Assembly: GCA_951406725.2 (NCBI GenBank)
Contig: OX597829.1
Location: 20,708,001-20,772,000 of the forward strand
Length of the DNA: 64,000 bases
DNA from: Octopus vulgaris
Lineage: Eukaryota
Direction: 5' to 3'
Positions within the stretch are counted from its first letter, which is position 1. Each line of letters starts with the position of its first letter. Position numbers and translations under genes: made by a program. Shown in pieces: positions 1 to 64,000 of this stretch. The notes under the pieces are model-generated. The model made no database searches and had not been told where the DNA came from. It worked only from the letters and a program-made list of their open reading frames with translations.

Positions 1-1347
1 ACATCAATTTGCATCAATTTGTGTCCTTATATATTTACGAAGGGGAGACAAATACCCCCAACAGCTTCGAAGCTGTCAGGAAGCGTCGATGCTTCCTAGG
101 GCTAAACAGCGGTGGTGTAATCCCCTACTGTCACGTTAAGTTGACAGTATACAACCATTCTATCAACCCACCACCGTACATATCTCTATGAGATATTTAG
201 AAATTTAATATTTCTGATATCTTATAGTTTTTGTGATTTTATTCTCTTTTTGTTTAAGTTTAAATATATTTGTAGTTTTCATTGATAAAATGCATAGTTC
301 TATCTGTTTGTTCTATTTGTTTAAGCCATCTCTTCACAAGTAAATTTATAAACGCTAAGTAATACATTTTTCATTTTGAAATTTTTTAGTTCATATATCT
401 TCGGAAAGATAAGTATACTATTTATCTAAGAAACAATAATGTAATCTATTTGAATATTGATTGAAAAATATGGATTTCAATGCATACATACTCAATGTAT
501 TATGTATATTTAAATGGATGTCATAAAGGAACAAAGATATTTCTTTTTATTCACATGAGATTTTCAGCAATTTTTACTTACAGCTATTTTATTGTAGGAA
601 TTGACCAGATTTACAAGATTGTAAAAAAGAACAAATTAACAATTCAATTGTGTTGTATTTGTAACACTTAAAAGTTACCATGCCTTAAACCTTTCATTAC
701 CAACCCAGCTGAAACCAGCTCTGGCTCTGAGTACAAATGTCTTGTTTTCATAAGTTTTGAATTAAAATCTTCCACCAAACTTTAATCATAGTTTATGTTC
801 CTAACACTAGCTGAATGATAACTAAGTTATTTTACCAAATTCTTTGTTTTATTTAAAGTAATAGAAAGAAACACAGAGCATCTCAACCTAACTACCACCA
901 TGTTTCTTTTACTGCTCCTCGGGGTATCTAACTAGATCAAGGTATAGGTGAAACGTGAGTATTAGTAGAACTGTGTTTATATGACAAACACAGCTACGAA
1001 AGCAGAAAAAAGAAAACCACAACACAAGTGCGAACAAACAACACATACATAAACAAACAAGAAAATAAAACAAATTCCAAGAAACTCAATGACAGGACAG
1101 GATTACAATAATTGTGCTGTAAAACTGTTGTTGTACAGATTGTAAAGATAGATGAAATGGATCAGGCTGGTTAGGGTAACAGTTGGTGTGAGATAATATC
1201 ATAACAAAGTTAATTAAGATCATTGGAGGTAACACTCACGCTGGAACAGGTGAAAAATGACATTGAAGGGACATAACTATGATTAATGTGAAAGCCGTAC
1301 ATGCAATGTGTGCGTAAGGAATAAATGATTGTTTTATGAACTTCATT

Positions 1348-1428
1348 GGCTTACAGCTGTTTCTGCTCTAAGATGCAGTGGGCACATAGGTGGGTGCCTG
1401 AGTAAAACCTTATAGCTTCATCAGAGCC
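1348..1428 (-). ncRNA. Minimal type I hammerhead ribozyme motif
   Basis: Minus strand: GGCU-CUGAUGA-(long helix II)-GAAAC AGCU GUA-AGCC; palindromic loop III; helix II base imperfect. Confidence 0.6.
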
Positions 1429-4400
1429 TTGAATATGAAGTGTAATTTATGTACATACAAATGTACATGCAAACACACATGCACATATTACATGCACGTG
1501 CATTCAAACACATGCACACACACTGCACACATCCATGCATGCATGCATACATACACACACTGCATACACATGCACACATGGATATATATTTAAAAGTTTT
1601 TGCGAACATTACTTGATACTGTCTCAGTGTTTAAAGAAAGATTAAAAAACATTTTTTTTTTAAAAGCAATGGCATAACCCTTTTAGAATAAACTTTAATG
1701 TATTGTGTGTAAGTGCTTTCATTGTTCTATATATATATATACATGCTCACATGCATGCACACACACATAAAGATTGGAGAGGCTGAATAGTTAAGTAGTT
1801 AAGAAAGACTACAGAAGGGAACTGAGGAGAAAAAATACACTCCGTCATTTGAATGTTGAGGAATGGTGTGAGAAACCAACTAACTGAAGATATTTGTACG
1901 ATCTGAAATGTCCATGAATGTGAGATGAAATTCTTTTGGAATGCTAGTGAGTAAAGAAACTTTTTTGCAGACAGTATATGAATACTCTGCATGGTACAAA
2001 AACTACACAATTTATTTTTCTCTAAGGATATGGCTTTTGCTCTAGAAAGTATAGCTGTTTATTTAGTTTTCTAAAGGAATGCATGTGGAAATTAAATCTA
2101 GATTTAAAAGGGTTTGAAACTATAACAACATAGACCTTTAGATTTGTGGATAATGATCTCTGTACATTGGTACACAACACATTTAACCATGTAGTTTTAG
2201 TCCAGAGGGTAGGAGATTGGCATTAGTACAGTTACAAAAGGTTGACATGTTGTTTGTTGTTGATTTTTTTTTCTGCTTACCAATTTTAAAAGGCTAAATT
2301 TTAGTCAAAGTTTAGAGTAGTTGAGTGTGATAATTGAATATTATATTTGTTGGAGATTTTTGCTTATACACCATTTAAAAGAAAATCCTTTTCAAGGAGT
2401 TTAAAGAATTTTTGAACTAATGATGTAGTAACCATGATATTGAATTGGTTGTGAGTACTTGTTGATAGTTTTTTTTTTGACACACACACAGATATATATA
2501 CATATATATATACATATATATACAATGGACTTCTTTCAGTTTCTGTCTACAAAATCCACTCACAAAGCTTTAGTTGGCCGGAAGCTATAGTAGAAGACAC
2601 TTGCCCAAGTTGCTGCTATGTAGTAGGATAGAACCCAGAACTATATGATTAGGAAGCAAGCTTCTTACCTCACAGTCACTCCTGTGCTTATTTTAAAAAT
2701 TTCTATTACTTTTGTTACTCTGTCACTTTTGATCCAATTCTTACTTCGTCTTTACCATCATCTTATTTGATACACTCATGCATTGCAAGTAGAGCATGAT
2801 CACCATTTTTTAAGTTTCCATTATATTTAATAATAATAATAATGTTCTTAACTGATTGGAGGTGTTATCATGTACATTGTTTTCTCTTAGTTTAAAAGAT
2901 GGGCTACAGCAAATATTCTGCTCAATACCACAGTTAACTAGTCGAGCATGTTCCTTGCTGGCTGATGATATGTGCATCTCTAATCATGAGTGGAAGCAGT
3001 AGGAGAGCACCATAGCCATGTGTTGAGAGGAATTCTTTGGGATTTGAATAATTCATGTCTGGAAACATGGGTGGTTCATTCAAACAACCCTTATTCAGGG
3101 ACCTTTTGAATGGGATGGGTTACTCGACCAGAAGAAAATTCTAACTGGGCCCCATCTGCAAGGTCATGTGCTGTTTAGCGTGATATGAGATCACCCTGTT
3201 GCACACATATGGTTGTGATGCATGTGCCTGGTGTGTCCTTATCAGACGAGTGATCATGATGGGTATATTGGGCTTTGTATAATTGTATCCCAATGTCACT
3301 TTAATGGCATGCACTGCTCTCTCACTCAATAATAATAAATTGATTGCATCAACCCCAGTGCACAACAGATACTTATTTTATCGACCCTGAAAGGTTGAAA
3401 GGCAAGTTGCCTCGGTGGAATTTGAACCCAGAAATATCAGATGAAATATCACTAAGCATTTCACCTGGTGTGCTAACAATTCTTCCAGCTCATCATCTTA
3501 ATAGTAATGATGATAATAATAATGATTTCATTTATTTGCCACAAGGGTGAAGGATGAGGGGACAATACAAAGACAGACATAAAGTGTTGGGGTTTACATA
3601 TAATGAAATGATTAAAAAAGGGAAAGAAAGAAATTAAGTATACACTGAAAAAGAAGGAACATATGCTTAGCATACAAAGCTTTATAAAAAGAAGTAGCAG
3701 GGAAGATGGTAGCGATGTGGCCCTCCTGATACAGTAAGGCCTCGAGGGATAATCAAGGAACCCTACTGTCCGAGGTTCCCCTGAAATACCAAGAGCAAGT
3801 GCCCTCTCCAATTCCTTCTCTCCGACTCACAGGTCTACACTTAGAGAGGTACCATCCACTCTCGCAATTTTCGCATCTTTCACTCACCTTTCAATAAACT
3901 CACTCGAGGACAGCACTTCCCTCTCCACTCTCAGTCAATGAGAGTTCCACCAAAAGAGGAATGTATCTGTATTCATTTATTTCAGCCTTATCCACCATAC
4001 AACCTCATAGACAAATGGCTGAAGGAGATTGAAATAGAATGCCTGGTAGAACTCCTACAGAAAGTTTGTCTCTTATGGACAGCAAGGATTATCAGGATTC
4101 TAAACACTTGAAAGGCAACTGAGATCTTGTGGATACCCAAAGTTACCGGTAGTAATCCACTTCCCACATAATTCTTGCCAGTAATAAAACCAAACCTGAG
4201 ACTAACCAAAATAATAACGATGATAATGATTTCAAATTTTGGTGCTAGGCCAACAATTTCGAGGGAGGAATTAAGTGAATTAAATCGACCCCAGTGTTTA
4301 ACTAGTTTTTATTTTATCAACCCAGAAAGGATGATAGGTAAAGTCTACCTCAGTGGAATTTGAACTCAAAATGGGAAGAATGAGGAAATGCCACTAAACA

Positions 4401-5525
4401 TTTAACCCCGTGTGCTAACGATACTGTCAATAATAAGGATTAATATATGTGCTTGTGTATGTGCTGCCCCTTACCCTAAATTCCCAGTCTACTTTATATA
4501 AGGTACACACATTCACAACGTATCTATTCTACAATTGTTTTTTAATATATGAATTTTAAGAGAGACTTAGCTGCTATTTTTAACAGGTTGATTAACTATA
4601 TACGTAATAAAAAAAAAAAAGCTTCCATCTTTTGAAGAGAATAAACATTGAGTAAGGGAGATAATTCTAAATGTCTTTTTTTGAGTTTTCATTTTTTTTT
4701 TGGTCAATACCCCTTCATTTTTACTCATCTTCCTTTAATGCTTTCAATTAGTCCTTAAATTTTGGTTTATCAATTTCGGTATATTGAATTTATTTTAAAT
4801 TGTAATCAACAATTAAGGTCCAACTACATAAAGCTCCAACCTTCGTAATAAAAAAATTAAAAAAAGAGACAGAGGTCTTCTATAATTTACTCTTTTACTT
4901 TTTACTTGTTTTTGCAATCATTAGACTGCGGCCATGCTGGGGCACCGCCTTGAAGAATTTATAGTTGGGTGAATCGACCCCAGTACTTTTTTTCTAAGCC
5001 TGCTACTTATTCTATGGGTCTCTTTTGCCGAACCGCTAAGTTATAGAGGACATAAACACACCAATACTGGTGGTGGTTGTGGTGGTGAACAAACACAGAC
5101 GCAACACACACACGCCCATGTATATATATATTCTTTTACTTGATTCAAACATTTGATTTTGTGGCCATGCTGGAGCACTACCGTAAATGGTTTTAGTAAA
5201 AAAAAAATCGACCCCAGCATTTATTCTTTGTAAGCCTAGTACTTATTCTATCGGTTACTTTTGACAAACTGCTAAGTTGCGGGGACGTAAACACACCAGC
5301 ACTGGTTGTCAAGCAATGGTTGGTGGGACAAACACAGACACAAAGACACACACCTATAAATATATACATGTATATGATGGGCTTTCAGTTTCCATCTACT
5401 AAATGCACTCACAAGGCTTTGGTCAGCCTGAGGCTGTGGAAGAAGACACTTGCCGAAGGTGCCACGCAATAGAACTGAATCCGGAACCATGTGGTTGGGA
5501 AGCTTTTTACCACACAGTCACATTT

Positions 5526-5581
<56 letters not shown>

Positions 5582-6970
5582 ATATATAGAATAGGTGAAG
5601 GCTCAGTGGTTAGAGTGTCAAGCTTATGATCGTGAGGTTGTGAACTCGAATCCCGGACCAGGCTGCGTGTTGTGTTCTTGAGCAAGACACTTTATTTCAC
5701 GTTGCTCCAGTTTACTCAGCTGTAGAAATGAGTTGCGATGTCACTGGTGCCAAACTGTATCGGCCCCTTTGCCTTTCCCTTGGATAACACTGGTGGCATG
5801 GAGAGGGGAGGCCGGTATGTGTGGGTGACTGCTGGTCTTCCATAAACAACCTTACCTGGACTTGTGCCTGGGAGGGTAACTTTCTAGGTGCAATCCCATG
5901 GTCTGTGTCGTGACAGAAGGGGGTCTCGGATATACAGAATGGGCTTCTTTCAGTTCTTCTGAGTCTTGCATGCCATACCCATTGGACCATGTCTGCTATT
6001 TGGTCCATAACCGAAACTTTCCACAAGTACAAGTACCCCAATGCAGAGCCAGGTGAGTAAGGAGGAGAGAGTAGGGCATAATTTGATACTCTCCACCACT
6101 ACCAAAAAAAAAAAAAATCATCTTGCACTCCCTGGCTGGAGCCTCACCACATGATGAAATTTTATGCATTGCCAAGAAAGCCAAAGGTGAGTAAATACAA
6201 CTCTTTCACAATAATGAAAGTGGAGGAGCGTGGTTTAGTGGGTATGGTGTTGGACCCATGGTCATAAGGTCTGAATTTTCAATTCCCAGACCGGGTGATG
6301 CATTGAGCTCTTTAGGCAGCGAGCTGGCAGAATCGTTAGCACGCTGGGTGAAATGCGTAGCCGTATTTCGTCTTATGTTACGTTCTGAGTTCAAATTCCG
6401 CCAAGGTCGACTTTGCCTTTCATCCTTTCGGGGTCGATAAATTAAGTACCAGTTATACACTGGGGGCGATGTAATCGACTTAATCCGTTTGTTTAATCCC
6501 CTCTGTGTTTAGCCCCTTGTGGGTAGTAAAGAAATAGCATTGTGTTCTTAAGCAAAACACTTCATTTTACATTCCTCTACATCACTCATTTGTAAATAAG
6601 AAACTCTAAAAATGAACTGATGTCCTGTTCATGTGGAAAGCCTTGCTCTTGGTCACATAAATGCCATGGAAACTAGTTAACTGGACTGAGGAGTCCTAGG
6701 ACTCCACACACTAATGTCCAGGGAACTTAGACAAGTTCTAAAACTGAATAAATTGGGGTAAAATGTGCTCAAGTTTGAATGACATTCTAATGGAAACAGT
6801 TATATGGATAGGTAACGATTTTGTGGCAGCGTTTTACAACCAGGTGCCCCAGGACCCTAGGGTTCTGCAAGGTTTCTAGAGGTTGCGCAAGAAAGTGTGA
6901 GATAAGCTAATGCTAATTTCATAATATATAATTATATATATGTATGTATGTATGTATATCTATCTATCTA

Positions 6971-7009
<39 letters not shown>

Positions 7010-7118
7010 TCATCATCATCATCATCATTTAGCGTCTGCTTTCCATGCTAGCATGGGTTAGACGGTTCAACTGGGGTCTGTGAAGCTGGAAGGCTTCGTC
7101 AGAATCTGGCAGTGTTTC

Positions 7119-7807
7119 TACGGATGGTGCTTTTATGTGTCACCGGCATGGGGGCCAGGCGAGGCTGGCAACGGACACGAACGGATGGTGCTTTTACGTG
7201 TGCCACCGACACGGGGGCCAGACAGAGCTGGCAAACTGCCACGAACGGATGGTGCTTTTACGTGTCACTGGCATGGGGGCCAGGCGAGGCTGGCAACGCG
7301 AACGGATGGACGCACGGCAAGCTGGATGGTGCTTTTACGTGTCACTGGCATGGGGGCCAGGCGAGGCTGGCAATGGACACGAACGGATGGTGGCCACCCG
7401 AGAGCTGGCAAACTGCCACGAACGGATGGTGCTTTTACGTGTCACCGGCATGGGGGCCAGGCGAGGCTGGCAAAGGACACAAATGGATGGTGCTTTTATG
7501 TGCCACCGAACGGGGGCCAGACAGAGCTGGCAAACTGCCACGAACGGATGGTGCTTTTACGTGTCACTGGCACGGGGGCCAGGCGAGGCTGGCAATGGAC
7601 ACGAACGGATGGTGCTTTTACGTGCCACCGACACGTGGGCCAGACAAAGCTGGCAAACGGCCACGAACGGATGGTGCTTTTACGTGCCACCGACACGGGG
7701 GCCAGACAGAGCTGGCAATCGGCCACGAACGGATGGTGCTTTTACGTGTCACCGGCACGGGGGCCACGCGAGGCTGGCAATGGACACGAACGGATGTTGC
7801 TTTTATG
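7119..7807 (+). repeat. GC-rich ~58-bp minisatellite (about 12 units, two alternating variants) inside an interspersed repeat
   Basis: Recurrent ACGGATGGTGCTTTTACGTG... unit; about 1.5 units in the related repeat at 46840-46930. Confidence 0.9.
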
Positions 7808-7836
7808 TTATATATATATATATATTATATTATTAT

Positions 7837-8069
7837 ATGTGCATGAGGGAACTTCCTTATGCCTTTCCAGAAGGTTCCAGAAGGTTCCAACCCCGCACAC
7901 ACACACTGAAGAAGGACGTTGCGCACACGCACACTGAAGAATGACGTTGCGTGTGCGCACACTGGAACATGACGTCACTACAAAGGTGACGTTCCGCACA
8001 CGCACACTGAAGAATGACATTGCGTGTGCGCACACTGGAACATGACATCACTACATACCCTTAAATAAG
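7837..8069 (-). repeat. Inverted copy of 8804-9036
   Basis: Reverse-complement match including 14 nt of flank outside the putative LTR. Confidence 0.85.
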
Positions 8070-8164
8070 AAATATATTATATATATATATTATATTAAAT
8101 TAGAGATAAAACCACTATTAGGCAAATCATACATTGATTAAACCTCGCCAAGTTAAATATTTAA

Positions 8165-8232
8165 ACCACCTGAAGAATGACTGTAACTCGAAAATTTTAA
8201 GAATTGAACAGCCATGAAACGATTGTAGTGTT
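8165..8232 (+). ncRNA. Degenerate minimal hammerhead motif between ~43-bp inverted repeats (about 8091-8133 / 8318-8360)
   Basis: CAC-CUGAAGA-AUGACUGU...ACAGCCAU-GAAAC GAUU GUA-GUG. Confidence 0.6.
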
Positions 8233-8817
8233 ATATTAATTATCTTTTTTAATAATTTTGATATATATTTAAATAATATAAATTAATTAATCTTATGTAT
8301 TGGCTTAAGTTTTTCATTGTATGATTTGCCTAATAGTGGTTTTATCTCTAATTTAATATAATATAATATTTTACTATAAAATTGGATTCAATCCTAAATC
8401 TGATTTTTCCCTGTAAGTTTGGATTTACTCCCTAATATTTTATTATATATATATACACACACACATATATTTATACACACACACATATATATTTACAATG
8501 TGAACTATGATGAAAAATATGAGAAAGATATTGTATATAATTTTTTGTGCAGTGGTTCCTTGAGAGATGTAATTTATTTTAAGGGTTACACAAGGATAAA
8601 AAGGGTGAGAATACACTAGATTAGGGTATTCAACACAAGACCATAAGCTCATGAGTTTGATTCCCAGTGGCTAATTGTGCCCTTGAGCAAGACACTTTAT
8701 TTTTGGTTGCTCCAGACCACTTAGCTGGCAAAAATGAGTTGTACCTGTAATTGAAAAGGGCCAACCTTTTCACATTCTGTGTCATGCTGAGTCTCCCTGA
8801 GAACTTATTTAAGGGTA

Positions 8818-9506
8818 TGTAGTGACGTCATATTCCAGTGTGTGCACACGCAACGTCATTCTTCAGTGTGCATGTGTGGAATGTCACCTTTGTAGTGACG
8901 TCATGTTCCAGTGTGCGCACACGCAACGTCATTCTTCAGTGTACCTGTGCGGAACGTCCTTCTTCAGTGTGCGTGTGCGGGGTTGGAACCTTCTGGAACC
9001 TTCTAGAAAGGCATAAGGAAGTTCCCTCATGCACATGCGCTAGAGACTGAAGAATAAATTCCATAGCGTTCCTTAATAGCATCGGGGACTTGAGACACGG
9101 CGATAGAAGAGAAAGGACGTATATTTTGAAACCTGTGATCAGCCTATTCTCCTGTCCCAGACGCTTAGGATTTAACCTGTTCTACTGCTGCTGAATTGTT
9201 GTAAAGCTTACAAACGTTTGAATTCAGCCTTGTTGCGTTGAACTAGGTGGATATCAGCATACCATCGTGTTTCATTGTTGAACCAAAGAAAATAAAGAAT
9301 TATATATATTTTTAAACTTGCGTTTCGTTCCTGACTGGTAGTTTCTATAAACAAAAAGAAAGGAAATTGTGTTGCACCCAAGTTGCACCCCAAAAGTGTA
9401 AAGAAGCAACCAGTTCCCTTTACAGGTATAATCATATCTGTTGATCAGATTAACTGAAACACTTGTAGCAGATGGAGTGTCAGTTTTGTTGAATTCTTGA
9501 ACCTTA
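8818..9506 (+). mobile_element. Probable solo LTR inserted in a SINE
   Basis: Begins TGTAGTG, flanked by GGGTA direct repeats (8813-8817, 9507-9511), internal tandem subrepeats and AATAAA; 3' end reads TA rather than CA. Confidence 0.55.
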
Positions 9507-11082
9507 GGGTACACATTTGTAGGAGGCATTACATCAAAGGCATTCCAAATGTGACCATCCCATCTTTGTAGGGATATATAAGGCTATGTTATTCTATGTG
9601 TCCATTCCATTCCTTATTTCAAGATGGTGGAATGTTATTTGAAGAGAGTTGACTGTTGTTTCTAGCAGGTTGAATAACTGTAGAGGCTAACCTTGTCTGC
9701 TGTTATTGCTGCAAAAGTTTTAAATCTTGCAAACTCTTGGAGAAACTATGCCTGCCAACCCAATGGAATACAGATTCAGAATTGGAAACACCACCACCAT
9801 TACCTCATGTAAATAAAAAAAAAAAAAACTAAATGATTGAATTAGTTTGTTTTCACATTGGGGGTCATAAACTGTACACGGAACCCCAGGTGGCTGTGAC
9901 AGCTGTGTACAGAATGGAGGGGGAGGAGAAGACTGTGGTGATGGTGGTGCTGCTGTTGGAATGAAGAATGAGGAAGTATGACGGATGTTTCTTAGATTAG
10001 AAATGAAGAACTCCAAAGTAGTTCTTGCTTGGGGCAGTATTGCTTTGGAGTACCAACTATGGCAAAATTAAAAGAATGTAAAATATAGACAGATTCAAAG
10101 AGAGAGCGCAGGGAGGGTGACAAATTTGGTAGTTTAGAAAATAGATTACTAAATTAGGGATAATGTTGTCCCAGATTTTTTTAAAAATTTGATCAGTTGA
10201 AATAAATAAGGATACTGGAATCATGCTTAAGAATTTTTTGAATTTTTGCAGACTTAAATATTTACATTCTATGTATATAAATGAGAGTGAAATACTCTGT
10301 CAATATCAGGAAAAGGAATGCAAATTACTTAGATTTGCCATTTCCAAAGAATTTATTGGCCATGTCAGAACCGTCATATGTATATAAATGAGGTAAGGAA
10401 TGAAAATCTAATTAATGACTCCACTACCACTACTGCCATCTTTGTCATCATCATCGTCAGCGGTAGCAGCATTGTCCTCCTCCTCCTCATCATCATTATC
10501 GTTATCATTATCATCATCCTTGTTATCATCATCAACATTGTCGCCGTCATCAGCATCATCAGTCGTTATTATCATCAGGAACATCATCATTATTGTCATC
10601 ATCATCACCATTATCATCATTATCATTGACATCATTATTATCAGTGTCATCATTACCTATTTCTTTATTACCCACAAGGGGCTAAACACAGAGGGGACAA
10701 ACAAGGACAGACAGAGTTGCTGAAGCATGGAATAAACTGCCTGCGTCAGTTGTTGACTGCCATGACACTGCATCCTTTAAGGCCCTCATGCTTTCCGAAA
10801 TCCGTCGAAACTACACCTGATTATATATACACTTTCGATGAGTTGTGGTGCACCTGAGCACTGTACACAATGTTTATTATTATTATTATTATAGGTATTA
10901 AGTCGATTACATCGACCCCAGTGCGTAACTGGTACTTAATTTATCGACCCCGAAAGGATGAAAGGCAAAGTCGACCTCGGCGGAATTTGAACTCACAACG
11001 TAACGCAGACGAAATACCGCTAAGCATTTTGCCCGTCGTGCTAACGTTTCTGCCAGCTCGCCGCCTTAAGTGTCATCATTAC

Positions 11083-11121
<39 letters not shown>

Positions 11122-12307
11122 TGTCATTATCTCATCATTGTCTTTAAATCCCTTTCCTCACACTTGCATGGGCCGAACAAAGCTTTATTGAAGCAGATTT
11201 TCCTTCCCTGACTGGATGCTCTTACTGTTACTAACCCTCACTTATTTTCCAAACAAGGGGAATATTTCCCAGCACATGGAGTTTTTTTTTCCCCCAGAAA
11301 ATCAAAAGCAAATGATATCAAATATGTATGAATGCTGTTTCTTGCTTAGAATTAGCACACATTAAAACAGGGTGACAAAAACATATATACATACATCTAT
11401 GCATACATGCACACATACATATGTGTATATGATATGTCATCATCATCGTCATCATCGTTTAATATCCACATTCTATGCTGGCATGGGTTGGACGGTTTGA
11501 CAGGAGCCAGCCAGGTAGAACATTGCCCCAGACTACTGTATCCATTTTGGCATGGTTTCTATGGCTGGATACCCTTCCTAACATCAACCACCCTACAGAG
11601 TGGATTGAGAGTTTTTTATGTGCCACCAATGCATGTGAGGTCAGTTCTGGCATGTTTTTTTTTTACAGCTGGATGCCCTTCCAAATGCCAACCACTTCAC
11701 AGTGTGGGCTGGATGCTTTTTACAATATGTATGTATACAATATTGATATGAAATTTTGGCACAAGGCCGGCAGTTTCAGACAAGGAGTGTAAGTTGATAT
11801 AACACTGACCTTCCAGCATTCAACTGGTCCTTATTTTATTGACTCCGAAAGAATGAAAGGCTGAGTAGACCTCAGTGGAATTAAGCATTTTGCTCGACGT
11901 GCTAACAATTCTGCCAGCTTAATGTAAAGTGCTCTCCCTTTCATCTTGTGAGTTACATTGCAACCTCACCAGTACCCTCTATGACACTGGTACCCTCTAT
12001 AAAGTGATTGCTGTTGGGGCGGGGGGGGGGGGATCCAGCCATAGCAGACATTAGAGCATGGTGTAGTTCTCCAATGGATGTTAAATGATATTGATGATAA
12101 TGATGATGATGATGTTGATTATGATGAGCTTTTAATTTCCAACTCCCAAATACTCCCAAATACTCCCAAATGAACTGGCTGGACCAGGGTTATTTAGTAG
12201 AAAATACTTGCCGTAGGTGCCACACAATGGGACTGAACCGAGTACCATGCCATTAGAGAGCAAACTTCTTCACCAAACAGCGACGCCTGCCCCTTAATAA
12301 TAATAAT

Positions 12308-12349
<42 letters not shown>

Positions 12350-12718
12350 TCTTTCTGCTGTAGACACAAGGCCTGAAATTTAGGAGGAGGGGTCCTGTCG
12401 ATTACATTGATCCCAGTATGCAACTGGTACCTAATTTATCAGCCTCAAAAGGATGAAAGGCAAAGTTGACCTTGGCAGAATTTGAACTCAGAATGTAGCA
12501 GCAGACAAAACAGCACTAAGTATTTTAGCCAGCATGCTAACAATTCTGCCAGCCTACTGCCTTAAATAGAAATAATGATAATAATTTCTTCTATAGGCAG
12601 AAAACCTGAAATTTTGGTTGTCAAGTTAAAAAATTAGTCTCAGAACCACTAATTCCTAAATTTGGCTCCATTCTATTTCACTTGAGCAAATATCTTTCAT
12701 CATAGCTTTAGGTCAAAC

Positions 12719-12757
<39 letters not shown>

Positions 12758-13513
12758 ATTTTTGCATGTTTGTGTTTATTCTAGTTGTTTATGTTGTGTT
12801 TTGCCAAGTCCATAACTTTGGTTCAACAAATTACGATCAATCAAATGCCAATCTGTAATAAGTGCCATTACAGATTGATTAACAAAACCCTTGAAGGTGG
12901 TGCCCCACCCACCATGGCCACAGTACTCATGTGATGGTGCTTTGATTGTAAACAAAAGCTTCACCATTCATAAGAAAACAGGGTCAATTTACCAGCTGAT
13001 GATTGGAAATGAATAACTGAGTACAGGAAATTAGAGCCTTTCAGTTATCTTAGTTGTCATTATCATCATTGTTTAATGTCCATTTCCCATGCTGGCTATG
13101 GATTGGATGTTTTGAAATGGAGCTGGCCAGTCAAGCTGTCCAGACTCCAATTGTCTGTTGTGACATGGTTCCTATGGCTGGATGCCCTTCCTAATGCCAA
13201 TCACTTAACAGAGTGTACTGGATGCTTTTTATGTTCCACCTGTACAGTTGCATTTACACAGTACTGGCACAGGTGCTTTACAAGTGGCACCAGCACCTGA
13301 AAGGACAAGCTTGAATGTGTAGAAGACAGCAATTCTGCTTAGCTTGACTTGTCTTATCAAGTACAGCAAATCATCACATCTCCCAGTCCCTTGTCATTTC
13401 CTCAATGAGGCCCAGCATTTGAAGATCCTTTCTCACCACTTTATCCCACATCTTCCTGGGTTACTCTCCACAATTAGAGCTCAGCACTTCTTTATGCAAC
13501 TATCCTCATCCAT

Positions 13514-13786
13514 TGTTTGTTCCTTCTCGAGCCACGCCTGGCTCATAAGGGCCAGTTTCCCAGTTTCCTTGGCATATAGGTTCCCCACCTGGACGGGACG
13601 CCAGTCCATCGCAGGTGAGCTGCAAGATGCAGGAAGAAAGAGTGAGAGAAAGCTGTGGCAAAAGAGTCAGCAGAAATTCACCATTACCTTCTGCCTTAAA
13701 CACTCACATCGCCCAGTCCGAGATTTGAACCCATGATCCCTCAACCGTGAGTCCGCTGCTCTAACCACTAGGCCATGTGCCTCCAC
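13514..13786 (-). mobile_element. tRNA-derived SINE with 12-bp TSD
   Basis: ATCCTCATCCAT at 13502-13513 and 13787-13798; A/B box-like head; family mate at about 32175-32485 (+). Confidence 0.85.
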
Positions 13787-14202
13787 ATCCTCATCCATAC
13801 ACATTATTAAAGAATACTTTACTTGTGTATTGAATCCTGTATTTTATCACTTCTGGTGAATCGACAGAGATTTATGTACATTACGTATATATTGCTTTCT
13901 TAGCACTATATGGCTATATGATGTCTTTCCTCAATATGAACAGCACAGTGCTGTGGCTTTCTACAACATACCCATGTATATAGAATGCTATTCTGAACTA
14001 ATTAAGCTTCTGTTGCTAACAACACACACACACGCAAGCAAATACATATCTACAAGTGTATGTATGTATCTATATATATACATAAAAAATTAATACCAGT
14101 TTTAAAGTTTATGTTTGAGAATTTTTTTAAAATTCAATTTTTTTATTCTTTGTTTGTGTTATTTATTTATGTATTCATGCATTTATTTATTTCTCTTTGC
14201 AG

Positions 14203-14332
14203 TTGTACAGATGGTTGGCAAGGACCACTTTGTGATCAATGCAGTCTTTATCCAGGCTGTATGCACGGCACCTGTAGAGAACCTTGGGAATGTAACTGTG
14301 CTAGGAATTGGGGGGACTTCTCTGTAATAAAG
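14203..14332 (+). CDS. JAG1: Jagged exon, EGF1 end + EGF2 ([43 protein letters not shown]); 1-nt frameshift in G run
   Basis: Acceptor ttgcAG, donor GTttgt. The WGGLLCNK end needs 7 G at 14310-14315 but 6 are present. Confidence 0.9.
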
Positions 14333-14378
14333 GTTTGTCAATTTACATTTCATTATTATTCTTTCTTTATTATTATTC

Positions 14379-14433
<55 letters not shown>

Positions 14434-14439
14434 TATTTA

Positions 14440-14472
<33 letters not shown>

Positions 14473-14473
14473 G

Positions 14474-14524
<51 letters not shown>

Positions 14525-14775
14525 TATTATAATTATTAAGGCGGCAACCTGGCAGAATCATTAGCATGCTGGGAAAAATGCTTAGCAGTATTTTGTCCGG
14601 TTTTACGTTCTGAGTTCAAATTCTGCAGAGGTCAACTTTGCCTTTCATTCTTTCAGGGTCAGTAAATTGAGTACCAGTGAAACACTTGGGGTCAATGTAA
14701 TCTTCTAGTCCCCTGCCCCACAAATTTCAGGCCTTGTACCTATAGTAAAAAGAAGGATTATTATTATTATTATCA

Positions 14776-14842
<67 letters not shown>

Positions 14843-15525
14843 CATCGGTGCAGCCATCTGGTTCGCCAGTCCTCAGTCAATTCGTTCAACCCATCCTAGC
14901 ATGGAAAGTGGATGTTAAACAATGATGATGATCCAGTAATCTTATTTTTATCACATGCTTTCATTGCACTACCGAGTGCAGCTCTGTGTGCCTTGGGTAT
15001 GTGCTGTGGTTTGTTTTGGTGTTGTTATTTTTGCAGTATTGAAAATACTTAACACAAGATCTGTGTGGTGCTTTAGTAATGCTATTTTCTGTATGTTATA
15101 TGATTTTAAATTTACACCTCTGAGATGGGAACAACAAACAAACTAGCCAGCCCTATATGTTCTGGTGGTTTTTAACGAATTATAACAAAAATTACAAAAA
15201 TAACCAACTCTGAAACATATGAACCAACAAACTTATGAGTGATGCAACAAGCATCTTCTCTTAGAACATCGTTGAATTTTTAAAAAATTCTATTTGAAAA
15301 AGATGTTGATTGACAGGGATGTGCTGTTCCTCAGAAAATTTGTTGAAAGGGAGCAGACCTACTCTAAGTTGGCACCTGATGGCTGAGAAGCATGGAGGAG
15401 AGAAGAGTACTTGTTGTGTTACTCTTGGTGAATAGGGAGGGCTTGGTATCTGTAGGGTTCCTTGGTGGCCCATGGGTGGCATTTCCCCCTCTCTCCTATT
15501 TAAGATTTTGTTTGTCAGGATGCTC

Positions 15526-15556
<31 letters not shown>

Positions 15557-16413
15557 CATGTAGGGGAAAATTTGATAAATTGTATGCCACGTAATAATTG
15601 ATACTGTTCTTAAAATAAATTCTTAGAAGATGGGAAATATTAAAAAAAAAATACTTGGAAGTTAACATGTAGACTAGTTCCTCTTTAGCTCTGCAATATT
15701 GTGCTCTGCCCACATGTTGCTCATGTAGTCTCTATATCTCTTACATAGTCCTATTGTCTTACATCTAACACCATGTTATTCTAAAAATCAACAGTTTTTA
15801 CTTTACTTATTTTTTTAGAAGAATGCTACTGTTATTTAGCCCTAGGAAACACCGTCTAGTCATAAGAAAATATTATCTTGCTCAGGTTGGTGACAGGAAG
15901 GGCATCCAGCTGTAGATAATCTGTCACACTGAATTTTCTCTGAGCCATCCAAATATTGAGAAGTGGTAGTTAAAATGTTGTTATTGATGATGTTCAGCTT
16001 CAAGGTTTTGCTTTTGTTTTTGTTTTTTGTTTTTTTTTTAAATTTCTGGCCCTTGCTGTTCTATTGATGTCTACTTTGCTTTCACTCTGTCTGACAACTG
16101 TTTGTGTGTGTGTCTCTCTCTCTCTCTTTTTTTTTTCTCTCTTCAATTAACTGATAAAAGAAATACCTGTAATTTGCTGAAGTAACAAGGCAATTAGTCT
16201 TACGCATTCCCTTGTCTATCTCTTCAGAATTTTTTTTTCCTGACTGTCTATAGATGCAGTCATGTCTGTGTGGTAAGAAATTTGTTTCCCAACTGCATGG
16301 TTCCAGGTTCAGTCCTGTTGTGTGTCACCTTGGGCAAGTGTCTTCTTCTATAACCTCAGGCCAACCAAAGCCTTTTGAGTAGATTTAGTAGATGGAAACT
16401 AAGAGAAGCCCAT

Positions 16414-16504
<91 letters not shown>

Positions 16505-18060
16505 TCCACCTTCTCTCTCTTTTCATCTGTCCCTTTCTCCTGTCTTTTGTTCTCACGTGACCGCTAGCCGCTGTTGAGCGCTCTTTTCGTTTCAGCAGTC
16601 GCAGAAGCAACACGTATTTGTTCGTCTCCCCGCGGCCATTAGGCACAACTTCACAAGCCAGCCCCATACTTAACTCGTCCTGTCGAAAGACCCTTGTCCT
16701 ACGTCCTGGTTTTGTTTTGTTGTTTATTTTTTATTATTTTTTATTTTTACCGTTATTGTTTTTACGTTTTTGCATTCTTATTGGTGTCACGTATTCTGTA
16801 TTTTTGTTCGTGTACTTCGTTCGTTTTCCGTCCTCGTGTTGTATACATTCGAAGCTTTCTTCCAGGGGATCTAATGCGCTTGGCTTAGATTTCCCTTGGC
16901 TGGCTGGCCATATCGGAGCAATCTCAAGATTAATCAGCCGAAATTGCTAAGATGATCTGGTTCTTGACTGATGACTGAGGGCTTCGAATGTCCCGTCCTG
17001 TGGTTCTTGTGTCGTCTCTGTGGTGTTTCATGTTCTTGTCCATGTCTGTAATTATTTTTACTGTTTACCTATATATATATATATATATATATATACATGT
17101 GTGTGTGTATCTTTGTGCCTGTGTTTTCTGCCATCACTGCTTGACAACCAGTGCTGGTGTGTTTACATCCCTGTAACTTAGCAGTTCAGCAAAGTGAATG
17201 ATAGAATAAGTACCTGGCTTTTAGAGAAAAATAATAAGTATTGGGGGTCAGTTCATTCAACTAAAGATTCTTCAAGGACGTGCTCCAACATGGCCACAGT
17301 CTAATAATGAGTGAAACAAGAAAAAGTAAAAGGGAAAAAAAAACTGAATAAATGTCTTAAATATTATCAAAGTAAGCAATTACAATATTTGTAATTAGTG
17401 TCTCCCTTGATGTAAGTTTTACTCGTTAGTGTGTCTAATGAATTCATTTAGAGTTGCAGAAAAACGCTGTGTCAAATTACGCATGTACTAGCATTTATTT
17501 TCCTCTCTCAACATTCCAAGTCCAAATATTACTAGGGGTGTGTTTCCCTTTCATTCTTCCCTACTCCCTACTAGGCATCCGTAAAATTAGCAGCAGCAGC
17601 AGTGCTAGAAGAGAGCCTCTATTCAGTCTCAGATTATATTTGTCTAAAAATGTGCAGCCTTGTGCTACTATCAGGAATTATTGCATCATCAGCATCAGCA
17701 TCAGCATCCATTAATGTCCATTTTCCATGTTGGCATCTGTCAGACCAGTACATTCTAATTAATGCATATCTAATTGATACGTATTTAATAATTACATATT
17801 TAATCAAAACAAGTGTGGCATCTATATTGTTGCTTAAAGTACTAGAAATAGCAGCTATATATATTACTCTCTTTTACTCTTTTACTTGTTTCAGTCATTT
17901 GACTGTGGCCATGCTGGAGCACCGCCTTTAGTCGAGCAAATTGACCCCAGGACTTATTCTTTATAAGCCTAGTCTCTTATGCTGAACTGCTAACTTACGG
18001 GAATATAAACACACCAGCATCGGTTGTCAAGCGATGTTGGGGTCGGGGACAAACACACAC

Positions 18061-18098
<38 letters not shown>

Positions 18099-18145
18099 TG
18101 AAATAGAAAGATGAATAATCTTGTTGCAGATTAATCAAAAGTTTC

Positions 18146-18225
18146 TTCCTGAAGAGAAAGACACAATATGGTCTCCTTATTCAATCGGAATTTGGTAAAT
18201 TGTGCCTTTCGAAACACATGTAGAA
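18146..18225 (+). ncRNA. Minimal type I hammerhead motif in a ~190-bp (TA)n-flanked element
   Basis: UUC-CUGAAGA-GAAAGACACAAU...AUUGUGCCUUUC-GAAAC ACAU GUA-GAA. Confidence 0.7.
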
Positions 18226-18279
18226 TGCAATAAAACGATTTCTGTTCAATCTTCGTTCAACTCCATTTCTTCAATTCAC

Positions 18280-18333
<54 letters not shown>

Positions 18334-19180
18334 TACATATATACGACAGGCTTCTTTCAGTTTCCGTCTACCAAATCTACTCACAAGGCTTTGGTCAGCC
18401 CGAGGCTATAGTTGAAGACACTTGCTCAAGGTGCCACACAGTGGGGACTAAACCCAGAACCATGTGGTTGGTAAGCAAGCTACTTACTACACAGCCACTC
18501 CTACGCCTATATATATATTTGTATTTTCAAATATTTATGAAATTCTTCAATACTGGTTCATGGCTGTGTTGTTATGAAGATTTACTTCACAACTACGTCT
18601 TTTCAAGTTCAAATCAACTGTGTGGCACCTTGGGAAAAGCTACCATAGCTTTAAGTCAGCTATGGTCTGGCCAGCGATATTCAGCACCTTAGGCACTCAG
18701 AGGAACCATTCTTGTTCTGGGACTGAGAAACTGAAGCTGATGACTGATTTTGCACCATCAGCACCTGGTTCTTTGGTGTCTTTGACTGGGTCTGCTCTGC
18801 TGTAAACATTTTTAGTCTAGATTTTCAGTTTGAGAATAACTTCTTTCGACAAGTTTTGGGGACCCTGAAAAGGGACCAGAGTTTGCTATTGTTTCTCTTC
18901 TGACTATAAATATACGGAAATAGAAAAATTATGACATATGCTTTCAGTTTGAGCTAAATCACATTGGATAAATTTACTGTAACTTGAAGGGGTGGATTAA
19001 CACTTGTAGAATGGATTTAACTTGTTAGAGGGGTGGATTTAGCAACTTGTGGGATGAATTTGATGGGGTAGATTTAACAACTTATAGGTGTAAAGTTGAC
19101 AATTTTTGGAGGTGGATTTGACAATAATTTGTTGGGAATGGATAAGGGATTTAATAACTACTGGTTGGATTTGGCAGCTT

Positions 19181-19452
19181 GTTGGATGAATGGCTTTAAC
19201 AACTTATGGGATGGATTTGACAATTTGTTTGGTAGATTTAATATCTCACTGGATTTGTGGATTTGATAATCTGTGGAGTGTTTTTAAACTATAAACACAC
19301 TTTAATCTGCTTACTGTTGGATGAATGGCTTTAACAACTTATGGGATGGATTTGACAATTTATTTGGTAGATTTAATATCTCATTGGATTTGTGGATTTG
19401 ATAATCTGGAGTGTTTTTAATCTATAAACATACTTTAATCTGCTTACTGTTG
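19181..19452 (+). repeat. Tandem duplication of ~135 bp ending just before the 19461 acceptor
   Basis: GTTGGATGAATGGCTTTAAC...CTGCTTACT occurs twice. Confidence 0.85.
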
Positions 19453-19460
19453 CCTTGTAG

Positions 19461-19574
19461 TTGATCGTGACTGTGAAACTAATCCATGTGAAAATGGTGG
19501 CACATGTGTAATTGCAGCAAATGGAGTGTCTTGTATTTGTGCTCCTGGCTGGACTGGATCTTTGTGTGAAACTG
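19461..19574 (+). CDS. JAG1: Jagged exon, EGF4-like (DRDCETNPCENGGTCVIAANGVSCICAPGWTGSLCET)
   Basis: 114 nt, phase 1-1, tgtAG/GTatgt. Confidence 0.92.
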
Positions 19575-20160
19575 GTATGTAAATAATATTATGAACTCAC
19601 TTCATCTCATCACTAAATATGCTTTGTTGTTATTGTTATTGTTGTTTTGCTTGTTATTACGTATGGAGTGCAGGTTACATTCTCGAAGGGAAATAACCTT
19701 GTTTTGACCTTGGATTTACTGTAATCACAGGGAGTTAGCAAGATGTATGAACATTTAATGTGGTTTTAGAGTCAAGTTTTGACTGCTATTTCCAGTGTGC
19801 TGGTGTCTCTTAGATACCCTAAATTATAATTTTGAATAATTATATATATAATATGTATAATATATATATTATTTAAAGCAGCAGAAAATTCAACAAAACC
19901 TGTTACTCTGAGTTTCACGTTCCCGTTTGTCGGACGCTGCTTTAAATAAAGCATATTACTCTACCACTGGTATTTGAGTACTCTTTTTTCCACCTTGTTT
20001 CACATTTATGTGTTTACTCCGGTATATATATATATTATACATATTATATATGTGATGTGTGTGTATATGTAATATGCTGTATCCCTCTTCTCCAAGAGTG
20101 GGCCTTGTGTTTAGTTTAAAAAGAAATGAATATATTTATTGCATTAATCTAAATTAACAG

Positions 20161-20388
20161 ATATTGACGAGTGTGCATCAAACCCATGCATGAATAATGG
20201 CTGGTGTGAAGATCAAGTTAATGGATACAAATGCCATTGTCGTCCTGGCTGGCAAGGGGCTCAGTGCCAGCTAGATGTCGATGAATGCAAAGACAGCACC
20301 TGTGTGAATGCAATCTACTGTCGGAATCTTCAAGGTAGCTATGAATGTCAGTGCCAGGCAAGTTGGACTGGGAAAAACTGTGATATGA
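20161..20388 (+). CDS. JAG1: Jagged exon, EGF5+EGF6 (IDECASNPCMNNGWC...WTGKNCDM)
   Basis: 228 nt, acAG/GTaagt, two calcium-binding EGF consensus repeats. Confidence 0.95.
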
Positions 20389-21052
20389 GTAAGTATACAT
20401 CTTGGACTGTTTCATCTTAGGAGTATTATCCAAAGCTAATAACCTTTTTTTTTTTTGTACACTTGTGTGTATGGGGGGGTACTTGCATGTGTGTACATGT
20501 GTGTGAGTATATTTATGTGTCCGTGTCTATTTGTGTGTGTGAGCATGTGTGCATGCGAGTGTGTTTGTGCGTGTGCGACTGTATGCATGTGTGTGCATGA
20601 GTGTTTGTATACATGTGTGTGTGTAGTGTGAGAGAGAGAGAGGGAGGGAGGGAGAGAGGCTGACTATGAGAATGAAAGAGAGAGAGAAAGAGCAGTTGTA
20701 CTTATGCACTGGAGTTGTACATACATAAGTATTTAAATACTTGTTTGTGAAAACAGAATCTTAATTAATTATTTAATCTGCATTTCTAATTAAGATTTTT
20801 GGTGGTAAATTAATCAATGTATTAGTTCCCATTATTTTCCAATGTTACCTTATAAAGTATATTTCTAATAAATCTAAGTTGTTTTTTTCCGTTTTGCTTT
20901 TTTCTTTTTTCTTTCTTTTTTTTTTGCTTGTGATGATGATGATGATGATAATGATAAATTCTCTTCCGTTGTCATTTCTTGCTCTTTTAGGCCAGATGAC
21001 CACATATGGAATAAGCTTTCTAATATTCTCTCAACTGTTTCTTCTCTTGCAG

Positions 21053-21099
21053 ACATCATTGATTGTGTTGGTCAGTGTCACAATGGTGCTACATGCGTT
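21053..21099 (+). CDS. JAG1: Jagged exon, EGF7 N-half (IIDCVGQCHNGATCV)
   Basis: 47 nt, ttgcAG/GTgagt. Confidence 0.9.
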
Positions 21100-21997
21100 G
21101 TGAGTTTACATCTTGGCATTTTTATTTTTTAAATTTAAAAAATTTTTTGTTTCATATTTAATGCTCAGCACAGTGACTGTGGCTGTCATTGGTGTTTGAC
21201 TCAGGGTGGTCACCTAAACAGTCATGCATGATGTAAGGCTTTCCAACTGGGACTATTCTGTCGAGTTTTTTTTTCTAGGGGCATCCAAGAGTAGGTTGAG
21301 ATTTTGCTGCTGTTTCTAGCAGTTCAAGAAGCAACTGCATTGTGGCTTCTTCATTGCATCAATAACAGTGAGGCTTATTGGGCTGGACTGTTGACCACAT
21401 GGGCATGAGTTCAAACCTCTTCTAATGCACCCTTCATGAATGAGTGTCAGTCTCTTTGTTCCAGTTTACCTGGCTAAACAAAATAAAAAAGTAAATAAAT
21501 AGAAGCAGGTCCCACATTTCCTGTTTGACCATAAAGTGATAAGAAGGACAGCTTATATATATATATATATATATATATGTTTTTGTATCTGGTTTGCAAG
21601 ATTCTTCATGTAAATTCATGCATTGAAACAAATTTTGTTGCATCTGGGGAGAGTCATATTGTCTTAATGGCTTAAAACACACTCACTGGTTCCATTTCCA
21701 CTCATTATATTTTTTCTTCCAAAATTTTCATTACTTTTGCATCCTTGTCAATGGATGTTGACTCTGTCCATTATTGAAGCTGCATTTACATATATATATA
21801 TATATATATATATAGATAGATATAGATAGATAGCTATATATTTATATATGATAATGAAGGTGGCTAGGTGGCTATCTGCAATATAAAATCAAAAAGCAAA
21901 AATTCAATTGCCACTAATTGTATGTCTGTATGTATGTATATATGTATTTATAAATGTATATATGTATCTATATGTGTAACATTGTTGTTGTTTGTAG

Positions 21998-22171
21998 AAC
22001 CTTGTGAATGATTACCGTTGTCAGTGCAGACCAGGCTTTACAGGGCGGCACTGTGATGCAGCGATAAATGGGTGCCATAGCCTACCTTGTCTAAATGGAG
22101 GTGTATGTCACGACCTTAACGATGGCTTCAGGTGTGAGTGTCCCTCAGGCTATGTTGGTTTGCAGTGTCAG
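21998..22171 (+). CDS. JAG1: Jagged exon, EGF7 C-half + EGF8 (NLVNDYRCQC...GYVGLQCQ)
   Basis: 174 nt, tgtAG/GTaggt. Confidence 0.95.
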
Positions 22172-23377
22172 GTAGGTGCCATCTTCTAACTCTAGTCTAC
22201 TCACAAACAATCTTCTTGTACCTTTATACACACAAGCGCTCAGCTATGAGTGATGGTGGTGGTCATGGCAGCAGCTGTTGTTGTTTCATGGACATTCATC
22301 TTAGTTTGTGTCAAGCCTCACCAGAAATGTTCAATAAAGATCTCAATGAATTGTTAAAAGAAAGCATCTTGATTTTTGTATCTGGTTTGTAAGATCTGTT
22401 ATTTGAATTCATGTATTGAAACAAATTTTATTGTGTCTAAGGGGAGCCATTTTGCCAATATAATTAACACAAACACTGGTTCAGTTTCATTCCTTCATTT
22501 GTCAATTGGTTAAATAACCAACTAACTAATTGATTACTTAATTTGTTTTGTCTTTGTTTGTGAAAGAATCTTTCATTGCTACCTGCAACCTATTGAACAG
22601 GACCAGTGCATGTGTTAATTATATTTGCATAATGTCTCTCCGTAGACACAACAAGAGGCATATCTTGATTTATTGAAGAAATTGAAGAATTGGAAGAATG
22701 GAAAATACGAAAGAGAGAGCTGGAGACTTGTGGGGATCTTAAATTAGAGGGATCTAAAATAATGAAGATTGATAAGAATTTGCTTGAAAAAGATTATTAC
22801 AGAAATCTGTCTAATTCACTTCATCATTAACTCTTTTGATATCGACCTGCTTGAGATCAGCTCTGTTTCTATGAGACAACATCCTTGTTTTAAAGTCATC
22901 TAAGTTAAAAGTTCCTTCTATCAAAATTTTGTCTTTAATTTATGTTCCAAACACCAACTTGATAATGACAAAGTTAATTTATAAAATTCTTCATTATTTT
23001 CATAATTAATTGAAATAATAATACAGTATTTCAACAAATATGGTAACAAAAGGCTTAAAGTGATCTAGATAAAAACCTATCAAAATATCATGTTATGTTC
23101 CAAACTCCAACTTGATAATAAGAAAGTTATTTTATTAAATTGTTTGTTATCTTCAAAATCAATTAAAATGAAAAGCAGTGTATTTCAATTGAAATATGGT
23201 AAAGATTAAGGATATAATTTTAGAATCTGTGGATATTTTTCTGTTGTAATGAGTGTCTTTGATTATTTACTTCTGTTTTTTTTTTATTTCTAAACCAAAT
23301 AATGCTATTCTTTGTAAATATAAATTCTTTAAAAACCAAAATGAATTCATACAATATTACTTTATTTCTATTACTAG

Positions 23378-23528
23378 ATTGCTATCAATTTGTGCCAACA
23401 AAACCCTTGCAGATCTGGTTCTACATGTTATGATATGCGAGGAGATTTCTACTGCCATTGTCAGCCTGGTTTTGAAGGAAAAACTTGTGAAAAAAAGAAG
23501 AAAATTTGTCCAAATGGTTCTTGTGAAG
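23378..23528 (+). CDS. JAG1: Jagged exon, EGF9 + start of EGF10 (IAINLCQQNPCRSGSTC...CPNGSCE)
   Basis: 151 nt, actAG/GTtagc. Confidence 0.93.
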
Positions 23529-23643
23529 GTTAGCTTCAAGTTTGTCCATTTCTTCTACTTGCCATTATCTTCCATTCAGGTCATGGTTTCCCATTTAAAA
23601 GCCAACCATTTTTTTCCCCAAATATATTGTACTTCATATTCAA

Positions 23644-23718
23644 GGCTCTGATGAAGCTATGATGCATTATTCAAACACTCGTCTAATCTTTCCACTGTAG
23701 TAGAAACAGCTGTAAGCT
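23644..23718 (+). ncRNA. Minimal hammerhead motif (same family as 1348-1428)
   Basis: GGCU-CUGAUGA-AGCUAU...GUAGUA-GAAAC AGCU GUA-AGCU. Confidence 0.55.
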
Positions 23719-23817
23719 ATTGTATTTCATAAGATTATCATTTATTCCTTTGTCATCTTTCTTGTGTGTGTGTGTGTGTGTGTGTGTGTGAGTGTGTGTG
23801 TATGTGTGTGTGTGTGA

Positions 23818-23848
<31 letters not shown>

Positions 23849-24002
23849 TTAGGTTCAGAAAATTTTATAAAAATACTTAGTAACTTTGTGGTGTTGGTGG
23901 TGGCAGTAAGAAACATGGTGGTGCTGATTGATGGTTCAAATAAAACTTTAAAAACCGGTCATTTCAAAAATTATTATTTCTTGTTCACCTGTTTATCAAC
24001 AG

Positions 24003-24167
24003 TTATTGACCAATGTACCATAACTGTTCCGTCCAACCGAACTAGTGGGGAGGTGCGTTCAATATCATCCAACATCTGTGGTAAACATGGAATTTGTCGA
24101 AGCCAGGCTGGAAGTCGTTTTGTATGTGAATGCCAGTCAGGCTACCAGGGAACATATTGTCATGAAA
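24003..24167 (+). CDS. JAG1: Jagged exon, interrupted EGF10 (IDQCTITVPSN...GTYCHE)
   Basis: 165 nt, aacAG/GTaaga; Jagged/Serrate-diagnostic insert. Confidence 0.95.
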
Positions 24168-24882
24168 GTAAGACATCAGAATTTTTTAAATATTTCTTTT
24201 TTTTTTCTTTTTTTCTTTATTTGCTGGTTTATGTCTTCACATTGTTTGTTGCATAGATTTATATGTAATAGTTTATTTGTCCAAACAGTTGTTTTCCACA
24301 ACTGAATGTTTTTGCTATGATTAAGCCATTTAGTGGTGAAGTAGCAAGATAAATCTTTGTCTTTCAAGCAGTCGGAGCTAACAGAGTTATGGGCCTTGTT
24401 CAGTGTGTATAACATGTGTAAAGCTCAACAATGCAGCCTATGGTTCAGTCCCACTACATGGTACCTTGGGCAAGTACCTTCTATAATAATCCTGAGCCAA
24501 CCAAAGCCTTCTCAATGGATTTGGTACGTGGAAACTGAAAGAAACCTGACATGTGTGCAAGTTGTGTTTGTGAAGGCGGCAAGCTGAGTTCAAATTCCAC
24601 CGAGGTTGACTTTGCCTTTCATGGGTAGTGGTGGTGGTGGGGTCGATTAAATAAGTACCAGTTACACACTGGAGTCGATGTAATTGACTTAATCCCTTTG
24701 TCTGTCCTTGTTTGTGTGTATACATATACATATATATATATATATATCTTTCTCTCCCTCTCTCTTTCTCTCTCATTTTAAAGTAGTTTTTTTTTTTTTT
24801 TGTCTTTTAACTAAAAATTGAATAATACGTTTATATATTTGTTGTGCAAGATTTTTTATGTGAAATCGTGTGTTGAAACAGA

Positions 24883-25189
24883 TATTGTTATATTTCGGAA
24901 TGGTCATTTTGCTAGTTTAGCCAATAAAAACACACGCACTATATATTTGGTGTTATTTTGCTTCAGTGATATTTATTTTTTACTTTAATCTTAATCTTAT
25001 TTCGGTCAGAGTTCTTTCGTCACACTCCTGTGACCGCATCACAGGAGTGTGACGAAAGAACTCTGGCCAAAATAAGATTAAGATTAATGTAAAAAATAAA
25101 TAACACTGAAGCAAAGTAACACCAAATATATAGTGCGTGTGTTTTTATTGGCTAAACTGGCAAAATTTGCATTCCGAAATATAACAATA
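24883..25189. repeat. Near-perfect palindrome, ~150-bp arms; same family forms a second palindrome at 35494-35738
   Basis: Arms fold back at about 25036. Confidence 0.9.
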
Positions 25190-25689
25190 AAAATTGAATA
25201 TTCATTGATAAGGAAGCCCTGTTCTGAAAAGTGGAGTTAGATTTCTTGCAAAACACTTTTTACCTGAGTCTTACCTAATGGCTTGACGAGACTTAAATAG
25301 GCTTTCAGGAGAAACTTGTGTTTGTGTGTATGCATGCATGCTTTTGTGTGTGTGTGGTTTTGATTCCCAGACTGGGCAGTGCCTCTGTGTTCTTGAGGAG
25401 GGGGTATTTTTTTCGTTTTGTTTTGCAATTACTTTGACATCTGACATGTGGCACACCACACCAAGCACCTGTACAAACAACACCAATTTGATTGAGGGGG
25501 ATGGAGGGAAAGTGTGAACTTAATGTGCAGCACAAATATTGGAGCACTATTAGAAAATCACCTGTGCAGATTGTATTCAGCAAAAAATTTCAGAACCCAC
25601 ATCTGTTATCTACAAAAGGAAGGCCCACCTACCCAACCATTCAAAATTCCAAACATTTCTCTATTTCCGTTTCTATTTTCTAATTTCAG

Positions 25690-25803
25690 ACATAAATGAC
25701 TGCTTGCAAAATCCATGTCGTAACCATGGGACTTGCATTGATGGAGTACAATCTTACCGGTGTGTTTGTGCACCGGGATGGGAAGGTAGTAGCTGTAGCC
25801 GCA
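25690..25803 (+). CDS. JAG1: Jagged exon, EGF11 ([37 protein letters not shown])
   Basis: 114 nt, ttcAG/GTgagt. Confidence 0.95.
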
Positions 25804-27110
25804 GTGAGTAACACTTTTTTTTTATGATTTATTATTTATTATTTTTATATTATTTTTGGCTGGCAGAATCATTAGCATGCTGGGCAAAATGCTCAGTGGA
25901 ATTTCATCCATCTTTACATTCTGAGTTCAAATTCTGCCGAGGTCAATTTTACCATACATCCATCATTTTGGGGTTGATAAAATAAGAACCACTTAAACAC
26001 TGGAGTTGAACAAAATTTCAGGCCTTGTGCCTTTAATAGAAAGAATTATTTTTTAGAATAAAAAAGATTGGATTATCAGATAAATTAGTTACTTTTTTTT
26101 TTTGTCCCATTTATCTTAATCCTTTCTTTCCAATGTTATTTGAATTAACACGAAAAATATTTTTATTGTTTTTTGTTTTTGTGGAGCTCTATTCTTCTAC
26201 AACTTTTGGATAAAGTTTTACTTCTTTTCAAACTGAAGTACCAAATAGAAAGAAAGAAAGCAAATTTATCTGATAACTCAATAATTATAAAAATAATACA
26301 ATTTTATAGACTAATCATAAAAATTAAGAATATAAATTCATTATGTAAATCTAAATTTTAATAATTTGGATAAAACAAATTAAAACATTTGTAATAATGG
26401 CTGCCGTGTAACATCTAAAGTGTTGTTCTGCAGTTTAGAGGTTACGCTTAACCATGCAAACCCCTTCCAGTTTGAAAGAAGCTTTTCTGTGGTGTAAGAA
26501 TCATATTTCTCTTTCAAGCCGATAAGGGAGTCACTACATGCTACAAAAGTAGCATCCAAATTTCCTCAGATAACACATTACCATCTGAGAAAAAGGAAGG
26601 ATAAGAAAAATTTCCAATTAAATCATCTGTCCAGCCATCTGTTTTCTTCACCCACTATTACTGGATGGGTCATGGAAGTAGAGTCCTCAAGTACCTCTTT
26701 CTTCATAGGGTCCTATGAGAAGCAACCATCATTAGACTCTCCAGCTGGATTCCCAAATGTGACTGATTGAGATTATGGACATTATCCAACCATCTCTTTC
26801 TTGTTCTACCCCACAAATCAGAGAAATAGTTGCTCAAACTGTAGATACTTGTAGACCTCTGAGTTATATGCACCTTGTCAAGTAACATTATTCCAAAATT
26901 TTAAAGATATATATATATATATATACTAAGCAATAAAGGGTTTGGCAACGAATTGCCTTACCACATACCGAATTTAGAAATAGCAGTCAAAGAGTTATAG
27001 CTATTTCTTCTACTAAAAGGGAGATCTCAGTAAAAACAGCAATTGGAAGGCAGACACAAACAGGTAAGAGGGAATGAATTGACGGCAATCTATCATACAA
27101 TTTTAAGTTA

Positions 27111-27211
27111 TCTACGGACGTACGTTTCGAAATCAAGTTTTTAGGAAAGCATAAGAATTAAATATTAAATAATTCTATCTTACCAAGAACTTCTTCTCTC
27201 TTCAGCGTAGA
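27111..27211 (-). ncRNA. Type I hammerhead ribozyme (inverted monomer)
   Basis: Near-exact reverse complement of the motif at 27933-28033. Confidence 0.8.
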
Positions 27212-27932
27212 ATACTATAATCATAAATGATTATATATTGAATTTTGAGATACTAGAAGGCATCAACTCAACTCAGTATCAGAGCGAGCTAGAATCCGCA
27301 ACTAGTATCACCAAATTCAATGTGTGAATGAAGAGATTGTGTCACCAGCCCCTTCCCACCCGCGTGTAGCCAAAACAAGATGCTGTGGTCATCTACTGAG
27401 ATAAAATATGGTTATCCGTAATAATGAAGGGTGAAATTAATTAATTTGGAATAATTATCAATAACACCAAGTAGTCTTCGGCATGTAAAAGCCTGTCTGC
27501 CTTCCAATTGCTGTTTTTACTGAGATCTCCCTTTTTAGTAGAAGAAATAGCTATAACTCTTTGACTGCTATTTCTAAATTCGGTATGTGGTAAGGCAATT
27601 CGTTGCCAAACACTTTATTGCTTAGTATTACTTAAATTTTCCTCGAATGAGGCTTTTACATGCCGAAGACTACTTGGTGTTATTGATAATTATTCCAAAT
27701 TAATTAATTTCACCCTTCATTATTACGGATAACCGTATTTTATCTCAGTAGATGACCACAGCATCTTGTTTTGGCTACACGCGGGTGGGAAGGGGCTGGT
27801 GACACAATCTCTTCATTCACACATTGAATTTGGTGATACTAGTTGCGGATTCTAGCTCGCTCTGATACTGAGTTGAGTTGATGCCTTCTAGTATCTCAAA
27901 ATTCAATATATAATCATTTATGATTATAGTAT

Positions 27933-28033
27933 TCTACGCTGAAGAGAAAAGAAGTTCTTGGTAAGATAGAATTATTTAATATTTAATTCTTATGCTTTCC
28001 TAAAAACTTGATTTCGAAACGTACGTCCGTAGA
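27933..28033 (+). ncRNA. Type I hammerhead ribozyme, intact core
   Basis: UCUACG-CUGAAGA-GAAA...(~70 nt helix II)...UUUC-GAAAC GUAC GUC-CGUAGA: 6-bp helix I, palindromic GUAC loop III, GUC cleavage triplet. Confidence 0.85.
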
Positions 28034-28526
28034 TAACTTAAAATTGTATGATAGATTGCCGTCAATTCATTCCCTCTTACCTGTTTGTGTCTGCCTTCCA
28101 ATTGCTGTTTTTACTGAGATCTCCCTTTTTAGTAGAAGAAATAGCTATAACTCTTTGACTGCTATTTCTAAATTCGGTATGTGGTAAGGCAATTCGTTGC
28201 CAAACCCTTTATTGCTTAGTATTACTTAAATTTTCCTCGAATGAGGCTTTTACATGCCGAAGACTACTTGGTGTTATTGATAATTATTCCAAATTAATTA
28301 ATTTCACCCTTCATTATTACGGATAACCATATTTTATCTCAGTAGATGACCACAGCATCTTGTTTTGGCTACACGCGGGTGGGAAGGGGCTGGTGACACA
28401 ATCTCTCCATTCACACATTGAATTTGGTGATACTAGTTGCGGATTCTAGCTCGCTCTGATACTGAGTTGAGTTGATGCCTTCTAGTATCTCAAAATTCAA
28501 TATATAATCATTTATGATTATAGTAT

Positions 28527-28627
28527 TCTACGCTGAAGAGAAAAGAAGTTCTTGGTAAGATAGAATTATTTAATATTTAATTCTTATGCTTTCCTAAAAA
28601 CTTGATTTCGAAACGTACGTCCGTAGA
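28527..28627 (+). ncRNA. Type I hammerhead ribozyme, second direct copy
   Basis: Same motif 594 bp downstream. Confidence 0.85.
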
Positions 28628-28911
28628 TAACTTAAAATTGTATGATAGATTGCCGTCAATTCATTCCCTCTTACCTGTTTGTGTCTGCCTTCCAATTGCT
28701 GTTTTTACTGAGATCTCCTTTTTAGTAGAAGAAATAGCTATAACTCTTTGACTGCTATTTCTAAATTCGGTATGTGGTAAGGCAATTCGTTGCCAAACCC
28801 TTTATTGCTTAGTATTACTTAAATTTTCCTCGAATGAGGCTTTTACATGCCGAAGACTACTTGGTGTTATTGATAATTATTCCAAATTAATTAATTTCAC
28901 CCTTCATTATT

Positions 28912-28967
<56 letters not shown>

Positions 28968-29042
28968 TATTTATATATTTTTGTCTTGAGATATTTATTA
29001 TAATATATTTATATATATGTTTTTGTCTTGAAATATTTCCAG

Positions 29043-29154
29043 ACACCAATGATTGTAGTCCAAATCCTTGCCAAAATCATGGCATCTGCACTGACAGAAT
29101 AAACGGTTTCTGCTGTGTGTCCCAAAGGATGGAAAGGGAAAACATGCAATTCAA
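29043..29154 (+). CDS. JAG1: Jagged exon, EGF12 (TNDCSPNPCQNHGICTDRINGF...PKGWKGKTCNS); 2 nt short
   Basis: tccAG/GTaaga; 112 nt instead of 114, frame breaks in the tgtgtgt run at about 29111-29120. Confidence 0.88.
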
Positions 29155-30499
29155 GTAAGAGATTATTCTATTATTTTTTTGTTTCTTTTACTCATTTCAG
29201 TCATTTGACTGCAACCATGCTGGAGCACCGCCTTAAAGGGTTTTAGTAATAGAAATTGACCCCAGGACTTTTTTTTAAGCCTTGTACTTATTCTACTAGT
29301 CTCTGTTTTGCTGAACTGCGAAATTACGGGGCAGGTAAGTATGCCAACGCTGGGGTTATCAAGCAGTGGTGGGGGACAAATGCAACCACAAAGATACAGA
29401 CAGATATATACATACATACATAAATACATACATACATACATACATACATACATACACACATACACACACACACACATATGTGATGGGCTTCTTTCAGTTT
29501 CCATCTACCAAATCCACTTACAAGGCTTTGGTCAGCCCGAGGCTATAGTAGAAAACACTTTCCCAAGGTGCCACATAGGACTGATCCCAGAACCATGTGG
29601 TTGGGAAGCAAGAACTAATTTAACATGGTTTAATTAGTTTAATGATTAATTAATAGATATTACTGTTCAATGTTGCAATCTCTACATGAGTTAGTAGCAT
29701 TTAAATGAGTCATATCCAACCCAAATATTCTACTCGTTTTAAATTCAAACCAGCCAAATCTGACATCTCATACCATTCTTGCATTATCATTCTAAAAATA
29801 GTGGCTTTAGGTACAGACATGGCCATGCAGTAAGAAGCTTGCTTCCCAACCACTTGGTTCCAGTTTCAGTCCCACTGTGTGGCACCTTGGAGAAGAATCT
29901 TCTACAATACCTTTGGGCTGACTAAAGCCTTGTGAGTGGATTTGGTAGATGGAAACTGAAAAAAGCCTGTCGTGTGTGTCTTTATGCTTTTTGTTTGTAT
30001 GTATGTGTGTATGTATATGTATATATATATTTATACACACAGATACACACACACTGAAAAATGAAGGATTAAATATTTCTGAAGCCTGTGAGAAGAATCT
30101 ATTTGTCTTTGATGCATAGAACTTTTTAGAAATAAAAGATTTAAGAGATTTTCACAGAAATCTCATTAATGGTGCTTGTGCAAAGAGATGACTGTGATGG
30201 TCTTTGAGATATACTTCACTGCAAAAGGAAATAAAATGAAAACGGTACATGTCTTATATGGTGAAATTATACTCTTTTGCATTTGAAGTTTATGATTGTT
30301 ATTAATTATTATTATTATTATTATTAGCGTGTCAGACAAAATGCTTGGCAGCATTTCATCCATTTTTGTGTTCTAAGTTCAAATTCTGCCGAGGTCAACT
30401 TTGCCATTCATTCTTTCAGGGTAGATGAAATAAGGGTCAGTGAAACACTGGCGTCCATGTAATCGACTAGTCCCCTTCTCCAACTGTTATTGTTGTTAT

Positions 30500-30581
<82 letters not shown>

Positions 30582-30626
30582 ACTACTACTATTGAATATT
30601 TTTGTTCTTTCTTTGTTATTTTACAG

Positions 30627-30738
30627 AAGTGAGTCTGTGATTGTTTTACATGTTCCAACGGAGGAACTTGTCAGGATCGGGGCGCATCATTTCAATGTCT
30701 CTGTCCAGATGGATTCTATGGCGATACCTGTCAAATAG
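30627..30738 (+). CDS. JAG1: Jagged exon, EGF13 (CDCFTCSNGGTCQDRGASFQCLCPDGFYGDTCQI); 2 nt short
   Basis: tacAG/GTaatt; 112 nt instead of 114, frame breaks near 30635. Confidence 0.88.
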
Positions 30739-31045
30739 GTAATTAAGCAAATTGACATGACTGCAGTTTTTTTACTAATTCGTTGCATTACTGTAAAAAA
30801 AAAAAGTCAGAACATTTCACTCAAGAAGAAATACTTACACACACATATGCAGAAGTATATATACATACACATTTTTTTTTGTGTGTTTATGTATATATAT
30901 ATATATATATATTAGAAGAAATAAGGTACTCAGAAATGTGGATGGTTTTACATGTAAATGTAAAACCATCCAGATTTCTGAGTACCTTATTTCTTCTAAT
31001 ATATAATGCCTTTATATCACCTCCAAACCTTCTTATATATATATA

Positions 31046-31128
<83 letters not shown>

Positions 31129-31758
31129 ATATACACATACATACATTTTTTAAATTTGTTTATGGGAAACATTTTGCACATGCATATAAAGCTCCCATTC
31201 CATTATGCCAGCCACAGTCAAATGATGCTGACTGGTGAACTAGTTTTTCAAGGTTGCATCAAGTTGTATCAAGTTATAATGTGGGATACATGTAAATTAT
31301 AATATCAAAAATAATCCTTGGACGAAATTTATAAACATTTATTTATATCGCTACATGTGTTTTCACAAATTACATGTCTCTTAAGATCGTAGTCTGTAAT
31401 CCTGCGATAATTACAGTGTAGTCTGTAGTATCCGTGAACATCCAGTTGATCATTGCCATTGGTTCATTTCTTCAGGTGGAATTTGTGGAAGCATATGTAG
31501 CGATGCATTAAATGTTTACAAATTCCACCCAAGGATTATTGTTATTATTAACATATATGAGAGAGATATGGTGATGAAAACAGGAAAAATAGAACTCAAA
31601 ATATGAATATATTAATATTTTTAGCAGAAGCAAGAGAGTAATTCAAGGTTTGTGAGTTTCGTGCATTTGATAAATGCTAATGCATGAAACACTCGGATCT
31701 TGAGTCATTCTGTTGCTTTTGCTAAATATTGATAAGAATCTATCTATCTATCTATCTA

Positions 31759-31833
<75 letters not shown>

Positions 31834-32719
31834 ATGTATTTTTAACTAATTTGTAATATTTTCCTTGTTTCTAGTCACTATGATGTTGAAAATGATAAAT
31901 TACATAAGGAAAGATTAATGTTAAAATACAAAATATTAATCTTGTGCATTATTTACAGATTAGGTATTAATTGATATAAAAATTTATTCTGGTTTTTTTT
32001 GTATCCATTTTACCATACTAGCATTTGTTGGGGCATCACAGCCAGAAGCCCTTCCTGTTACAAAACCCTTCACTGTTGTGAATATACAGTGTGTTCATCA
32101 TTGATTGAAACAAAGACAGTGTATTTCAACAGAAATATGGTAACAGAAGAGTTAATTACTCCCATATAGGGTGTGTGGAGGCACATGGCCTAGTGGTTAG
32201 AGCAGTGGACTCATGGTCGAGGGATCATGGGTTCGAATCTCAGACTAGGTGATGTGTGTGTTTATGAGCGAAACACTTAAGTTCCATGTGGCTCTGGCAG
32301 AAAGTAACGGCAAACTTCTGCTGACTCTTCCGCTACAACTTTCTCTCATTTTTTCCTCTTGCATTTAGAAGCTCACCTGTGATAAATCGGTGTCCCATCC
32401 AGGTGGGGAACCTATATACCAATGAAACTGGGAAACCGGCCCTTATGAGCCAGGTATGGCTCAAGAAGGGACAAACAACAACAATGTAGGGTTGCAATTA
32501 ATACTAATGAGATACTAGTTACTACAACAATAAGGAAAACTTTTTGGAAACTCTTTCTTAAGTTACTAAATCCCTTCCAAATTCTTGACTATTTAAGAAA
32601 ATCTTTTGAAATAAATGAGCCATGCATATTTGTTAAAAATATAGACACAAAATGTTAAACAATATTGAATTTTAATTTTTTGTTTTTGTTAAAAAATTAT
32701 TTAAAATTTTCTTTCAAAG

Positions 32720-32864
32720 CTTCTTGGCACAGCTGTGATTCAAACCCTTGTCAGAATGGAGGAACCTGTGTCAATTCTGGCGACAGCTTCACTTGTTTTT
32801 GTAAGGAGGGATTTGAAGGCAATGTCTGTGAGCAGAACATTAATGATTGCTACCCGTTTCCTTG
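32720..32864 (+). CDS. JAG1: Jagged exon, EGF14 + start of EGF15 ([14 protein letters not shown]...INDCYPFP)
   Basis: 145 nt, caaAG/GTaact. Confidence 0.93.
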
Positions 32865-32876
32865 GTAACTATGCCA

Positions 32877-32929
<53 letters not shown>

Positions 32930-32931
<2 letters not shown>

Positions 32932-33480
32932 GAGTGAGAGAGCAGTGCATGCCATCTAAGTGACACTGGGGTAAAATATACAAAGCCCAGAATACCCATC
33001 ATGACTACCCATCCGATAAGGGTACACTAGGCACATGCATCGCAACAATATGTGCGCGACAGGGTGATCTCATATCAAGATAAACAGTGCATGACCTTGC
33101 AAGTGGGGCCCAGTTAGAATTTTCTTCTGGTCGAGTAACCCATCCCGCTCAAAAGGTCCCTGAATAAGAGTTGTTTAAGGATGTTGAACGAAACACCCAT
33201 GTTTCCAGAGGTGAATTATTCAAACCCCCAAAAATTCCTCTCATCACATGGCTATGATGCTCCTCCACTACTTCTGCTTGTGATCAGAGATGCACATATC
33301 GTCAGCCACTAAGGGACATTCTTAACTGGTTAAGGTCAAACAACTGACAAGCAAATCTGTGGTATTGAGCAGAATATTTGCTGTAGCCCATCTTTTATAC
33401 CAAGACAAAACAATGTACATGATAACACTTCCAATCAGTTAAGATCAGAAGCCACGAGAACCACTGCTTGGTACTGCATC
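32930..33480. mobile_element. ~500-bp interspersed retroposon-like repeat next to (ATT)n; inverted family mate at about 2845-3335
   Basis: Reverse-complement similarity between the two loci. Confidence 0.7.
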
Positions 33481-33537
33481 AGGGCATGCCATGAGAGCCA
33501 CTGTCTGGTACTGAATCATTATTATTATTATTATTAA

Positions 33538-33568
<31 letters not shown>

Positions 33569-33952
33569 CAAATTCCACTGAGGTTGACTTTGCCTTTCAT
33601 CCTTTCAGGATCATTGAAATAAGTACCAGTTGATCACTGGGGTTGATATAATTGACTTATCTTCTAAACTAAAATCACTGGCTTTCTACCAAATTATTAC
33701 CACTGCTAAGGTGGTGAACTGGCAGAATCATTGGCATGCCTGGTAAAATGCTTAACGGCATTTCATCCATTTTATATTCTGCGGTCAAATTCTGCCAAGG
33801 TCACCTTTTACCTTTCATCCTTTCAGGGTTGATAAATTAAGTACTGGGATCAGTGTAATCAACAAGTCCCCTCCCTGCAAATTTCAGGCCTTGTGCCTTT
33901 AGTAGAAAGGATTATTATTATTATTATTGTTGTTGTTGTTTTTCCATTTCAG

Positions 33953-34038
33953 TTACAATGGTGCTCAGTGTATTGATGGTGTAAAGTGGTACTTGTGTGA
34001 CTGTAGCAAAGGCTTTGCTGGACCAGACTGCAGAATAA
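33953..34038 (+). CDS. JAG1: Jagged exon, rest of EGF15 ([28 protein letters not shown])
   Basis: 86 nt, ttcAG/GTaagc. Confidence 0.95.
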
Positions 34039-34158
34039 GTAAGCGTTTCATTCTACCAGCTGTTATTTCATCTTGCATAGGTTCTGTATTGGTTAAAGAT
34101 TCATATCACTTAATCAATGTATACCTGTGAGTATGTCTGTCTATATATTTGTGTTTAT

Positions 34159-34390
34159 AAGGCGGTGAGCTGGCAGAAACATTAGCACACCGGGCGAAAT
34201 GCATTGCCATATTTCGTCTGTCGTTACGTTCCTAGTTCAAGTTCTGCTGAGGTCAACTTTGCCTTTCATCCTTTCGGGGTCGATAAATTAAGCACCAGTT
34301 ACGCACTGGGGTCGATGTAATCGACTTAATCCGTTTGTCTGTCCTTGTTTGTCCCCTCTGTGTTTAACCCCTTGTGGGTAGTAAAGAAAT
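34159..34390 (+). mobile_element. Abundant tRNA-derived SINE (other copies at about 6313-6537, 10655-11070, 12345-12565, 14538-14760, 33708-33910, 34815-35045)
   Basis: Shared GGCGGCGAGCTGGCAGAA..GTTAG (A box), GAGTTCAAATTCC (B box) and GCCTTTCATCCTTTCGGGGTCGATAAA core. Confidence 0.85.
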
Positions 34391-35374
34391 ATATATATAT
34401 TTGTGTTTATGTTTAGGTGTTAAAACCCTTTTGGTTCTAGCTTGCCAGAGAGTGCCCTTGGTTTTACAATACAGAATTTGTTTTAAGTGATCTAAATTAA
34501 AATTTCATGATGATTTATGTTCTAAACACCAGCCTAATAATAAAAAAAGTTTATCTTACTGTACTCTACATTATTTTCAAATTTCAGTTGTGAGAGAGAG
34601 AGAGAGGCAGGTTATGTCAACTGAAATATGGTAACAAAAAGGTTAAAGTGATCTAAATCAAATCCTTCTATCAAAATTTCATGTTAATTTTATATTCCAA
34701 ACTAACACCAGCTCAATAATGACTGACAAAGTTATTTTATAAAATTCTTCACCATTTTCGAAATTAATTGAGACAAAGATAGCGTATTTCAATAGAAATT
34801 TGGTAACAAATACAAGGCGTTGAGCTGGCAGAAACGTTAGCACGCTGGGTGAAATGCTTAGCAGTATTTCGTCTGCTACTACGTTTTGAGTTCAAATTCC
34901 GCTAAGGACGACTTTGCCCTTCATCTTTTGGGGTCAATTAAATAAGTACCAGTTACGCACTGGGATTGACATAATCGACTTAATCCGTTTGTCTGTCCTT
35001 GTTTGTCCCCTCTGTGTGTAGCCCCTTGTGGGCACTAAAGAAATAAGAAATTTGGTAACAATAAGGTAATTAAAGTGATCTAAATTAAAATCTAGCATCA
35101 AAATTTCATGTTAATTTATGTTCTAATCACCAGCCTGATAATAACAGTTATTCTATTAAATTCTATTAAAATATGAAAAAATCAACGAAAATACACATTG
35201 CAAATAAAAAAGGCTTTTTATGAAAGGTAATGACAGATATATACATTTAGTTGGACTGAGGTAGTAATAAAAGTCATTATTATGAGATGATTATAAGATG
35301 ATTATATAACCGTCCAACCCATGCTAGCATGGAAAACGGACGCTAAACGATGATGATGATGATGATGATGATGA

Positions 35375-35440
<66 letters not shown>

Positions 35441-35745
35441 GTTTAAATATTTGTTGTGCAAGATTTTTTATGTGAAGTCGTGTGTTGAAACAGATATTGT
35501 TGTATTTAGGAATGGTCATTTTGCCAGTTTAGCCAATAAAAACACACGCACTATATATTTGGTGTTACTTTGCTTCAGTCTTATTTATTTTTTACATTAA
35601 TTTTAATCTTATTTCGGCCATAAGATTAAGATTAATGTAAAAAATAAATAACACTGAAGCAAAGTAACACCAAATATATAGTGCGTGTGTTTTTATTGGC
35701 TAAACTGGCAAAATTACCATTCCTAAATACAACAATATATATATA

Positions 35746-35796
<51 letters not shown>

Positions 35797-36758
35797 GTTA
35801 AATCTATGTCCAGTCATATAGTGACCAGACATAGACTTAACTACATAAATACATTACTACTTTATGTTTTAGAGTGTGCTGCTTTTTGGGTATATGATAC
35901 ATTGACAATATACTGACGAGCGAAAGCAAAACCTGTTGACAAACACAATACACTTTCACTTATAAAATATATTAAAACTATGTGAACTGTGTGCATTTTC
36001 CTTCTATATTTATATATATTTTTTTGTATTACAACTCACCATGTGGAGGATAATTGAAATTCTTCTCCTCCCCTTTCGTTACTATATATATATATATATA
36101 TGTATGTGTATGTGTTTATATATATATGTTTATATATCAATAATGACAAAAGAACGAAAGTTACATAATTAATCATTAAGCATAAGTATAATGAGTTCTC
36201 ACAGTTGGTTCTTGGCATTTCCATAGCGCTAAGCAGAATTGTGATATATAATACACATACATGCACACGTAAATGTGCATGGGTGTGAGGTCCTCTTTGC
36301 ATCGCTAACTAATCTCTGTTTGTTACACATCAATTTCGGCTTTTATGCACTTGAAGAGAGTTGAAGGAAATTCGTGTGTGGTGTGTGTGTGTACCTGTAT
36401 ATCTATCTGTGGGAAATGTGTTGTCAGATGAAGTAAGAGCGTCTTACTTATTCCACCTGTTTGTCCTTGACACTAACCTAGTTTACGTCATTTGTACTGT
36501 TAGTTGTCTCCTCTTGATCATATTGTTCCCAGTTCTGACTTCTGGCTTGATCTGCCCCTCTCCTTCGCCACCACCACCACCACCTATATGCTGCTGCTGG
36601 TGACTACTCTTTACCACAGTACTTCTGTCGGCCAAGTCAACCATGACTACATATCCTATTCACTCACATTTGCATGAGTGCACACTGACACACACACACT
36701 ACACTATTCTTATATACATTATGAAAGCTATATAAAATATATATATATATACACGCAT

Positions 36759-36789
<31 letters not shown>

Positions 36790-36807
36790 CATACACACAT
36801 ATATAAC

Positions 36808-37137
36808 GGTAAGCTTTATGAAAATAGACAAAAGACGAAGGCAGGTTTACGGAAATAAACAAAAGACGAAGGCAGGTGGAATACAGACAAACAATTGTAT
36901 TAGTATGGCGCTCAGGAAATATAAATGAAACAAGTCTTTAACGTTCCGAGCCTACGCTCTTCAACAGAAAGATACACAGAGAAAAAAACACAGAAAGAAG
37001 GAGAGAAAAAATATGCGTGCAAAAGCTAGCGAATCAACATGGCGATCTGATTTCGGCCAGAAATCAAAGATCAAACATGAGACGCAAGAGCGAAATTAGG
37101 GGAGATAATAGGGTTGAATGACACCCCGCTGAAACAT

Positions 37138-37169
<32 letters not shown>

Positions 37170-39250
37170 AGAGTGTGTGTGTGTGTACGAGAGAGTATTA
37201 GTGCGTATGAGAGGTCTAGACATGTGTATGTATATATGATGTGATGTGTAAAGTCGTATGGTATAGTGTAGAGAGAGGAGAAGAAGGGGGTAAGGGGGGA
37301 GGGGGGAGAAGGAAAGAGGAGAAGAGGGGGGAGGGGGAGAAGGAAGGAGGGAGGATAGAGGGAGAGGGGGAGCAGAGGGAAGGGGAAGAGGGAAGAAGGA
37401 GGGAGGGAGAAAGAGGGAAGAAGGGAAGAGAAGTAGGGGTGAAAGGATGAAGGACTGAAGAGAAGTAGGGGTCGGGGGGAGGTTAGATGAGGAGGGGGAG
37501 GGGGTTAGATGAGGAGGGGGGCGAGTTGAGACCAAATGGCATATAAGAGCGAAGAGAGAAGATTAATTCCTGTTCACGGCGCAAACGGGAATCCGGATGG
37601 CCTCTGTGTAAGGACAAACCGAACACAGACAGGTGTTGCAAGGAGTGACCGGTGGAGTGGAAATGGCGTGAGACTGGTGTGTCGTTCGCAAGGTGGATGT
37701 CACGAAGGTGTTCCGCGAACCGGTCAGCCAAGCGGCGTCCCGTTTGTCCAATGTACAGGGAATGGCAGAGAGAGCAAGAGACGCAATAGATAATATTGCT
37801 GGAGGTGCAAGTGAAGGAGTTGATGATGCGAAAGGGTCGATGATGGGTGCCAGTGAGGAGGGTGGTGTTGGAGAGGTACGGGCAAGTGCGGCAACGTGGG
37901 CGGGAGCAGGGGAACGAGCCAGGTTGGGAGGTAGGGTCAGGGAAGGAGCTATGGACCAAAAGGTCTCGAAGGTTATGGGCTCGTTTGAAAGAGGGGAGGG
38001 GTCGGTTAGGGAAGAGGTGTGAAGTGGACGGGTCGAACTGGAGATGACGGAAAGCTCGAAGAATGGTGCGTTGGAGAGGTAGGGTCGTGGGGTGGTAAGT
38101 GAGGGGAAAAGGGAGGCGGGAGACTACAGGGCGGGTTCGGGGAGAGAGAGCAGATACACGGTCCACGGAACGTGCTCTGACAAGGGTGGTGTGGATAGTG
38201 GTGAGGGGGTATCCACGTAGGATGAAGTGGTGAGCCATACGTTGAGACTGAGTCTCAAAGTCATGGTCGTCACTACAGAGCCTACGTAGACGGAGGAATT
38301 GGGAATAGGGGATGGAAAGCTTGGTGTGTTCTGGGTGGGAGGAAGAGAAGTTGAGGTAAGAGTGTGAGTCTGTGTGTTTGTAGTGAATGGAGGTGGTAAG
38401 AGTGGAGTGAAAAATGCTAACCGAAATGTCGAGGAAGGAGACAGAGGTGTAGGAGATAGTGGAAGTGAAGTGGAGGGCTGGATGGAAAGATTGAACAAAA
38501 GAGAGGAAGGAATCTAGATGTTCACTGGAGAGTGAGGTGGCACCGATAATGTCGTCAATGTAACGACCATATAGTTCAGGAGTGGGACCAGTGAAATTAG
38601 AGAATATTTGGGCCTCAACATAGCCAACGAACAGGTTCGCATAGTTGGGGCCCATTCGCGTTCCCATGGCCACTTCCGAGACCTGATGGTAGAACTCGCC
38701 CGTGAACGAGAAGCAGTTAAGAGTAAGGACAAGTTCGGCCAGACGAATGAGTGTGGAGGTGTCAGGTTCAGGGTTGGAGCGGAGGTGAAGAAAGTGTTGA
38801 AGTGCCTGCAGTCCTTCGTGGTGAGGGATAACGGTATAGAGGCTCTGAATGTCCATAGTAAAAAGGATTTTGGAGGAGCCGGGAGGAAAGGAGAAAGAGT
38901 TGAAAAGCCAGAGAGCATGGTTGGTATCGTGGATGTGGGAGGGAAGAGATGCCACTAGGGGGCAAGGACACGGTCGAGGTATTTAGAGATGAGCTCCGTG
39001 GGGCAGTTACAGGCGGAGACGATGGGGTGGCCAGGGTTGTTGGGTTTGTGGATTTTGGGGAGGAAGTAAATGGTGGGGGTACGTGGGGTTCGCACAATTA
39101 GGTTGGATGCGGTGTGGGGGAGACGGGAGGACGAGATGAGGTCGCGGACAGTAGAGGATACCGTCTGTTGGTAGCTACGTGTGGGGTTAGAGGACAGAGG
39201 GGAGTAGAAGGAGGTGTCATTGAGTTGGCGGAAAGCCTCGGCCCTGTAGA
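36808..39250 (-). mobile_element. Penelope-like element, 5'-truncated (RT + GIY-YIG endonuclease) with 3' pLTR-like tail
   Basis: ORFs 38955-39257 and 37483-38955: YFLPKIHK, MDIQSLY, AMGTRMGP, YGRYIDD, NIIYCVSC...LYIGQTGR. Variant hammerhead-like motif at 36935-36972. Lies between TA/TG microsatellites. Confidence 0.92.
37483..38955 (-). pseudogene. Penelope-like RT/GIY-YIG ORF remnant
   Basis: 490-aa ORF; disrupted from the upstream frame near 38955. Confidence 0.85.
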
Positions 39251-39266
39251 GATGCATGTGTATCTC

Positions 39267-39318
<52 letters not shown>

Positions 39319-39326
39319 TATGTATC

Positions 39327-39361
<35 letters not shown>

Positions 39362-39439
39362 TTACAGGAATGTAAAAACGGTGCTGTATATAAAAAACAT
39401 TTTAGAGTAACATAATAACTCATATTTTTGAAATTGCAG

Positions 39440-39553
39440 ATATACAAGAATGTACTTCGAATCCATGTGCTTTTGGCAGTACTTGCATTGATGAAATTGG
39501 TAGCTATAAATGTATTTGTCCTCCCGGAAGAACTGGAAATCAATGTGAAAATG
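39440..39553 (+). CDS. JAG1: Jagged exon, EGF16 ([37 protein letters not shown])
   Basis: 114 nt, tgcAG/GTtagt. Confidence 0.95.
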
Positions 39554-39974
39554 GTTAGTCATGTATCTATGTAAACTTGTTAATTAATCAAAATTAAATT
39601 TCTGTTGTATTTAAATCAATCCTTTAGCATTTAAACTGACCATATCTGGCCAAAAATATTCTACCTGTTTCGTGTTCCTACTGACCAGATTCAGCCTCTC
39701 ACCAACCCCGTAATGTTCTTTTGAAACTAAACGACCACATCATTGAAATCTCAAAGCTATGAGATAATGTATGATTAATTCAAAACAATATGAACAAATA
39801 AGCATTACATCTGACAGAATAATGTAAATGCTAAAGGCTAAAACATATACCTATATAAACAGGTTCTGGTGGGTCTAAGGATTAACATATCTTTTTGGTT
39901 ACAAGAGCCTGTCTTAATTCCAATAAAACATTTGGTAATTCTTTCAGTTTTTTTCTTTTCTGTTATATTTTCAG

Positions 39975-40099
39975 TTATTGGACATTTGCCTTCTCCTAAT
40001 TCCTGTATTTTCAAACAACATGCCTACTCTGACAAAAGCTCATGGAAACATGAGTGCAATTCTTGTCATTGCAACGACGGTCGCGTTCATTGTACAAAG
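39975..40099 (+). CDS. JAG1: Jagged exon, VWC domain N-part (IGHLPSPNSCIF...GRVHCTK)
   Basis: 125 nt, ttcAG/GTaagg. Confidence 0.93.
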
Positions 40100-40374
40100 G
40101 TAAGGAATTTATCCTGTAAACCCAGCAAGTTGTTGTTACATATTAGTTCTACTGCTGCTGTTGTTGTTGTTTAGCACCACAAGTCAATCCTGATCTTTGG
40201 TAAAAGACATTCCAGCCATGAACCTCCTATCTTTTTCCCTTGCTCATAGAGTACTCTAAACCAGTGCTTCTCAAACTATCTAATGTGGCATACTGGCAGG
40301 TTTTTTTTCCAATGTGCCAGCAACTGGTAATCTTTCTTAGTAATATATTAATTTATACTGGAAACAATATATAT

Positions 40375-40648
40375 AACAACAACACTGAACACCTTTTTGA
40401 TCTTCATGTGTCTAACACACGTGGACATGCCTACAAAGTCAGAAAACAACACAGCTCCCATGACTTTCGGAAACATTTTTTCACGCTCAGAGTTGCTGAA
40501 GCATGGAACAAACTGCCTGCGTCAGTTGTTGACTGCCATGACACTGCATCCTTTAAGGCCCTCATGCTTTCCGAAATCCGCCGAAACTACACCTGATTAT
40601 ACATACACTTTAGATGAGGTGTAGTGCACCTGAGCACTGTACACAATG

Positions 40649-40710
<62 letters not shown>
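40375..40710 (+). mobile_element. Short CR1 3'-end insertion with (ATT)n tail; near-identical shorter copy at about 10712-10890 inside a SINE
   Basis: NTRGHAYK...FRKHFFTLRVAEAWNKLP is a typical CR1 C-terminus. Confidence 0.85.
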
Positions 40711-41536
40711 ATGAATATAATAAAAATTGACAATTTTTTAAAAATCCATGCCAAATCAGACTAGAGCCTGGTACAGCTTTCCAGCATGCCAGCCCAGTCA
40801 AACCATCCAACCCATGCATGGTCAACAGATGTTAAATGATGATAATGTATATATATAAAAGTTCCCCTTCAATCATGAATGACCATGGGATTGCACCTAG
40901 AAAGTTCCCTTCTGCGGCACAAAGTTTGTTTATGGAAGATCAGAAGTTGTCCATGCATACCAGCCTCCCTTCTCCATGCCACCAGTGTTATCCAAGAGAA
41001 AGGCAAAGGCCAATACAGCTTGGTACCAGTGACATCACAACTCATTTCTACAGCTGAGTGAACTGGAGCAACATGAAATAAAGTGTCTTGCTCAAGAACA
41101 CAACACACAGCTCAATATATATATATATATATATCTGTGTCTGTTATCATTTCCTTGTGAGGACATAGCAAAATAAATTGCAAGCATTACCATTGTGTGA
41201 GCAGTGTCATTCATTTCCAGTCTTCTGCAAGGTCATGTCCAGCAATAGGAAACAAGTGAAAGTTGGTGACAGGAAGAGCACCCAGTTGTGGAAAATCTCA
41301 ACAAATTTCATCCAACCCTTGCAGGCATGGAAGAGAGGGAACATTAAAACAGTGATTATGATATAATTCATGCCATATTAATTGTAATTTAACTAGTATT
41401 GTGGCATTAATTATTATTATCATTAAAATATTTCTGGAATCATCCGGTCCATAATATTTTTTTCTTTTTCTTTTTTCTTTTGTTTTGTTTTGGTTTGTTT
41501 ATGAATATTATCATTGGAATATTTCTATATTTGAAG

Positions 41537-41803
41537 GTTTGGTGCGGACCCAAAAACTGCTTGAGCCATCCAAATGTTTCTGAGCCAGTCGATATATGTG
41601 CACATGATGAAACGTGTGTTGTAAAAACAACACAGACATGCTTTACACCACCCTGCTTGCCTTGGGGTCACTGTAAACATATATCAAAGATTGAAGATTC
41701 TGCTCCCAGAGATATACAAACCAACTGTATACCAAATGAAGCAAAAATCAGTAATAACTGTGCAAAAATCAACCTTCTCTTTGACAAATCTCGGATGCCA
41801 AAA
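41537..41803 (+). CDS. JAG1: Jagged exon, Cys-rich domain (VWCGPKNCL...NNCAKINLLFDKSRMPK)
   Basis: 267 nt, gaAG/GTaagt. Confidence 0.93.
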
Positions 41804-42100
41804 GTAAGTTGGAATTAAATTCTTCTCTGGGTAAAAATTCATATTACTCAATGACACTGCTGCCACTTCTGTTAGATTTTCATCTGTTGCTGATATTTCT
41901 GATATCATAACAGATGCTATCTCAGGATGAACACTGCAGTAAATTAAGATTTCACTAATATATCTGCTTTATGTATGATACACCTATTGCTATTTTAACC
42001 TAATACTCTTTCTGTTGCATGTTACAAATTATTATGGGGTTGATATAATTGACTAGTCTCCTTCTCTAAAATTTCAGGGCTTGTGCCTTTAGTAGAAAGG

Positions 42101-42164
<64 letters not shown>

Positions 42165-42729
42165 GGGTGTGTGGCCTAATGGTTAGGTTGTTGCATTCAC
42201 AATTGTGAGATTATGGTATCAATTCCTAGACCAGGTGATATGTTGTGTTCTTGGACAAAACACTTTGTCTCATGTTGTTGCTTTGCAATCATTTTTAACA
42301 CCTGACATGTGGTCCGCCATGCATTTGAGTGGGCAATGTTTATTTAATGGAGAGAGTGAGTTAATTAATATACAGCACATACATTTGATTGCTATAAAAC
42401 AAATCATTTGTGCCAGTCGTCAGGCAAAATATGAACACTTATACATCATCTTTGACTGGAGACTCCATCATCGTTGTTATGGCATTTACAACATGGTTTC
42501 AAGCTGGTTTTCAGGAATTTAAACACATCAGTTTTCAACAGACTTTTGCAATAGCTGAAAAGTTCTTTGAAAATCATGGTGACCAAATTCCTGAAAACTA
42601 AGTAATAAGAGGCACCAAAGGAAAATATGAAACTTTACAAAGAAATTTTAAAATTCACATGTTGAATCTGAGTTTAGTAATTGCCAGTCTGTAGACCTGA
42701 CTATTACAATTGATTCTTTTATTTTACAG

Positions 42730-42861
42730 GGTGTATCTGTTGGCAATATCTGCAGTTCTCTTCGAGCCTTCCCCAAAGTGCAAGCTTATGCCAAGAAAGA
42801 AACGATTATTATTCTATGTGCTATCCAACTTCGAAGAGCTGACTCCATTGAAATTACACTG
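42730..42861 (+). CDS. JAG1: Jagged exon (GVSVGNICSSLRAF...DSIEITL)
   Basis: 132 nt, tacAG/GTaagt; resembles JAG1 GLTTEHICSELR...EIHVAI. Confidence 0.9.
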
Positions 42862-43670
42862 GTAAGTTAACTTTTGTTCCTATCTTTTATTTGTTTCGGT
42901 TAGTAGACTGTGCCCATGCTGGGGCACTGCCTTGAAGAATTTTTAGTCAAATGACTTAACTTCATGGTACTTATTCTATTAGTCTCTTTTACTGAATCAC
43001 TTAGTTATGGGTATGTGAACGCATCAACATTGGTTGTCAAGCAACAGTGACACACATACAATGAGCTTCTTACTGTTTTCATCTACCAATTCCACTCAGA
43101 AGGATTTGCTGGCCTGGGCAAGATCTTTTTGTTTTATTTTATTTATTTATTTATTCATTTTTGTAATGGAAAACTAGCTGTTATGAACTGAATTTGCCCA
43201 AGTGGAAACGAAACAGTTTAGCGCTAGCATTGTTGATGCAGGTGAACTCAAAATATAAGGAACTGGAATGAACACAACATTGCACTTTGTGCTGCATTCT
43301 AACAGCTCTGGCAATCGTATGCTTGGTAATTACAATTGTTTGCAGGCGTGTTTATATCTGTGTGTGTGCCAAAAGTCATGTACCAAAACATGTGACATTC
43401 CTTATTACATTTATTATTATCATTCATTTTGTTCATCATGTACTTGAATACACATTACATGTGTATTCATCATAATTTTATTTATTTTATTCAATTTTTA
43501 GAAAAATTGAACCTTGTCTTTCATAATTCCAAATCATATTGAATTTATTTGGCTCATGACTTTGGGCCCACTCCATATATCAAAATATCTGAGCAGTAGA
43601 GAGTGCACACTGTGAAATATATTATTGTCTGCATAATATTAATTGCATTCTCTTTTCTTTAACGTTTCAG

Positions 43671-43839
43671 TCACTGGATATGAAGCACAATGATAATTCA
43701 GGAACCCTGATTTCTACCTTAAAAGATCTTGTTGAAGAAACGGCTAATGCTGTCAGTCAAAAACTTGTCAATAGCAGTGCCTTAAAAGCTGTCATCGATG
43801 TCCAGGTACAAACTAATATCATCCCCAAAAAACCTTCAG
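43671..43839 (+). CDS. JAG1: Jagged juxtamembrane exon (SLDMKHNDNS...NSSALKAVIDVQVQTNIIPKKPS)
   Basis: 169 nt, ttcAG/GTaatt; resembles JAG1 NSSLIAAVAEVRVQ. Confidence 0.88.
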
Positions 43840-44565
43840 GTAATTTCAAAGGAATTTTCACCTTTGTTTGTTCTTATGTTATAAATTCTTATGTGAGTGG
43901 ATATTTTGAGTTTATTGATGCCTGCTATTCTAATACTTAAAGAATAAAAAGTTTTGAATGGTACAACAATGTACTATAATATAGACAATGGGCTATTTAC
44001 CTGTTGTAATTTAGTTATCCATGATCTGATATGATGTTTCAGAATTACATTCCTTCTTCAGATATTCTTAAATAAGAATTATCTATATTATAGTGCATTG
44101 TTGTACCATTCAAAACATTTTATTCTTTACAAACAATATACAATGCTTCAAGCCAACTACAATACTCTCCTATCTAATACTTAGGCATTTAAACCAGCCA
44201 TATCTGGCCATTTTTCAGCCTCTCACGCCTACCCTGCGATGTCATACTAAAAATGATGCAAGCACATCATCAAAATCTCAATGTAAAAACAAATAAAGCA
44301 TGATTAATTCAAAACAATGCGCATTCATAAGGATAAAATTTAATTTAATAAATATATTCTCAGACGAATTCATATTTCAACAAAATTGCATCAACAGTTA
44401 TTTCCCCCTGTTTATTGTTTATGCCTATGTAACAAAGAAAAATGACATCTTGATTCACCCATCCGCCTGTTTTGAAGATAATCAAACCATAATAATGAGT
44501 TCGAGCCACTCACCCAATGAGTATTTCTGCCAAATTTGGTGAAAATCCATTCAGCCGTTTTCCAG

Positions 44566-44608
<43 letters not shown>

Positions 44609-44627
44609 TATATAAATATATATATAA

Positions 44628-46640
44628 ATTCCCTCTCCACACACACAAATGCAAATAGAATCTCCGCAGAGGAGAAAAACAAGCCTTACAAAAACTGAAA
44701 AATGATAAGTCAATCATTATAAAAGAAGCTGACAAAGGTGGAGCAATAGTAATTATGGATACAGATTACTACAAAGAAAAGATACTGGAGTTACTGAACA
44801 ACCAGACATACTATAAAGAGGAACCAACACCACCGGAGAAAGCAACAATAAAAAAAATTAGAACTTTAGTCAATTAATACCAGAACTCCTTTACAGATAA
44901 GTAGAAAGAGTGTCTATGCAACTCAAGAACCAAAGAAAGCAATTTTTATGGATTACCTAAAATTCATAAAAGCTCTGAAATACAGAGAGCCATAAAGGAA
45001 CAGAGGAACCACTATATAAGAATACAAAGGCCTGCAGACCTCACAATGAGACCAATAGTGGCAGGACTCCAGGCACCAACACAACAACTAAGCCACTTCA
45101 TAGATATACTCCTCAAACCTTTATGCCCACAGATACCAAGCTACATAAGGGATGACATAGACTTCCTCACACACAATCCAAATACAGTCCCGAAAAACAC
45201 CATACTTGCAAGCTTTGATGTCACAAATCTATGCACAAACATACCACACACCCTAGGTCTAGAAGCAATAAAACAATCGATAGAAAAATACAGAGAACTT
45301 ATAGACGAACGCTTTAAGACAAACTTTATCACCCAAGCCACCCAATTAATACTCGAAGAAAATACATTCTCATTCAACAACAAGACATACCGACAGATAA
45401 AAGGCACGGCTATGGGTACAAAATTCGCACCTTCATATGCCAACCTGGTGATGGGTTTCCTGGAGAACAAACTATACGATGAAATAGGGAAAGTCTTCAA
45501 ACACGACTTCAGAGAAGACATCAAGAAAAAGTGGAAACGCTACCTCGATGACTGCTTCATCTTTTGGAACAGATCAGAGGAAGACCTACGAACATTCCAC
45601 AACATCCTCAATACGCTGCACCCATCTATCAACTTCACAATAGATACCAGCCACAACGAACTTCCCTTCCTAGACATCAACATCAAAATACACAACTCCA
45701 TCGTCACAACAGACACCCACTACAAAAAAACTGACACACACCAATATTTAAATTTCCACTCATGCCACCCATCCCACACAAAAAGAAACATCCCATATAG
45801 TATGGCAAGACGAATATGTAGCATAGTAACTGATTCACAAATACGATTAATAAGACTAGATGAACTCAAAAACTTCGTCCTAGAGCAAAAATACCCCCTT
45901 AAACTAATAGAAAATGGAATCACAAGAGCATTAAAACTAGACATCGCACATCTCAGGACACCCAAAACAAAAATCAAAGAAAACATTATCCCTTTTATAA
46001 ACACGCACAACCCTGGAGTTACCAACATCTTCCAAACCATACATTCAAACCTACCAATAGCCTTACAAAGCCCCAAAATGAAAAACATATTAAACAAATA
46101 TAGCATAAAAAACAGTAGACGACAGGACAAAAACCTAAAGAAACACCTAACAAGAGCGAAATTCTCTTCAGAAAGTAAAACGGAATTCTTTGCAAAAGAG
46201 TGCGGAGATGGTAGATGTGGGATCTGCAGCAACCCCACCAACAAATACATAGAGGGAAACAGAGAGATGAGATTTAAAAGTGGTTACGTATTCAAAGTAA
46301 ATGCAGATATGAACTGCAAGACGCAGAACGTTATATACTGCATAACCTGCCCCGCGTGCAAGGAGAATTCTTTGTGCCAGCGAGCCAGGATTCACCGACA
46401 ACATATTCGGCTGGAAGAACTACGCAAAATACCACTAAGTACACACCTAGCTACGTGTGGAGAAGGAAAATTTAAGATCTTTCCCTTCTACAAATGTCCG
46501 AAGAACGACACCTCTTTCAGGAGGAATATGGAAAAATATTTCATAGCTAAGTTCTCCCCCAAATTAAATGGCTGAAATTTTACTCGTCATACATTGAAGG
46601 ACAAATCTTTCGATTTACAATATAATATAGTAGAACATTT
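44628..46640 (+). mobile_element. Second Penelope-like element (RT; GIY-YIG damaged)
   Basis: Upstream IIIKEADKGGAIVIMD and FYGLPKIHK with stops. ORF 45046-46575 has FDVTNL, GTAMG, WKRYLDD, LPFLD and NVIYCITC, but no YIG. Confidence 0.9.
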
Positions 46641-46644
46641 AATA

Positions 46645-46679
<35 letters not shown>

Positions 46680-46944
46680 CATCATCATCATCATCGTTTA
46701 GCGTCCGTTTTCCATGCCAGCATGGGTTGGACAGTTCTACTGGGGTCTGTGAAGCCAGAAGGCTTCATCAGGCCCAGTCAAATCTGGCAGTGTTTCTACG
46801 GCTGGATGCCCTTCCTAACGCCAACCACTCCGAGAGTGTAGTGGGTGCTTTTTACGTGCCACCCGCACAGGTGCCAGACAGAGCTGGCAAACGGCCACGA
46901 ACGGATGGTGCTTTTTATGTGCCACCGGCACATATATGTATGTA

Positions 46945-46993
<49 letters not shown>

Positions 46994-47575
46994 TACCTGT
47001 TATATACATTATATTATTTTTGTAATTTACTTAATCTTTACGTGCCAATTGTCATTTTAATTTTAACCTTCCTATGATATGCAATTTTCAAGATGGTGTA
47101 ATTTGATTGTTCATTTTGAATCGATAAAAGGTGTTTTTTTTCTAATATTTCATGTATAAGCATGTATATATATATACTGACATTGAAGGACACATCTTTC
47201 GATTTACAATTTAATATAGTAGAACATTTAGTATATGTGTGTATATGTATATATATATGTGTGTGTGTATATATATATATTGCCTGTTATATACATTATA
47301 TTATTTTTGAAAATTTACTTCATCTTTACTTTTTAAGTGTCACTTTAATTTTAACCTTCCTATGATATACAATTTTCAAGATGGTGTAATTTAGTTGTTC
47401 ATTTTGAATCGATAAAAGGTGTTTTTTTTTTTCCTAATATTTCATGTATAAGCATGTATATATATATAGTGGTATAAATATCAACACAATTTTTTCCCCT
47501 TCCTCCCTTATCTTTCTTTTTCTTTTTTTCTCTCTTCCTGTCTCCAAATACACAGACACACGCACACGCACACAT

Positions 47576-47618
<43 letters not shown>

Positions 47619-48220
47619 GACACACACACACAGACACATATACACACCTCCACAAAACGATCATAAAAAGTGGAAAGAATTCTTAAACCCAAAAAAAGCA
47701 TTTGACCATTCTCACAATGATAAAAGGAAATATAATTTATGGCCTGCCTCCCCGCCACCACACACTCAGTGACACTGTGAAGTGGTTAAAGCTGAAATTC
47801 TTTTTTTTTCCTAAGGCCTTAGAACCCCCTAGGAGTCAATATTCCGACCAGCACAGACCAAAAAAGAAATTCTTTCCTTCATCTTCCCTCTCCCTTCACC
47901 TCTTTCTCTTTAGCACTCACCTCAGATACAAACATACACACACACACACACACATACACACATGTTCTCTCTCTCACTTTCACCTCATCCATCATCCTCT
48001 TGTACTGTCTTATATTCCTCCCCACCACTACGAAACTCTATAAAATGATCAAAATTCCCCACACAGGAACTTAGTTTGATTTGAAAACCCCACTAGAATG
48101 GGAGAAAGCGCTAATGATCTAAGTGATATGATATATATATATAAAAAATGTAATATATAAATAAATATCTGTAAATATAAACCATCCGATCTTCTGAGTA
48201 CCTCATTTCTTCTAATATAA

Positions 48221-48365
<145 letters not shown>

Positions 48366-49338
48366 GATGAGTGTATTTTTACCTTGTTAACAATTAACAC
48401 GGAAAAAATAAATAAATAGTTACCAGGGCAGCAAAAATCTCACAAGTAAAGGTGTTGTAACTCCTTGTTTATAAAGGTAGAAACTTCGTGTTTACGTTGA
48501 ATATTTTGAATAATATGAATTTAAAAAATGGAGTTAACGCAGGCGTAATCAAATATTTTTACTTCGACACATGTTTCGAAAATTCCACTGATACTATTTA
48601 AAAGAATAAATGGTATAAACAATGCAATCTTCTCAGGAAAGTGAAAAAATCGGAACTCGTCAATAAGACATTTTAGCAAAAAATGATGGATTTGTATAGC
48701 GATAGACAGAACGCTATTAATATTGTTTAAAAAAACGTTATATGATATAACGTCATAAGTAGCTAACAGAAACAGTAGGGATATTAATAGTGAATGTTAA
48801 ATATAATGGAAATTAAAGTTTAAATTATATATAATGATAGAGACTACTTATATGCACTAAATGTATGTTTTTGTCAATGCTTACATCTGTATGCTCGCTC
48901 TATAACCGTGTTTACTAGAGTATTTTTAGAAAAAATAATGAAAAATAGCTCAGAATTGCAGAGAAGACATAATTTCTTGCCTTTGTCATATGGTATCGAA
49001 ATTGAGAGAATCAACCATTCTAAATGAAATTGTTCATTGTGGTCTTTTAAATCTCAAATCAGTTTGCTGAGACCGGTACTATTCCGTTTATTTCAGCAAA
49101 CTGATTTGGGATTTAAAAGACCACAATGAACAATTTCATTTAGAATGGTTAATTCTCTCAATTTCGATACCATATGACAAAGGCAAGAAATTCTGTCTTC
49201 TCTGCAATTCTGAGCTATTTTTCATTATTTTTTCTAAAAATACCCTAGTAAACACGGTTATAGAGCGAGCATACAGATGTAAGCATTGGCAAAAACATAC
49301 ATTTACAGCATATAAGTAGTCTCTATCATTATATATAA

Positions 49339-51816
49339 CTAGCAGTATCGCCCGGCGTTGCTCGGGTTTGTAAGGGAAATAACTATATAAGCATTTTTAG
49401 AGAGTTATAGCCAAAAAATAGCAAAAAAATGCATTAAAAATGGAATAAAAAATTATGGTAATTTTTTTTAAATCATTGACTCATCGTAGACATTTTTAGA
49501 GAGTTACTTCCCTTATTTAATAGCGAAAAAATGCATTAAAATGGAAAAAAATTATGGTAATATTTTTTTAAAATCGTAGACTCATCGTAGACGCGCGCTA
49601 ATACCCAGAAGGGCTCGATATGAATCACGACTATAAGATACCCGGTTTTGGTTAAACTGCACCGTTAAATGTGGGAGTAGTTAGGAATCTAAATCGTAGG
49701 AGACAGACACACAACCTTACTTTTATATATAAAGATTTGTGCAACAACTAAAACATTCGGTTGTGCAAATTGTTTGCACAGGAAACCTGCCCTGTGTGGC
49801 GGTTTTTTGCCGTTTTTGTGGATCTGTTTCAGCTTTTTTAGCGATTTCTGTTTTGGCGACTTCAAGCCATGAAGTCGTTGTTCTAAAAGAACGCTGGTCT
49901 CCTTGACAACGCTTTACGACGTTGATTTCCCTACCCTGCCTTCCCCACAGCTTCACAAAGGAGGGAAGAAGGGGAGGAGCTACACAGTTGCAGGTGCGAG
50001 CATGAACGCCAACGCCGCCACCGACACACGAAAAAATTGGAAGAACCCAGACGACAGCTTCAGCCACCACCACCACCACCAACACAATCACCACTACCAC
50101 CATGAGCACCACCACCACTACGCCCATGACCATCACCACCACCATCACGAAGACCACCACGACCACCACCATCATCACCACGACCCCCACCATCACCCCC
50201 ACCACCACCACCACCACAACAACAACAACAACAACAACACCACCACCACAAACACGACGACCACCACGACCACGACCACCATCACCACTACCAGCACCAC
50301 CGCCACAACTGCTGCCACTACCACCGCCTCCACCACCACCATACTATGCCTCTGCTCTCTCCTTTTGGCTACTAAATCCATTACCATATTTCACAAGTAC
50401 CATCGCCATACAATATTGCCTTCAAAAGTTTGTGTTTGGATAATATTTTTTAAGTAAAAGTTGTGCAACAACTAAAACATTCGGTTGTGCAAATTATTTG
50501 CATGGGAAACCTTCCCTGTGTGGCGTGTTTCCCGATTTTGTAGAATTTGCTTTCGGGCTTTCTTAGCCATTTCTGTTTTGGTGTCTTCAAGCCATGAAGT
50601 CGTTGTTCTAAAAGAACGCTGGTCTCCTTGACAACGCTTTACGATGTTGATTTCCTTACACTCCCTTCCCCACAGCCTTTAAAAAATATGCGTTAAAATG
50701 GAAAAAAATTATGGTAAATTATTTTTAAAATCGTAGACTCATCGTAGACGCGCGCTAATACCCAGACGGGCTCGATATGAATCACGACTATAAGATACCC
50801 GAATTTGGTGAAACTGGACCGCAAAATGTGGGAGTAGTTAGGAATCAAAATCGTAGGAGACAGACACTCACACAACTTCACTTTTATATATATAGACTAG
50901 CAGTATCGCCCGGCGTTGCTCGGGTTTGTAAGGGAAATAACTATATAAGCATTTTTAGAGAGTTATAGCAAAAAAATGCATTAAAAATGGAATAAAAAAT
51001 GATGGTAAATTTTTTTTAAAATCGTTGACTCATCGTAGACATTTTTAGAGAGTAACTTCTCTTATATAATAGCGAAAAAATGCATTAAAATGGAAAAAAT
51101 GATGGTAAATTTTTTTAAAATCGTAGACTCATCGTAGACGCGCGCTAATACCCAGAAGGGCTCAATATGAATCACGATTATAAGATACCCGGTTTTGGTT
51201 ACACTGCACCGCAAAATGTGGGAGTAGTTAGGAATCTAAATCGTAGGAGACAGACACACAACTTGACTTTTATATATAAAGATTTGTGCAACAACTAAAA
51301 CATTCGGTTGTGCAAATTGTTTGCACAGGAAACCTGCCTTGTGTGGCGTGTTTCCCGATTTTGTAGAATTTGCTTTCGGGCTTTCTTAGCCATTTCTGTT
51401 TTGGTGTTTTCAAGCCATGAAGTCGTTGTTCTAAAAGAACGCTGGTCTCCTTGACAACGCTTTACGACGTTGATTTCCTTACACTCCCTTCCCCACAGCT
51501 TCACGAGGGAGGGAAGAAAGGGGAGAAGCAACACAGGTGCAGGTGCGAGCATGGACGCCAATTCCGCCGCCATCGACACACGAAAAAATTGGAAGAACCC
51601 AAAAAATATGCTTTAAAATGGAAAAAAAATATGGTAAATTATTTTTAAAATCGTAGACTCATCGTAGACGCGCGCTATTACCCAGAAAGGCTCGATATGA
51701 ATCACGACTATAAGATACCCGGTTTTGGTTAAACTGCACCGCAAAATGTGGGAGTAGTTAGGAATCTAAATCGTAGGAGACAGACACTCACACAACTTCA
51801 CTTTTATATATATACA
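49339..51816 (-). mobile_element. Non-autonomous Helitron, two head-to-tail copies (50897-51816, 49339-50896)
   Basis: Minus strand: 5' TC(TA)nAAAAG (outermost copy reads TG), 3' hairpin CCCGAGCAACGCCGGG followed by CTAG. Direct CTAG|TC junction at 50897/50896. Inserted between A and T with no TSD. Confidence 0.85.
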
Positions 51817-51998
51817 TTTAAACTTTAATTTCCATTATATTTAACATTCACTATTAATATCCCTACTGTTTCTGTTAGCTACTTATGACGTTATATCATA
51901 TAACGTTTTTTTAAACAATATTAATAGCGTTCTGTCTATTGCTATACAAATCCATCATTTTTTGCTAAAATGTCTTATTGACGAGTTCCGATTTTTTC

Positions 51999-52084
51999 AC
52001 TTTCCTGAGGAGAAGATTGCATTGTTTATACCATTTATTCTTTTAAATAGTATCAGTGGAATTTTCGAAACATGTGTCGAAAGT
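51999..52084 (+). ncRNA. Type I hammerhead ribozyme, intact core (damaged inverted copy at 48561-48642)
   Basis: ACUUUC-CUGAGGA-GAAGAUU...AAUUUUC-GAAAC AUGU GUC-GAAAGU. Confidence 0.8.
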
Positions 52085-52159
52085 AAAAATATTTAATTAC
52101 ACCTGCGTTAACTCCATTTTTTTAATTCATATATATATATAAATATTTTATTTTATTTT

Positions 52160-54990
52160 ATTTTGTCTAGTTTCAGCTCAAGAGCTGTGACCATGCTGGG
52201 GCACCGCCATTTGTTGTGGCTACATGATTTTACTTCATGAATACTTTTTAGCAATTGCCATTTGGTGCATGAGAGAGTTCGATGCAGCTGCCCTCATCTG
52301 CACCTCCAGCCGTGAAGTTGGTTCATCTGGGACACCTGACAGGAAGAGATCCAGTTTTATTTTAAAGACATCTTCATCCACCCCATGCAGGTCCCTCAGG
52401 TTCTTCAGGAAGATATTGAAGAGCTGTGGGCCTCTGAATCCCAGGCTATCACAGTATCTTGTCCTACATCTTGATGGCAAATTTGGAGTCCTTGGCACCA
52501 TGCAGTGGCGCCCAGTTCTAGCATTTGTGTAACTCTCGATGCCCAAGTTTGGGACAAGTCCTTCTAGGATCTCCCAGATGTATATTATGGCATATCTTTC
52601 TCGCCTACGCTCTAAGGAATAGAGTTTTAATCTCTTGAGTCTTTCCCAGTAGCTTATATGCTGCACAGAGGCTATCTTCTTCGTTGGATCGCCTCAAGTT
52701 CTGTGATTAACTTGACACTGGATGGTGGCCATAGCTGAGAGCAATAGTCAAAGTGGCTTAGGACAAGTGTCCTCCAGAGGACCATCATGGTTTCCTGGCC
52801 TCTTGTTCTAAAGGTTCTAAGAATCCATCAGGTCAGCCGCCTACATTTCATTGCCAATTTAGCAACATGCACATGAAAGGTTGCATCATCACTCATGTAA
52901 ATACCCAGGTCTCGCACTGATTGTGCCTCTGGGATTGCAATCCCTCCAGGTCCAGTATATTTATTGGGTATTGCATTTAGTTTTGCATGCTGATAGCATA
53001 AAGCTTGAAACTTTTCAGCATTGAACTGAATGCTATTCTTTTCAGCCCACTTGTATATTTTGTCCAGCTCACATTGCAGGTGCTTAGTGTCTTCAGGGTT
53101 CTGTATTGCCTGTGAAACTTTTGTATCATCTGCATAACTTGTGATCGTGGCTCTCTGCGTGGCTGAGGGCATGTCTGAGAGGGCCATTATGAACAGTAGT
53201 GGTCCCAAAACAATGCCTTGCGGAACACCGCTCACTATTTGCATGTTAATGGAAGTGGCCCCATTGGCTACTAACACCTGACTTCTATCCTTCAGAAAGT
53301 CATGAAGCCATTCTCCCAATTTTCCAACTATGCCAAGATCACGCAGTTTGTGACGTATCATTCCATGATCGACTTTATCAAAGGCCTTTGCAAAGTCGAG
53401 ATATGTGACTTCCACATTTGAGTGGTTGAGCAGTCGTTTCAGCACCCAGTCATAGTGATGTAGGAGCTGAGTTAAGCAGCTTCTTCCTGGTCGGAAACCA
53501 TGTTGGGTGTCAGGCAGCAAGTCATTTTCTTCAAGGAATGTGATTAGTTTCCTTCTGACTATTCGTTCCATGACCTTCCTGATGTGTGAGGTCATAGAGA
53601 TAGGTCTGTAGTTCTTGGCTTCCGCTCTGCTACCACCTTTATGAATAGGGCATATTTTACCTTCCTTCAGTTTTCTTGGAAGTTTGCCAGTTGCACGGAA
53701 GCTCTGAAAAAGGAACTGCAGTGGTCTTGCTAGGACTCTCTTACATACTTTTAGAAGGATTGCTGGGAATCCATCGGGGCCAGTTGCTGAGTTTGTTTTC
53801 ATTTCATCTATAGCCTTTATTACATCGTCTTCCTTTATATTGATGTAATCAATCATCGCTGCCTCTGATTTTATATCTGCAGTGGTAAAGACGTTAGTTG
53901 GATTGCTGACTTGAAAATGCCCTTGGGGTGGAGTGAAAATACTCTTGAATTGCTCATTTAGTATTTCACTTATCCTCATTGGATTTCCTGTGAGTGTGCC
54001 ACCCTTTTCAAGGAGTAGCCCTATCCTACAGTGCACCGTAACTGTTTCTTTGGCATACCTGTAGAAAGCTCTGGGGTTAGTTTTTATGTTGTCTATAGCC
54101 CAGGCTTCTTTGTCTGCTCTTTCCTTTTCATGGGAGAGTTGCAGACATTTTTCAATTTCCAACAGTTTTAATTTCAGACGGGACTTTTCACTGCTTTCAA
54201 TTTGTTTGTTTAGGCGATTTGAAACTTTTGTACATCGTCTCGTTAGAATTTTCCTCTCTCTGTGGATTTTGTTCTTGTGTACAGTGGCCTTTCTCTCTGG
54301 AACACTTTTATAGCATATGGCTTGCATTACAGACATGAAGTTTCATGTCGATGTCGATGTCGATGTTTGGCGAGGAGAGACATTCAGGCCAGTTTTGTTT
54401 GAGGATCTCTTTCTCAATTTGTTTCCAGTTTGCCTTATGGAAGTTCAAGCTGAAAAGATTCTGAGAGTTTCTTGTAGGCTGCATGTCCATGCTTTCCTTT
54501 GGCCCGTACATGGTCAGCTCTATCATGTTGTGATCCGAGAGTAGTGTCGGTGTCACTTTCACATTATGGATGCGATCCATATTATTTGTGAAGCAGAGAT
54601 CCAGTATGTTACATGCCCTGGTTGATTGGAGTATTACTTGCTCCATGTACAGAGTGTTGATAAGGTTCAGGAGGGAACTCGCCTGTCCTCGTTCACATCG
54701 TGTCATTCCTGGGAGAGAAAGGACCTCGGCCATCTGACATTGGGTAGATTGAAGTCTCCCATAAGAAGAACACTTATGTGTTGTTCTAATGTGATTAGAA
54801 CTTCTATTTTCATAAGGCAGTCTTCAAACTTGCCTACATGGCTTGGGGCATCTGGAGGGCGATATGTAGCACACACAACTACATCAAGTTGCCTTATGTG
54901 TACAATTAGTGTGTCACACACCGAGTTTGAGTATGACAAAAGGACTTGGGGTGTGAGGTCCTCACGGATGTACATAGCAACTCCTCCAAG
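52160..54990 (-). mobile_element. CR1-like non-LTR retrotransposon remnant (APE endonuclease + RT)
   Basis: ORF pieces: YRPP/GDFN (54703-54975), NILDLCFT/SDHN (54308-54733), ATGPDG/YRPISMTS/QHGFR/YLDFAKAFD/SGVPQG/YADD (52828-54336), LYSLERRRERY (52235-52666). Confidence 0.92.
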
Positions 54991-55003
54991 ACTCCTTTCT
55001 ATA

Positions 55004-55860
<857 letters not shown>

Positions 55861-56111
55861 AATATATATATATATATATACATAATAGAAATATTAAAAT
55901 TACTAACTCTCTCTAAAGGAGATTATGGCAGCGTTACTGGATATTAATAGTTATCGCCATACTAATATGGCAGTCTATAAATAAGACTAAAGCTGTCGCT
56001 GATTAGCTGCAAGAGGCCATCGCCTCTAGCTAGCTATATGACACACGAACCTGCGTCCATTACAACCTTCGAACAGGAGAGGTCAACCGCTTCACCTTGC
56101 TAGTCAGACAT

Positions 56112-56152
56112 CTGCAGACATGTTTCAGGGTTGTTGCCCTTTATCAATGCAG
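56112..56152 (-). ncRNA. Mutated minimal hammerhead motif in the loop of a palindromic element (55947-56346)
   Basis: CUGCA-UUGAUAA-AGGG CAACAA CCCU-GAAAC AU GUC-UGCAG; two core substitutions. Confidence 0.5.
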
Positions 56153-56385
56153 CGTAGTCAGAACCAGCAGGTGTCGCTACTGACCGTCTGTTCGAAGATT
56201 TTTTTACTGACCTCCCCTGCTCGAAGGTTGTAATGGACGCAGGTTCGTGTGTCATATTGCTAGCTAGAGGCGATGGCCTCTTGGAGCTAATCAGCGACAG
56301 CTTTAGTCTTATTTATAGACTGCCATATTAGTATGGCGATAACTATATATATACATATATATATATATATACATATATATATATT

Positions 56386-56437
<52 letters not shown>

Positions 56438-56439
<2 letters not shown>

Positions 56440-57706
56440 AGGGGCGTTCAATAAGTAATGCCCCTGACCCACTTACCATTGCAGTAGGGCAACGAAACTT
56501 AGCACAGTTATTAGTATTTTTCTACATAGGAAGCACCCAGAGTTACGCATTTCTCCCATCGTTTGATGCAGCTCTGAAGACCGTTTTTGTAGAAGACCCC
56601 CAGCTTGTTCCTCCAACCACGACGTGACTTCAGAAATCAAGGCTGCATCATCTGTGAAACGCTTTCCTTTCAGAAACAACTTCATGGCTGGGAAGAGGTG
56701 AAAATCAGAGGGTTCAACGTCAGGAGAGTAGGGGGGATGGTGAGGAGTTCATAGCCGCACGCCTGTGCTTCTGATCTGGCGACACGCGAGTTGTGGACCG
56801 GAGCGTTGTCCTGCAGGAGGAGAATGCCTTTGCTGATCTTGCCCGCCTCTTGATTTTGATAGCTTCTCTTAATTTCCTCAAAAGTGAAGCATAATAGGCT
56901 CCTGTAATTGTGGTACCCTTTGCCGGGAAATCTGTCATCACTACTCCGTCCTGTTCCCAGAAGACTGTGAGTATGTCCTTGCCAGCGAAGGGCTGCACCC
57001 TTGCCTTAGATCATAGTGATGCACCCTGGATCATAGTGATGGACCCAGGTTTCATCCTGTGTAATCAGTCTTTTGAAAAATTTTAACTCATCTTCTTGGC
57101 ACATCTCCAAATTCATCCTTGAGCACTCGACGCGTTCTTGCTTCTGGAAAAGTGTGAGCAACCTGGGAATCCATCTGGCAGACACCTTTTGCATATGCAA
57201 ATGGTCATGAATGATAGTTTCTACAGACCCGGTACTAATCTTGACCTGATGGGCTATTTGGCGAATTGTTATGCGTCGATCTTCCAAAATGGCAGCCTCA
57301 ACTTGACGGACAGATGCCTCATCAATGGCAGAAGGGGGGGGGGACCAGATCTGGGAGCTGTTTCCACAGAGTTCCAACCATGTTTGTTCCGACAAGAGTT
57401 CACGATGCCAGGGTTTTACAAGGTCATATGATGAGGCATCATCACCATAAGTTAGTTTCATTTCATCAAAAGTCTCCCGTGGTGTGCGTCCTTTCAAATA
57501 CGAAAACCGGATCACTGCTCGACACTCAACAGGCTTCATTTCACACTTGACTCAGTTCAAACACCTGTAAATCAGAAACCACAATTATTTCAGAGCTGTA
57601 ATTTGCCACTTAATTTATAGAGATAAAAATAATTGCACAGACAAACTTTCAGCTAGATCAAACAACTGCAAGTGGGGCAGAGGCATTACTTATTGAACGT
57701 CTCTCG
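56438..57706 (-). mobile_element. Mariner (Tc1/mariner) DNA transposon, degenerate
   Basis: TIRs GAGGGGCGTTCAATAAGTAATGCCCC / GGCATTACTTATTGAACGTCTCTC in TA context. Transposase pieces WIPRLL, ITQDETWVHHYDP and PYSPDVEPSDFHLF, with frameshifts. Confidence 0.93.
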
Positions 57707-57793
57707 TTTATATATAATTATATTTATATATTTATATATTTAATTATATTTATATATTTATATATTTAGATATATTTATATATTTAGATATTT

Positions 57794-57837
<44 letters not shown>

Positions 57838-57841
<4 letters not shown>

Positions 57842-58040
57842 CGTCACGTTCTTGACTAAGCCACCTAACGAAACGATTGGTCAAAACAGGATACAGACAA
57901 GAGGCAGTTCTAATACAGCTATAGGTCGCGATTGGTCAGAATGTTGAGGACGTCCCGTTCTGCTTGACTAAGCCACCTAACGAAACGATTGGTCAAAACG
58001 TTGATGACGTCACGTTACGCTGGACTGACCACCTAACAGG
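57838..58040 (+). repeat. Short tandem subrepeats (GACGTCACGTT...CCACCTAACGAAACGATTGGTCAAAAC) heading a (TA)n-flanked pLTR-like element (to about 58520)
   Basis: 2-3 related units; degenerate hammerhead-like UUGAUAA-GGUUC..GAACC-GAAACAUGUU at about 58382-58416. Confidence 0.55.
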
Positions 58041-58600
58041 TGTTATAAAACCCGAACAATTCACAAGGTTTGCCAGAATCATCCAGCGAACACCGACCAT
58101 AAGTCATCACAGTTGCTCAAAGGTAAAATCTAAAATGAATTCCTCGCTCTTTCAGGAACATCAATTTTTTATATTGACTGCATATCACCACTTTGATCTA
58201 TTTTTTATATTGAATGCATATCACCACTATGAACCACTGCATCAGACACTTTAAACATATAGCATGAACAAACTCACTTCACACTATATATGAACTTTTT
58301 GATGTCTGACTCTATTGTGTATTATAAATGAATTTTTTATATTTGAGAGCATGAACTATCTTTTTTTATATATAACTTTTTTTGATAAGGTTCATTTCAA
58401 GAACCGAAACATGTTATAATGTATATATAAAAATTAAAAATTTGTATAATATAGCAGCATTTTCGAACTTCATTTTTTACAAATATATACCTACTCGTAT
58501 ACGAGCTAATCCTATTATAAATATATATATATATATATATGTATATTTATATATATATATTAATATATATATATAGATATATATAATATTAATTATATAT

Positions 58601-61600
58601 GAACTTAGATATGTTTCGACCAAAGATTGGTCCAGGCCATGTCTAACTTAATACCACCACCTGATAGGATTATTCGAATCCTGTTTAAGTCAAGTTTTGT
58701 TTATGGTCCATTCAAGTAGTCAGTTCTTGTTGGGTGAGTTGTATCCAATTATGGGTGGCTTATCTGGTATTCTTTGAAAGAATCTATCCAGACTCTGTTT
58801 AAAGTTGATGCGATCCTTTTCCTCTTTGATCTCTCTCGGGACAATGTTAAATAGGGCAGGGCCTGTTGAGGAAAATAAATTATGTTGCAGTGTACATGTA
58901 TGCTGTGATCTTGAATTGGGCAGGGGACGTATAACCCGTGGTCCAAGTCTTGGATGAACCTTGAAGCTAATGTTTAGGTCGTTTGGGCATAGTTGGCGGT
59001 ATATTTTCCACATCGTACAAATGATGTACCGCTCACGGCGACGCTGGAGGGAGTAAAGTTTCAAGGCTTTAAGGCGATCCCAATAATTGAGAGCAGCCAT
59101 GCCTTCAATTCGTTTAGTGAGTGCCCTCTGGGGTGACTCAATTCTCGAGATGTTTTGTCTTGTGTGAGGAGACCACAGTGGGCAGCAGTATTCAAGGTGT
59201 GGCCGTACAAAGGAGAAAAAAAGTGGTATGATGACACCTTGTTCTCTGGACCGGAAAGTTCTTAAGATCCAGGAACTCATCCTACGAGCTATATCGACCT
59301 TCTTGTTGATGTGTGCACTCCAACTGAGATCGTCATCAACAATTACTCCCAGGTCTCTGATATTGTTAGAGGCTGTGAGCGGTTCCCCTGAAGGAAGAGA
59401 GTATGGCTGTTTTAGTGAGGAGTTTCTTCCAAAATGCATCAGCTCAAATTTTCCCTCGTTCAGTTGCATTTTGTTTTTGTCTGCCCATTGACTCACAGCG
59501 TATAGATCAGACTGGAGTTGAGTTCGGTCTGCTTCTTCATTGACGATTTGCTGGAGCTTGGTATCATCAGCAAATATTTTAATTTTGCAGTAATGTACGA
59601 CACTGGAAAGGTCGTTTATGTAGATTATGAAGAGTAGCGGACCCAAGACAGTCCCCTGGGGGACACCGCTGGTGACTTTTGCTGGGCTTGAGTGGACTCC
59701 ATCAACTACAACATGTTGTGTTCTATTCACCAGGAAATACTTAATCCAGTGTAGAACTTTTCCACGGATTCCAACATTTGCCAATTTTGAGAGTAGGATA
59801 TTATGGTCTACCCTGTCGAACGCTTTACTGAAGTCAAGATATATGACATCAGAGTTCGAACCTGTTCCCAAGGCTTTGAAAGCCATGCTGATTTGCATTT
59901 AGGAGTTTGTGGGTCTCCAGGAAGTCAGCCATCCTTGATCTTAACACTCTTTCAAACACTTTGATGATGTGGGAGGTGAGTGAGATTGGGCGATAGTTGA
60001 GTGCGAGGGATCTGTTTCCCTGTTTGAAAACCGGGATGACTGACTGGGATAGAAACTGTTTTGGTATATAACCTGCATCTAACGAATTTCTCCAGGGGTT
60101 GGTCAGACGGACTGCAAGTTGGTGTTTACATTCCTTCAGGAGACTAGCGGGGAATCTATCAGGGCCTACAGCAGAGTAGTATTTGACCTCATTTATTGCT
60201 GCTACGATGTCAGTGGCAGTGAAGGTTATGTCTGCAATTTTGTGTTGGGAGTCAACTTCGTTCGCTTCTCTTACGTCAATATCAGTGGGAACACTAAAGA
60301 CAGAGCAGTATTGTTTCTGCAGTATTTCTGCCATTTCTTTAGCATCGTGTTGGGGAATGCCGTTATCATCAATCAATGGCCCAATGGGTGAGACAGTGGT
60401 TCTATGCTTATTTGCATAGGAATAGAACACTTTTGGGTTCTGTTTGATGTTTTTGATTACCCACTGTTCCTCCGCAGCTCTTTGATTTTCAATGGAGGTT
60501 TTCATGTCGTTCTGCAGATGAAGTTTTTCCAGCTCTAGCCTTTTCATTGTTGTTGAACGTGGATGTTGTTTGTGGGAATATTTTAATTGGTTGATTTTTT
60601 TGTTAAGTCTTTTGATGCGCCTGATGAGTGTTTTCTTTTTAGGGAGCCGATTTCTGTTTGTGTTAGTAGATTTCGTGGGAGCGTGTTTAGAGCATGTATA
60701 TGTGACAATCTTTTCAAAGTGCTGCCATGCGGTCTCAATATGGGTGGAATTGAGAGTAAAAGATCAGTCGATGAAAGACAGATCCTTTCTGATTGTTCCC
60801 CAGTCCGCTTTGTGGAAGTTTATGTTATCAAATGAGTGCCATGGAGTGGTATTGGCTGGTTTGGTTTTTATATGTCGGGAATTGAAATTGCAGAGTACCA
60901 TGTCGTGATCTGAGAGGAGAGTTTTTTCAACTGAAATACTGTGAACGAAGCTAGAGTGATTGGTCAATACCAGATCCAAGATCGTTTTATTCTGTCTCGT
61001 TGGTTCGAGCACAAGCTGAGTCAGGAAGTATTCATCCATTAGATTAAAGAGCAGTTCTGCTGCTGCTCTATCTGATGTAGAGCATTTGCCTAACTTCAGA
61101 GTATTTGTGGGCCAGTTCACATGAGGGAGGTGAAATTCACCCATCACTAGTATGTGTCCGGAGTGGTACTTCCGAAGGAAGGACTTGACTTTGCTAAGGC
61201 ACTCTTCAAAGCACTTTAAAGGTGCTTGGGGAGGCCTGTAAAGACCAACAATGACTATGTCCTTGGCCTTGCTGAATAGTGATACAGATTCACAATAGCC
61301 ATTGGAAAATATGTCCTTGGCATCAAGTGAGAAGGAGTCATGGATAAAGATGGCTGTCCCTCCCTTATTTCGGTTTGTACGATCCGCACGAACAATGGTG
61401 AAATCTTTTATTTTCACCTCGGCGTCCATATGGGTGTTGTTCAGGTGAGTCTCGGTAAGGATAAAGAAAGGGAAGCAATGTGCCGTTTCGGCAAGCCAAC
61501 TCTCTATATATGGGATTTTCCATTTTTGGGCAATAATTGATGGGTTGATGCCACGTACATTTAACAGGAATGTTGAGGTAAGTGAAGTTTGATGTTTGCA

Positions 61601-62258
61601 TTGTTCTAAGTTGTTCAGTGGTAACAATGTTGGTAGTTCTTGTATGGAGCTGTGTGTGTATGATTTTCTTGTTGGTAGTGGGTGTGTGGTCCTTGTGATT
61701 TGCATAGGTGGTTGCTGATAGCTCGTTGGATCTCCTGGCTTAGGTCGGCCTTCATATTTTCTAGGTAAGTCAGTAAAAAAGAGTTACCACTTTGGTTTGC
61801 CAGTTGGTCGGAGGATACATATTTCATGTTTGTGTTATTTGGTGTTATGGTTTTTTCATGGTTCTGTCTTCGTTGTTTGATTGTAGGAGGGAAACGTGGT
61901 TGTATTTTGTTTTTGTTGTTGTCGTAGATCTCCTCTGTTGCTGTTTATATTTATTTTGCGATCGTTTTCTGCCCTTCAGATGGTGGTGGTTGCATTCTGG
62001 GTTCAGGCACATCCATAGTGACACAGAAGTTTGGCACAGTTTAGGATGAAAGAAGGTGCATCTATTGCCTTTTGTACATCCATATTTGGGATCAGGACCA
62101 TGGATTCTGTATTTAGGACAGTATTTGGGGTGGAGGTGAGGGCAGTTTTTCCCGTTATTCCGTATGGACAGGTGCCCTTAACAAGTCTACGACATAGGGT
62201 GGGATGGGAAAAAGCACAGCGTCCCTTGTTGTTGTTGCCGCTGGGGCCAAATTTACAG
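58601..62258 (-). mobile_element. Long CR1-like LINE copy: CCCH zinc-finger region, APE endonuclease, RT
   Basis: ORFs 60764-61705 (LNVRG, LTETHL, YRPP, LDLVL, SDH), 59849-60547 (VGPD, YRPISLTS) and 58720-59898 (YLDFSKAFD, SGVPQG, FADD); flanked by (TA)n. Confidence 0.93.
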
Positions 62259-62313
62259 TATATATATATACTTTATTTAAAGCAGCAGAAAATTCAACAA
62301 AACCAGTTACTCT

Positions 62314-62374
<61 letters not shown>

Positions 62375-64000
62375 GAACTTAGATATGTTTCGACCAAAGA
62401 TTGGTCCAGGCCATGTCTAACTTAATAGCACCACCTGATAGGATTATTCGAATCCTGTTTAAGTCAAGTTTTGTTTATGGTCCATTCAAGTAGTGAGTTC
62501 TTGTTGGGTGAGTTGTATCCAATTATGGTTGGCTTTTCTGGTATTACTTGAAGGAATCTATCCAGACTCCGTTTAAAGTTGATGCGATCCTTTTCCTCTT
62601 TGATCTCTCTCGGGACAATGTTAAATAGGGTAGGGCCTGTTGAAAAAAGAAATTATGTTGCAGTGTACATGTATGCTGTGATCTTGAATTGGGTAGGGGA
62701 CGTATGGTCCATGGTCCCAGTCTTGGATGAACCTTGAAGCTAATGTTCAGGTCGTTTGGGCATAGTTGGCGGTATATTCTCCACATCGTACAAATGATGT
62801 ACCGCTCGCGGCGACGCTGGAGATAGTAGAGTTTCAAGGCTTTAAGGCGATCCCAATAATCGAGAGCAGCCATGCCTTCAATTCGTTTAGTGAGTGCCCT
62901 CTGGGGTGATTCAATCCTCGAGATGTTTTGTCTCGTATGGGGAGACCACAGTGGGCAGCAGTATTTGAGGTGTGGCCGTACAAAGGAGGAGAAAAGTGGT
63001 ATGATGACACCTTGTTCTCTGGACCGGAAAGTTCTTAAGATCCAGGAACTCATCCTACGAGCTATATCGACCTTCTTGTTGATGTGTGCACTCCAACTGA
63101 GATCGTCATCAACAATTACTCCCAGGTCTCTGATATTGTTAGAGGCTGTGAGCGGTTCCCCTGAAGGAAGAGAGTATGGCTGTTTTAGTGAGGAGTTTCT
63201 TCCAAAATACATTAGCTCAAATTTTCCCTCGTTCAGTTGCATTTTGTTTCTGTCTGCCCATTGACTCACAGCGTATAGATCAGACTGGAGTTGAGTTCGG
63301 TCTGCTTCTTCATTGACGATTTGCTGGAGCTTAGTGTCATCAGCAAATATATTAATTTTGCAGTAATGTACGACACTGGAAAGATCGTTTATGTAAATTA
63401 TGAAGAGTAGCGGACCCAAGACAGTCCCCTGGGGGACACCGCTGGTGACTTTTGCTGGGCTTGAGTGGACTCCATCAACTACAACAGGTTGTGTTCTATT
63501 CGCCAGAAAATACTTACTCCAGTGTAGAACTTTTCCACGGAATCCAACATATGCCAATTTTGAGAGTAGGAAATTATGGTCTACCCTGTCGAACCTGTTC
63601 CAAAGGCTTTGAGTACATCTTTAATGTGGTGTAAGAGCTGTGTTAGACAGTCCCTGCCATAGCGAAAGCCATGCTGATTTGCATTTAGGAGTTTGTGGGT
63701 CTCCAGGAAGTCAGCCATCCTTGATCTTAACACTCTTTCAAACACTTTAATGATGTGGGAGGTGAGTGAGATTGGGCGATAGTTGAGTGCGAGGGATCTG
63801 TTTCCCTGTTTGAAAATCGGGATGACGGACTGGGATAGAAACTGTTTCGGTATATAGCCTGGATCTAACGAATTTCTCCAGAGGTTGGTCAGACGGACTG
63901 CAAGTTGGTGTCTACAACATTCCTTCAGGAGACTAGCGGGGAATCTATCAGGGCCTACAGCAGAGTAGTATTTGACGTCATTTATTGCTGCTATGATGTC
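62375..64000 (-). mobile_element. Second copy of the same CR1-like LINE, running off the window
   Basis: High identity to 58601-60210, same 3' end at (TA)n; ORF 62544-63557. Confidence 0.93.

Follow-up and report, generated by a model that had tools for sequence, protein, structure and literature searches.

A young, partly inverted array of hammerhead-bearing units in a Jagged-type intron of Octopus vulgaris, probably a non-autonomous Penelope-like retrozyme integrated as a multimer

What kind of element leaves more than two tandem copies of a ribozyme-bearing unit in an intron, with one further copy turned around in front of them, and could such a locus still release its units as RNA? The question arises from a 64,000-nt stretch of Octopus vulgaris DNA (the window; all positions are counted from its first letter), in which an intron of about 25804–29042 holds such an array. 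EGF-coding exons on the plus strand flank it on both sides, at 25690–25803 and 29043–29154, and belong to a gene of the Jagged/Serrate type. An exon of this gene near 14.2 kb matches the Pfam models EGF_DL_JAG and JAG1-like_EGF2, as well as solved Jagged, Delta-like and Serrate chains, among which Jagged ranks first. The large number of EGF exons, together with a cysteine-rich exon at 41.5 kb for which the ESM Atlas returned no match, presumably points to Jagged/Serrate and not to Delta. The location inside a Jagged intron, as originally predicted, is thus borne out by the flanking exons together with these model and structure matches, and the direct part of the array is sense to the host pre-mRNA. 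The downstream EGF exon (112 nt) is 2 nt shorter than the previous one (114 nt), and its frame seems to shift by 2 nt within a TG run, which is probably an assembly indel.

The repeat anatomy is the firmest part of the answer. The direct array (27494–28918, plus strand) covers 1425 nt with a period of 594, i.e., about 2.4 copies of a non-coding unit of 35% GC, with 99.5% identity between copies. In front of it lies an inverted slice of 572 nt (26923–27494, minus strand) that is 99.5% identical to the direct unit and has its 3′ end outward. If the unit is numbered from the predicted ribozyme cut site, the direct array starts at unit position 61, passes two cut sites and stops at 298, and the inverted slice goes from 217 round to 195, leaving out 21 nt (25 if the shared junction bases are omitted, which accounts for the figure of about 25 given earlier). 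The two parts meet head to head at 27494, where a single T is common to both and 155 nt separate the arms. Runs of (AT)n border the whole element at 26907–26925 and 28916–28963, and the final three nucleotides of the left run and the initial three of the right one also fit the element. All components of the original description (a 594-bp monomer, 2.4 direct copies, an inverted permuted copy and (TA)n borders) are therefore present. The copies differ at six places, each private to a single copy and none common to two: four substitutions (27196, 27612, 27735 and 28407) and two single-base indels (27019 and 28716) in one C/T run. The rest of the window, including two Penelope-like element (PLE) reading frames described below, has no unit-like sequence (best E 0.06), so that this is the one locus of the unit within the 64 kb. 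Since the array ends at different unit positions and matching terminal inverted repeats are absent, a MITE or other TIR transposon was rejected.

Three complete type I hammerhead motifs are found in the array. Two identical ones lie on the plus strand (27933–28033, motif 27939–28027, predicted to be cut after 28027; and 28527–28627, motif 28533–28621, predicted to be cut after 28621), and the third in the inverted copy on the minus strand (27111–27211, motif 27205–27117, predicted cut after 27117), where one A-to-G change leaves helix II paired as G-U. Each combines a 6-bp helix I, CUGAAGA, GAAA, a helix III of one pair closed by a palindromic tetraloop (C-GUAC-G) and a GUC cut site; the core (CUGANGA, GAAA and NUH, with helices I to III and helix I open) is that of a type I hammerhead, and the motif scan agrees with the earlier claim that every full monomer carries one. 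A strict scan of the whole window gave four motifs, against a mean of 0.005 in 200 shuffled windows (one of the 200 had one), and none of 5000 shuffled monomers contained any. The eight bases spanning helix III are fully self-complementary. The structured spacing between CUGAAGA and GAAA is 70 nt, so helix II is long, and such an arm offers no short loop 2 for the usual loop–loop contact. Searches with Rfam models, up to E 10, placed neither a hammerhead nor any other credible family on the array, a miss that is likely due to the 70-nt arm.

The claim that these are 'minimal' hammerheads did not survive. In the available text of PMC4209133 the minimal PLE hammerheads (min-HHR) have no helix III or loop 3, a helix I of 4–5 bp and an unpaired base before helix II, whereas the array motifs retain a helix III pair with its tetraloop, have a 6-bp helix I and a 70-nt helix II arm, and show no extra base before helix II. 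The core-only descriptor given in PMC8557442, as far as its available text goes, allows 7–17 nt, or 35–50 nt for 'half cores'. A closer likeness is the hammerhead of newt and axolotl satellite 2 (HHR_Amex1), which has the same one-pair helix III with a palindromic tetraloop and for which a dimer is likewise predicted to be necessary; it differs in that the array motif has an extended helix II and no evident canonical contact between loops 1 and 2. Repeat hammerheads of the dimer type are described in PMC7761336 and PMC3088659, whose available text does not mention a long helix II, and no hammerhead with an 'extended stem II' was found among the literature matches listed.

Would such motifs act as dimers? 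Unconstrained folding of 27495–28918 gives a double hammerhead, in which the swapped helices I (P 0.94–0.96) and the helix III formed between copies (P 0.95–0.96) are predicted at both 20 and 37 °C, although the program has no model of the catalytic core and the advantage over two separate hammerheads amounts to only about 4 kcal/mol. Two adjacent units of the direct array would accordingly be cut at 28027 and 28621, as had been foreseen, at least at the level of predicted folding. The monomer lying between the cuts (28028–28621) folds as a circle with a minimum free energy of −157 kcal/mol, a stability reached by none of 40 shuffled sequences and more marked in the sense (z −6.95) than in the antisense orientation (z −4.67). 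In this well-folded predicted circle of 594 nt the released RNA would keep its ends together; helices I and II are formed (P 0.94–0.96) and helix III is open (P 0.01–0.04), so that it may be expected to resist re-cutting. This is the arrangement that lets dimer-only hammerheads cleave multimers while leaving circles intact (PMC4209133).

The inverted copy changes this prediction for the locus as it stands. In the whole-locus fold it forms a 572-bp duplex with one unit, and the probability of the dimer drops to 0; in a fold of the nascent RNA, the first ribozyme has 100 of its 101 positions paired to the inverted copy, and a constraint to the dimer carries a penalty of about 153 kcal/mol. With one unit predicted to be sequestered in this way in the pre-mRNA, double cutting of the Jagged transcript is unlikely, and the locus therefore probably frees no monomer from it. 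Read-through transcription, on either strand, is accordingly predicted to give no monomer, and only a transcript starting inside the array could do so. On this point the original prediction, in which a transcript would be cut into exact monomers, has to be restricted to the direct array.

As for a coding origin, the element has no open reading frame above 66 amino acids. A set of 120 PLE proteins (those listed out of 745 matches, all of one PLE clade) gave a best tblastn E of 0.22 against the array and a profile E of 1.5, whilst two control stretches of real PLE reading frame gave E 1e-11 to 1e-32 in the same test, and Pfam searches of six read-through frames returned weak matches only, none at cut-off. 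The unit thus seems non-coding by all three approaches, as claimed, and a coding, autonomous PLE was rejected, there being no RT or GIY-YIG reading frame in the element. So was a tRNA-derived SINE, since ARAGORN found no tRNA gene and the unit has no tRNA-like head, A or B box, or octamer.

PLE coding sequence is nevertheless close by. In O. vulgaris, 31 PLE families have been active recently according to the available text of PMC13282606, and two broken PLE-type RT/GIY-YIG reading frames lie near TA runs in introns of the window (37486–39401, minus strand; 44630–46575, plus strand). Behind the first lies a short, decayed hammerhead, near 36970–36935 (minus strand). The named relatives of a window PLE are mostly bivalve among the matches listed. 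Among six coding relatives of the PLE at 45 kb, none showed a long core that would make it a partner: four have short cores of 11–16 nt and two too little 3′ flank, these cores being called by eye (the scanner flagged one of the six). These six relatives are animal-type PLE proteins encoded on contigs that were assigned to three bacterial genome bins, and the four cores, which are hammerhead-like, come after the reading frame; such contigs are likely host DNA.

What, then, is the element? On sequence criteria it is an animal non-LTR retrozyme, and it would work like one, RNA expression being a part of the original definition of these elements. In common with those of PMC7229834, as far as its available text describes them, and of a recent preprint (bioRxiv 10.64898/2026.07.22.740005), it has at least two non-coding units in tandem, a complete type I hammerhead in each, GC below 50%, no tRNA gene, and a predicted monomer circle that is highly self-paired and leaves the ribozyme free to form; the preprint's requirement of complete motifs in two units in succession holds for it. 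The unit had been thought unusually long, but the lengths reported in the preprint run from 51 to 972 bp, with a mean of 650 bp in ray-finned fish; it is longer than the circles of invertebrate retrozymes, at 170–400 nt. Other differences are the 70-nt arm in place of a helix II of 4 bp with a short loop, the lack of an Rfam match, the added inverted 5′ copy, and the fact that the array is known here from DNA alone. We found no report of an octopus or cephalopod retrozyme in a mostly open literature, where the supplements of PMC7229834, PMC13282606 and the 2026 preprint may list such elements.

Retrozymes have been proposed to be non-autonomous PLEs (bioRxiv 2026.07.22.740005), and the way in which the array sits in its target agrees with this. 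PLE insertions typically show partial tandems, an adjacent inverted and 5′-truncated copy, and microsatellite targets (PMC8557442, available text), and here we see a partial tandem, an inverted 5′-truncated copy and a (TA)n target. Both outer ends are 3′ ends in the sense of the ribozyme and each overlaps its target run by 3 nt; a 3-nt match of this kind is possible at 35 of the 594 unit positions, which gives about 0.0035 for both ends. The array shares with GIY-YIG PLEs and their pseudo-LTRs (PMC8557442 and PMC4209133 in their available text, and PMC11167929) also the internal start points and the type I hammerhead. It differs from them in having no RT or endonuclease remnant and a hammerhead that is not minimal, and in that its ends lie about 100 nt apart (unit 195 versus 298), as opposed to the 30–40-nt tail of PLEs. 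Another useful comparison is with the non-autonomous Chlamys PLEs such as MRC1, which are likewise non-coding, multicopy and head to tail, and made by a PLE in trans. These are green algal, most are without canonical hammerheads and their 3′ end resembles that of a partner (all as described in the available text of PMC8557442), whereas no partner of the array was found among the coding PLE relatives examined. Taken together, repeat anatomy, motifs, PLE-type ends and the lack of a coding remnant uphold the retrozyme, or non-autonomous Penelope-like, reading, and the array is probably a recent insertion of a non-LTR retrozyme (a non-autonomous PLE) that entered the genome as a multimer in a single step.

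The following sequence of steps could bring this about. A PLE RT/GIY-YIG protein acting in trans would nick both strands of an (AT)n run; the right nick would prime at about unit position 296–298 and copy 2.4 units, the left one would prime at about 193–195 and copy 0.96 unit, and the two cDNAs would be joined head to head at 27494. Purified PLE protein does cleave AT-rich DNA on both strands and extend them, with synthesis beginning at internal sites of the RNA (PMC11167929). Between the two inferred cDNAs there is an overlap of 135 nt, or else a gap of 459 nt, which is not a neat twin-priming join, and no literature on PLE twin priming with inverted copies was found. Fold-back self-priming of a single cDNA is conceivable as well; against it stand the one shared junction base and the absence of variants common to the inverted copy and the unit next to it.

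The template could be either a ligated circle copied round and round or a multimeric transcript left uncut. By simple arithmetic, one linear template would need about 1.86 kb with three uncut sites, and a 594-nt circle copied round needs none; reverse transcription of circles to more than unit length has been proposed in PMC4209133 and PMC7229834, as their available text has it. On the other hand, in the lizard PLE uncut RNA is the main insertion substrate, with priming sites that are not homologous to the target (PMC11167929), and only one of nine frog retrozyme dimers cleaved in vitro (bioRxiv 2026.07.22.740005), so that we regard the circle and the uncut multimer as about equally probable. 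The permuted copy had earlier been read as a sign of a circular template, which it is not by itself, since an ordinary PLE insertion explains it.

The strongest competitor, although an unlikely one, is that the array represents the 5′-truncated 3′ end of a coding PLE with several hammerhead repeats in its untranslated tail, the unit never moving alone. The same insertion marks would be expected of it, hammerhead cores do follow the reading frame in coding PLE relatives, and solo long-helix-II fragments of 200–340 nt, the size of PLE terminal repeats, occur in the window at 18.1, 48.5 and 51.8 kb. It would, however, have to explain a template of about 1.86 kb, or three units, without any coding remnant, when the visible cores of the relatives all lie within about 300 nt of the end of the reading frame.

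An origin in DNA seems less probable still. Here a single unit would have been inserted first, and tandem and inversion would have arisen later by unequal crossover and fold-back repair, as is proposed for retrozyme arrays in the preprint (bioRxiv 2026.07.22.740005), which prefers local amplification after insertion; near-identical copies would equally fit a recent duplication. What makes it improbable is that the inverted copy ends in the target run with a 3-nt match of its own, at a different unit position, that none of the differences is common to two copies, and that PLE insertion regularly yields inverted 5′ copies (PMC8557442, available text). Finally, an assembly artefact (a fold-back read or a mis-resolved repeat) is a very improbable source of the inversion or the copy number. 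The short neighbouring exon (112 nt vs 114 nt in the EGF exon before it) does suggest residual indel errors; against an artefact, private substitutions mark each copy, both flanks resume unique and collinear intron sequence, a second (TA)n-bounded inverted hammerhead element exists at 55938–56355, and the unit is present in many independent studies.

The integration of a multimer in one event, which we favor, would have to be recent. The four substitutions in 1997 nt (0.2%) translate into about 0.6 million years (0.15–1.4) at the octopus rate implied in the available text of PMC13282606, a figure that RT or assembly errors would lower further and behind which gene conversion would hide a greater age. 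The earlier impression of a young locus thus agrees with the low level of private substitutions. The unit also occurs outside this assembly: of 54 sampled words of it, 61–83% are present in 20 of the 24 sequencing runs listed. The runs with the unit come from 11 studies (10 without that of the best-matching run, a possible source) under four organism labels; among the runs listed none is firmly labelled as RNA and nine have a guessed 'RNA?' label.

The long helix II arm is not confined to the array. The fourth strict motif of the window (52005–52078) lies in unrelated sequence and has the same build with a 55-nt helix II arm; all six helix I pairs of the array motif are kept in it, four of them by changes on both sides. 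It belongs to a 340-nt TA-flanked element with two 96% identical copies (51807–52147, plus strand; 48500–48833, minus strand), the latter with its core broken by a 3-nt deletion. A third family is seen at 18085–18290 (plus strand), where a decayed long-arm core at 18149 lies between (TA)n runs; the 3′ tail of this element is 72% like that of the one at 52 kb. Given its occurrence in all three families, the long arm is a trait of an element lineage in this genome. The solo motif at 52 kb gives no hammerhead fold when folded alone, which is expected of a dimer-only motif and is not counted as support, and MAFFT produced no structure-based alignment of the four window hammerheads. The long-arm core pattern matched 32 loci in metagenome contigs, none with any helix I pair and hence attributable to chance, and no locus in viral contigs. 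Three unrelated, Rfam-invisible families within 64 kb suggest that ribozyme surveys undercount long-arm elements.

The window holds other repeats too. The element at 55938–56355 is adjacent to (TA)n, and its two inverted arms of 148 bp (95%) enclose a short hammerhead with a U3-A8 core variant (56147–56117, minus strand). Near-perfect palindromic repeats lie beside TA runs at 24883–25189, 35482–35738 and 30906–31005, the first two related at 93–97%. About 11 copies of a 62-bp unit at 7120–7805 are followed by inverted repeats of 73-bp period (7915–8055 and 8818–8958), and nested, partly inverted copies of a repeat family of roughly 210–440 nt occupy 49300–49800 and 50456–51814.

The kind of element described here, an animal retrozyme, is already known, and the variant is the long helix II arm. 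A bolder combination, in which a dimer-only class of hammerheads with 55–70-nt arms that standard searches overlook, a 594-nt circle copied more than twice from two TA primers (array and inverted head thus arising in a single step) and an inverted head that silences the array in the pre-mRNA all hold together, is tentative and on balance doubtful. The origin of retrozyme arrays is debated between reverse transcription of circles (PMC7229834 and PMC4209133, in their available text) and local amplification (the 2026 preprint), and an array as young and as little mutated as this one, with a PLE-type end at either side, could decide it. If the bolder combination is true, the locus would show directly, in genomic sequence, that retrozyme arrays form in the course of integration and not by later crossover, and the silencing of the array's ribozymes by its inverted head would be what lets such insertions persist in introns.
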